Below, one piece after another: positions 1-64,000 of a stretch of DNA of 64,000 bases. The stretch lies in contig NC_086097.1 of assembly GCF_963921235.1 (NCBI RefSeq), positions 95,854,001 to 95,918,000 on the forward strand, written 5' to 3'. Position 1 is the first letter of the stretch; the number at the start of each line of letters is the position of its first letter. Both the position numbers and the translations under genes were made by a program. The notes under the pieces were generated by a model, which saw nothing but the letters and a program-made list of their open reading frames with translations, was not told the origin of the DNA and did no database searches. This DNA comes from Mobula hypostoma. Taxonomy: Eukaryota.

Positions 1-287
1 GAGAAGGCTGCGGATCAGAGTTTTCACTGGAGAGTCAGAGGATTGGAGATACAGCAGTTAGTGAAGGCAGGTCAGGATGGGTAGTTGGAATGATCAGTGT
101 ACTGATCCCAGGAGTGACCAGCGTGGGGGTGGGTTCTGGGGGGAGGGTGCAATTCAGGGAACTAAAAATCATGACAGGAGAAATTGTGGTGAAGTGAATG
201 CCTGTTGAATATAGATCTTGTGTTGATTATGGTGAGGACAATGTAATCAGGACATGAAGGATTGAAGATAAATAATGGACTTACCAC

Positions 288-1196
288 AATCAAAATTAAG
301 TTTATTAACACTGACTTACTTGACATGAAATTTGTTGTTTTGTAGTAGCAGTACTGTTGAAAGACTTAAGTTACTATAAATGACAAAATAAACAAACAGT
401 GAAAAGTTTATGGAATAATGAGGTAGTGTTCATGAATTCATTGACCATTCAGAAATGTTATGGCAAAGGAGAAGGAGCTGTTCCTAAATCGTTGAGTGTA
501 GGCCTTCATGTTCATGTAGTAATGAGAACAGGGCCTGTCCTGAATGATGAGGGTCCTTAGTGGTGGATGATACATTCTTGAGCTGCCACCTCTTAAAGAT
601 ATCCTCAATGGTGGGGAAGGTTGGGCCCATAATAAAGCTAGCTTGAGTCTACAACTCTGCAACCTCATGCGCTCTTGTGCACTGGAGTCTCCTTGTCTGC
701 ATACCAGGTTGTGATGCAACTAGTCAAAATGCTCTCCACCATACATCTATAGAAATTGGCAAGAATCTTCGATGACATGCTAAATCTCCTTGTACTCCTA
801 ATAAAGTAGAGTTGTTGGTGTACCTTCTCCATGATTGCATCAATGTTTTGGGCCCAGGATGCTGACACCCAGGAACTTGAAGCTGCTCACACTTTGCACT
901 GCTGACTCCTCATTGAGGACTGGTTTGAGTTCTTTCAACTTCCACTTCCTGCAGTCAATTCCTTGGTCTTGCTGATGTTGAGTGTGAGGTTGTATTTGTG
1001 ACATCATTCAACAAAGTGATCTGTCTCACTTCTGTATGCCTCCTTGTCACCATCTGAGATTTCTGCTAAGGGTGGTGTCATCTGGAAATTTATAGATGCC
1101 ATTTGAGCTGTACCTGGCCACACAGTCATGAATGTAGAGAGAGTAGACAGTGGACTAAGCATACATTCCTGAGGTGTGTCTGTGTTGATTGTCAGG
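288..1196 (-). mobile_element. Rex1/Babar-like LINE, 3' part of the RT ORF and 3' end (degenerate); resumes at about 2291-2540
   Basis: Minus-strand ORF fragments QQLYFIRSTRRFSMS..MVESILTSCITTWY and TPQECMLSPL resemble the Rex1/Babar RT C-terminus. The element continues after an insertion at 1197-2290. Confidence 0.75.
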
Positions 1197-2290
1197 TGTG
1201 ATGGTATTGGGATTGCTGGCCGCAAAGCTCTAAACTCATGTGAATTTCTTATGCCCTATCTGATGTAGATAGCTACGGCTGCTCTCACTAAAGGGAGATT
1301 ATACTGTAGCCAGCTACTTTTCAAAAGCTAGTTCACTTCCCTGTTTATCCTCCACAGTGAATTTAATTGTCAATGCCCACCAGTTTCCTCCCCCTCCCTA
1401 CCAAGAAAGATGTACTTCCAGCTAACAAAGCAGTTGAAACATAGTTCATTTATTATTAATGACACACACTTACATTTAAATAAATTTCATAAAACATATG
1501 TGAATCTCAGAGGATTTCTGTCTTGTAAAACATTGCCAAATTACAAACGATTACTAAAACACAAAGAATTTCCAAAACATAAGTTAATTCTTATCAGCTA
1601 AAAAGACATAACAATGAGTTGCAGACAAATGAGTCATCAGTCGCAGAAACCGAAGGCAAAGGAATGGATTCTTGTTCACTTCGTCTTTCTGTTATTCTTT
1701 TTGATGTTCCTGGACCACTCCTAACAAGCCTGACTGCTCTCACATTTATACTTTTTTGTTTGCCACTTGGTTGACTTCAGACACTTGTGATATATTTTCA
1801 GATACCTTTTCACACATGTTCTAAAAGTTTCTAGCGACAAAATTAATGCTATGAGAGGTGAACCTCTGAGTACATAGATCTTCCAACTATTAATAGACTA
1901 GCTATTTGATGTGCTAAGTGACAGTATCAATTTAGTCTGCAAGCCTGCTTGAACTAAGCTTAGCTAGTGTTGTCTGGTTGATACAGGGCAATTAACATTA
2001 CTTCTTCATTATCTTACACTGCAATCAGCCCAGTGTTGTGGGCAAGCATCCTGTGCTCTATAGACAGTTTTTTTTGTTTACACAGCTGTCCTTTTAATTT
2101 CAGACTGATCTTTGCTTGCCATTTACATTAAGAAATGAAGGCTGGCTCCTGTTTATGACAAAAAGCTGAAAAAAATATCATTTGGAGGTTTAATTTACTC
2201 AAAAACACTCCTTAAGCTCATAGCTGCTATGTTAGAAAGCTAAGCTTGCCAAAAGTGTGCCCCAGCCCTGGACAGATAATATCTATCACA
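1197..2290. mobile_element. Unclassified 1.1-kb non-coding insertion with TG...CA ends (solo-LTR-like, possibly with a nested DNA transposon)
   Basis: Interrupts the Rex1 LINE. Termini TGTGAT/ATCACA are a 6-bp inverted repeat; flanks CAGG/CAGA look like an imperfect 4-bp TSD. Confidence 0.45.
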
Positions 2291-2789
2291 CAGAGAGGAA
2301 GAGATGTTATTACTGATCTGTATTGACTGCGGTCTCTCAATAAAGAAGTAGAAGATCTAGTGGCAGAGGAAGGTACAGAGGCCCAGGTTTTGAAGCTTAG
2401 TGATTAATACTGAGTGGACAATGATGTTGAATGCCAAACTGTAATCAATAAACAGCAGCCTGACATACTGAATGCTTTTGCTGTTGTGTAGGTGCTCCAA
2501 AGCAAAGTGAAGAACCAGTGAGATTACATCTATTGTAGACTTTTACTCGGCATTTACTTAGTGAAATTGCATTCTAGCAATGCATCACAAAATGTCACAG
2601 AAGTTCCCAAAGATGGTCCATATTGGATGACATCATTTGATGGATGTCTGACACAGAATTATGTTGGATGCCCAAGTGCCATTCATGGAAGGAAGGGCTT
2701 GGCTGAAATTTCAAACTGATGCAAGAAGACTCTGAAATGATATTTGTAATGTTCCATTCTGGGAAAATGCACTTCAGTATGCATGCGGT

Positions 2790-3100
2790 GCCTCATGATG
2801 GCAATCTCCATCTTTAAAGATCCTCACCATCTGGGATGGACCCTCTTCTCATTACTACTAACAGAGTAGAGGCACAGGAGCCTGAAGATCCACACTCAAT
2901 GATTTAGGAACAGCTTATTCCATTCCATCATCAGATTTCTGAACAGTCCATCAACCCATAAACACTACCTCGTTATTGCTTTTTTTGCACTATTTTATTT
3001 ACTTTTGTTATTTATAGATGTTTGTGTCTTTGCTCTATACTGCTGATGTAAAACAACAAATTTCACAACATTTGTTGGTGATAATAAATCTGATTCTGAT
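2790..3100 (+). mobile_element. Rex1/Babar-like 3' end fragment
   Basis: The motif catcaccatct..gcacaggagcctgaaga..aataaatctgattctgat matches other Rex1 3' ends in the window, e.g. 42300-42632. Confidence 0.6.
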
Positions 3101-3765
3101 CCTGACAGAGATGGGAAATGAAACTTTAAGGCAAATGTGGATGAAGTAATTGGGTTAAACTCATTTACTTGGGCATCAGCAGCCTTCTGTTATGATACTG
3201 ATGGCTATAGTTTCCAGTAGGACTGGACACAGCATGCTAGCAGGCTGCTTAACCATGGAGAGATTCCTAGCCTAGTCCACTCCTCTCTTTTTCAGATACT
3301 CTGAAAGTTAACAAAGGAAGCTTTGTTTTGAAAGTAGACATTTATTTCCCACTGAGACTGTGGATGCTCTTAGTCTGTGTGATGAATGTACTCCAAGAGT
3401 CAGATTAGGAAGCAAGCAGAGGTACTGACCAGAGACACTGAAGGTCATCATTGGTAGAACAGAATAAGTTAGGGACATGCCAGAGGTTCTGTATTTGATA
3501 TGGGGAAATGGAATATCCTAAAAAAAGTAAGATACAGTATATTGCTGGAGCTGTAACAAATTATGGAATTGATTTGAGTTCTGAAGGCTTGGAACAGGGG
3601 AGATAGAGATTGACTTTTTCCAATATATTGGAACAGCAAAGGGCTTTCAGAGGTTTGTAGGGCTGGAGGGTCTCCAGAGATAGAGAGGGACTGAAACCTG
3701 ACCTGAGAGTGAGGTAGAATTTCTCCTTTGCACTTATGAGGAAAACTTAAATAATTTCAAAATAA

Positions 3766-3966
3766 TGATGTACCGTATAGCCTACATTATAATAAGGGAC
3801 TACTTTATGTTGTCGTAACACATCGTTGAATGCGCTTTTGGTGTGTATTGATCTGTACGTGTGTGTTCAGTTCGGTTTCAGTCAGTAAAGAATCCTGTTA
3901 ACTTAGCTCCAGTCTCCAGCATTTTTATTTATAGCTTTGTTGTGTAACCCAGCCACATACACAACA
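3766..3966 (+). repeat. 5' LTR
   Basis: (TGA)TGTACCGTATAG...CATACACAACA; direct repeat of 7137-7334, roughly 88% identical by manual count; followed by AAT-TGGTGATGAG. Confidence 0.92.
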
Positions 3967-3969
3967 AAT

Positions 3970-3981
3970 TGGTGATGAGGT
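3970..3981 (+). promoter_or_regulatory. Primer binding site (PBS) of the LTR element
   Basis: TGGTGATGAGG starts 3 nt after the 5' LTR; TGG is complementary to the tRNA CCA end. Confidence 0.75.
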
Positions 3982-4311
3982 GAATGAACCTATGTCGTAT
4001 TGGAACGCCGTGTTTTAATTGATAACGACACTCGGAAGAAGAGCGCAAGGTACGAGCCAAGGCAGAGTGAGGCCGCGAGTCCGAAAGGAAACGGAAGCAC
4101 AGCTGCAGGTCGGGAACGTCGGGAGACCAAGAGTCACAGCACATCCAGCCGGCGCTGACCCCCAGGGTCTGAGGGTCTGCCTGCCCCAGGAGGCAGGTAA
4201 GAAGAAGTGACACACACATCTAGACGGAATGCGCTTGTGGCGCTAGCAAAAAGGATACTTGAGTCAAAAAGGAAAATAAGGGGAGAACGGGGCTTAATTA
4301 ACATAACAAAG

Positions 4312-5155
4312 ATGGCGATGATTGGAACTATTACAGCATTTAATAGTGACATTGAAGACTGGGCAACTTACATTGAAAGAGTGGAGTTATATTGTGAGGC
4401 TAATGGTGTTAATGATGAAAAGAAAGCCAGCGTCTTACTCAGTATTATGGGAGCAAAAACATACAGGCTGCTTCGGAGCTTGTTAACCCCTGAAAACCCA
4501 GCTGACAAACATTCAAGCAAATAGTAGACACTCTCCAACAGCATTTAAACCCCAAACCACTGGTCATTGCTGAAAGATTTAAATTTCACAATCTCAAAAA
4601 AATGAAAGCATTTCTGAATATTGCGCTGAATTGTGCAAATTATCAGAACATTGTCAATTTGGAGCTGGTCTATTGGACGCATTGAGGGACAGGTTAGTGT
4701 GTGGCATGCACTGTGAAACCAGACAGAAGAAGCTCCTGGGTGAAAAAAACCTTACATTAGAGAAGGTGCTGAGCATTGCAATATCAACGGAAACAGCCGC
4801 ACGAGGTGCTTCCAAGTTACAACAAAAATCTCTGGAATATGCTACAAATAAAATGTCACTGAACAGAAAGGAAGGAAAGGAATGTTACCGTTGTGGGAAC
4901 AGGTCACATGACCCAGGTGACTGTTGGTTTAAAGACAAAAAATGCAGAAACTGTGACAAACAGGGCCACATCGGCAGATTATGCAAAGCTGGTAAACAAC
5001 AGAAAAAGGACAAAATACAGAGAAACAAGAAACCCCAGAAAGGAAAATACAACAAGATGCACAAAATGAAAGAGGGCAGTTCTGATGAAAACGAATCTGA
5101 CAAAAATGAATTGTCTTGTCTGCAACTTCACAGCGTGAAAGAGACAGATGATTGA
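4312..5155 (+). pseudogene. gag: Gypsy gag (frameshifted)
   Basis: MAMIGTITAFNSDIEDWATYIERVELYCEANGV..., LRDRLVCG, and zinc knuckles CYRCGNRSHDPGDC and CRNCDKQGHIGRLC. Frameshifts near 4510 and 4600; in-frame TGA at 5153. Confidence 0.88.
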
Positions 5156-5490
5156 AGAGTAATATGGATCACTCCACAAGTGGTGGGCGTGAGACTGAAA
5201 ATGGAGTTGGACACAGGCTCAGCTTTAACAGTGATCTCTGTACATGACTACAAACGATTGTATTCGCACATACCTCTGAAACGAACAAAACTTCTACTAA
5301 GAACTTACACAGGACAGAAAGTGCATCCCGAAGGCAAGATTAAAGTGACAGTGACCTATGAAGATAAAACACAGCAACTGAACCTCTATGTACTGAAATA
5401 TGGAGGACCACCATTGCTGGGACATGAATGGCTCAGGAAAATCCAGATGGATTGGCACACCATCAAGGCACTAGATGTGTCAACAAAGGA
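5156..5490 (+). pseudogene. pol: Gypsy aspartic protease (N-terminus of pol), same frame as the end of gag
   Basis: [39 protein letters not shown] carries the retropepsin D-T-G and LLG motifs. Confidence 0.9.
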
Positions 5491-5509
5491 GGGCAGCTCG
5501 GCGGGGAAG

Positions 5510-6127
5510 ATGTCCGCAGCTCTCCTCTCACCCATTGTTGACTATTACAACAACGAGGAGGAGCTAGACAGCATCGACAGGGAGACAGATATTGCCAAAA
5601 AGCAGGATGATGAAGACTACCTGGAAGTAAAACAGCAGATGTACCAGGAGAAATTGACATCTCTCAAAAGACAGCTACAGCAGTTACAGGAAGGCACTTT
5701 GCAGGAGTATCAGAAAAGGATGAAGAAACTAGATCAACAATACAAGGAAAGAATATGAAATGCAGAGCTTTTTCAGCAACTGGAGATAGAACAAGTGGAA
5801 AGGAATTACATTAAAGAGAAGAAAGCAGCAATGAAGGAATTTGAAGATAAAAAGTTTGAGTTAGAAGGAAAGAAAAAGATGATTGAGAATGAGAGGCTAA
5901 GTATGGAACTCACAGGAGAGTCTGTGGAGGTAAAGCCAATAATGACTAGAAAATTGAGGAGGAGACCTAATGACCCTGTTCCAATTACAGACAAAAGATG
6001 AAAACCTGCACCTGTGCAGTTAAATTACTTGTTAACAGATGAAAAGATAAGGGAAGATCTGCGAACTCTCAATAAGCTTAAATCTCTGAAAGGACCAGCA
6101 TCTCCGTATTCTCCTGAACAATTTCCT
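5510..6127 (+). pseudogene. SUDS3: Processed (intronless), 3'-truncated copy of the Sin3 histone deacetylase corepressor component SUDS3, captured in the LTR element
   Basis: [124 protein letters not shown] matches vertebrate SUDS3 as I recall it. No introns; two TGA stops at Arg positions. Confidence 0.95.
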
Positions 6128-6919
6128 TGAGAAAGATCCATGAAAATTGGTCATCCCTTAAAAGCTCTTGGACAAAATCAATTCCATTCAAACAGAACAG
6201 CTTTCGCACAAGGTAAATCTTGAACCAGTCATTTCCTCCATTGAAAATCATACACTTAATCCTTTGCAGGGAAGTTTTTTTTGCACGTACATATTTTGAA
6301 TCCTCAGCCAATGTGTCTTGTTTTGCACAAAGAAGTTGGGAAACAGCATCAAAACAGAGGCGAATTCTGGCAACAAACTGTAAGGTTTCTATTGTTGTAT
6401 TTTCACACTCGTGCTGAATGTGCATCTGAAGGAATCCTCCCTCTTGAGCCAGGTAGGTACGCAATCTTCTCTTGCACTGTGCACAACTTCATACATAGAA
6501 TCCTCCAAACAATTCAGAAACAGTGCATAGAATTCAGTCTCATTTTCTTGACCAAGGTTTGTTTTGTGAACTTCAGACAGATAGCACTGCAGGTAATCCT
6601 TAATATCAGCAAAATTGTACTTTAGCAGCAGCTTAAGAACAATGGAATGAATAACTGGATTTCGATCAACTGCTTCTTCAAACAGTGAAAGATTACTGGT
6701 AAAGTACTGATCTTTCTGTGAGTCATTGGATTGCCCCGACTTTTGAATAACTAGCAGAGTCAGCAGATCACCAACCACTTCTTTTAGAAACTAAAGCTAC
6801 GAAAAATGCATCACACTTCTTGCGAAATATGACTAATTTTGCTACAGCTTCACTTATTTCTTCTGTTACCGCTGGTACATAATCATCACCTAGAGAAGTA
6901 CGGCATAGTGGGCAGAGTC
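6110..6919 (-). pseudogene. RNF213: Processed internal fragment of RNF213 (mysterin), end of the RING finger plus E3 module, antisense inside the LTR element
   Basis: Minus strand reads LCPLCRTSLGDDYVPAVTEEISEAVAKLVIFRKKCDAFFVALVS.., VDRNPVIHSIVLKLLLKYNFADIKDYLQCYL, FYALFLNCLEDS, TIETLQFVARIRLCFD and NDWFKIYLVRKL..WIF.KEIV. These are colinear with RNF213 as I recall it; frameshifts and deletions are present. Confidence 0.88.
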
Positions 6920-7123
6920 CCCCTCCAGAGACTTGAGTTATGAATGGGTCTTAGACCAAAAGTAAAAAAAAAGGCTTGTTATAATTGGATATTATTATGT
7001 TACTTTATAACTTGATATTATTCAGTTACTAAGTAAACACATGGTAGGCGTTTGTATGTTAGGGGTAAACATATTGGTTTAGCATAGTGCCCCAGTAAAA
7101 GAAAGTTGATACACTATTAAAAT

Positions 7124-7136
7124 AAAAGGGGAGGAG
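7124..7136 (+). promoter_or_regulatory. Polypurine tract
   Basis: AAAAGGGGAGGAG directly before the 3' LTR. Confidence 0.85.
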
Positions 7137-7334
7137 TGTACCGTATAGCCTACAGTATAATAAGGGACTACTTTATGTTGTAGTAACACATCGTTGAATG
7201 TGCTATTAGGCACGTATTGATCCGTGCGCGTGTGTTCAGTTCAGTTCAGTCAGTAAAGAACCCCGTTAACTTATCTCCCATCTCCAGCGTTTTTATTTAT
7301 AGCTCTGTTGTGTAATCTGGCCACATACACAACA
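7137..7334 (+). repeat. 3' LTR
   Basis: TGTACCGTATAG...CATACACAACA; direct repeat of the 5' LTR. Confidence 0.92.
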
Positions 7335-7457
7335 AATAACATCATACAATGGCACATAAAGGTGATCTATGCCCGGAATGAAGAAATTGTAAATACTGCT
7401 CAACACTGGGTCTGACTTCCCTGTAGTAATTTTTGCTCACTTCCTCTTTAGAGAATA

Positions 7458-7561
7458 ATGGACATGCTGGAGGAATTTGAGGAAGAGGAAGAACAGACTG
7501 AAGATGCAGGAGAGATCAAGAAGGGAAGACACATATCATTTGTCAATAAAGTTGATCACCT
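7458..7561 (+). CDS. DRC7: Dynein regulatory complex subunit 7 (CCDC135), putative first coding exon
   Basis: Acceptor ttcctctttAG (exon from 7452), ATG at 7458, MDMLEEFEEEEEQTEDAGEIKKGRHISFVNKVDH, donor GTAAGT at 7562. Phase 2 fits the next exon. Confidence 0.7.
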
Positions 7562-8389
7562 GTAAGTAAAATTTGCTTCTATTTAATAATTCTCCGAACG
7601 TGTTTGGAATTCATGATACCCAGAACATAAATGCCCAGCACAGGAGCTCTTTAAAAGAAAATCAGAAAAGAAATGTAGTTGGGGAAGGTAAAATAGAATA
7701 TTGGGCCTGTCAGAAACATCTTAAGACATCAATGAGGATATTGTATGGATTGTTGGTTCCACAGGGAAGTTATTAATCCTCTAGAGTGTACGATGCAGAT
7801 TCAGTACATACTGTATTCCTGACATAAAGAAATTAAATTTGCTGAAATATTTGGATTTTTGTTAAAATTGCAGCAATGTATTTAGAAGTATTCGCAATTC
7901 TGAAAGGATCAAATTGAGTAAATGGAAATTGACTTGTTTCCTTTATAAGAGAGCTTAGAACAAGGGAGACTATTAATACTAGATAAATATAGAAGATTTA
8001 AATGCAGGACAGAAACAGAATAAATGTTGTTCAGTGCTAGATTGGAATAACTGATGAATAAAACTGGGTGAAAGGTTCCAGCAATGAGATGAGTGAATTT
8101 TACATGCTACCAAGATTCACATTCTAAACCCTTGCTTGGAAAGGAAACTCAGGAATAGTAGCTCACTTGGTTTAAAGGAATACAGACTGGTTGCATTCAA
8201 TGCTCAGCTGCTTTTTCAGTGTGCATATATCTTTATAATTATTATTAATTGTCTGTATTGTCTGATCTGGTACAAGGAATTCTCAGAATTCTTTATCATT
8301 TCGACAAAGGAAGGTTACACTTCCATCACCAAAGTCTCATCTTCAAATGCAAAGTCTCCTCCATTTCCTCATTGTACAGAAAGCTCCAT

Positions 8390-8740
8390 GTTTACAAGGA
8401 TGTTGCCGAGACTTGAGTAATAGGGAAAGGTTGAACAGGTTCGGACTTTATTCCCTGGAGTATAGGAGAATGAGGGGAGATTTGATAGAGGTACACAAAA
8501 TTATGAGGGGTATTGACAGGATAAATGCAAACAGGCTTTTTCCACTGAGGTTGGCTGAGACTAGAACTAAAAGTCCAGGGTTAAATGTTTAAAGGGAACA
8601 TAAGGGGGAACTTCTTCACTTAGATGGTTGTAAGAGTGTATATGACAATGGAAAGCTATGGTCCAGGTGCAAGTCAATGGGATTAGACAAAATAATAGTT
8701 CAGCATGGACTAGATGGGCCAAAGGGCGGGTTACTGTGTT
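8390..8740 (+). mobile_element. CR1 LINE 3' fragment
   Basis: RERLNRFGLYSLEYRRMRGDLIEVHKIMRGID is a CR1 ORF2 C-terminus. Confidence 0.85.
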
Positions 8741-9552
8741 CAAAGGTACAATTTAATGTCAGAGAAATGTACACAATATACATCCTGAAATGATTTTTCT
8801 TCACAACCATCCACGAAAACAGAGGAGTGCCCCAAAGAATGAACGACAGTTAAATGTTAGAACCCCAAAGTGACCCCCCCCCAGCTCCCTCCCTTCCGTG
8901 CGTAAGCAACAGCAAGCAACAATCTCCCCTCCCCCCACCGGCAAAAATAAAGTGCACCCACAACCAGCACCCAAGTGTGAGCAAAGCAATAGCAAAGACA
9001 CAGACTTGCAGTTACCCCAAAGACTACATTGTCACCCGATAATTTGATGTGCTGCAGGCTCTCTCTCTCTCCTAATAAGGGAGAAAGAGGTGAATCCATT
9101 TTCCAACGAGCAGGAAAGATAACAAACAACTCGCTGGTTTATGATGTTAAAAGTCCATTACGTCGCTTTTTTCGAGCTCTGCGCCTGGACATCGCAAGGA
9201 TCCCGGACACACAGCAGATGTTCCGACTCCCCCAGCGACACACGGGTCTCTTGTTGCGACACCGACCCTTGATTCACCCGTTTCCAGTGGTATTCGAGAT
9301 CTCAGGCTTCTGAATCCGTGCTGAAATCTTAGGCCGAGACTTTGGCATGCCGAATGGCGGGTGATTGTGGAACGCTGAGAGCGGGTCCTATTCCCGCTAA
9401 GAACCATAGTCAGCATGAAACTTCAGGTCAGGGTCTTCAAACAAACCCTGAAAGGGAAAAATAAAAATATTAAAGATGGAAATAGAGCTGTTTTTGAAGA
9501 TGCAAGCAAAGGAGTCGCCGTTGGGCGTCATAACTACTTAGCTCTGCCTCCT
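8740..9552 (-). mobile_element. Non-autonomous, non-coding retroelement with a Rex1/L2-like 3' tail; related copy at 41233-42118
   Basis: Shares colinear blocks (aatatacatcctga, gagtgcccaaagaatga, gttagaaccccaaag, caggtcagggtcttcaa, aaaggagtc) with 41233-42118; no credible ORF. Confidence 0.6.
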
Positions 9553-9929
9553 CTAATGTTCTTTAATCCCACGGAAATAATATGCATCTGAAAGAGAAAT
9601 ACAGGTAAGGGTAATGTAGAGAAAAGAATTCTTGGGTCCAGAATGTAGATCCTAATTCAAACCTGCCATATGGAATTTTTCCACCTAATTTTATTCTATA
9701 AATTCTTTTCCTTATTTAAAAACCTCTATTTACATACCCCTTGGCATCTTCTTTCAATTCCATTTTGATAACTTCACGTTGTGGTTCTTTTTCCATCACC
9801 TCAATATCCAGTTATGCTCATTATTCACAAAGGATAAGAGGATGGTTTTCCCTCAGATAACAAAAAGTGCAGATACTATTATGGCCAAGCTGCAGCCAAT
9901 AAGAGCTATAAGTTCTGGCTCCACAGCAA

Positions 9930-10135
9930 AATAAAAACAGTGGAGGAACTCAGAGGGTCAGGCAGCATCTATGGAAACCCTTCATCTCAACTCCTTCAGA
10001 TGAAGAGAATCCAGATGAAAAGTCTCAACATGAAACATAGAATGTGCATTTCCCTCTTCATGGATGCTGCCTGATCCACAGAGTTCCTCCAGTGCTTTTT
10101 ATGTTGCTTCAGATTCCAGGACCTGCAGTTTCTTG
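9930..10135. repeat. Penelope-like element terminal, quasi-palindromic repeat
   Basis: ggaggaactcag..ggcagcatctatgga followed by its inverted copy gatgctgcctga..gagttcctcca. Confidence 0.6.
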
Positions 10136-10139
10136 AGCC

Positions 10140-10440
10140 TCCAATGTCTGGCTCCAGCTGTGCACCCAGACAATACTTCAGATTCTGGTTCCGGCTACAT
10201 GCCCAATTCACATGCTGGTCTCCAGCTCCGACCACACATCTTGGCCACACTCTGGACCAGTTCCAGATGCACACCACCTGGCTCCAGAGACTTGCCTGAT
10301 TCACATTCTGGACCACAGCTCTGACTGCCTATCCAGTCTCCACACCCTTCTGGACCTCAGCTCTGACCACACGCCCAGTTAACCTTCTTGACCCCAACTC
10401 TAACTACACATCCAGACCAGCTTCTGGACCTTGCTCCGTC
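10140..10440. repeat. Degenerate tandem repeat with motif tctggacc(a/t)cagctctgac
   Basis: Recurrent ctggacc/ctggctccag..ctctgac units spaced about 20-40 bp apart. Confidence 0.45.
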
Positions 10441-11509
10441 AACACAAGCAATGTTATGATCTTCTCTCACCTCCTGTTTAGGTGGACCAACATTCATTCA
10501 TTTATTGCTAATTATCTTATAGTCTTTTCAGAGATCAGGTCACTAATAATTCTTCTTTCCTCCTCTGTTAAATGCATTTTAACAAAAAAAAAGTCACCGT
10601 CTTTTGATTCCTAATTTTGATGAAAGCAAGCATAAAATAAAAATAGAAACTCCTGGAAGTATTTACAGGTTAGTCAGGTTGAAGACATGAAATGTTAATG
10701 CAGATTTCCACATCTATAATGTTTTCTACTCTGAACCTTAACTTGCCTTTTCTGTTACTGGGAATACCAGCGGTTGCCTCTTTTCTTATGTGTTTCCTCT
10801 TTGCTTTGTTCATTCTATCTCCTTTTATTTTGTTTGCCATCACCTCCGTTTTCTTTTATCATGCTATAGTGTTCATGTATTGCCAAATAATAGCTTGCCG
10901 GCAGTGCTCAACAAGGCGATGTTCCAAAAAGCAGCGATGATAGATTGGGTCTGTATTCCTTAGAGTTCAGATGAGTAAATGGATTGTCAGTTGAAAAGCA
11001 AATATGAGGAGACTGAGCCTTTCTATTTACTGGGAGATTATTGTAGTTCATTCTCTCACAGCAGAATTCAGCAGGTTGGGTGGGTGGGGTGGGGACATTG
11101 ACTCACATCACTTTATGGTTGGGGCTGCACATCAAAGTTCAAAGTAAAATTATGATCAAAGTACATATATTGTATGTCACCATATACAACCCTGAGCTTA
11201 ATTTTCTTGCAGATATTCAAGGTAGAACAAGGAAATGCAATACAATCAATGAAAAGATACTCATAACAAAGACTGACAAGCCACCAATGTGCAAAAGAAG
11301 ATAGAGTGTGCAAACATATATAAATAAAGAGTAAATTAATAAGCATGGTCTGCATGGCGGGGTCCTTGATAGTCATTTTCAGGATGTACTGTTACTGAAA
11401 GGGATTCCATTCCTTCAATGTCTTAATTTATTTTTGATCATTACTAAGTCAATGTCAGTATGGTGAGCATTGCAAAATTGGGAAAAAGGAGCAGGAAGAA
11501 AGAGAAAGG

Positions 11510-11835
11510 GTGGCACAGTGGTGCAGCTATTTAGAGCCCTGAGCTCACAACACCAGAGACTTAGGTTTAATCCAAGATGAGTGCTGTCTATGCGGAATTT
11601 GCACACTCTCTCTGTGATCATGTGGGTTTCTTCTGGGGCTCCAGTTTCATCCCACATCCGCAAGATGTGCAGGTTAATGGGTTAGTTGGTCATTATAGAT
11701 CAATTTTAGTGTGTAAGTGAGTGGTGAATGTTAACTATATAGGATAATTTTTTAAAGGGACTAATATAGGATTGGTATAAACGGGTGGTTGATAATGTGG
11801 ATTGAAAGATCTGTTTCCATGCACTTCTCTATGAT
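11510..11835 (+). mobile_element. tRNA-derived V-SINE (HE1-like)
   Basis: Head ggtggcacagtggtgcag; V-domain ggaatttgcacactctc..gtgggtttcttctgg..ctccagtttcatcccacatcc..aagatgtgcaggtt. Confidence 0.75.
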
Positions 11836-12339
11836 ACTATGCTTCCACGAAACAAGGGAGGAAGACACCTAGACAGCCCCTTTATAACTGAATTGTTCTT
11901 GAGCGACTTGTTTGACTGTAAATTCACTAAACATAAGATCAATTTTCCAATCACCAACTCCTTATATCAATTCTTTTGGCGATTATTGCGCAAACAACTG
12001 ACCATAATGCAAAAACAGAAGTTGAAGTTAATATCCCTTAACAAATTTATAAATCAAAGCATGCTAAATGCCACACACACATATCTATTGCTTCCTCTGC
12101 CACATTCCCTTAATGCCTTTCTTTTGTGTGGCTTTGCCTGTCCTGGTGTTCCTAAGCAGCATGACCCCAGAGGCTGAAGTGTGACTGATGGAAGGCCATT
12201 GATTTTCAGTTGTGGAGACTGCTGATCATGTTGTTGGACAACTTGCACAGTTCAATGCTAAGAAATGTCATCTTGATAACACACCTTCTCACCCATATGA
12301 ATCAGTGATCTAGGCTGTCTGGTTAACAGGCAACATCAA

Positions 12340-13045
12340 GGATCAAACAAGTTCATGTTTATTTTCATGCGCTTACTTATCCCAAGAATAAATGCCATGA
12401 AAATAAGCTTTATGCAACATCAGAACAGTACATTATAGACATAAATTACAACAACTTAATTTAACTTAAATTATACATAAATTATATGATGAAAAAAACT
12501 AAACAGAACAAATTATTTCAAGTTGAGGGAAATGTAGTCTATGGTAGATTTAGGGCTTTACAGGTTAGTTCAGTGGAGAAGAAACTATCGTTGAACCTTG
12601 AGGTGTGAGGTGTGGGCCTTCAGGCTTCTGTACCTCCTGTCTGATGGCAGCAATGAGAAGAAAGCTTGGCCTGGATGGTGGGGGTTCTGAATGATGGATG
12701 TTGCCTTTCTGAGACAACACCTCTTGAAGGTGTCCTTGATGATGGGGAGGGATGTACCCATGGTTGAACTGGCTGAATCCACCACACTGTATAACTTCTT
12801 GTGTTCCTGTGCATTGGAGTTTCCATATCAGTCTGTAATGCAGCCAGTCAAAATGCTTTGCACTGCACATCTATAAAGTTTGTCAGAGCCTTCAATGATA
12901 TGTTGAATCTCAAACTTCTGTGACAGTAGAAATGCTGATCTGATGTGGTTACATTAATGCGCTAGGCACGGGATAGATCCTCTAAGATGCTGACACCTGA
13001 AAACTTGAAGCTGATCACCTATTGCATTGCCGACCCTTCAGTGGA
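12340..13045 (-). mobile_element. Rex1/Babar-like LINE 3' fragment
   Basis: Minus ORF VDSASSTMGTSLPIIKDTFKRCCLRKATSIIQNPHHPG..LLPSDRRYRSLK. Confidence 0.75.
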
Positions 13046-14218
13046 CTTTTTGCATTCCTAGTAATTTCTGGCATGGCAGATTGGTAGACTGCTATAACCC
13101 CCTGCAAACCCCTTTGAACTTTGGTATCCAGTGCCTCAGCAAGTGCAGGTCCTATGTCCAAGTTAACCTCTGAATAATTCCTGCCACTTGTGTTTGAGCA
13201 CCAATTAGTCCTTTAAGAGAGAAAGAGAAGTATGATGGTGAGAATTGGCCTGTGTTTCAGGGACATGGCTATCCTGGTTGAAGCAACTTGTAATGAACAT
13301 GAGCTGTGAGACTTACAGCATTGCAGAGTACATGTATATGAAGACATGTTGGGTATAACTGGGTAGGAGACTGTTGGGAATAGCAATAGGTGGCAGTAAT
13401 GGCAAAGGATACATGCTGAATGTGGAAGCTGGTTAGATAGAGAATGAAACCTTGCCATATTAGATAAAGACAAGGGCAAAATGAGTCAGACATAGGTGAG
13501 GAGTAGAATAGCCTGTTAAGGGAAAAGAATGGCTTCTGAGAAGCACTGGTATGGGAAGTACATTGTTAAAACAGACATAGAAACTGGCAGACTAGAATCC
13601 TTATAGGAAGTGGGAAGGACATACCAAGATATCGGTGGGAGTTGGTGGTCTTATTAGCTGTATATCCACAGGAATGAAGGATAACAAATAAAGAAAGGGA
13701 AGGTAAGGTTCTGATTTAGATTTAGAGATGAACTATAGATTGGAAATTGAAAGCAAAGTTAATGAAACATGGCATTGATAAAGTCTTCAGTAAAGCAGAG
13801 AGGGAGAGGAGAGAAAGGACCTGAGTAGGACTGAGACAAAAAAAATTCTGCACATCCTAAGAAAAAGCATGTATTGCCAGGACTCAGAAAGGTTCCCATA
13901 GCAACATATTTTATTTGGAGGAAGTGAGTGAAATCAAAGGAGTTGTTGTTTCTTGTAAAAGCAAGTTCAGACAACCAAAGAAGGCTGGGGATGAATGGGC
14001 AATCATTTGGCTGCTGCATAAGAGCGAACTAGAGGGCCCAAAGGACTTCTTGATGAGGAATGAAAGTAATTAAAATAAGTTAACTGGTTATTATCTCATT
14101 ATCTCTGTTTGTGATCCTTGAAGCAGTGTACATTTGCTGTGAAGCAATTTTGAATGTTATGAGGATGATTTGAGCACTCAATAAATATAACTTTCTCTTT
14201 CATGTTTCCTTGATGTAG

Positions 14219-14393
14219 GGACGCTTTGATAACAGATATAGGTGTCATGAACTGCCCACCATCTTATCAGGAAAACACGACCAAAGAACAAATTATGCTC
14301 CAATATGCTGAAAATTTCAGGCAACAATACGAATATCTGTATCCTGACAGAAAGCCTCTGCTTCTCAGTCCACTCAATGAATGTAAAATTCAG
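14219..14393 (+). CDS. DRC7: DRC7 coding exon 2
   Basis: AG|...CPPSYQENTTKEQIMLQYAENFRQQYEYLYPDRKPLLLSPLNECKIQ|GT; phases 2 and 0. Confidence 0.92.
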
Positions 14394-15455
14394 GTATATA
14401 TTTTCATGAGTACTTCATGGCAAAGAATTAGATAAAATGTAATAAATAGTGCATTATATTATTTTGCATTTTTATTTCTAATGAAAAGTGCTGAACTTTT
14501 ATAATAAATTGATTTCTCATTTCTCTTGAAAATATTGGCAGATAGTGCCATAGGTGCTATGCCATGTATCTATGAGTCAACATAGCAAGTATAATTGGAG
14601 TATAAGTTGGACAGTGGAGGCATGGGAACAGGGAATGTTGTTTCATTCCACCCTCATATTTTATCCACACACTAGCTGATGTCATAGCAAACTAAGAGCA
14701 AAGATGCCTGTCAGCGTATATAATATGCTGAAGTGAAGGGAGGTTCTTTCTCTTCTTTTCCATACCAAAGACATTGAGGCTTGTTTAATACCTACAGGCT
14801 ATCCAGCTAAGTTTTAACTGAAGGTGTGTAAAATCTTAGAACTAAGAATATGCCTGGAAAAACATTAATCGAGAGATTGAGGTTATGTTAAAATTGTAGG
14901 TTAGTAAGTGTTGCAGCGTTTCATTCTGTACATTGACCATTAGTTTCCTTTGGAATATTACAATGACTCAACTCAATATTGTTTATTATGTACTCGAGGA
15001 TTTTGATGGCAGAATGGAGGGGTGTAAATAGTTTCCATTGATAACTGTAACGAGAGGGCTCTAGTGTAATTTGGAAGAGGACTAGAGATGGGGAGGCAAT
15101 GATCTGTGAATTATTAAGATTTGTCGAAAAGAGTGTGAGAACCTAATTCCATATTATCTTTCAAAGTGAAATTTAATTGGGGAAAATATGCAGAGTAACA
15201 GCAAAGGAGTGGCACAGTGGGCCTAATTGGAAAGCTAAGAGCTGGCACCAGCACGATAAGCCAAATGGTCTTTTCCTATGCCACATGATTATGAGCTTAT
15301 TAACAGTCATAGAATGATACAATATGGAAGCAGGCCATTCAGCCCAACTCATCCATGCTAACTGTGCTGCAGAAATGAGCGAGTCCCATCAGCCCTGTAA
15401 ACAGCTCCTATCCATGTACGAATCTAGATGGCTTTTAAATGTTGCTAATGTGCCC

Positions 15456-16445
15456 ATGGAAAGAGGAGAGAACCTTGGATGTCCTGAGAGGTGATGAACT
15501 TAGTCAAGAAGAAAAAGGAAAAGTATGTAAAGCTTCAGAAATCAGGATCAAGTGGAGCACATGAGGAGTGTAAAGAAGCCAGAAAAGAACTAAAGAAGGG
15601 AATTAGAAAAGCCAGGAGGGGCCATGAAAAGTCATTGGCAAGTAGGATTAAGGTGAATTCCAAGGCATTCTATATATGCACCAAGAGCAAGAGGATAATG
15701 AGGGAGAGGGTGGGACCACTCAAGGGTTAAAAGGGATACATTTGCTTGGATGTGGAGATTGTGAGTGAGGTACTTAAAGAGTACTTTGCTTCAGTATTTA
15801 CCACCGTAAAGGATATGGAGGACCAGGACATCAATGCTGAGTGTATAAATATGCTAGGGTGTTTCAAGGTCAAGGAGGAGGAAGTGTTGGGCCTCCTGAT
15901 AAGCATTAAGATGAATAAGTCCCCAGGGCCATAGGAATGATGTTGAGGCTTTGGAGAGGGTTCAGAAGAGGTTTACCAGGATGTTGCCTGGTTTCAAGGG
16001 TACGTGCTATAAGCGGCTGGATAAACTTGGGTTGCTTTTTCTAGAGCAGTGGAGGCTGAGAGGAATCTGATAGATTTTTATAAGTTTATGAGAGGCATAG
16101 ATAGAGTAGACTGGGAGTATCTGTTTCCCAGGGTTGAAATGTCTAATACCAGAAGGAATGTAGGTGAGAGGGGGCAGGTTCAAAGGGAATGTGAGGGTTA
16201 AGTTTTTTACTCTGAGACTCGTGGATGCCTGGAATGCGCTGCCTGGTGTGGTGGTAGAGGCAAATGCATTAGAGGCTTTTAAGAAATTGTTAAATAGGCA
16301 CATGGATGTAAGGAAGATGGAGGGATATGGACATTATGTAGGTTGGAGGGATTAGTGTTTGGGTGTTTTTGATTTGCTTTTTACCTGGTTTAGCACATCA
16401 TTATGGGCCAAAGGGCCTGTTCTTGTGCTGTTCTGTTCTATGTTT
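15456..16445 (+). mobile_element. CR1 LINE with a large internal deletion at about 15932
   Basis: PWMS..KAFY..YFASVFT..KSPGP is joined directly to the ORF2 C-terminus (LERVQKRFTRMLPG..FFTLRLVDAWNALP) and the 3' UTR. Confidence 0.85.
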
Positions 16446-16679
16446 GAAATCTCTTGTTTCTGGCCTTAAACCTACATCCTCTTGTTTAAGTACACTCTCC
16501 CCGTGAAAAAGAGTGTGTGTTGTGTCTCCTTGTTTGTCTTCTCAAAATACATCATCTCGCTGTTGGTTAAGGGATTAATTTTTGCAACCTCCTCAACTCT
16601 ATGAAAGTTTCAGACAGTTGCCTTTTTGTGCATTTTATGTGTTTTATTCTCATCACTTGTATTTTAAAGTTGAGAACAT

Positions 16680-17640
16680 GTGGCAATATGGTGTGTTAGT
16701 AATACCCCTTGCAAGATGTGGCAGATCTCAGAGACCTTCAGTGCCCCTGATTACAACATCTGGGCACAGCTCCTTACAGGCCTTGTTAGGGAGCCAGAGA
16801 TGGATGACCTACATGTCATCCGAGAGAATGAGGAGTTGACAGATAGGAGCTATGTGGAGGCAGTTGCAGGAGTTGCGTACTTGTTGACTGTCAGGAGAGG
16901 TAAACCGAATAGGCAGACATTGCAGAGTACCCCTGTGGCCATTCCCCTGAATAACAAAGCACCACATTGAATATTGTTAAACGGGAGATGACTTTTTAGG
17001 GGAAAGCTGCAGCAGTCAGGTCTCTGTCATTGAGTCCGGTTATGTGGCTCAGAAGGGAAGGGGAGTGAAGAGGAGAGCAGTAATGATAGGAGATTGAATA
17101 GTTAGGAGAGCAGACAGGAGATTCTATGGACATGAAAGAAACCCTAGATATGGTATGTTTCCTCTCAGGTCGCAGGGTCAGGGACATCTCACACTGGGTC
17201 CACCGCACTCTTGGGGGAATGGTGGGAAATGGGCAGCAAGAAGATAGGAAAAATGATGAGGTCCTGAAGAGACCTAAGTATGAAGACCAAGGGAGCTAGG
17301 TATGAAGCTGAAAAGAAAGACCTCAAGGGTAATAATCTTTGGATTACTGTCTGTGCCACATGGAATGAGGGTAAGGATAGGATGATCTGGCAGATGAATA
17401 TGGCTGATGCAGGGTTTCAGATTTGTGGATCATGCACTCTCTTCTGGGAAGGTCTGATCTGGTACAAAAAGGACGGGTTGCATCTGGACTTCAGGGAGAC
17501 CAATATTGCTGCAGGCAGATTTGCTAGAGCTGTTGGGGAGGGTTCAAACTAATTTGGCAGGTAGATATGAACCAGAGTGATAGGTCAAAGATTGGGATAG
17601 TTGAAATACAGGTAGATGCAGAGAGACTGTGAGGAAGGAT
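16680..17640 (+). mobile_element. CR1 ORF1 (esterase-like) remnant
   Basis: Degenerate VIGD..RG.DRRFYGH and YKKDGLHL motifs upstream of ORF2. Confidence 0.65.
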
Positions 17641-17644
17641 AGGC

Positions 17645-20490
17645 ACTTTATCTAAATGCCCGTAGTATTAGAAATAAGGTTAGTGAACTTGTGGAACAGA
17701 TCAGTACCAAGGCATATGATTTAGTGGCCATTACAGAAACCTGGTTGCAAGGAGGAGATGACTGGGAATTAAATATCCAAGGGTATCAGGTAATACGGAA
17801 AGATAGGCAGGAAGGCAGAGGAGGTGGGGTGGCGCTCTTGATTAGGGATGAGATCAGAGTGATTGTGAGAGATGATATAAGATCTACAGAGTAGAATGTT
17901 GAGTCCATCTGGGTAGAGATGAAGAATAGTAAAGGGAAAAAATCACTGGTGGGCGTTGTCTATCGGCCGCCTAATAAAAATATTGCAGTGGCAGAGGCGA
18001 TTAACCAAGAAATAACTGAGGCTTGTAAGAACGGAACGGCAGTTGTCATGGGGGATTTTAACTTCCACGTAGATTGGGTGAATCAGGTTGGTCAAGGAAG
18101 TCTTGAGGACTTCATAGAATGCATCCGTGATGGCTTTCTTGAGCAGCGTGTTAGTGAACCTACAAGGGAAAATACTATCTTAGATCTAGTCCTGTGCAAT
18201 GAGACAGGTAAGATTAATGATCTTGTAGTCAGGGATTCTCTTGGTAAGAGTGATTATAGTATGATTGAATTTCGCATTCAGATGGGGGATGAAATAATTA
18301 GATCTAAAACTAGTGTATTATGCTTGAACAAGGGAAACTACAACAGGATGAGGGAGGAGTTGGCTAATGTGGATTGGGAGCACAGGCTATTTGGTAGGAC
18401 AGTTGAGGAACAGTGGAATACTTTCAAAGAGATTTTTCACAGTGCTCTACAAAAGTATATTCCAGTCAAAAGTAAGGACAGTAAGTGTGGGGTGAGCCAG
18501 CCTTGGATAACTAAGGAAATAAAAGATAGTATCAAATTAAAAGCTCATGTGTCGCAAAGAGTAGTGGGAGACTGGAGGATTGGGAAAACTTTAAAAAGCA
18601 GCAGAGAACAACTAAACAAGAAATAAGAAAAGGGAAGATAGAGTATGAAAGTAAATTAGCACAAAATATAAAAACAGATAGCAAAAGTTTTTATAAATAT
18701 GTAAAACGGAAGAGGGTGGCTAAAGTCAACGTAGGTCCCTAGGAAGATGAGAAGGGGAAATTGATATTGGGTGATAAGGAAATGGCTGAGGCATTGAACG
18801 ACTATTTTGTGTTGGGCTTCATGGTGGAGGACACGTCTAATATGCCAAAGAAATGGGAGGTGAGGACCTCGATAAAATCACTGTCACTAAAGAGATAGTG
18901 ATGAGTAAACTAGAGGGCCTGAAGGTAGATAAGTCCCCTGGTCCAGATGGAATGCATCCCAGGGTGCTGAAGGAATTGGCGGAGGTTATAGTGGACACCT
19001 TGGTAATCACTTATCAAAACTCTGTAGACTCTGGGCAGGTCCCGGTGGATTGGAAGACAGCAAATGTCACGCCACTTTTTAAAAAAGGATGTAGGCAGAA
19101 GACAGGCAACTATAGGCCAGTTCGCTTAACATTTGTAGTCGGGAAAATGCTTGAAGCTGGCATTAAGGAAGAAATAGCGAAACATTTAGAAGGGAGTGGT
19201 TCCATTAGACAGACGCAGCATGGATTCAGAAAGGACAGGTCCTGTTTGACAAACTTACTGGAGTTCTTTGAGGACATAATGAGTGCAGTGGATAGAGGGG
19301 AACAGGTGGATCTCGTATATTGGATTTCCAGAAGGCATTCGATAAGGTGCCGTACAAGAGACTTATAAATAAGATACGGATGCATGGAGTCGGAGGAAGT
19401 GTATTGGCATGGTTAGTGGATTGGTTAACTGATAGAAGGCAGACAGTTGGCAGTCTGTGGTGAGTGGGGTGCCGCAGGGGTCGGTGCTGGGCCCGCAGCT
19501 GTTTACCATTTACATTGATGATCTGGAAGAGGGGACTGAATATAGCGTAGCAAAATTTGCTGATGACACTAAACTGATTGGAAAAGCAAATTGTACAGAG
19601 GATGTGGAGAGTCTGCAGAGGGATGTAGATAGGTTAAGTGAGTGGGCCAAGGTCTGGGAGATGGAATGCAACGCTGGTAAATGTGAGATCATCCACTTTG
19701 GAAGGAATAATAGGAGGGCAGATTATTATTTAAATGCTGAAAGATTGCAGCATGCTGTTGTGCAGAGGGACTTGGGAGTGCTTGTGCATGAATCGCAAAA
19801 AGTTGGTTTGCAGGTACAACAGGTTATTAAGAAGGCAAACGGAATGTTGGCCTTCATTGCTAGAGGGATTGAATTCAAGAGCAGGGAGATAATGCTGCAA
19901 CTATACAGGGTACTGGTGAGGCCGCACCTAGAGTACTGTGTGCAGTTCTGGTCTCCATACTTGAGGAAGGACATATTGGCTTTGGAGGCAGTGCGGAGGA
20001 GGTTCACAAGGTTGATTCCAGGAATGAAGGGGTTAACCTGTGAGGAGAGATTGAGTCGCCTGGGACTATACTCTCTGGAGTTCAGAAGAATGAGAGGGGA
20101 TCTTATAGAAACCTACAAAATTTTGAAAGGGATAGATAAGATAGAAGTAAGGAAGTTGTTTCCATTGGTAGGTGAGACTAGAACTAGGGGACATTGCCTC
20201 AAGATTCGGGGAAGCAGGTTTAGGATGGAGATGAGGAGAAACTGTTTTTCCCAGAGAGTGGTGAATCTGTGGAATTCTCTGCCCAGGGAAGCAGTTGAGG
20301 CTTCTTCACTAAATATATTTAAGAAACAGTTAGATAGGTTTTTACATAATAAGGGAATTAAGGTTTATGGGGAAAAGGCAGGTAGATGGAGCTGAGTTTA
20401 CGGACAGATCAGCCATGATCTTATTGAATGGCAGGGCAGGCTCGATGGGCCAGATGGCCTACTCCTACTCCTATATCTTATGTTCTTATG
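17645..20490 (+). mobile_element. CR1 LINE ORF2 (APE endonuclease + RT), near complete with stops and frameshifts
   Basis: AITETWL, GVVYRPP, MGDFN, KSPGPDGMHPRVLKEL, GNYRPV, SGVPQGSVLGP, FADD; 3' tail tcttatgttcttatg. Confidence 0.95.
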
Positions 20491-20900
20491 ATTTCTCAAA
20501 CTTCCAATAATGCCTCCCCCCATCCTTCATTATTTCCCATACCCTTTTCCCTGTCTCATGTTATCTCCTTGCCCGTCTATCGCCTCCCTCTGATGCTCCT
20601 TCCCACTTTTTTCTTGCTTCCATAGCCTTCTGTATCTTTCACCAATCAACTTCCAACTTCCTAGCTCTTTGCTTCATCCCTCCCCCTCCAAATTTCACCT
20701 ATCACCTGGTGTTTCTCTCTCCCCTCCCAACACCTTTCAAATCTACTCCTCAGCTTTTTCCCTTCCAGTCCTGCCAAAGCGTTTCGGCCTGAAACGTCAA
20801 CTGTGCTTTTTTTCCATAGATGCTGCCTGGTCTGCTGAGTTCCTCCAGCATTTTGTGTGCGTTTTTCAAATTTCCAGCATCTGCAGATTTGCTCTTGTTT
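20491..20900 (+). mobile_element. Penelope-like element 3' part
   Basis: Pyrimidine-rich tract, degenerate hammerhead ctgccaaag..gaaacgtc, and gatgctgcctgg..ctgagttcctccagca terminal repeat. Confidence 0.7.
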
Positions 20901-21702
20901 GGAAGCACATGCCTGCTGCTTTTTGTTCTTTTTGCTAAAATCAAGTGTTGTATCTGTTTTTATTACATTAATATTTAATATGCTTCCTATTTGAGAACCA
21001 GTTCATTGAGGGAGAGGCTCATTTCGGAATCACCACAAAAGTTACTGCTGCTTAAAGACATGTTGTCACCTAGGCCAAACATCCAGTACTTAGATTTGTG
21101 ATTGATGAACAGGTGTAAACATTTAATTAGCTGCAGGTTGAATAGTGGAAACAGTGGCTGAGTTACTGCATGTTCAGATTCCATCATAGTTGTGGAGTTC
21201 AATTTAGTTAATTAAATAAATTTAGTCACAAACAAGAGAAAATCTGCAGATGCTGGAAATCCAAACAACACACACAAAATGGTGGAGGAACTTAAGGTTC
21301 TTCCAGCATTTTGTATGTGTCGCTTAAATAAATCTAGTATTTTTTAAAAATATTTAAGCTACTTCCATTAATAATGCCCTTGAAGCTACCTGATTGTCAT
21401 AAAACCCCATCTGGTTCACTGATTTACACTAAGGTATAAAATTTGGTTGCCTTACTGATTTTGGCATCAGTGTTCCTCCAGATCCCCTGCAATGCAGTTT
21501 ACTGTCAAATGCCTGTTCAGCTACTGTATGTATAATATTAAAATTGCTTCATCAAAACAGAAAAGAAATAAAATGGATGGTCTACTCAACATAGAACTAG
21601 GTACTGAGTTTAGGCTCAGGCAAACTTCTCACAGATTACCATATCGGGAGAATTGTCCAAAAGCTCAGCATAGAGGCAAATGAATTTCCTATTAATCCAA
21701 TA

Positions 21703-22961
21703 CACCCTATCCTCATTATATGCAGGGGATATGTTCCTCGAAGTTGATGCATAATGTGAAATTCCATAATGGAAATAGGGATGCGTTCCAGAGGGCTTCC
21801 TAAATATGTTTTATCTGTAATTTATTCACATTTTCATACCAATACGACACAAAAGCAGTACTACAAGACAACATTTGTATTATATTTCATCAATTTAAGG
21901 TAATATTCAATGTAATAAATCATAGAAAGTGAGCATCCGAGGGTGTACAGTACTCACCAATAGTGGCAGGTGTGTTCGCTCCGGGAGATGAGTGGTTGTT
22001 GTGGTGTCGGGCAGCTTTACACAGATAAGGTGGATGGTTACTGTTGTCAGGATCATATCAAGCACAGCAAGGGGTGAAGGAAGACTCACAGAACTCTTAG
22101 AACTGCCGGTAGCAGGAGATGACACCGATTTGAATAAAGTGGTGAAGGTTGTTTGCTTGGCAGCATTTTGTTTTAAATTTGCTTGTAGGGAAGAAGGGTT
22201 GACGGCAGGGAATGACTGAAGTGCTGACTCCATTCTAAACGTGGGTCCATGTCCATCGCCATTTGTGCCAAGTGTTCTGACTTCCACCATTTCCTCACCA
22301 TTGGTAGACTCCCGGGATTTTCAAAATCGTCTGTTGCTTGCAGCATCTGAGAGATAGTTCGCTGTGAAAAAAAAAGCGCCTTGAATGTGGATTACACCGG
22401 TTGAGTGGTTGAATCAGCGATGTTGTGCTAGGCAGCAGGAAATGCACTATTATGTTAGGATGAATGCTGTCCAAATGTTTAGGATGGGCTGGCGCATTGT
22501 CAAGCAACAAAAGAACTTTAAAGGCAAGATTCTGTTCCCAGCAGTGGCGTCCCAGAGCTGTGTTTCCTTCAGCTGATGCCGCGCTGTTTATAATTTCCAG
22601 GACATGACATCGGACACTTAGGAGGCATAGTTAAATATTTCAAGTTCAAAATCACTGCACCGTAGGTAAAACCAACAGAAGGTTAAGATCGCGCATCCAC
22701 ACCTTGCCAAAACCAATGCGAGAGTGGCTGGAGACAGATTGTGAAGCGCGTGCACCTGACTTGTATTGGCGGGAAAGCGGTGCTTCTCATTCCAACAGTG
22801 AGACTGTGAAGTATGTGCACGTGACTTGTATTGGCGGGAAGGCAGTGCTCCTCACATAACTGTGAGTTTTGGATGCATACAACGAGACGTTGGTAGAAAT
22901 AGGTTCCTCGCATAACTGTGAATCCGCATAATTTGAAGACGCATATAACGAGGATAGGGTG
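21703..22961 (-). mobile_element. Tigger/pogo-like DNA transposon, internally deleted
   Basis: TA-flanked TIRs caccctatcctcattatatgc / gcatataacgaggatagggtg; DDE fragment LLDNAPAHP..LLPSTTSLIQPL on the minus strand. Confidence 0.88.
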
Positions 22962-24019
22962 TATATGGACCCATATATAAGAAAGAAGAACAACTGTAAC
23001 TCTGTGTTTTTATAGCAGCCTTAATGTAGCAAAATGTCAAAGTACTTAAAAGGATTACTTTGAAGCTAAAAACCATTTAAGGAATTAAGAGGACAGATGA
23101 CTAAAAGATCAAGGATGATATCTCTTCATTGCGTCAAATGAATAGAAAGAGGCTGAGGGATTTAAGGAGTAAATTCCAGAACACACAGGCATGGTAACAG
23201 TAGGCATATCTGCCAATTGGAACAATTACATTTGTGGATGCTCAAATGTCCAGGAGTGTAGATATATGGAACTAGAGGAACATACAGAGGTAAGAAGGAA
23301 GGAAAACCAAGAAGAGTCCCAGAAAAGGTACATATTCCAGACGCAAAAGGAAAGTTTAGATCTCTCCTAAATCACATGGTCATGAGACAACCTACAACAC
23401 TTCTTGGCAGTCACAACTTAGCTTTTCTTGACGGACAGATTCAGAGAAAGGACAATATCGGTCACTTCTCTATCAATTTCTTGACTTGAGCAGGTGAGAG
23501 AGCAATAAGTAACCTTCCGGTGCTAACAACTCCTGCAACTCCCTATTGCTACAGGAAATGAACATGATCAGGGAGAGGTAGAAAAGCAGAGCTGCACAAA
23601 GGAAAGTAGAAGTTAAATTGCAATAGGGAAGACATCACATTATAAGATGGGAGCTGACTAACCAATGACTACAAGGAATCCCAAAATTTGGAAGGTGTGA
23701 ACATCAACACAGAAATATCGTTCTTTAGTTTAATAAGATACAGTAGTTATTTTAGATTATGATATAATTGCAATAACTGAAACACTGTTCAAAAATAATA
23801 TCAGTATCATGCACTTAGTATTCCAGGATACAAAGTAGCAATAAAGATAGCAAAAGGAAATAAAAAATGGTGTGGGGTCAGTACCAACTAAAATGGATAC
23901 TGTAGTGCTTGAAAGAGGGGATATCCTTCAAAGGTCAGGAATAGAAGCGATTTGGATAGAGCCTGATGGATGACAAAGTGGGAGACTGAAATACTGTTAA
24001 AAATAATGCCAAGTGAATA

Positions 24020-25371
24020 CAGGTCCACAATCCCTTATCTGAAATTCTTGGGGCCAGTTGCATTTCAGAATTCAGAATTTTTCAGATTTCAGAATCCCTC
24101 CTTATTGGTTCCAGGACACCCCGTGGATACCAAAAAACACGTATGCACAAGTCCCTTATTTAACCTGTATCAGTGCGGTGGACTTTAGGGCCCAGTGGAG
24201 CTCTGGACCTACGCACATCCTCCCATATAACCATATAACACGTATACTTTAAATCATCTCTAGATTACTTATAATACCTAATACAATGTAAATGCTATGT
24301 AAGTAGTTGTTATACTGTATTGTTTAGGGAATAAAGACAAGAAAAGAAATTCGATAAAACATGAAGTTCTGGTTGCCTCACTATTGGAGGGATATGGAAG
24401 CATTGGAAAGGGTACAGAGGAGATTTACTAGGAGGCTGCCTGGTTTAGAGAGTATGCATTATGATCAGAGACTAAGGAAGCTAGGGCTTTACTCTCTGGA
24501 GAGAAGGAGAATGAGAGGAGACATGATAGAGGTATACAAGATATTAAGAGGAAGAGTGGACAGCCAGCGCCTCTTCCCCAGGGCACCACTGCTCAATACA
24601 AGAGGACATGGCTTTAAGATAAGGGGTGGGAAGTTCAAGGGGGATATGAGAGGAAGGTTTTTTACTCAGAGAGTGGTTGGTGCGAGGAATGCACTGCCTG
24701 AGTCAGTGGTGGAGGCAGATACACTAATGAAATTGAAGAGACTACTAGACAGGTATATGGAGGAATTTAAGTTGGGGGGGTTATATGTGAGGCAGGCTTT
24801 GAGGGTCAGCACAACATTGTGGGCCGAAGGGCCTGAACCATGCTGTACTGTTCTATAAAAATATGCAGCTTCAAACGAACTGAATCAAACATGTGGTAAA
24901 TGACACTTATTGGAATAGATGTAGAACGTCACTGTCACTATAAAACTTCAGTAACTTGTCTTTCTGTTTCTTTAAATCATATACAGTGGTAGTTCCAACA
25001 CCATATTCTTCAGTAAGACGCCACACAGACACACCACGATCAAGCTTCTGCAATAACTCCACTTTCTGCATTATTGATAATGATAGATGCTTCCTTCTCT
25101 TTTTCTCATTGTTTCCCATAGGGGTATCTGCAGCTCTTTTTGACATTTTCACAGTGAAATTAAACACAAAGTCAACAGTGAACACAAAATATCAGCGAAT
25201 AGCAAATGCACGTGTAACCAGTACGAGCACTGAACCACAACTGACGTTTGGCAGCCTCTGTTAGTGCTACCACGTCACACCTGAGTGACGTCAGTTGTCG
25301 GCAAAAAAAACTTCGGTTTTCGGAGCTTTTTGGATTTCAGAATTTCGGATAAGGAAGGGATTGTGGACCTG
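24020..25371 (-). mobile_element. Tigger/pogo (Jerky/TIGD-like) non-autonomous DNA transposon with nested insertions
   Basis: TA-flanked TIRs caggtccacaatccctt / aagggattgtggacctg; minus-strand N-terminal HTH MSKRAADTPMGNNEKKRRKHLSLSIMQKVELLQKLDRG..EYGVGTTTVYDLKK. Confidence 0.85.
24358..24856 (+). mobile_element. CR1 LINE 3' fragment nested in the Tigger element
   Basis: FWLPHY..LERVQRRFTRRLPGLE..RRRMRGDMIEVYKIL..FFTQRVV. Confidence 0.9.
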
Positions 25372-26934
25372 TAATTCCATTGAGAACTAAGCTGAATATA
25401 ACAAGCTGAGTGGAGAAATGAAGATGAAAGTAAAATAAGTAGAGAGTTTGCAAAGAGAATGACAGTTAACATGAAGGGAATTCAGGAGGCATATAGTAAA
25501 TAGTAAATGGTAATAAGAGGAGAACTGGGGCTAATTAGGAAGAAATAAGGTGATTTTTGCAAATACAGAAACCATACTTAGAATACTAAAAGTCAAAGTC
25601 AAAGTAAAATTTATTATCTGAGTACATACATGTCACTACATACAACCCACAGGTACCTTTTCTGTGAGCATACTTAGCAAATCTATAGAACAGTAACTGT
25701 AAAACAGGATCAATGGACAACAAACTGTAAATGCAGATATAAATAGATAGCAATAAATAATGAGCATGAAATAACAAGTTAAAAGAGTCCTTAAAAGAAT
25801 GTAGTTATTCCCTTTTGTTTAAGAGCCTGATGAGTACCTTGTAATGATCTTGACTGCAATGTAGTCCACATGCAAAATGTACAGCATTTGTTCACCCAGG
25901 CAACTGCAGCTTCATCTCCGAAACTTGTGACTTCTATTTTACCTTGATAATGGTACCCAAAATGCAAAATAGAAATTTAAAAAAGAGGATTCTTGTCAAT
26001 CTCATGAGGAGGGAAGACAGCAGAAATACTAAATGGAGTAAAATTGATAAAGAAGAGGTACAAATCATAGATTGTGGTAAAATGTGAAAAAAGCTTGTTA
26101 CAATCTTCCTCGGGGAGATGTCAGAGAATGGCAAGTGTAACGCTTTGTTTGAAAAGGTAGGAAATGGCATGCCAGGTAACTACACACCTTTCAGATTGAT
26201 GCTGGTTGTGGGAATGTTTTTCAAAACTGTTGTCAGCCAGAATGTTAATTATTACTTGGAATAGTTTGAGTTAATAAAAATGAACGGACATGGATCCGCT
26301 AAAGGCAAATATGTTGGGCCAACTTCATACAGCTGAATTATGTTGATGAGATATTATAAAAGGTTGCTGAAGGGAATAAGCTTCATTCTTTAAATATAGT
26401 CTACATGGATCTTACGGAGGTGTTTGATAGAGTTTTATGCAATAGGCTGATTAGCAAAATTGATAATTTGAAATTAAAAGATCACTAGTATTGCATTTAG
26501 GAAATTGGCTTAAAGGACAAGAGCAAACAGTTGTAGTAAATAAATTGCTGGAGCAACTCAGCTGGTCAGGTGGCAGCTATGGAGGCAGAGAGATGGTTGA
26601 CACTTTAGACCCTGCATGTTTTCAATGTGTTCCCCAGGGGTCGGTCTTGAGGATGACCTTTATTGAAGTATTACTCAGACATGTGGGTAACACTTCTCAA
26701 TTTGTGGATAAAATGTAGTCAACAATGAGGAGAAAGTAGACTTAGAAAGGATTGTTGAGTGGGCAGACAATTAACAGATGTAATTTGTTGCAGAAAATAG
26801 TGAGGAGGAATAACTTGTGTGAGTCTCTATTCAATCTGTTTACAATTTTAAATCAATTCATCAGCATCAAACCTCAAAGAAAATTCCCTGCTGCCACTGT
26901 CCAAACTTACGCCAAATCCCACTCATCTATCATC

Positions 26935-27140
26935 TATACAGGAGATTCTGCAGATACTGGGAATCCAGAGTAACACATACACAATGCTGGAGGAACTCAG
27001 CAGGTTAGGCCTCATTTATGGGGAGGAATAGATAGTTGACGTTTATTCTCTGATAATAACAGGGCCGAGACCCTTCATCAGGACCTTTCCTTCTGCAGAT
27101 ACTGCCTGACCTGCTGAGTTTCTCCAACATTTTGTGTTTT
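26935..27140. repeat. Penelope-like terminal palindromic repeat with an interrupted hammerhead motif
   Basis: attctgcagatactgg..ggaggaactcagcagg..ggccgagacccttcatcagg..ctgcctgacctgctgagttt. Confidence 0.65.
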
Positions 27141-27537
27141 ACTACATCTATCATCCTTGTATCTGTAGACTTACACTGGTTGGCTTCAGTCCTTGATTCC
27201 AAGAGGCAGCGTGCGCAGAACTCGTAACAGGCAAGCTGCAGGACAGGGCACGAGCCAATGCTTGGCTCCATTTTGCTGATTAAAGCTCCCATTGTTCACC
27301 GATTAAAGTGATGAGGGATTTTGAAGCATCGGAGCAAGTGCAGAGGGTGACCGCCGGCTGCCTGTCTTTTGATCGGTTGCTCTGTACCGGAGAGGGAAGA
27401 GCCTGCTGCTGCGTCTGGGCCCAGAGAGCATTGTCCAGATTTTTACTGTGTTTTGGATTTGGATTTTGGACAATAGACTCTATTTTTCAGGCTTATACTT
27501 TTTATATTCTGTGTTCACCCAATCTTCTCATATTTTT

Positions 27538-27740
27538 TGTGGGGAAGGGAAATTTGGGGGGTTGATGTGCCTGTTCCATTTTTGTTTGTTTTTTTTGTGC
27601 GGGGAAGGGGATTTGGGTGTTGATGTGCCTGATTTGTTTTGCCTGGTTTTTCTGTGGGGGGGGGATGGATTTGGGGGTTGAATGACCTGTTCCATTTTTG
27701 TTCATTTTTTTCCCAGGAAGGTGGGATTTGGGGATTGATG
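27538..27740 (+). repeat. Tandem repeat of about 58 bp (about 3.5 units) inside a non-autonomous element (about 27200-27847)
   Basis: Units gtggggaaggg.atttggg.gttgatgtgcctgttccatttttgtt; the element ends in a (tttgaacc) tail at about 27847. Confidence 0.6.
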
Positions 27741-29332
27741 ATCGAGTTGCCTTTCTTTTCTTTCTTGGTTTCATGGCTACTTGTAGAATTGAAGAATTCC
27801 AAAGTTGTATACTTTGATAATAAGATTAATCTTTGAACCTTTTGAACCTCTCTCAGAGCTGTTTTGAGCATATGCTAATTTATTTTCTCCACCAGTGGTG
27901 TTCATGTCTACAGCTGTCATAGCTCTAAATTCTTGAATTCTATCTATAATCTTCTCTACGCCTATATATCTTTCCTTCTTTCAGCTAATCTTTAAAATCT
28001 ACTTTTTTGAACATGTTTTTGGATATCTGCCTTCATCTAGCTTGGTTTTCTATGAAGTGTTTTGGGGCATTTTGTTCATGGCAGTAGATAAATAAGTTGT
28101 TTTTACTACATTCAGAAATATTAACAAAGGCTCCAAGTTTATTGTGTCTATAACTTTATTTTACTGGCTTGAACTCAGCAGTGTTCCAGAGATTAAACAT
28201 CAATTCCTGGAGATACCAGGACAATCACATTGCCAGCCTGGCAGTAGAGAAGCACTACAAAAATTTGAAAAGTAAAAGGATGAGCAAGCTAGATCTTGTG
28301 GGAAAAGGGAGTCAATTTTATAATCCATCCAATGTTCAATATCTCCCATATATTAAAATTTCATGAATGATTTCCTCTTTGTTTTAAATTTACCTTTGGA
28401 AGTGCAATTCTTGATTACCAAATGTGTAAAAACGATCCCCAGAGCAACATAGTTAATTACCTTATGACTCTAGTAGCACAGGACAATAGCCCTTACTGAT
28501 CTCTCACCTCCTACTAAATGACTGTGAATTCTTTTCCTTTTTCCCTTACAAGCAACATATCATTAAATTATGTTTCCAGCTTAATTTCTCAACCTTTCTG
28601 GGTAGTAAGTGGTTGCGTCAGAACCTTGCTATTCTGTAACATTCTGATAATAGTCCAAAAGGTATTTTTCTGATTAAAGAATTATTCCCTCACTGAATGT
28701 GTTCTCTGATGATGATCAACACAAGATATGTGGGAAACCGTTCAGCCATAACTGGCAGCTTCTGAGGTGCAAACCTGAAGTTAAAGGCACAGGCTAAAGA
28801 TTTTTATCAAAATGGACAGGTTAGAGATGTGGTACTGCCATATTAATTCTTGAGAAAATGGTGTGGTGTTCTTGTGATGTTTTCATGCTTTCTTTATTGT
28901 ACTATTCTCTTCAGCATAAAACAGATCCATTTAAACAGGGAAAGAAGATTCTGAAGGGTGATTTTGGAGAAGATGCTATTAGGATATTTCCCTGAAGTAG
29001 GAAAACCTAGAACTAGGGAGCATTGTTATTGGATATTGGTTGTCATTTAAAATTCAGATAAGGAATTTCTTCTCCCAGGGTTATGAATGTCAGAGATTCT
29101 CTATCCAGAGAACAATGGATGTTGGTACATATCAGGCCAAAATAGGTGGATTTTTGGGGTATAGAGGAATCATGTGTAAAGGGATCAGGCTGAAAGAAGG
29201 GTTGAAGTTAGCTATTAATTTATATTTCTTAGTTATTTACAGTGTTTTGAGAATCTGCTCTTTGATCATTTTCATTCAGGGAGCTGCAGTGGAATATAAT
29301 TACAACAAAGTTATGAGGAACGAATGGATGTA

Positions 29333-29975
29333 CAAAGTTCAAAGTAAAATTTATTATCAGAGTGCATACATGTCACTGCATATAACCCTGAGATTCTTCT
29401 TCCTGCGGACATATTTAGCAAATTTATAGGACAATAACTGTAAGCAGGACCAATGAACAACAAATTGTGCAAATGCAAATATAAATAAATAGCAATAAAT
29501 AACGAGTATGAAATAACATGAAATAACAAGATAAACAGTCCTTAAAGTGAGGCCATTGGTTGTGGGCACACCAGAAATAGAATGAGTGCAGTTATCCCCT
29601 TTTGTTCAAGAGTTTGATGATTGAGGAGTAGGAATTGTTCTTGAACCTGGTGGTGTGAGTCCTGAGGTACTTGTATCTTCTACCTGATGGCAGCATCAAG
29701 AAAAGAGCATGGCCTGTGTGCTGAGGATCTTTGATGATGGATGCTGCTTTTCTATGGTAACGTTTCATGTAGATGTGCTCAATTATTGGGAGGGCTTTAC
29801 CTGTGATTTATTGGGCTGAATCCACTACCTTTTGTAGGATTTTCCGCTCAAAGACATTGGTGTTTCCATACCAGGCCGTAATGCGGCCAATCAGCACACT
29901 TTCCACTACACATCTATAGAAGTTTGCCAAGGTTTTTGATGACATGTCAGATCTCTGTAGACTTCTGAGGAAGTA
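29333..29975 (-). mobile_element. Rex1/Babar-like LINE 3' fragment
   Basis: MSSKTLANFYRCVVESVLIGRITAWYGN. Confidence 0.8.
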
Positions 29976-30793
29976 GTGGCTACAATATAACTGAGGAGTG
30001 CAAGTTTGTGCAGAGACATGGAATACAGCTTCAGAGGTCTTAGCCACTGAAGGCAGAGTCCTAATTACGTGGCATGTAGATCAATTTGTATATTTTTCTG
30101 GGTAAAATTCTTGGTTATGACTGGATTTAGCTCTAAGTTCATGCACAGGATGAATTCTCTGGCAAGGCTCGGTAATATGTTCCTAGCAGACAGAAAGGTG
30201 TGGAACTATGCTCCCTGGTCAGTGACAAAAATGGCTCTCTTGGCAATATGTAGTCTCTGTGCATGGTAGTTTGAGGTTATTCTTCTGGAAAAAAATGTTG
30301 TTTCTAATGAGATTGATGAGGTCTTGTCATGGGTAGACTGGGGGTCCTGCGTGACTAGACAGCACTCTGGCCAAGGTGAGATGGGAGTGCTGTGTCCAAG
30401 GATAGAACAAATACTCTAGCCAGCTATGGAATGAACACTTTGTCATGAGTTAACAGACACTCTGGCCAAGGGTAGACTGAGTCATAATGGATCAAAATGT
30501 TGGAGAAGATCAGCAGACTAGGCAAAATCTATGGAAAAGAGTAAACAATCGATGTTCATGCCATCAGGCTGGAGGTTACCGAGACAGAATATGAGGTGTT
30601 GCTCCTCCAACCTGAGTGAGGCCGCATCACGATAGTAAAGGAGGCCATGGACTGACATGTCAGAATGGAAATGGGAAGTAGAATTGAAATAATGTAAATT
30701 GTAAACCAACCTATGTATGTGCTAATGATATTTATTATTCTAATTAAGAGGTGATACCAATGCTAAAATATTAATTTTCTTAATTGTCAACAG

Positions 30794-30919
30794 AAGTTTG
30801 TTAGCACCACTCTTCGCCCTACTTTAACGAACCACAAGGAACTATACACTTGGAAAGGGTGTGCAGAGTTTGTTTCTGACTTTCTAATAGTGGATTCATT
30901 AGATCCTGTCACAGATGTG
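30794..30919 (+). CDS. DRC7: DRC7 coding exon 3
   Basis: cAG|KFVSTTLRPTLTNHKELYTWKGCAEFVSDFLIVDSLDPVTDV|GTGAGT; 126 bp, phase 0/0. Confidence 0.95.
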
Positions 30920-31446
30920 GTGAGTAATTTTGCATTACAGTAGTAATACAATGTCTAGTCACTCCAGCTCCAAGGTTTCTAACAGTTAGATTCACCCCTT
31001 TTCATTGATTCTACCATTTAGAGGGAGAGTTCTGAGCAGTTTGATCAAAAAGAGTGAGCTAAATAGGTCTTCACCAATAAACGGTCAAGGAGAAGGGTCT
31101 TCACCTCTCAGGTTTACCAACATCTGTTTGAAAAGAGCATCTGTCATCCTTCCTTTATTTTACTCAGAAACACAGCAAAATAGTTAACTCTAAACTAACC
31201 TCTAAAGTAGGAAGTCATGATTTAAGGGAAGTTGGTGATGGCCAATAATTTTCAGCTTTGGAAGTGAACCTTACATAAATGAAATAGCAAGAATTTTGGT
31301 GATAGACATATGACAGGACTGATGTTCCAGGAGACTTCAAGAGCATGGGGTAGAATGATTGAATGAAGTCAGGGCAAAAGGTCACTCATGTCTCCTTCAT
31401 AACATATCTTAAATATTTCATTGACGTGGCTACTTAGCCCAAGGAT

Positions 31447-32400
31447 AAAATGCTGGAGGAACTCAGCAGGACAGGCAGCATCTATGGAAAAGAGCTAACA
31501 GCTGACATTTCAAGCTGAGACCATTCATCAGGACTGGAAAAAAGAGATTAGAAGTCAGAGTAAGAAAATGGGCAGAGGAGAGGCAGAAGTACAAGGTGAA
31601 ACCAGGAGAGGGGGAGTGATGAAGCAAAGAGTTAGGAAGTCAATTGGAGAAAGAGTTAAAGGGTTGTAGAAGAGGAATCTGATAGGCGAGGACAGAAGGC
31701 CTTGGAAGAAAGAGAAGTGGGAGGAGCACTAGAGGGAGGTGATGGGCAGCTAAGGAGATAATGGGAATAGGGAATGGTGAAGGAGAAGCTTAGGGTGGGG
31801 TGCATTTACCAGAAGTTCGAGAAATCAGTGTTCCTGCCATCAGGCTGGAGGTTACCAAGACAGAGTATGAGGTGTTGCTCCTCCATCCTGAGTGTGGCCT
31901 CATCACAACAGTAGAGGAGGCCATGAACTGACGTGTCAGAATGGAAATGGAAAGTAGAATTGAAATAGGTGGCCACAGGGAGATCCCACATTTTCTGGCA
32001 GATGGAACATAGGTGCTCAGCAAAACAGTCTCCCAGTTTATGTCAGGTCTCACCAATATACAGGAGGCCACAATGGGAGCACTGAGTACAGTGGATGACC
32101 CCAACAGATTCACAGGTGAAGTGCCGCATCACCTATGAGGACTGTTTGGATCCCTGAATGGTAGTGAGGAAGGAGGTGTAGGGGTAGGTGTGGCACTTAC
32201 TCCACTTGCAAGGATAAGTTCCAGGAGGGAGATCATTGGGGAGGGACGGATAGACAAAGGAGTCGCGTAGAGAACGATCCCTATGGAAAGCGTAAAGTTG
32301 GGCAGGGGGGGTTAAGGAAAGATATGCTTGGTTGAGGGATCCCGACGGAGACGGCGAAAGTTATGGAGAATTATGTGCTGGATGCGGAGGCTGATAGGGT
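31447..32400 (-). mobile_element. Penelope-like element (GIY-YIG C-terminus and terminal repeat)
   Basis: Minus-strand DLPVATYFNS..HGLLYCCDEATLRMEEQHLILCLGNLQPDG; hammerhead-like ctgatgaatggtctcagcttgaaatgtc at about 31503-31531. Confidence 0.8.
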
Positions 32401-34058
32401 GGATAGGGAGAGAAAATAATTGCTGGTATATTCAAGTGCAGGAACTCTGAGGGGAAAAAAAAGTGCTGGAAATACCAAGTAGGGAGGCAACACCTGTGAA
32501 AAACTGAGAAAAACAGGCCTGTTCTGATACAAGCAGGAAAGGCTTCTTAATATGAAATTGATTAATTCAATATGTAATTGTTGCTGTTTATGAAGGTTTG
32601 AACATAGTTCTAAAGTACTTCATTCGGTACCTAAGTAAGAAAGGCATGATTTTTTTTTCTCAAACCAAAAGACTGCTGATGTGTCGCCAGGTATATTTGA
32701 GGCTGAGGTAGATTCAGGTTCAGATTCATTATCACATACATCAAAACATCCAGAGAAATGTGTTGTTTGTGTTAACGACCAACAAAACCCAAGGATATGC
32801 TGAGGGCAGCCCACAAGTATTGCCACACATTCCGGTGCCAACATAAGTATTCCCGCAGTACTCAGCAGAACAACACAAGCAACAACTGCAAAACATAAAC
32901 ACAAGAAATTCTACAGATGTTGGAAATCCAAAGCAACACACAGAAAATGCTGGAGGAACTCTGCAGGTCTGGCAACATCAATGGAAATGAACAAATAGCA
33001 AAACAAGCTCATTTCCTCCCTTCCAGTCACACGCAGAGATAGGCTTCAAACTCTAAGAATAGCCACTTCCAGCCAATTCACAGACACGCAGACATTGGGC
33101 TTCTGACTTCCCCAGTGGGTTCACAGACTCACAGACCCAGGACTTCAGCCATCAGGCTTTGGCTTGGCTTCCGGACTTGCTAACTTCTGTCTTCATCCTT
33201 TGGGCTTTGATTTTTTGGTAATTGATCCCAGGACTCGCTGATCATGGGACCCTGAACACCAGACTTGCCATTTCATCAACCCAAGGGATCATCAGCCTTT
33301 GTGCCTTCTGTCCACAGGACCCACTGACCTAGGGGAGCTTACTAACTGGGGGGAGGGGGGGCGCAGTTGTCAACCCTCATTCTCACTGGCTTTCATCCGC
33401 AGCGCTTGCCAACCTGACATCTAAACATGGGGATCCCTGGCCTTTGAATGCAGAGCTCTGCAACCTGAACTCCAGCCTGACCTCTAACACGCCGACATCT
33501 CCAGACCTAAACCCTAACCTGATTCCTAACCCCCTGTTCTGTCTCCAAAATCATTCCTATGAACCTAAAAAACAATTAAGCCTGAGCCACAACCTCAACG
33601 GACATTGTACCTCGGCAGCTCGAACTGCTTTGTGGATGACAGGGAAAATCAGCAATAGTGGGAATTAAGCAGGAAAGTGGAGTTGAGGCCAAACTGTTAG
33701 ATCCTTCATGAGCTTACTGTATGGTGGTCTGTTCTGAGGAAATGCATGGCCTATACCTGCTCCTATTTCCAGTGTGCTTATGGATTTGTTCTTTCATGGC
33801 ACTTTGAAACATCTTGGAGTTATGAAAAATATTAGTTCTTTCTTATAATTTAGGAAGTGCTACAAGTATAAGCAAAGTGGATAATATTTGTGTTATATTA
33901 CCTCTAGTCAGTCTATAATTTGGCTTTTGCTGAGATTCATAATGAAAAAATAGAAAAAATCGCTGCGGTCTGAGTCTGGCATTTATTTTGCAGAATGTTA
34001 TACTGTTGGTTTCACTGTGTTTAAGTCAAGGCTTAATTTAATTTACCGTTTCTAACAG

Positions 34059-34253
34059 CCAGATTATTTGTTTTCTCCAACCACTGTCCTGAAACATCAA
34101 AAAGGAAACTGCTTTGACTTCAGCACCTTACTCTGTTCACTGCTGATTGGTGTGGGATACGATGCATACTGTGTCAGCGGATATGCTGTGAAAGAAATGT
34201 GTTTGATGGATGAGACAAAGGAAATCTGTCCACTACTACAAGAAGATGAGAAA
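34059..34253 (+). CDS. DRC7: DRC7 coding exon 4 (transglutaminase-like domain)
   Basis: cAG|PDYLFSPTTVLKHQKGNCFDFSTLLCSLLIGVGYDAYCVSGYAVKEMCLMDETKEICPLLQEDEK|GTAAGG; 195 bp. Confidence 0.96.
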
Positions 34254-35006
34254 GTAAGGAGAAAATTTTGTCTTGTTAGTATCCACTACCATAATCACTG
34301 CCATTGATCATTTTGCTCACCAGTTCAAAGAACGGCTGGTAAGAAAGGGGAGATATGTTACCATGAGATAGCAGGAATTATTCTCTGAGCATGCTTTGGG
34401 AGCAGTGTGGAATTTTAACCATGGACATAATCTGTGCTGTACATATCTTGGGTACAGAGAACTTTACTCTGTCTAACCTCTGTTGTATCTACTTTGTATT
34501 GTGAAGGAGTAGCCCCAATGGAGCTTTCTCTGTACCTGCCTGAACTGTGCCTGATCTATGTTTAAAGCGACAGGGTGCCACCCAGTTAGACCCATGTGAC
34601 CAATTAATCTACCGACCCATTTGTCTTTGGAATGTGAGCAGAAACCAGAGCACCTGGAGGAAAACCACGGGGTCATGGGGAAAATGCACAAATGTACAAA
34701 ATTTGTAAACTCAGTCAGCTTCATCATGGGTACTAGTCTCCACAGCATCCAGGACATCTTCAAGAAGCAATGCTTCAAAAAGTTGGTGTTCATTATTAAG
34801 GACTCCCTCCACCCAGAACATGCCCTCTTTTCATTGCTACTATCATGGAGGGGATACAGGAACCTGAAGACACACACAATCAATGATCCAGGAATAGCTT
34901 CTTTCCCTCTGCCATCAGGTTTCTGAGTGGTTGTGCATGAACACAACCTCACTCTGTTTTTTCCTCTTTTTGCAATACTTATTTAATTTAACTTTCTTAA
35001 TATATA

Positions 35007-35508
35007 CAGTTGCAAGAAAACTCCTGTGAACCCCTCGCAATCACCTGGTCCTCTGCATCAACCACTCACAAATGTGGTCTGATCCTCATCCATGCCACAA
35101 CGGACATGTTAAGATGACACAATCACACTTCTTCCCATCAATACTGAGTACACCATTCAAACAACCACAGTCCAGGTTCAAAAAGCATGTGAACCTCTGG
35201 GGTAATGCCTTCTACAAAAGCTATTTGGAGTCAGGTGTTCCAATCAATGAGCTGAGATTGGAGGTGTAGATTATAGAGGTGCCCTGCCCTATAAAAAGAG
35301 CAAGTCAGGTTACTGACAGAGCCTGCTCTTCTCAAGAAAGATCTGTTTATATGCACCATGCCTTGATTAAAACAACTTTCAGAGGACCTTAGAAAAATAA
35401 TTGTAGAGATGCATGAAGCTGGAAAAGGCTACAAAAACATTTCCAAAGACCTGAGTGTTCATCAGTCCACTGTAAGAGAAACTGTCTACAAATGGAGGAT
35501 ATTCAGTA
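35007..35508 (+). mobile_element. Tc1-like transposon 5' fragment
   Basis: TA|CAGTTGCAAGAAAA terminus; HTH LSEDLRKIIVEMHEAGKGYKNISKDLSVHQSTVRETVYKW. Confidence 0.75.
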
Positions 35509-38500
35509 CTTAATACGGCACTGCATTATTGTAAAATACAGTGGGACACATCTGGACTAGTACATTTTAGCAAATTAAGCAGCTGCTCCAACTAGCTGAA
35601 GTTTCGTGGAAATAGTTAAAAACAGCAAAGACAAACAATCATTTAACTGAGCAACAAATTAGGTATTTAAATGAAATGCAGAACAAATTAGAACACTACC
35701 AATACTACTACTATTTTAGAAAGTTGGTGCTGATAAGGGGTGACTTGCTTCTTGCAGCTGTGATGGGAATCATCAAATATTCCCCTTCAGAAATATTACA
35801 CCTAAAATCCATAGTCACAGCCATGGGTTCTTCAGTAAGCAACATCATCATAAGACATTTAAATAACCTATCGATACAGATCCCGGATTACAGACTCAGG
35901 TCATGTGCAGTTTCCTTTTAAGAAAGAGAAAGCTTGGATCGTGTGCTGTGCTGCAAGTAAGATTGAAACACAGAGACTTTAGACCCCCCACTCCTGACTA
36001 TCCTACTGGTGAATGTACAGTCTCTGAAAAATAAAACTGAAGACCTCAAAGCAAGATTGCAGTACCAGAGAAACATCAGTGATTGCTGTGTACTTTGCCT
36101 CACAGAAATCTGGTTATACCTGCCATTTTGGACACAATGCTGTAGCTTGATGGCTTCACCATTCACTGTAAAGGCAGAATAGCTCAGTCTTTTCAGGGCA
36201 GAGAAGATGGAATATGCTTTATAATTAACTCATTGCAATGCACAGTCTGTCTCAGTGCTGCTCACCCAAACTGGAACATCTAGTGGTCAAATATTGTCCT
36301 TTTTTTCTGCCATCATCCTGGTGGGGGTGTACATTCCACCTCAGGGCAACATCAGGCAGGGTCTGGAGGAGCTAAACCCTGTAGTGAACAGGTACAAAAC
36401 AGGGCACCCTGTTGCCTTCCCTATTATTGTGGGGGATTTCAATAAGGCCAGCTTAAAGAAGTCTCTGAACAACTATGACCAACATATCACCTGTGGGACC
36501 AGGGGAGCCAAGACACTTGACCACTGTTACACCACCATCAAGAATGCTTACCATCCCACCCCACGCCCACACTGTGGAAAGTTCGATCGCCTGTCTGTAC
36601 ATATTCTCCCAGTGTATAGGCAGTGATAAAGACTGCCACCCACTGGTGAGGACCAAGAAGGTATGGTTAAGGGAGGCAGAGGAGCATTTACAGGACTGCT
36701 TTGAGTCAGTGGACTGGGCAATATTCAGGAATTCATCTTTGAGCCAGAATGAATATGCCACAGTTGACACTAACTTCATCAAAATGTGTGTGGATGACAG
36801 TATGCCTTCAAGAACATATCAGTCACACCCAAATCAAAAGCCGTGGATGAACCAGGAGATTCGTCGACTGCTGAGGCTAGATCTGTGGTATTCAAGATCA
36901 GTGGTCCAGAACCATACAAGAAGTCGAGGTGTGACCTACTGAAGGCTTTATTAAGAGCAGTAAAACAATTCCGATTGAGGTTAGAGATGGAATTGGATGC
37001 ATCTCAGCTTTGGTAGAGTTTGCAAACCATTATTTCTCACAAAACTTAACATCATGAATGGCAGTGATGCTTCACTCCCAGTTGAGCTGAATACCCACTA
37101 TGCGTGATTTGAAAGGGAGAATCAAACCACATCTATGTGAATCCCTGCAGCATCCGGTGACCCTGTGATCTCTGTCTCGAAGGCTGACGTCAGAACACCT
37201 GTCAAGAGTATGAACCTTCACAAGGGCTCTGAAAACCTGTGCCAACCAACAGGCAGGAGTGTTCAAGGACAGATTCAATCTCTCAATCTCTCAGTCGGAG
37301 GTTGCCATCTGCTTCAAAAGGGTGATGATCATACCAAGAAGAGCAGGGTATGCTGCCTGAATGACTGTTGCCCAGTGGCACTCACATCTTCTGTGATAAA
37401 GTACTTTGAGAGATTGATCATGGCTAGAATCAAGGACCTGGACCCGCTACAATTTGCCTATCACCACAATAGATCTACAGTGGATGCAATGTTACTGGCT
37501 CTCCACTCGGCCTTGGATCACCTGGGCAATAGTAATACCTGCATCTGGATGCTGTTTATTGACTACAGGTCAGTGTTAAAGACAACCATACCCCCAGTTC
37601 TAATCAAAAAGCTACAAAACCTGTGCTTCTGTACTTCCCTCTGCAACTTCCCTTGACTTCCTCACCAGGAGACCACAGTCTGTGTAGATCAAAAATAATA
37701 TCTTCTTCTCGCCGGCAGTCAATACTGGCACACCTCGACGATGCTTACCACACTGCTCTACTCACTCTGTACTCAAGACAGCGTGGCTAGGCACAGCTCA
37801 AACACCATCTATAAATTTGCCAATGATACAATTATTGTTAGCAAAATTTCAGATGATGACAAGGAAGCATACAGCAGCGAAATAGATCAGCTGGTTGAGT
37901 GGTATCACAGTAGCAGCCTTGCACTCAATATCAGTAAAACCAAGGAATTGATCGTGGACTTCAGAAAGGGTAAGTCGAGGGTGCATACACCAGTCCTCAT
38001 CAAGGGATCAGAAGTGGGAAGAGTGAGCAGTTTCAAGTTTCTGGGTCTCAGCATCTCTGAGGATCTATTCTGGGCCGAACGTATTGATGCAATTACAAAG
38101 AAGGCACAACAGTGACTACATTTCATTAAGAGTTTGAGGAGAATTAGTATGTCATCAAAGACACTTGCAAATAGTTCAATAGTTCCATTTAATATCAGAA
38201 AAATATTAGAGAGCTAGGCAGAAAGCTGAGAAGCAGGACCTCCAGGGTAGTGATTTCTGGATGCTGCCTGTGCAACATACCAGTAAGGGTAGAAACAGGC
38301 TGATGTGGCAGATTAATGTGTGGTTGAGGAGTTGGTGTAGGGTGCAGGGCTTCAGGTTGTTGGATCATTGGGATCTCTTCTGGGAGAGGTATGACCTGTT
38401 CAAAAGTGACAGGTTGCACCTGAACCCAAGCAGGTTTGTTAGAGCTGCTGGGGAGGGTTTAAACTAATTTGGCAGGGGGTTGGGAACCTGAGTGAAGGGA

Positions 38501-38921
38501 CAGAGTAGGATGGATGGTAAAAGAGCAAAGATAACATGCAATCAGGCAGTCAAGAAGGGCAGGCAGATGATAGGACAAAATTGCAGCCAGCAGAGTGAAA
38601 ATCAGTGCATTATGGATGCAGAATCAAAAAGGGTAGCAAATACAGTATTCAACATGCTACACCTCAATGCATGGAGTGTAAGAAGTAAGGTGGATAATCT
38701 TGTTGTACTATTACAGATTGTCAGGTATGATATTATGGCCATCACTGAATTGTTGCTGAAAGATGGTTGTAGTGGGAGCTGACTGTCCAAGGTTACACAT
38801 TGTATTGGAGGGGTAAGAAGGTAGGCGGGGGGGGGGGGTGTGGCGTGGATCTGCTGGTAAAGAATGGTATCAAATCAGTAGAAAGATGTGACATAGGACT
38901 GGAAGATGTTGAATCCTTGTG

Positions 38922-39607
38922 CCAGCTACGAAGTCTCAAAACGTATTGCAGAAAAGATGAAGCCTTTTACAAACGGAGAGTTTGTCAAAGAATGTTTACT
39001 GGCAGTGGTGGATATTGTTTGTCCTGAAAAGAAATCTTTATTTGCATCTATCAGCCTGTCAGCAAGAACGATCACACAGTGAGTTGAAGAAATGTCAGCA
39101 GATGTTGAAAGTTGTTTAAGGGATGCCTGCAACGAATTGCATTTTTTTTCAATTACGCTTGATGGGAGTACAGACTTGAGAGACACTGCTCAATTTGTGG
39201 TGTTTGTGCGAGGAGTGACCTCAACTTTTCAAATTTTTGAGGAGTTTATTCAATTAATTCCTAAGAAGGACACGGTTACTGGAGCAGACAATTTTGAAGC
39301 TTTGCTGAAAATGATGTCAGAAATGAAACTTAATGTGTCAAAGCTAACTGGCATCACAACAGATGGGGCACCAGCAATGGTGGGACAGAAAAACTAAACT
39401 GAGTTCTTTGATTACCAATTGGCATCCTTGGGTTAAGCACAAGTGATTTTCTAGTATGTGTTATTCATTAATTTGAGGTAAAACATAACCAGGTGTATTT
39501 AAATAGATAATTCCCATATTTCAAGTTTTTTATGGCAATTACCTGGCCCACCGTCCGCTCATTAATACGCGATCCAGACCACAGAGGCAAAAAAGTTGCC
39601 GACCCCC
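38922..39607 (+). mobile_element. hAT (Charlie/SPIN, GTF2IRD2-like) transposase fragment with its 3' terminus
   Basis: KPFTNGEFVKECL, FFSITLDGSTDLRDTAQFVVFVRGV, ITTDGAPAMVG; end aaaagttgccgacccc. Confidence 0.8.
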
Positions 39608-40324
39608 AACCTACAGAGAGCAACTAAACGAATCATTAGGAGTAAAAGATGAAATATGAAAGCAAGCTAACTATATCAAAGTGGATAGTAAAAGCTTTTT
39701 CAAGAATGTAAAGAATAAAAGAAAGATGAGAGTGGATATAGGACTGCTAGAAAATGAGGCCGGGAAATAATAACAAGGGACAAGGAGATGGCAGATGAAC
39801 GAAATGACTATTTTACATCTGTCTTCACTGTGGAAGACACTAGCAGTGTGCCAGATGTTGAAGGGTGTGAGGGAAGAGAAGTGAGTGCAGCTACTATTAC
39901 AAGGAAGAAGATGCTTAAAAAGCTGAAAGACCTAAGGGTACATAAATCACAGATGAACTGCACCCTAGGGTTCTGAAAGAGATAGTGATAGAAATTGTGG
40001 AGGCATTAGTAATGATCTCTCAAAAATCTTTGGTCTGTGACATGCTGCCAGAGAAATAGAAGATTACAAATGTCTCTCCACTTTTTAAAAAAGGAGGAAG
40101 GCAGCAGAAAGGAAATTATAGACCAGTTAACCTGACTTCAATGATTGGGAAGATGTTGGGGTCAATTGTTAAGGATGTGGTTATGGAGTACTTGGTGACA
40201 CAGGACAAGATAGGACAAAGTCAGCAATGTTTCCATAAGGGAAAATCTTACCTGATGAACCTGTTGGAATTTGTTGAGGAGATTACAAGTAGGATAGATA
40301 AAGGGGATGCAGTGGATGTTTCTA

Positions 40325-40478
40325 CAGGTCGATCTTCACTAGTCCGACTACCTGTAATCCGGTTCCTTCGATAATCCGGCACTGATCATGCTTAATGTGA
40401 TCCTTCTGTAATTTGGCATTTTCACTAATCTGGCACTCCTCAGGTCCCAATGGTGTCGGATTAGTGAAGGTCGACCTG
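40325..40478. mobile_element. MITE (Tc1/pogo type), 154 bp
   Basis: TA TSD on both sides; 24-bp TIR caggtcgatcttcactagtccgac / gtcggattagtgaaggtcgacctg with 2 mismatches; interrupts the CR1 RT. Confidence 0.85.
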
Positions 40479-42989
40479 TAAATTTGGACTTCCAGAAGGC
40501 CTTTGAGAAGGTGCCACACATGAGGCTGCTTACCAAGTTAAGAGCTCATGGCATTACAGGAAAGTTACTGGCATGGTTAGAACATTGTTAGCATTCATTT
40601 CAAGAGGTCTGGAATACAAGAGCAGGGATGTGATGCTGAGGCTTTATAAGGCACTGGTGAAGCCTCACCTCGAGTATTGTGAACAGTTTTAGACTTTTCA
40701 TCAAAGAAAAGATGTGCTGGCATTAGAGAATGTTCAGAGGTGGTTCACAAGGATGATTCTGGGAATGAAAGGGTTATCATACGAGGAACGCTTGATAGCT
40801 TTGGGTCTGTACCCACTGGAATTCAGAGGGATGAAAGGGGATCTTATTGAAACCATTCAAATGTTGAAAGGCCTAGACAGAGTAGATGTGGAAAAGATGT
40901 TTCTCATGGTGGGGGAGTCTAGGACAAGAGGGCACAGCCTCAGGATAGAGGGGTACCCTTCCAAAACAGAGATGCAGAAAAATTTCTTTAGCCAGAGGGT
41001 GGTGAATTTGTGGAATTTGTTACCACAGGCAGCAGTGGATGCCAGGTCGTTGGGAGTATTTTAAGGCAGAGCTTGATAGGTTCTTGATTGGGCACGGCAT
41101 CAAAGGTTACGGGGAGAAGGCCAGGGAGTGCGGGTGAGAAGGGGAAAAAAGGAACAGACATGGTTGAATGGCGGGGCAGACTCGATGGGCCAAATGGCCT
41201 AATTATGTTCTTATGTTTTATGGTCTTATGGTCTAAATGTATGCAATATACATCCTGAATTTCTTGTTCTTTACAGACATGCATGGAAACAGAAGAGTGT
41301 CCCAAAGAATGATTGACAGTCAAAATGTTAGAACCCCAAAGCCCTCCCATTCCACTCTGGAGTCAATACATTAACAGCAAGCAGCAAAGTAATCACCCTC
41401 CCCACTTCCACAAAAATGCATCAGTACCCTCCACCCACCAAGTGTGCAGTAGCAAAGCCCCTATTAAAGACCGTGATCTGCAGTACTAAACTAATAATTC
41501 ACCCAACAATTCGACGTACCACAGTGTGTCTGTGTCTCTGTCTGTCTCTGTCTCTTCCTCTCTCTCCCTTCCCCCCTTAATAAAGGGAAAAAGAGCTGTC
41601 CCCTTTTACAGCAAGAGGGGAGACATAGAAAAACAGCTCGCTGATTTACAGTGTAAAGTGTCTATCCGAGTCTTGTAAAATGTCTTGTTTTTCCGAGTTC
41701 TCTGGCCAGAGAATCAGCAGCACTCTCCCCCACTAAAGAGAGACGGAGCACAATTCGCTGAGTACAGAGCCTCCAACTGCCAATCCACTTTTCCTGATGT
41801 TCCGTTCTGTCCTGTGATGCTTCAGTTGTTGGCTCCAGCTTAGAGTCAGCCCATCCACAGGGCCGCGAAACCTCAGAACCCTGAAGGCACGCTCAACTTC
41901 TAGGCCGAACCCTTGGGATTTCAGAAAGCGGCTGGTCATGAATCCCTGCAGTCCCACCACTGCAAAGAACCGAAGTCTGAATGTAACTCCAGGTTAGGGT
42001 CTTCAACAGAACTCCATCCACCCTAAAAATGAAAAAGAGAGACATCATAGGTAGAAATTAAGCTGATTTTGTAGATGAACTTGAAGGAGTCATTCTTGAG
42101 CACCGTCGTAAGTCTGCCTCACTTACAGATTTCTACAGGTGTACCGTGGAGAGCATTCTAACTGGTTGCATCACTGTCTGGTATGGAGGGGCTATTGCAC
42201 AGAGTCAGAAAAAGCTGTAGAAAGTTGTAAACTCATCCAGCTCCATCATGGGCATTAGTCTCCCCAGCATCCAGAAACCTTCATAAGGCAATGCCTCAAA
42301 AATGCAGCATCCATTATTAAGGACTTCCATCACCCAGGGCACATCCTCTTCTCATTGCTGCCATCAACGAGGAAGTACAGGAGCCTGCAGACACACACTT
42401 AACATTTCAAGAACAGCTTATTCCCCTCTGCCGTCTGATTTATGAATGGACAATGAACCCATAAACAATTCTTCAGTATTTTCCCTCTCTTTTTGCACCA
42501 CTTATTTAATTTATTTTTATATATATCTCTTACTGTATTTTATACTTTTTATTACTGTATATTGCAATATACTGTTGCCACAAAGCTACAAATTTCACAA
42601 CATATGTTAGTGATATTAAACCTGATTCTGATTGTACAGTACTATAAAACTGTGCATTAGTTCCTAATAGTCATCAACAGAGGAATTCATCCAGTGTATG
42701 CTGCCGTGTTCTTTTGACTGACTGTAAATGAATAAAATCTGCGCAGACACCTAGTATACATAATGGACTGCCTTCATCCAATACTTTTGATGACTGACTC
42801 CTCCAAATCTTTATTTCATTGTCACATTCAAGATGATTGTTGATACCTTCAAATTCCTCATAGTTTCTAACTTGTTGAAGCAGCGAAATTGTTTCATTTT
42901 CACTCCTGGCTATTTCAATGCTTAAGCCACAGTGAATGTATTCACCTGTGCTGCATCATGCAGTTGAAAAGCCTGTCACTGTCCAAAGC

Positions 42990-43617
42990 TTAGAAACAGG
43001 GTTGCTGCTTAACTAGAAAAGATGGGAATAGATAGTAGAATGTTCAATTGGATTCAAGATTTTTTATGGGATAGAAGGATAGAAGTTCTGTAAGGAGTAT
43101 GAGATAGAGAATGGGACTCCACAGGGGAGTCTGTGTAGCCCACTCCTTTTTAATTTTATTATTAATGATATTTCCTTAAATGTTGGCTCAGACATTGGTT
43201 CAGTGCAGAAGAGAGGCAGTTATATAGTTATATATAGTTGTACAAGTTATATAGTTAGCAAAATGCAGGCAGCATTAATGTAGTAGAGGAATGGGGACGT
43301 CGCTGAGGGTTTAAGTTTTCTGTTGCAAAGAGTCAAGGTATTTGTTTTTCTAAGAAGAACATTACACCCACAATTGACCTCAAATTATACGATAAATCTC
43401 TTAAACAAAAGTCAGTGGTAAAGTTTCTCGGTATGTGGATGGATATAAATCTAACATGAAGGTGCATGTGAATAACATTCTAGAGAAATGTAAAAAAGCC
43501 CTTAATGTGCTCAGGTGCTTAGTTGTGTGTGGTTGGTGTGTGAGTAGGTCACTTAAACAAATGTATATTACTTTAGTCGGATCTGCCTTTGATTATGGAT
43601 GTGTTGCTTATGGGTAG
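42990..43617 (+). mobile_element. I/Nimb-clade-like LINE RT fragment
   Basis: KMGIDSRMFNWIQDFL, IENGTPQG..SPLLFNFIIND, VKFLGMWMD, KALNVLRCL, FDYGCVAYG. Confidence 0.6.
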
Positions 43618-43731
43618 CAGAACCAACGTGGGGAAGAGAAATAGGGAAAGTGATGACAAAAATAATAAATTCACTTTAGCAGTAAATCATGTCAACACTT
43701 TCGCCTCAAAGTTTTTTACTTCTTTAAAAAG

Positions 43732-43890
43732 GATAAAAAGGAAGAAGTAATTCCACCCATGAAGAAATACGCAGTGAAACCAGTCCGAGTGTTACAGAGC
43801 AAATTTGAATTAAACCAGGAGGCTCGTAAACAGGCAGAGAAAATAGCAGAAGAGGAAAAGAAACAAAGAGATTTGGAGGAAATGTCAAAC
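43732..43890 (+). CDS. DRC7: DRC7 coding exon 5
   Basis: AG|DKKEEVIPPMKKYAVKPVRVLQSKFELNQEARKQAEKIAEEEKKQRDLEEMSN|GTGAGT; 159 bp. The acceptor position is less certain. Confidence 0.85.
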
Positions 43891-44689
43891 GTGAGTCTTG
43901 TTACATTTTTTCTTTTCTATGTATCAGTTATTATTAAAATGAAAATAGATATTATCTTCTTAAAGCCAGCTCAGACCAGCATCAGGTCTAGAAACTAAAT
44001 TAGCCCCAATCACCTCAGTTGCCACCCCAAAACTGACCTCTACTCTACCAAAGTGGCACTTACTATTTTTCATATTGCTGAACATTTAAATGCCCCACTC
44101 ATTATGAAGCATCCACAAGGCTCAGCTCAAAAGTGTGATAGAATACTTGCCCAGATGAATGCATCTTCGACAAACCCACGAAGCTTGACACCATACAGGA
44201 CATATTAGCCCACTACAGATACCACATTCACAATCGTTCATTCACTCCTCTACTGATGTACATTAGCAGCAGTTTGTACCATGTACTGCAGCAGCTCCCC
44301 GAGACTCTTTGGACATCACCTTCCAAACCCACAACCTCTAACAATTAGAAGGTGAAGAGCAATAAAACTGTGGGAACACCACCAACTGGAAATTGTCTAC
44401 TAAGCCACACACCATCCTGACTGGAATCTCGCCATTCCACCACTTTTTCTGGGTCAAAATCCTAGAACTCTCTCTCTTACAGTATTGGGGGTATAGCTAT
44501 CTTCTAAGCTATTCAGATGACAGCTTACCACCACCTTCTCAAGGCCAACTAGGAATGGGCTATCAAATTCCAGCTGTGAAGCCCACGGTACTTGAGTGAA
44601 TTAAAAAAAAGAGGCAGAGCCACTAGAGGACAGACATAGTGCACAGGGCCTTGAGTCTCATGCACATTAATGATTTGCAAACATAGCAA

Positions 44690-47600
44690 GCTAGGTAAAA
44701 AACTGAAAAGCAGGACCTCCTGGTAGAAACCTATGGATTGCTGCCTGTGCCTTGTGCCAGTGAGGGTAGGATGGTGATTTAAGATTCCGATTTAAGATGG
44801 TGTTGGTGAAGCACAGTGATAACTTGCTGGTAGCAAAACGATATATTACTGTATTAATCACATTTTTTCACTGATACGATCACTGCAATCAATATCCTGT
44901 AACTTCCTTTTTGGAGTTGAGCTTTTGAACCACCTGTATGCCCTGGTGTTTTTGTGGTGTGAACCAAAGCTGCAGGACACTTGAGGAGAGGCATGTACGG
45001 GCTGAATTGAGGTGGCGGGTTCTGGGCCCGAGAATGGGGATTGAGCCAATGTTTGTCCTTTACTGGAGCAGACATGGAGGCGGGTCGATGTGGCTTAGCA
45101 GAGGCGAGGCAGAGTCAAGGAGGCAAGGCCCAGGAGGAAGGACAGGCAGATGATCGGGCAAAATTAAAGTCGGTGGGATGAGTTAAATTGTAACAGGGGA
45201 CCAGAATCAAAGAAGGATGAGGCATACAGGACTGAAGGAGTAATATTTAACTGTACATGGTATACTGAATTTAGGCAGATGATCTTGTGGCGCAGTTAGA
45301 GACTGGCAGGTATAATGTTGTGGGCATTGCTGAGTTGTGGCTAAAGAAGATCATAGGTGGGAGCTTAACATCCAAGGCTACATATTGTATCAAAAGGACA
45401 GGCAGGAAGGCAGAGATGGTGGGGAGGCTCTATTAGTTAAAAAATAAAATTGAATCTTCAGAAAAAGGTGACATAGGATTGGAAGATGTCAAATTCATGT
45501 TAAGAAATTGCAAGGGGAAAAAGACCATGGTGGGAATTATATACAAGCCTCGGAACAATAGCCGGGATATGGGTTATAAATTACAACAGGGGGTAGAAGA
45601 TGCTTGCGAAAAGGTCAATGTTGTGATAATCATGGGGGATTTCAATATGCAGGTAGATTGGGAACATCGGGTTGGTTCTCAACCCTAAGAGAGGAAATTT
45701 GCAGAAGGCCACAAAATGGCTTTTTAGAGGAGCTTATGGTTGAGCTCACTAGGAAAATGGATTGGTGTTATGTGATGACCCAGATTTGACCAGGGAGTTT
45801 AAGGCAAAGGAACTCTGAGGAGACAGTGATCATAATATGATAGAATTTGCTTTGCAGTTTGTGAAGGAGAAGCTAAAATTCTATGTATCTGTATTGCAGT
45901 CAATTAAAAGGAATTGCAGAGGTATGAGAGAGGAGCTGGCCAAAGTTGATTGAAAGGGGACACTAGCAGCAATGATGATAGAACAGCAATGGCTGGTGTT
46001 TCTGGGGGAAATTCTGATGGTGCAGGAAAGATACATCGAAAAGATGAAGAAGTATTCTAAAGGGAGGATGAGGCAATTATGGCTGATGAGGGAAGTCAAA
46101 GCAACATAAAAGCTAAAGCAGGGGCATATAATACATCAAAAATTATTGGGAAGTTAAAGGATTGGGAAGTTTTTAAAAACCAACAGAAGGCAATTTTGAA
46201 AAGCCGTAATAATGGAAAAGATGAAACATGAAGGTAAACTAGCCAACAGTATAAGAGGATACAAAATGTTTTCCCAGATATATAAATAGTAAAAGAAAGA
46301 CGAGAGTGGGTATTGGAAAGCTGGAAAATTACATTGGAGATGTCATCGTTGGGGACAAAGAAATAGCGGACGAACTGAATAAGTATTTTGCATCATTCTT
46401 CACTGTGGAAGATGTCAGCAGAATGCCAGAACTGTGAGAGTGTCAGGGGGCAGAAGTGAGTGTCATTGCTATTACTAAGGAGAAGGTACTTGGGAAGCTG
46501 AAGTCTGAAGGTAGACAAGTTGCCTGGACCATATGGACTACACTCCAGGGTTCTGAATAAGGTAGTTGAAGAGATTGTGGAGGTATTAGTAATGATCTTT
46601 CAAGAATCATTAGATTCTGTAATGGTTTCTGAGGACTGGAAAATTTCAAATGTTACATCACACTTTAAGAAGGAAGGGAGGCAGAAGAGAGGAAATTATA
46701 GGCCAGTTAGCCTGACTTCAGTGTTTGGAAAGATGTTGGAGTCTATTATTAAGAATGAACTTTCAGTGTACTTGGAGGCACATGATAAAAGAGGCCAAAG
46801 TCAGCATGGTTTCCTTAAGGGGAAATCTTGCCTAACAGATCTTTTGGAATACTTTGAGGAAACAACAAGCAGGTTAGACAAAAAAGAGTCAGTGGATGTT
46901 GTTTATTTCGGTTTTAAGAAAGTCTTTCATGAGGGCCCACCTATGAGGCTGCTTAACAAAGTAAGAGCCCATGGTATTACAAGAAAGGTGCTAGCATGGA
47001 AAAAAGATCGGCCGAGTTGCAGGAAGCAAAGTGTGGGAATAAAGGGGGTCTTTTCTGGTTGGCTGCTAATGACTAGTGGTGATCGCAGGGGTTGTTTTTG
47101 GGGTTGCTTCTTTTCATGTTCTAAGTCAATCATTTGGATGATGGCTTTGTGGCCAAGTTTGCAGACGATATGAAGATACAGTAGGTGGAGGGGCAGGGTA
47201 GTATTGGGGAAGCCAGGGTGTCTGCAGAAGGACAGATAATGGGGATGGGCAAACAACTAGCAGTTGGAACATAGTGTAGGGAAGTGTATGGTCGTGCACT
47301 TTGGCAGAAGGAATAAAGGCATAGACTATTTTCTAAATAGGGAGAAAATTCAAAATTCAGAGATGCAAAGGGACTTGGGAGTCCTGCTGCAGGATTCCCT
47401 GTAGGTTAACTTGCAAGTTGAGTTGGTGGTAAGGAAAGCAAATGCAATGTTAACATTCATTTTGTGAGGACTAGAATACAAAATCAAGGATGTAATGCTG
47501 AGGCTTTATAAGGCATTGCTCTGTCCCTGCTTGGAGTATTGTGAGCAGTTTTGGGTCTCCTGTTTAAGAAAAGATGTGCTGGCATTGGAGAGGGTCCAGA

Positions 47601-48050
47601 GTTTACAAGAATGATTCCAGGAATGAGAGGGTTAACACATGAGGAACATCTGATGTCTCTAGGCCTGTACTCACCAGAGTTTAGAAGAATGAAGAAAAAA
47701 TCTCATTAAAAGTTATGGAATATTGTAAGGCCTAGATAGAGCGGATGTGGAGAGGATGTTTCCTATAGTGGCAGAGTCTAGAACCAGGAGGAACAGCCTC
47801 AGAATTGAGTGGCACCAATTTAGAATAGAAGTAAGGAGTAATTTATTTAGCCAGAGAGCGGTGAATCTATTGAATTCATTGTCACAGATGGCTGTGTAGG
47901 CCAAATCACTGGGTATATTTAAGGTGGAGGTTGATAGGTTCTTAATTAATCAGGACATCATAGGTCACAGGGAGAAGGCAAGAGAATGGAGGTGAGAGGT
48001 ATAATAAATCAGCCAAGATTGAATGGCAGAGTAGACTTGATGGGCCTGAT
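44690..48050 (+). mobile_element. CR1 LINE, near full ORF2, degenerate
   Basis: IMGDFN, PGPYGLHSRVL, GNYRPVSLTS, SQHGFLKGKSCLTDLLEYFE, FADD, CR1 3' UTR. Confidence 0.88.
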
Positions 48051-48331
48051 GGATAAGGAATGTAAAGTTCAAAATAAACTTGTTATCAAAGTACACAGAT
48101 GGCACCAAATACAACCCCAAGATTCATTTTCTTGCAGGCATGCTCAATAAATCAATAATAGAATAATAACCCTAACAGAATCTATGAAAGACATTTAAAT
48201 TTTCTCTGTCTCCAGTTTTGTAGTACCTGTACTTGTGGATATTTTGCTGTTTGATATTGACCACAGTGAAGGCAAAAGGGAAGCATTTAATAAGAAGGCA
48301 AATACGAATGATGTATCTCCTCCTCTTTTAG

Positions 48332-48550
48332 CTGAAGATGAAAGGTGCACGCGATAGCATGTACGGTCTGCGGGTCCACTGTTGGGTTCTAGTGCTTGCA
48401 GGCAAAAGAGAAGTCCCAGAGAATTTCTTCATTGACCCTTTCTCAGGAAAAAGCTATCAAACTACTAATGAAGGATTCTTGGGGATTGAAAGCATCTGGA
48501 ACCATAAGAACTACTGGGTGAATATGCAGGACTGCAAATATGGTATCAAG
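48332..48550 (+). CDS. DRC7: DRC7 coding exon 6
   Basis: tAG|LKMKGARDSMYGLRVHCWVLVLAGKREVPENFFIDPFSG..FLGIESIWNHKNYWVNMQDCKYGIK|GT; 219 bp. Confidence 0.96.
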
Positions 48551-48855
48551 GTATTCCTTTTTAGCTTCTAGAATTTTTGACAGTTTGTACATGTATCCTC
48601 AATATTAGAAGATTAAAATCATTATCTTGGGTACTTGTCACTAACTCCATTTTGAAGGTACTAGTTTTGTCTTTCTCGTGACAAATGTTTCAGTTTGTAC
48701 CAGGTTATTCGTAAACTTGAGGTCATATTTAATACTGAGTGATCTTCACCTAATCCATCTGTTATTAAGACCACGTATTTCCATATAGGCAATATTACCT
48801 AGCTCCATACCAGCTTAGCTCCTTTGCCATTGAAACTCACATCTATGCCTTTACG

Positions 48856-49603
48856 ACACTCACAACACCCTGGAGGAACTCAGCAGGTCGGGCAGCATCC
48901 GTGGAAAAGATCGGTTGACATTTCGGGCTGGAACCCTTCATCAGGATTGTAGAGGGAAGGGGCAGAGGCCCTATAAAGAAAGTGGGCGGAGAGTGGGAAG
49001 GAGAAGGCTGGTTAGGTTCCAGGTGAAAAACCAGTAAGGGGAAAGATAAAGGGGTGGGGGAGGGGAGGCAGGGAGGTGATAGGCAGGAAAGGTGAAGAAA
49101 GAATAGGGGAAAACACAATGGGTAGTAGAAAGAGGCGGAACCATGAGGGAGGTGATAGGCAGCTGGGGGAGGGGGCAGAGTGACATAGGGATAGGGGAAG
49201 GGAGGGGGAGGGAATTACCAGAAGTTGGAGAATTCTATGTTCATAGCAAGGGGCTGGAGACTACCTAGACGGTATATGAGGTGTTGCTCCTCCAACCTGA
49301 GCTTAGCCTCATCATGGCAGTAGAGGAGGCCATGTATGGACATATCTGAATGAGAGTGGGATGCAGATTTGAAGTGGGTGGGTACTGGGAGATCCTGTCT
49401 GTTTTGGCGGACGGAGCGGAGGTGCTCGATGAAGCGGTCCCCCAATCTGCGTCGGGTTTCACCGATGTAGAGGAGGCCGCACCGGGAGCACCGGATGCAA
49501 TAGAAGACCCCAACAGACTCACAAGTGAAGTGTTGCCTCACTTGGAAGGACTGTTTGGGGCCTTGAATGATGGGAAGAGAGGAGGGACAGGTGTAGCACT
49601 TGC
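48856..49603 (-). mobile_element. Penelope-like element (GIY-YIG endonuclease C-terminus, hammerhead motif, terminal repeat)
   Basis: FTCESVGVFYCIRCSRCGLLYIGETRRRLGDRFIEHLRSV..EEQHLIYRLGSLQP; minus-strand CTGATGAAGGGTTCCAGCCCGAAATGTC. Confidence 0.9.
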
Positions 49604-50312
49604 GCGTTACGACATCTACATTTGGCTACTCCAATGACAAATTATTCACTTTACTCTTTTAATACTTAAGTCTATCCAAACTACTACCAAATTTAATCAC
49701 TCCAATATAGGCCTCTTCTTCTTTACAGTTGCTGTCTCATTTGATTCACATTGCAGTTCATTCAAATGTTTTAAAAATAATTTTAAGTGTTTGTAAATGA
49801 ACATAATTTGGATTAACCAGTGTATTCTGAATCCCAGAAAGTATTGGTGAAAAACAATACTGGAGGTTTAGACAGGGTGAAGAATTCTTCCTGATCCTAC
49901 CCCAATGTGCAGAACTACTCATCAACTCAACAAATAGATCATAAGACTATAAGATGTAAGAACAGAACTAGGCTATTCAGCCATCAGACATGCTCTCCCA
50001 TGATATTTCTCATCTGCTTCTCTGTTACTAGTCATTTTCTGTCTTTAAGACACATAATAACTTGGTCTTCGCCACTCTCAGTTGCAATGAATTCCACAAA
50101 GCGGAAGAAATTCCTCCTCACTTCACTTTTAAAGGGGCATCCCTTTATTCTGAGGCTGTACACTCAGATCCCATGGAGAAAAGTTGTTTCTCACAACCTT
50201 CTCCCTCAGTGTAATGTGTCACAGCAGAGGTTGAGAACTCCTCGGGAAAGTCCTCACAAGTGATTGCTCTTTCTGTGAACAATAACGAATACAGTTATGC
50301 TTTGTATTTCAG

Positions 50313-50429
50313 GATGTAATTTTTGACCTTGCTGACCCTGTAAGATGGGAGTACATGCTGCCGTCTGAAAATCAAGAAATTGTTATGCCTAATTCATTTG
50401 ACTCTCTTCTAGAGGAGGCGGAGGATGAT
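50313..50429 (+). CDS. DRC7: DRC7 coding exon 7
   Basis: tttcAG|DVIFDLADPVRWEYMLPSENQEIVMPNSFDSLLEEAEDD|GTAAG; 117 bp. Confidence 0.92.
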
Positions 50430-51423
50430 GTAAGATCTGATTATTATTTCATAATACACAACATAAGTTAATTTGATTTCACAATGTTTTTAGTCTAGAG
50501 ACCAAGGACTGCCCTTTCTAATCTGAAGGTGCTGATGAAATGGATTCATTTTGACATGATAAGAGCACACTGGTTCTCATCAGAATGGCTATTCTTTATA
50601 TTTGAGTCCAGACAGTGTATACAAGCTGATTGCTTGTCTATTAAATCAGATCCTACTATTACCAAATGTCTGCAGGCTGATTGTTTGCAAACATATAAGA
50701 TTGGAAACAGACAAAGACCGTCCTCCCCTGGAATTACTTAGCAGAGGAAAGCCATTGGAGGAAAACAGAATGGTCAATGTGATGGTGAGTCTTCTTGACC
50801 CATTGCAATCTTTCTGGTGAAGATCCTTCCACAGCCATGTTGAAGAGGGAGTTCCAAGATCTAGACCCAGTAACAGTGGAGGAATGGTGATATACTTCCA
50901 GATCAGGATGGGTTGTAACTTGGAATAGAACCTGCAAGTGTTAAGTTTTCTATTCTATCATCTGTCCTTGTCCATTTTCAAAGTAAGTCTATTATCAAAG
51001 TACATATACCAGAATAGAATCAGTGAAAGACCACACCCAATAGCATAGACAATCAATGTGCAAAAGATAACAAACTGTGCAAGTACAAAAAGCAAGAGAA
51101 AAAAATAATAATAATAACACAATAACATAATGTGCAGTATTAACAGCAGGGCAGTGCATTGGCTCCAAAATAGAGGCATTCATTAATAGGAACTCAAAAC
51201 TGAGTAATGAAATGAGAATACTGAAATGGGTGAAGAGATTAAAAAAAATTGAAATCTTAAGAGTAGAAATAGCCTGCCTAATGGAGTATAAAAATGAGAA
51301 AACCAAAAGGTAAGGAATATAAGGTTCATACAAGATACAACCAGCCTAACAAAAGCACTGTAGAGTTTACAGATACACTAAAACAAAAGTTTGGTGCATT
51401 CAAAGCCAGACTAAATACAGACA

Positions 51424-53005
51424 AGTGCCTATAAAAGGTATTTACTACCCCCCCCCCGCCCCCCAGCAGTTTTCATGTTTTATTGTTTTACAATATTGAA
51501 TCACAGTGGATTTAATTTGGCTTTTTTGACACTGATCAACAGAAAAAGACTCCTTTGTGTTAAAGTGAAAACAGATCTCTACAAAGTGATCTAAATTAAT
51601 TACAAATATAAATACAAAATAATTGATTGCTAAAGTATTCACTCCCTTCAAGAACGTATTCAGTATGTGCACCTTTGGCAGCAATCACAGCCTTGAGCCT
51701 GTGTGGATAGGTCTCTATCAGCTATGCACATCTGGACTCTGCAATTTTTCCCCATTCTTCTTAACAAAACTGCTCATGCTCTATCAGATTGCATGGGGAT
51801 CATGAGGGAACAGCCCTTTTCAAGTCCAGCCACAAATTCTCAATTGGATTGAGGTCTGGACTCTGATTAGGCCACTCCAGGACATTAACTTTGTTGTTTT
51901 TAAACCGTTTCTGTGTAGCTTTGGTTTTATGTTTGGGGTCATTGCCTTGCTGGAAAATAACTCTTCTCCCAAATTGCAGTTTTCTTGCAGACTGCATCAA
52001 GTTTTCCTCCAGGATTTCCCTGTGTTTTGCTGCATTTGTTTTACCTTCTACCTTCACAAGCCTTTCAGGGCCTGCTGCAGTGAAGCATCCCCACAGCATG
52101 ATGCAGCCATTACCATGCTTCACTGTAGGGATGGTATGTTTCTGATGATATGCGAATTTTGGCTTACACCAAATTAACCATTTAGTCTGATGGCCAAAAA
52201 GCTTAATTTTGCTTTTATCAGACCTTCTTCCAGCTGACTTCAGAGTCTCCCATATGCTTTCTGGCAAACTCCAGCTGAGATTTCATGAGTTTTTTTTCAA
52301 CAGTGGTGTTCTCTTTGCCAGTCTCCCATAAAGCTGTGACTGGTGAAACACCTGGGCAACAGTTGTATGCAGAGTCTTCCCCATCCCGGCCTCTGAAGCT
52401 TGTAACTCCTCCAGAGTTCTCATAGGTCTCTTGGTGGCCACCCTCACTAATCCCCTTCTTGCACGGTCACTCAGTTTTTGAGGACGGCCTGCTCTAGGCA
52501 GATTTACAGCTGTGCCATATTTTTTCCATTTCAGTGACTTGGAAATTTCTTGTATCCATCTCCTGACTTGTGCTTTTCAATAACCTTTTCGCGGAGTTGC
52601 TTGGAGTGTTCTTTTCTTTTGTCTTCATGGTGTAGTTTTTGTCAGGATACTGACTCACCAGCAATTGGAACTTCCAGATACAGGTGTATTTATACTATTA
52701 TCAATTGAAACATCTTCACTGCACACGGTGATTCCATTTAACTAATTATGTGACTTCTAAAACCAATTGGCTGCACCAGTGATGACTTGGTGTGTCATAC
52801 TAAAGGGGGTCAATACACAAAATAATTATTTTGTGTTTTATATTTGTAATTAATTTAGATCTCTTTGTAGAGATCTGTCTTATCTTTGACACAAAAGAGT
52901 CTTTTTTCTGTTGATCAGAGTCAAAAAGGCCAAATTAAATCCACTGCGATTCAATGTTGTAAAACAATAAAAGATGAAAACTTCCAAGGAGGGTGAATAC
53001 TTTTG
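51424..53005 (-). mobile_element. Tc1-like transposon with long IR/DR termini, nested in the R4/Dong element
   Basis: TVKHGNGCIMLWGCF..FQQGNDPKH..WPNQSPDLNPIENLW; inverted repeats of about 200 bp at 51424-51650 and 52800-53005. Confidence 0.9.
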
Positions 53006-54222
53006 TGAAATGCGTCAGACAAATAAAACAGGATTATCCATTCAGAAATAATGAAAAAGGTTTATATCGGACATTAAAACTAAATTCAGCCAACCAAAAT
53101 GTCACCAACCCCAGCATAGAATAGTCATAGTCATAGTCGTACTTTATTGATCCCGAGGGAAATTGGTTTTAGTTACAGTTGCACTAACCAAGAACAGAGT
53201 ATAAATAAAGCAATATAAAACCATAAATAATTAAATAGTAATATGTAAATGCCAGGAAATAAGGAATTACCAACAAACAAGGGATAATGAACTTTTGATC
53301 TAATATCTGGTCAAACAGGGTGATGCACAATCAAGAAGCAACCTGGAACAGGGAGGAAAAAGAACACACACACACACACACACACAATTGAAGAAATGTA
53401 AATACCTGAAGTTACAACGGATATGCCAAAAGAGGTTATAAAAAGTACCCACAGCTGGAAAAGTACTGGGTGTGATAATATTCACAATTATTGTTATAAA
53501 AAACTTACTTGCCTTCATCCGTACTGAATAATGCATGTCAACAGTTTTCTTAAAAATCCTGAAAAAGTGCCTGAATTTTTGACAGAAGGTAAAACAGATC
53601 TTTAACCTGAAGGGGAAATCACAAAAGATCTGTTAAACTATTCTCCTATTACTTGTTTTCAAACTATATAAAATTGTAACATCATGTATCTCACAGCTAA
53701 TCACCAATCACTTAGATAACCACAATATATTTATGGAACAGAAGGGATGCTGTGAGGATATGAAAGGATGTAAAGTACAACTGGTTATAGATTCCGTAAG
53801 TCTAAATCAAGCCCATCAGGAAAGCAGAAATCTTTCGTGTTGCTATATTGACTACCGAACAAGAGCAACCACCATTATCAAAATAAACTGAGGCATTTTC
53901 CATGGTAACTAAGCTCACTATGGTTCTGTCTCGCTCTCTACTTACTGAATCAGATGAAAACTGGGTATCAAATTGGAAACAATGAAATGAGCTATACCTT
54001 AACACACCCTCTATACATGGATGATTTGAAATTATATGCCCCTTCATCAGTTAAGCTAAAGCAATTAATTCAAATAGTAGAACTATTTTCAAAAAATATA
54101 AACATGAACTTGGACTGAATAAATGCAAAACATTAAACATAAAGTAAGTGCAATAGAGCTAATAGAATATAAAACAGAGCAGCAGGATATAATATAATCG
54201 ATGGATGGATATGAAACGTAAG

Positions 54223-55034
54223 TGTAGTGGCTTGGTTAAGATTTTTACTGCTATGCTGTAGATATTTCATTTTAGCAGTTCTGTAAGAGCAGTCTATTCT
54301 GCTTTTAGCATGTTTGGGTTTGAGCTAAAGATAAGGAGCTATGATGTTCAACTTAGGAATGTTGTTTCAGCCAATCAGGACGGTGGAATTGGAGAAGGTT
54401 CTAGAAAACGCTGAGCGGAACGGTTTTTTTGACAGACACTAGTGTGGATCGAGGTCTTTTTGTTCAGGCATTGGAAGAGGACAGGAGGGAAGATGGCTGA
54501 GGATGTTGTCCTTGTTGCACAAGATGCTTGGTGCGGATGAACGACTTCAAGGAGGAAGGACCAATACTCCTGTGGGGGAGCCCATTTGTTTGAGGTGGAT
54601 TTCGAGCAACTTGCAGAAGGTGGTGTGTGCTTTCATGCAGACTGTGGGTCCAGCGCATGACTTAAAGACAACTTCAACATGAGCTCCAACTTACGTGCAC
54701 ATATGGACTGGGTTAACTGTAATGGGCCCTTTTTATTTTTTTCCTTTTCTTTTTCTTACTGCTTGATAAAGCTGACATTTGTAAATGTACTTTCTTTATA
54801 ATTGTATGTAGTGTACGGTCTGTTATTTTTTGCCCACAGACAATTGCATGGGAGCAGTAGTTCACACGGATCGGGGTTCAGGTGGGCAAGATATCCCAAC
54901 TTCCTGGGTTTGTTGGGGCCCAAGTCATATTGAACCTAGACGTATGGTTGTTTTCTCATCACTGAGTCTGGTGGCTGTTAGTGAGGGGCTAACGAACTGC
55001 TTCTCTAGAGACGCCCGATAAAAGAGGGGTTTCA
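54223..55034. mobile_element. Solo LTR inserted in the R4/Dong RT
   Basis: TG...CA ends, flanks TAAG/TTAG (imperfect 4-bp TSD); splits the ET/KYL.YQQ motif of the host element. Confidence 0.65.
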
Positions 55035-56389
55035 TTAGTATCTGAGATACCAACAAGGAAAGAAAATAGATCATATTGTGATAAAGGAAAAAAAACTTGA
55101 CAGAATTTACTTCAAGGCTTAAGAAAATCTGCCAGATAGAGCTCAATGGTAAAAATATAACAAAGGCAATAAACACTTCTGCTATACCTATATCAATGTA
55201 TTCTCTTGGCATAACTTCTTGGTCCGAAACTGATCTGGAAAATTTACAAAGAAAGATAAGAACTGAAATGACAAATTTCAGAAAACATTATGTACATTTG
55301 AATGTGCTTAGATTAACACTACCTAGGACAGAAGGGGGAAGATTAATAACAGACATTAAAAATCTACACAACGGTTAGATAAAACTTCTAAGGATATAAT
55401 TTCATCAACAAAAACATGAATCAGCACTCCACCCAAGCATATGCAATTCTGATAAGAAGTATACACCACTAAACTTAAATGAGAACACAACCCCCAAAAA
55501 AATGACGACATTATCACTATTGAAGAAAAAGTTAACTAGTGGAAGAGCATGACCCTCCAAGGAAGACACCCCTATGATCTGGGCAGACTAGATGTCAACA
55601 AAGAAGTGTCGAACGCCTGGCTCAGAGTTAGAGACCTTTTCCCAGAAACAGAAGGGTTCCTTGTAGCATTACATGACCAGGTGGTTAACACAAACAATTA
55701 TCAAAAATACATAATAAAAGATTAACAAATTCAAGATGATCCATGTAGAAAATGCTGAAAAAAAAAACAAACAATCCAACACATCACAGGATCCTGTAGC
55801 AGTTTACTACAGTCTGATTACTTACACAGGCCTAATCAAGTGGTAAACATCATTCATCAAAATCTTGCTTTAAAACACAAACTTGTAAATGAAATTACAC
55901 CTTACTATAAATACAAGCCTCATCCAGTTTTAGAATCAGGATATCACAAATTATATTATGACTGATCAGTTATTACAGATAGGACAATCTATAATAACCA
56001 TTTGGATGTTATAGGATAAACAAACAAGAACAACTTATTTGATAGATATAGACATTCCGAACACACATAACTTATAGAAATCAAGGAGTGAAAAGCACCA
56101 GAAATATGCTGAATTAAAAGAGGAAATTGAAAGACTTTGGAACATGAACAAGGTTCACATTGTCCCGATAATAATATCTACAACTGGTGTCAATCCCAAA
56201 ATCACTACACAATAGCACTAAACAATTAGGGCTACACAGTAATATCTATATAAATCTTCAGAAAGCCATGATAGTAGACACCACTAGAATAGCTAGAAAG
56301 TTCCTAGCAATTGACAAATGAGCGTGCTTGGCTATGCCCAAAACTCAGGTTTTACCAGCTTGGGCTGAGAAAGAAAAAATAATAATATT

Positions 56390-57065
56390 AATAAATAAAT
56401 ATCAAGAGCATGAGATGAAAAATCTCTGAAAGCGAGTCCATATGCTGGGGGAACAGTTCAGTGATGGGGCAAATGAAGTTGAGTGAAGTTATCCCTTTTT
56501 GTTCAAGAGTCTGATGGTTGAAGGGTAATAACAGTTCCTGAACATGGTGGTGTGAGTCCCGAAGCTCCTGTACCTTCTTCCTGATGACAGCAACAAGAAG
56601 ACAGCACGACCTAGAAGGTGGTGGTCCCTGATTATCATGCTGCTTTCCTGCGACAGCACTCCTTATAGTTGTGCTTAATGATGGAGAGAGCTTTACCAGT
56701 GATGGACTAAGTATATCTACTACTTTTTGTAGGATTTTCTATACAAGAACATTGGTATTTCCATACCAGGCTGTGATGTAGCTGGTTAATATACTCTCAA
56801 CCACACATCTATAAAAGTATGTCAAAATTTTAGATCTCGTGCCAAATATTCACAAGGTGCTAAGGAAGTAGAGGCGCTGCTGTGCTTTCTTTGTATTTAC
56901 ACTTACGTGCTGGGCCAGGACAGGTCCACTGAAATGAGAATTCCAAGGATCCCCTGATAAGAACTGGCTGATGGACCTTCAGTTTCTTCCTCCCAAAGTC
57001 AATAGTCAATTCCTTAATCTTGCTAACATTGAGTAAGAGATTGTTTTTGTGGCACCACTCAGATG
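56390..57065 (-). mobile_element. Rex1/Babar-like LINE 3' part (its extreme 3' end is at about 50975-51118)
   Basis: EWCHKNNLLLNVSKIKELTIDF; colinear with other minus-strand Rex1 copies. Confidence 0.75.
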
Positions 57066-58466
57066 GTGATGTTTGCATTGCGGCACTCCTTGTATAGGGT
57101 AACTAACAGAAATTGTTACAAGTATGGGAAAACAAGTTACATTAAAACTCAATATTTTAACAGTATTGGAAGCAGTATGAAGACCAAATAGGTCCTATAA
57201 TAGGATCCTGACAGTTAAATAGAGATGAAATATATACTGGGACTTTATAACTCATTGTAGGTCTATACGCAGCAAGATATTAAGGCATTCAAGTCATTAT
57301 GAGGTGGCTGTAAGTAATTCATGCAGACTGTCATGGATTTTCCAAAATCTAAGGCATGCATTACAATAACTCTTTACATAGAATTAATAAATGAATCTCC
57401 AGATATCATTGGCTAAACAAAGATTAGGGATTGAATTTCATCTTAAGTTCCTCTAAGTATTTGTTTTTGTCAGTTTGATTGTCAAGAGAAAAAATGTATG
57501 GCTTTTTAAAAAAAGTAGAAAATTAGATTCATGAAAAATAATTCCCATCAAAAAAGGAAACAAGGTTGCTTTGAATTGTGTTATCATGTATTTTTTTCAC
57601 CTGCCTCTGAACTCAGTATCTTCTCTGTATACCAAATATGTCTGGTGGCACGTGAAGCAACTATCTCTTTCTGTCGCTCTACAGGCTTCTATGCACCAGA
57701 TAATTTCTATTTACAGGCAGGACATTCATCTGGCTCACAACATCCTATCACAAGAATGAACTAGATGAAGAGATTTTTAAAAAGATGAGCTTTACCTGTT
57801 ACATGTACACTACATCGAAACATGCAGTGAAATGCGTCATTTACGTCGCAAAACATGCACAGTTTGAGAATATGTTGGGAGCAGCTTGCAAGTGCTATGC
57901 TACCAGCGCCAACATAGCATGCCTAGTTGTAGGGGTGATGGTCACAGATGTGTATTGGACACTATCATCTTACCACATATTAACCCGGTGTTTAAAGACC
58001 TGCTAAATTGGTCTTAATACTACCAGGGTTTCATGGATGGGGTTTGATTCTCAAAATCTTTTAATTTAGGAGCTGCAATGCTAGCACTCACCATGTTGGA
58101 TTGACAGTGTTTGCTGATTCTCCCTGCATTGACCAACCATCTCACACCAAGGCAAGAACTTCACCTGTTCAAATGCTTTTTGAGAGTCAGTACAAACTAT
58201 AGAATTTAAAATAAATTTCTTGTTGTTTTCTATTAATTCGTGTTCTCTTGGTCTTCAGTTTTTCGTTTTCTTGTTGTCAAAAGCCTTTCCCCTTCCTTCT
58301 ACCTTCCTGAAGCAGGGATACATTGCTGTATTACTGTCCATTGATATTCAAATACCTGTAATGTTTATTTGTGTAGAGCGAAAAACATAGTTCACAGCTA
58401 AAGAGTGAATTTGTGCATAAGGATTAAAATCACCACAGTCTTATATTATTAAATTCTCTGTTCCAG

Positions 58467-58539
58467 GATGAGAAAGAAGTGGAAAAGATTTTTGAGATGC
58501 CTCCAACATGGGCTCAGCAAATTGTTATTCCTGCCAAAG
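58467..58539 (+). CDS. DRC7: DRC7 coding exon 8
   Basis: ttccAG|DEKEVEKIFEMPPTWAQQIVIPAK-G|GTATGT; 73 bp, phase 0/1. Confidence 0.9.
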
Positions 58540-59014
58540 GTATGTAAGTCTGCCTGAAATTCTAGGGTTTTATGCTATTTCCAAAAGTAATGATTTTTTA
58601 AAAAAAACAAAATTAAAGTTTAATTAGTGGTTAATTTTATGACCATGATTTACTTATTTTGTTGCAATTGGTCTTAAAAGTTTGGTCCAGAATGTTGTGC
58701 CAACCGTTTAGCCTGCTCTTAGATTAATCTTAGAGTAGGTTAAAAGGTTGTCAGAACACCTGCGGCTGAAGGGCCTGTATTGTGCTGTTGTGTTCTGTGT
58801 TCTATATTCTGTTACTGATCTGATCACATATGTCTCTAATGGTGACACCAGATGTATAGAAACAAATATTAGAATGGATTCACATATCATCTATCAATAC
58901 ATTTCATAGTCAATAAAGTATTTCTGAAGTGCCTTGAAGTCTTTGTGCTCTATTGGAAAAAGTAGCTGCTAACCTGTGCACAGCAAGACCTCTCAAATTG
59001 CAGGTAACACTTTT

Positions 59015-59722
59015 TTCAGGCCCCCAAACAGACCTTCCTGGTGAGGCAACACTTCACTTGTGAGTCTGTTGGGGTCATCTATTGCATCCGGTGCTCCCGG
59101 TGCGGCCTCCTCTACATCGGTGAGACCTGACGCAGATTGGGGTACTGCTTCATCGAGCACCTCCGCTCCATCCACCACAACAGACAGGATCTCCCGGTTG
59201 CCACCCACTTCAACTCTGCTTCACATTCCCATTCGGATATGTCCATACATGGCCTCCTCTACTGCCATGATGAGGCCAAACTCAGGTTGGAGGAGCAACA
59301 CCTCATATACCGTCTGGGTAGTCTCCAGCCCCTTGGCATGAACATTTAATTCTCCAACTTCAGGTAATTCCTCCCCCTTCCTTCCCCCATCCCAGTTACA
59401 CTCTGTCCCCTCCTCCAGCTGCCTATCACCTCCCTCATGGTTCCGCCTCCTTCTACTACCCATTGTGTTTTCCCCTATTCCTTCTTCACCTTTCCTGCCT
59501 ATCACTTCCCTGCTTCCCCTCCCCCACCCCTTTATCTTTCCCCTCACTGGTTTTTTACCTGGAACCTACCAGCCTTCTCCTTCCCACTCTCCGCCCACTT
59601 TCTTTATAGGGCCTCTGCCCCTTCCCTCTACAATCCTGATGAAGGGTCTCGGCCCGAAACGTTGACTGCTTGTTTCCACAGATGTTGCCCAACCTGCTGA
59701 GTTCCTTAGCATGTTGTGCATG
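59015..59722 (+). mobile_element. Penelope-like element, close inverted copy of 48856-49603
   Basis: GIY-YIG C-terminus FIEHLRSI..DLPVATHFNS..EEQHLIYRLGSLQPLGMN; hammerhead at 59631-59668. Confidence 0.9.
59631..59668 (+). ncRNA. Minimal type I hammerhead ribozyme motif (Penelope-associated)
   Basis: caatc-CTGATGA-a-GGGTctcgGCCC-GAAAC-GTT-gactg: core boxes, stem II, palindromic stem III (AACGTT), stem I caatc/gactg with one mismatch. Confidence 0.65.
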
Positions 59723-61453
59723 TGGCTGCCTTTTTTACTTGCTGGAACTAGTTGAGAGAATCATATGAACCAATATAACAGAATTGTCTGGAAAAGTAGC
59801 AAATGTCGCATCTATTCTAGGCAAGATCTAACACAGAACGATGTCATCATGGCTCAGTGGATAGTAATGTACCTAGAGACAGAGGATGTGGATTCATTTC
59901 TCCCCAAGTGGACATAAAATATCTCATGCCTAAATATGAAGATAAGGAAAGTGTTCTTTTGATTGATGTATTGGGCAGAAAGTGCTTTGTGATGTTCCAA
60001 GAAAATGATCACCTGTTCCATAATTTATAAGTTATTAAACACTGTATGTTTCTGCTGAGAGGTAGATGCTACGACTTTTGCTCGGTTCCTCTCGCCCCAA
60101 GCACCAGAATCCAAGGATAATATAGGATCAGAGCTCACTCCTTATACTCCGGCATTGATGGCTTGTACTTCAACCCTCAGTATAACCTCGTTTAGTAAGA
60201 TTTGTGTTAAATGAGAGAGAGATAATGTAGTTGTGCACAGAAGGAGTTCCATATGCTACAGATTACCTTCAGTTCAGCGTGAATAAGAATAGCACAGATT
60301 TCAATGCTTCACCTCAAAATGTGATGCTGGTAGATGCCACCCTCCCAAAGCCACTTGCAACATGGAGCTTTAGGATAGATTTGTTCCATTGATGGGTTTG
60401 TCCAAATGATCACTAGTTTACCAAGAATAGCATCTCAGAATTCCACAGAGTTGAGAGCCCTGCTTACTGTAATAATATATTGGGTATATTGTGTAATGTT
60501 TCATTTCTACAAACTGTGTGCCCAGCCACCAAACCCCCCGCCCCCCCAATTCAGTCTTCTCCAATTAATCAAAGGTGATTGATAGCTTTCTTAAAGATGG
60601 CTCTGTTAAAGTTGTCACCCAAATCATCAGAATGACAGTCATACACTTACTGTAAGCATCCCAGTTAAGGGAGTGAAATTCAAATCAATGCAAACACAGC
60701 AGTCCCTTTGATGGCTAAGCACTAGTAGACTGGAACCTTGAACATGGATCTGTCAGATAAATGTTGTAGATCTTTTCCAATCCAAATACACTTCCCTAAT
60801 GAAGTTGAGAAAAAACACTGATGTTGATGTTATAATAATGCAATAATAATGCTTATTGCTCATAACAAGCAAGTATGCTGTTGTAAGATGTATGGCTCCC
60901 AACCTGCTACATACTTTAACCATGTAAAATATCACTTGGCAGTACATGTGAAAAAGAAAAGCACTAATTATCTTAAACTGGAAACATAAGGGCATTAGCA
61001 CAAAAAATTTGGTTCGGAACGCTGTTGTTGTTCGTTTCAATTGTTTGCATAATGTGTATTTTTTTCTTTCTCTTGCGTAATCGAGTGTTGGTCTTTCATT
61101 TTTATTCTTTTTTTCTTTAATTGGGTTTTTTGGGTTTCTTGCTTTGTGGCTACCTGTGAGCAAGCAAATCTCAAGGTTGTATAATTTATACATTCTATGA
61201 TAATAAATGTACTTGAACTTGAACAACAGTTGTCAAAACTGACAAGATTTTTAAAGTAAAATTTTTCCATTAACTAATCCTTGTTTGTATTTTACCATGA
61301 GTGCGATTGTAATGAAGAGGTAAAAAGTGATCTCAAGTGCACAGCATGTTCAATATTGGGCAGCACATGATTGGAAGGATATCAAGACCTTGGTGAGGGA
61401 ACAGGGTAGATTCGTAGAAATAGTACTAAGAATGAAGGACTGGAATGATTAAA

Positions 61454-61511
61454 GTTTATTCTCCTTAAAGAAATAAATCTCTTAAGATTTATTTCTCTAA
61501 GGAGAATAAAC
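61454..61511. repeat. 27-bp inverted repeat (hairpin) inside an old CR1 fragment (about 61340-61830)
   Basis: gtttattctccttaaagaaataaatct-ctta-agatttatttctctaaggagaataaac; one mismatch. Confidence 0.85.
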
Positions 61512-61963
61512 AGAGAAATAAGGGAGATAGAGGTGTTCAAAGTAAAAAGAAGTTGTCATGCTGATATGAAGAAATTTTACAGTTAGGCAGGTCAGTAAGC
61601 ATAGAATACAGTATTAAGATAATTTTATGAAGGAACAACAGGCAGTTGAAGAGCTTTCTTTATGCTACAAACTGTTATCATCTGGAATTCACTGCCTGAA
61701 GGACTGCTGGTGAAAAATGAGCAATAATCTTCAAAATATGAATTGGATAGAGACGTAAAAGTGAAAATATACACAATAGTGGCAATGCAGCATTTGAGTA
61801 GCTCTTACAAAAATCTGATTCAGGCAAGTCACCTGTTTCTGTGGTGTAAGATTCGATGGTTCCCCTTAGAAATATTATTCTCACCTACGAGCATAATAAT
61901 ACAAAATTGGCCTATAAATTTTTAAAAATTCTAAAAATTAATTTAATCTTTTATTTCTTGCAG

Positions 61964-62092
61964 ACATTGAGACACGTTGTCCAAATGGTGAGAAGTTAAT
62001 TCAGTATAAGAAGGTGAATTTAGAAAAGTATGCACCATACTTGAACATAGATGGGATGGTGAAGCGACTGATTGAATATGAGGATGATGAAT
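61964..62092 (+). CDS. DRC7: DRC7 coding exon 9
   Basis: ttgcAG|(D)IETRCPNGEKLIQYKKVNLEKYAPYLNIDGMVKRLIEYEDDE-T|GTAAGT; 129 bp, phase 1/1. Confidence 0.94.
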
Positions 62093-62703
62093 GTAAGTTT
62101 TCATTGTTTTTGAGTTTTTGTCTACTTTCTTTTTTTTATCCTCCTTCAGGAACATGTGAGTGACTTATCCCAGCAACCCAGTTTTACCTTAGGAATTTGA
62201 GGTAAAGAGCTGTTCAGATGTTAGGGCATCACACTTGATTCAATTCAGTCCTCATCCATTGTTCATGAGATCATGCATTGACAAACAGGATTGTAGTGAG
62301 ATGGTCAACAACAGTCCAGTGCTGGCCACTGTAATTACAACTTTACTTCATAAATGATTGGATATTGACTGATGAACCTTAAAATGATGTGGTTTGTACT
62401 TGATTTTCTCCTGATTTGTTTCAAACACTTGATGCATGAGGAAATGAGTAAAACCTACCATAAACAGATTTTCTTACTACAACTGTGTGAATTTTAGTCA
62501 GTATAGAAAATTATTTGTCTGGTGTTTGTTCTTCAAAAGGAAGTACATTTTTAAAGTGGAAAAGAATAATATTCCATGGGAGAACAGATTTACAACCCAA
62601 ACTTATGAATAAAAACTATTTAATCAAATTGTGCATTATTAACTACATCAGCAAAAGTGAATTGCACACAAGGTTGAATGACCTTTCTCTTTATCGTCCA
62701 CAG

Positions 62704-62832
62704 GTACTACTTTTCTGAAGGTGACAGAGTGGTATGCTAACAGAAAGGATATGCTGGAGAAAATTGAACGTAACATGAAAACTCAGACCATTACAGAGCA
62801 TTTTAGAAATGGCCGAACTCTGGCACTTAAAA
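62704..62832 (+). CDS. DRC7: DRC7 coding exon 10 (gene continues beyond the window)
   Basis: cacAG|(C)TTFLKVTEWYANRKDMLEKIERNMKTQTITEHFRNGRTLALK-A|GTGAGG; 129 bp, phase 1/1. Confidence 0.92.
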
Positions 62833-64000
62833 GTGAGGACAGCACTTAGAAAAGCTTAGAAAGATTAAATATGATAGATAGTAGTTTTCATGGAACAATT
62901 AGACAACAACGAGCCCATGTGGTCCTGATATCTTCTGTGTGGTAAATAGTATTTAAGCTTTTTCTGAGTGTGTGTCTGCTTTCCACCATTGACTATATCC
63001 TGTTTAGTGCAGACTGTTTGATACTGCTGTGATGCCAGAACCATTCTGCTAGGTTGGAACATGTGAAGGTGGTCTCCATAAAAATTCTCAGTATTTCAAG
63101 GGACTGAAACCAGGTGTTATGTTTGTTCTTGATAAAAGACAAACTTTGCATGGGTTCTAATGCTAGCACATATTTATTTATAGAACATAGCTTCTAGCCC
63201 CATGCAGAGTGTGTGCGACCAGGTCTCCAGCATCATTTCAGGTTCCAGGTGAACCACCCGCATTGCCCACTGGGAACTGAAGTTCTTTATTATGTACTCA
63301 CATAATAGCATATCTTTTCCCTTTTAAAAAAAGACAAACACCAATATTATGCCCTCATAAACCTGCAAGAAACAATAATGCTTTCCAACAAAGATATTTA
63401 CATTAACTTGAATTGTAATGTCCCTTATTACTCATCAACTCTCAATCAGTCTCTGAGGTGGTTTGATGATCCTTTTTGGTCTGCTTTATGTTTCCACAGA
63501 TGTGTTGCTTTCACTTGCTGTTTTAATATTAGTGTCCATCTGAGAACTCTGAACAAGTTTATGTTTTCACATTTGCTGCCAAGATCATATCTGTTCTTGT
63601 TCTTGCTGTGTGACCATAATTTGCTCTACATGCCTCATAATGGAGCCCTCAGCTACATGTGATCAGTGAGTCTTTGCAGAAGTTCCAACTGATTCTGTCT
63701 CAATTCACAGAGCTCCTTCTGTATACTGTATATCAAAGATAGCATCTCCTCCTTTTGGTTTTTGTTGAACTGTTGCTGTTGTTCTCACCTTTGGATCTGT
63801 GTGGCCACTCCATCTTCCTTTTTTATTTTTCAACTTCGGAGAGGATCGTGGGGATATTTTTGATTTCCAATCTTTAACTGGAAGTCAATGAGAGACAGAT
63901 TTTGAACCAAAGCCACATGATGTGCAAGCAATATTGGCGGCTTATTCATCATGATCACTGTTTAGCACTGGCATCCTGACTGTTATGGAAGGTAGAATTC

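Follow-up and report, generated by a model that had tools for sequence, protein, structure and literature searches.

A non-autonomous Gypsy element of Mobula hypostoma with sense SUDS3 and antisense RNF213 cDNAs in place of its replication genes

Positions 3769-7334 of the window (the whole 64,000-nucleotide stretch of DNA analyzed here) are a decayed single insertion of a non-autonomous Ty3/Gypsy LTR element, in which the slot for reverse transcriptase (RT), RNase H, and integrase is taken by a sense SUDS3 cDNA and then an antisense RNF213 cDNA. The Gypsy parts that have been kept are the two LTRs, gag, protease, the last pol codons, and a polypurine tract. The insertion is an old, dead copy of its family in the ray genome, and we consider it very likely that this family arose through two captures of host sequence, spread in trans, and later gave rise to deletion forms. 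The order LTR, gag, protease, SUDS3, RNF213, pol tail, LTR, which had been proposed in an earlier note made from the sequence alone, is borne out by the repeats, Pfam matches, homology, and collinear relatives.

Anatomy of the window copy

The features of the insertion, with strand in parentheses where one applies, are as follows.

3764..3768 (+): 5' target-site duplication AATGA, four of five bases as in AATAA at 7335-7339
3769..3966 (+): 5' LTR, 198 bp, TG...CA, direct repeat of 7137-7334
3970..3987 (+): candidate primer-binding-site-like sequence TGGTGATGAGG..., read from the sequence, its TGG... lying 3 nt past the 5' LTR
4312..5155 (+): gag with CCHC knuckle, decayed; ATG at 4312, frameshifts, TGA at 5153-5155 (list of open reading frames)
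5156..5497 (+): aspartic protease with its linker, ending at the breakpoint; Pfam gag-asp_proteas, E 1.2e-5, just below the cut-off
5491..5497 (+): junction 1 microhomology GGGCAGC between element and SUDS3 5'UTR; the autonomous element matches to 5497, the host SUDS3 mRNA contig from 5491
5498..6120 (+): SUDS3 cDNA, in frame with the protease; 12 nt of 5'UTR, ATG at 5510, codons to about 233
6110..6116: junction 2 microhomology CTCCTGA between SUDS3 and antisense RNF213; the SUDS3 mRNA contig matches to 6120, the RNF213 mRNA contig from 6110
6110..6917 (-): RNF213 cDNA fragment, covering about 290 aa downstream of the RING, whose end (CPLC) it includes; mouse residues ~3977-4265
6911..6917: junction 3 microhomology GGCAGAG between antisense RNF213 and the pol tail, a deletion join, from comparison with the copy L068 and SUDS3-only copies
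6918..6943 (+): last pol codons ..PLQRLEL, stop at 6941-6943 (PLQRLEL* is 6920-6943)
6944..7136 (+): 3' untranslated region; the polypurine tract AAAAGGGGAGGAG at its end adjoins the 3' LTR; read from the sequence and present in other copies
7137..7334 (+): 3' LTR, 198 bp, direct repeat of 3769-3966
7335..7339 (+): 3' target-site duplication AATAA, 5 bp, one mismatch versus AATGA

The two LTRs are 88.4% identical over 199 columns (K2P 0.117), and a repeat finder returns the pair as two collinear blocks of 94% and 89% identity. The candidate target duplication AATAA stands on the 3' side, but its 5' counterpart is AATGA. The window also contains LINE fragments.

Gag and protease are 54-61% identical to Gypsy K02A2.6-like polyproteins of about 1310 aa, which have PR, RVT_1, RNase H, and rve domains. 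The zf-CCHC match of gag (E 0.011) falls under the Pfam cut-off, and the protease at 5156-5485 is 63% identical to that of P0164, a 1311-aa fish Gypsy polyprotein. Neither the open reading frame list nor Pfam shows RT, RNase H, or integrase (expected in the order PR-RT-RH-IN) anywhere in 3769-7334, and the last pol codons alone are left. That PLQRLEL* is the end of pol, as the earlier note had it, is confirmed by an autonomous copy of the same genome (L073), whose pol terminates ...RRYPERQRRPPQRLEL*; P0164 terminates APPKRLDL. The list of open reading frames is empty from the pol stop (6943) to the polypurine tract, and related Gypsy polyproteins have no env domain in precomputed Pfam lists.

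The Pfam Sds3 match lies in the protease reading frame. The SUDS3 cargo shares 78% identity with a sawfish SDS3 protein over 207 aa and is a sense cDNA, as the earlier note described; its start, placed there at about 5492, is corrected to a breakpoint at 5497|5498 with the ATG at 5510. In the window copy it is interrupted by stops at 5756-5758 and 5999-6001, and 57 bp are missing at 5578/5579. The RNF213 cargo, reported before as antisense at about 6110-6919, is indeed antisense, with measured limits of 6110..6917. It is frameshifted, 33 bp are missing at 6785/6786, and its three frame pieces match RNF213 chains of the PDB with phmmer E values of 7.5e-24, 2.2e-12, and 3.3e-6.

The RNF213 cargo derives from a spliced transcript, and the SUDS3 cargo probably does too. 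For RNF213, two parental exons with GT-AG borders lie 8.7 kb apart on another contig (C68:48819751-847 and 48828541-651) and are exactly joined in the element, so that the cDNA origin suspected earlier holds at an exon-exon joint; this comparison covers these two exons and one long-insert copy (L068). Identity of the exons is 92-93% with the window copy and 96-98% with L068. The parental gene was placed with a 500-aa stretch of an RNF213 relative, one of those found in a representative protein search at 39-50% identity only; a word search over proteins of up to 2000 aa returned no full-length orthologues. The SUDS3 cargo is collinear with both the full protein and a host mRNA contig, which points to a spliced origin. 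In contigs of a probable RNA run, host transcripts of SUDS3 and RNF213 follow the cargo collinearly and extend past its ends. When the genome was searched with ray SDS3 and its last 60 residues for the parental SUDS3 gene, only element copies were matched. A peptide peculiar to one SDS3 isoform of a stingray (P0008) could not serve as a probe, since it matches a very abundant repeat (266,965 candidates).

A repeat family and its autonomous relatives

Copies were counted as 40-mer matches in this genome at up to three mismatches, and all counts are lower bounds. The protease end has at least 483 matches; the protease/SUDS3 junction has at least 235, the SUDS3/RNF213 junction at least 24, and the right junction of the RNF213 insert at least 28, each of the three with 0 matches for its control. 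In nine complete copies, which include both SUDS3-only and RNF213-bearing forms, the 5-bp target duplications are all different, five of them perfect and four with one mismatch; a tenth LTR pairing (L037) was left out because it had been mispaired with a neighboring LTR, and the LTR alignment of L019 spans 67 nt only. Since the junctions recur in copies with target duplications of their own, a one-off event or assembly artifact is ruled out, and what the earlier note had offered as a guess, that the chimera constitutes a family, proves correct. The classified RNF213-bearing loci were picked by their likeness to the window copy, which biases the share of window-type copies among them. Contigs that bridge junction 1 or junction 3 are also present in runs of other coded organisms (A, B, and G), and two probable RNA runs contain element-like contigs, which could reflect DNA carry-over.

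The earlier note proposed to look for an autonomous Gypsy with the same LTR; the genome does contain an autonomous partner with the protease end and pol tail of the chimera. Two of its copies (L071 and L072) follow the chimera collinearly as far as 5497 and then encode an RT that is 72-74% identical to that of P0164; the autonomous pol tail is as in the chimera. Because RT, RNase H, and integrase are missing from the window copy and present in these relatives, the element is a non-autonomous derivative.

The SUDS3 cargo is abundant. A search of the genome with a ray SDS3 protein gave 1706 first-look candidates, of which 122 were scored; all 125 of the listed matches are intronless, and 4 of these 125 are full-length and stop-free, whereas typical copies have one to four stops. 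SUDS3-only copies hold the whole coding sequence and 3'UTR, and in them the 3'UTR meets the pol tail without an A-run. In another copy of the family, a single frame stays open for 485 codons from the gag ATG through the protease into SUDS3, and a Mobula hypostoma "SDS3-like" protein includes the 21-residue junction peptide.

Probable history of the captures and possible role of the cargo

All three junctions have 7-nt microhomologies, a pattern as in template switching. The copies point to the following series of events as the very likely origin of the family. An autonomous Gypsy with a single gag-protease-RT-RNaseH-integrase polyprotein, of the K02A2.6-like type, would have co-packaged spliced SUDS3 mRNA. 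Two microhomology-guided template switches, probably during reverse transcription, would then have replaced the stretch from the protease linker to the last ~15 pol codons with the full SUDS3 coding sequence, a first capture that would have given one Gag-protease-SDS3 reading frame. The chimera, with its LTRs, primer site, gag, protease, and polypurine tract, would have been copied in trans into hundreds of sites by autonomous relatives, a route to which the ends that they share point. In one lineage, a second capture would have placed ~1.25 kb of spliced RNF213, copied antisense, into SUDS3 near codon 233, with a 22-25-nt SUDS3 duplication flanking the insert on both sides. Derivatives with extra deletions would have multiplied as well.

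The window copy is such a deletion derivative of a longer double chimera. In L068, antisense RNF213 runs on past GGCAGAG into the RING (Pfam zf-C3HC4, E 2.8e-9), after which SUDS3 resumes, and the pol tail of SUDS3-only copies contains GAGAGGCAGAGAAGACC. Loss of the sequence between two GGCAGAG repeats removed the RING part of RNF213 together with the C-terminus and 3'UTR of SUDS3; L041 is a further deletion form. That both cargoes came in together, in a single event, is not supported: RNF213 went into SUDS3 second, and the window form is a later deletion.

Two routes could have brought in the second cargo. Antisense capture in the particle requires an extra step that we have to assume, either a switch onto first-strand RNF213 cDNA or a switch during plus-strand synthesis. 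Alternatively, RNF213 could have entered a chromosomal master copy as a cDNA fragment during double-strand break repair. The antisense orientation, the position of the fragment within the mRNA, the microhomologies at both ends, and the short 22-25-nt flanking duplication would all suit such an entry, and filler-DNA capture at a break in a master copy would leave identical microhomologies. However, copy-choice by reverse transcriptase, a documented route for such chimeras (Tan et al. 2016, PMC5131818), would account for these features too, and our data do not separate the two; we regard break repair as unlikely, though worth serious consideration. Far harder to sustain is the idea that the cargoes are processed pseudogenes that LINEs inserted into an LTR element already dead, or that the assembly is chimeric; no observation was found in its favor, although LINE fragments do occur in the window. 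Neither cargo end in the window copy has an A-run or poly(A), and the RNF213 piece comes from within the coding sequence and lacks the mRNA 3' end. The earlier note had itself raised both an assembly chimera and cargo bounded by its own poly(A) or target duplication. The latter is not seen, the duplications lying outside the LTRs, and the former is contradicted by junctions common to at least 24 to at least 235 copies and by independent contigs from other organisms' runs that span them, so that we hold this explanation to be extremely improbable.

It is also conceivable, but in our judgment improbable, that the cargo was functional and that the Gag-protease-SDS3 fusion, and later antisense RNF213 transcripts, aided the element. 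Functional cargo might, for example, disturb Sin3/HDAC silencing or an antiviral E3 ligase, which would explain the extensive multiplication. The SUDS3 cargo continues the protease frame, and in the master lineage a single frame was open through gag, protease, and SUDS3; an in-frame fusion, however, has a one in three chance of arising. The few intact copies among the listed matches could be taken as support, but the stops in typical copies speak against it. In a SUDS3 tree of 21 copies, the ratio of changes at codon positions 1+2 versus 3 is 0.40 on internal and 0.96 on terminal branches, and the gag-protease control gives 0.27 and 0.87, but the sums over the internal branches are very small (0.026 and 0.065). 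The branch-ratio test also disagrees with a count of variable SUDS3 sites by codon position, where shared sites (49, 31, 42) show no bias relative to private sites (105, 91, 101; Fisher p = 1.0). Finally, derivatives in which the C-terminal third of SDS3 is lost or displaced are still present at dozens of copies. The same observation tells against the idea that the cargoes were picked because they come from host control or defense genes, as RNF213-bearing derivatives without the SDS3 C-terminus multiplied anyway. The branch-ratio test, the variable-site counts, and the listed copies thus hold no solid evidence of cargo function, and the cargo was probably a passenger. Were it not neutral, this Gypsy lineage would be one that repeatedly picks up host regulators in rays. 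In one such scenario, which we think quite improbable, Gag-protease-SDS3 blunted silencing by bringing a Sin3/HDAC-complex subunit into or near particles or chromatin, and the later antisense RNF213 version supplied small or antisense RNAs directed at an antiviral E3 ligase; a defective element could in that way reach hundreds of copies beside its helper.

Relation to known systems

With two template-switch captures and spread in trans as the favored history, the family is a clear example, from a vertebrate, of an LTR element with captured host mRNAs that became a large repeat family, through two successive captures whose intermediates are still in the genome. In the retrieved parts of the literature on SUDS3 and retrotransposons, RNF213 and LTR retrotransposons, and elasmobranch retrocopies and LTRs, the element is undescribed.

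In acutely transducing retroviruses (v-onc capture), host cDNA replaces replication genes by non-homologous recombination during reverse transcription. The ray element resembles them in having host cDNA in place of replication genes, a Gag-fusion frame, and probable helper dependence. Unlike them, it has neither env nor any sign of infectivity, with 175 bp from the pol stop to the polypurine tract, and it has spread in the germline as a transposon family without a demonstrated selected function of its cargo.

The process is LTR-mediated retroposition as outlined by Tan et al. (2016, PMC5131818), and the present case is notable mainly for its scale and for the second, antisense capture. As in the retrocopies described there, a spliced host mRNA replaces an internal part of the open reading frame between two LTRs, there is no poly(A), and the switch points have microsimilarity (median 6 bp there, 7 nt at three junctions here); chimeras of two or more genes and re-mobilization as non-autonomous elements are likewise reported. 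In contrast to the cases quoted in that paper, which have a handful of copies, at least 235 copies here have one junction, a second, sequential capture lies antisense inside the first cargo, several deletion subfamilies have spread, and the host is a cartilaginous fish. Bs1 of maize, as cited by Tan et al. (PMC5131818), is a plant element with one to five copies and its cargo pieces in one hybrid frame, whereas the second cargo of the ray element is antisense.

A survey that places SUDS3 among the top retrocopy parents in cartilaginous fishes (bioRxiv 10.64898/2026.06.26.734816) shares with our analysis the excess of intronless SUDS3 copies; other top parents reported for these fishes include MIPOL1, SDF2L1, SLU7, and ZNF276. 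SUDS3 stands so high among these "retrocopy" parents, and ray "SDS3-like" genes are so many, because the gene is transposon cargo; such genes are not independent LINE-made retrogenes under selective retention, and retrocopy censuses and gene counts in such genomes must check for LTR flanks. In the portion of the survey available to us, retrocopy numbers are tied to non-LTR elements and selective retention, whereas here they reflect the amplified cargo of a Gypsy element.

Anatomy of the element

The architecture that the earlier note had read from sequence (LTRs, gag, protease, SUDS3, antisense RNF213, pol end and polypurine tract) is correct, because its ordered parts were confirmed by repeat finding, Pfam and phmmer searches and a comparison of pol ends.

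Principal features of the window element
3769-3966 and 7137-7334, LTRs, 198-bp direct repeats with TG...CA ends (repeat finding)
3' of the 5' LTR, primer-site-like stretch, TGG... (read from sequence)
4312, ATG of gag, which frameshifts and a TGA (5153-5155) disrupt in the window copy (ORF list)
about 6110-6917, minus strand, RNF213 fragment in three shifted frames, from the RING end to about 290 residues downstream
adjoining the 3' LTR, polypurine tract (read from sequence)

The LTR pair is 88.4% identical (K2P 0.117) and is bordered at its outer ends by AATGA and AATAA. An aspartic protease lies 3' of gag (Pfam E 1.2e-5, slightly below the cut-off) and shares 63% identity with the protease of P0164, a 1311-aa fish Gypsy polyprotein. 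The SUDS3 coding sequence continues the protease reading frame, gives a Pfam Sds3 match, is 78% identical to sawfish SDS3 over 207 aa and contains two stops of the CGA-to-TGA type. Searched with phmmer against solved RNF213 chains, the three RNF213 frame pieces gave E values of 3.3e-6, 7.5e-24 and 2.2e-12. The PLQRLEL-stop directly after them is a genuine pol C-terminus; the corresponding end is RRYPERQRRPPQRLEL-stop in an autonomous copy of the same genome and APPKRLDL in P0164.

Just 3' of the element, an acidic open frame (MDMLEEFEEEEEQTEDAGEIKK...) at window 7459-7563 ends at GTAAGT; it has no Pfam match and looks like a host exon. LINE fragments are also present: window 17895-20395 holds Exo_endo_phos_2 endonuclease and RVT_1 ORFs, and 46502-47173 a further RVT_1 ORF.

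Recurrence, age and distribution of the family

The proposal that such chimeras form a family is borne out by genome-wide searches of the 3.48-Gb assembly containing the window, in which 40-mer probes were matched with at most three mismatches and reversed patterns served as controls. The protease end gave at least 483 matches, the protease/SUDS3 junction at least 235 and the SUDS3/RNF213 junction at least 24, against 0 for each control. A ray SDS3 protein query yielded 1706 first-look candidates, 122 of them scored; introns are absent from all 125 SUDS3 matches listed, most of which span residues 1-327 at 69-93% identity. With the RNF213 part as query there were 150 DNA candidates, and all 40 that were scored are element-like (83-95% identity).

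Ten LTR pairings were made in fetched loci; one was mispaired and left out, and the rest delimit nine complete elements, each 3.0-3.75 kb long. Their 5-bp target duplications, present in SUDS3-only as well as RNF213-bearing copies, are perfect in five and have one mismatch in four, and all nine differ. LTR divergence is K2P 0.06-0.15, with one alignment limited to 67 nt. The differing duplications and the LTR divergence thus indicate that the copies are separate, old integrations, which would be tens of millions of years old on the assumption of ~1e-9 neutral substitutions per site per year.

Contigs in sequencing runs of three organisms bridge the protease/SUDS3 or the RNF213/pol-tail junction. 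In public annotation, "SDS3-like" proteins of Mobula show the family marks (loss of KENLIAEL, PITDKR and KGQAI), and one contains the protease/SUDS3 junction peptide. A 2026 preprint (bioRxiv 10.64898/2026.06.26.734816) ranks SUDS3 with the leading parents of retrocopies in cartilaginous fishes, and the Gypsy-SUDS3 family probably explains this high rank. A consensus 5' splice site, CAG/GTAAGA, occurs at window 4194-4202, in the leader that separates the 5' LTR from gag. In P0003, a Mobula hypostoma "SDS3-like" gene model, a leader-like peptide leads straight into the protease end and then SDS3, a structure that might stem from splicing to a subgenomic RNA or from a copy that has lost gag. Separately, the extra 48 aa at residues ~38-85 of P0008, a stingray SDS3 isoform, gave 266,965 first-look genome candidates (66-89% identity), and since it matches so abundant a repeat, this segment is probably an exonised transposon piece.

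Parents of the cargo and derived forms

The RT part of P0164 matches many Gypsy copies in the genome, with 58-77% identity; several of these adjoin protease-end 40-mer matches directly on the downstream side. Two copies of this autonomous partner that we read are collinear with the chimera to window 5497 (...AAAGGAGGGCAGC), beyond which they enter RT (SKATSERLSQILADSEEVF...) and the chimera goes through TCGGCGGGGAAG-ATG into SUDS3. A host SUDS3 transcript is carried by a contig of a probable RNA run from a related organism; its match to the window begins at 5491, downstream of an unrelated GC-rich leader, so that GGGCAGC is common to both parents. This contig holds 57 nt missing from the window copy. 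It also holds, as do host SDS3 proteins, the 24 nt (KENLIAEL) at window 5856 that are missing from all family copies; the mRNA taken up was probably a product of alternative splicing. In one copy an open frame of 485 codons begins at the gag ATG, passes through protease and enters SUDS3; Gag, protease and SDS3 were thus encoded as one frame in the founder.

SUDS3-only copies contain the complete coding sequence, to RRRSAA-stop, with no poly(A) at the SUDS3 3' end. Their 3' junction takes two forms, one with ~150 nt of 3'UTR followed by the last ~15 pol codons (TTGACAGAC joined to GTTACCTGGAGAGGCAGAGAAGACC), the other with ~210 nt of extra 3'UTR and a join closer to the pol end. Loci L008, L015 and L016 have the long 3'UTR and short pol tail, and L010, L012 and L018-L020 the short 3'UTR and longer pol tail; a single deletion derives neither form from the other, which suggests that a further recombination took place, with either SUDS3 mRNA or the helper element.

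A distant RNF213 protein detected two RNF213-like genes on contig 68. The parental one, near 48.82 Mb, has a 97-bp and a 111-bp exon that are bordered by GT-AG and separated by 8.7 kb; in the element the two are directly joined, confirming the exon-exon joint expected of a cDNA. Identity of these exons is 92-93% with the window copy and 96-98% with L068, a copy with a longer RNF213 insert. The second gene (G000:C68:41303714-41309968) is 7.5 Mb away. Contigs with host RNF213 transcripts align collinearly to window 6110-6785 and 6787-6916 and extend past both ends; by comparison, the window copy lacks 33 nt at 6785/6786. As the SUDS3 contig extends to 6120 and the RNF213 contig begins at 6110, the overlap at their junction is CTCCTGA.

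RNF213 was acquired in a second capture, after that of SUDS3. L068 reads SUDS3 N-part, antisense RNF213, resumed SUDS3 with its C-terminus and 3'UTR, pol tail, LTR. Its RNF213 spans the complete RING (zf-C3HC4, E 2.8e-9) plus ~65 residues further upstream, and its SUDS3 restarts 22-25 nt ahead of the left-junction break point of window-type copies; the right junction of the insert has at least 28 genome matches. Relative to the window copy, L068 has deletions of 81 bp and 121 bp; the window copy lacks everything from a GGCAGAG in RNF213 to a GGCAGAG in the pol tail; and another copy, L041, retains 165 bp more than the window copy and is joined at a different point. These distinct deletions imply that all forms stem from one longer ancestor. 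The RING part is absent from 33 of 35 distinct RNF213-bearing loci, a share biased by their having been picked for likeness to the window.

Role of the cargo and mechanism of capture

On trees of 21 SUDS3 and 29 gag-protease sequences, we set the amount of change at codon positions 1+2 against that at position 3 (p12/p3). On terminal branches the ratio is 0.96 for SUDS3 and 0.87 for gag-protease, and thus change there is about equal at all codon positions. Usefulness of the cargo to the element, which we consider very improbable, would accord with the apparent constraint on internal branches (0.40 for SUDS3, 0.27 for gag-protease), but the internal sums are very small. Against it, shared and private variable sites of SUDS3 show no codon-position bias (p = 1.0; gag-protease shows only a weak trend, p = 0.07), and derivatives missing the SDS3 C-terminus likewise spread. 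We read the cargo as a passenger. For its antisense RNF213 part, the template switch would have had to be onto first-strand cDNA of RNF213 or to occur in plus-strand synthesis; uptake of a piece of RNF213 cDNA by a master copy while a break in it was repaired seems to us a less likely route.

The features of the chimera match LTR-mediated retroposition by template switching, as described by Tan et al. 2016 (PMC5131818). Shared with the chimeras described there are the replacement of internal element sequence with retention of both LTRs, microhomology at the junctions (here 7 nt at all three), the absence of poly(A) and re-mobilisation of the chimera; that study also reports chimeras of several genes and a small number of copies that had been mobilised again.
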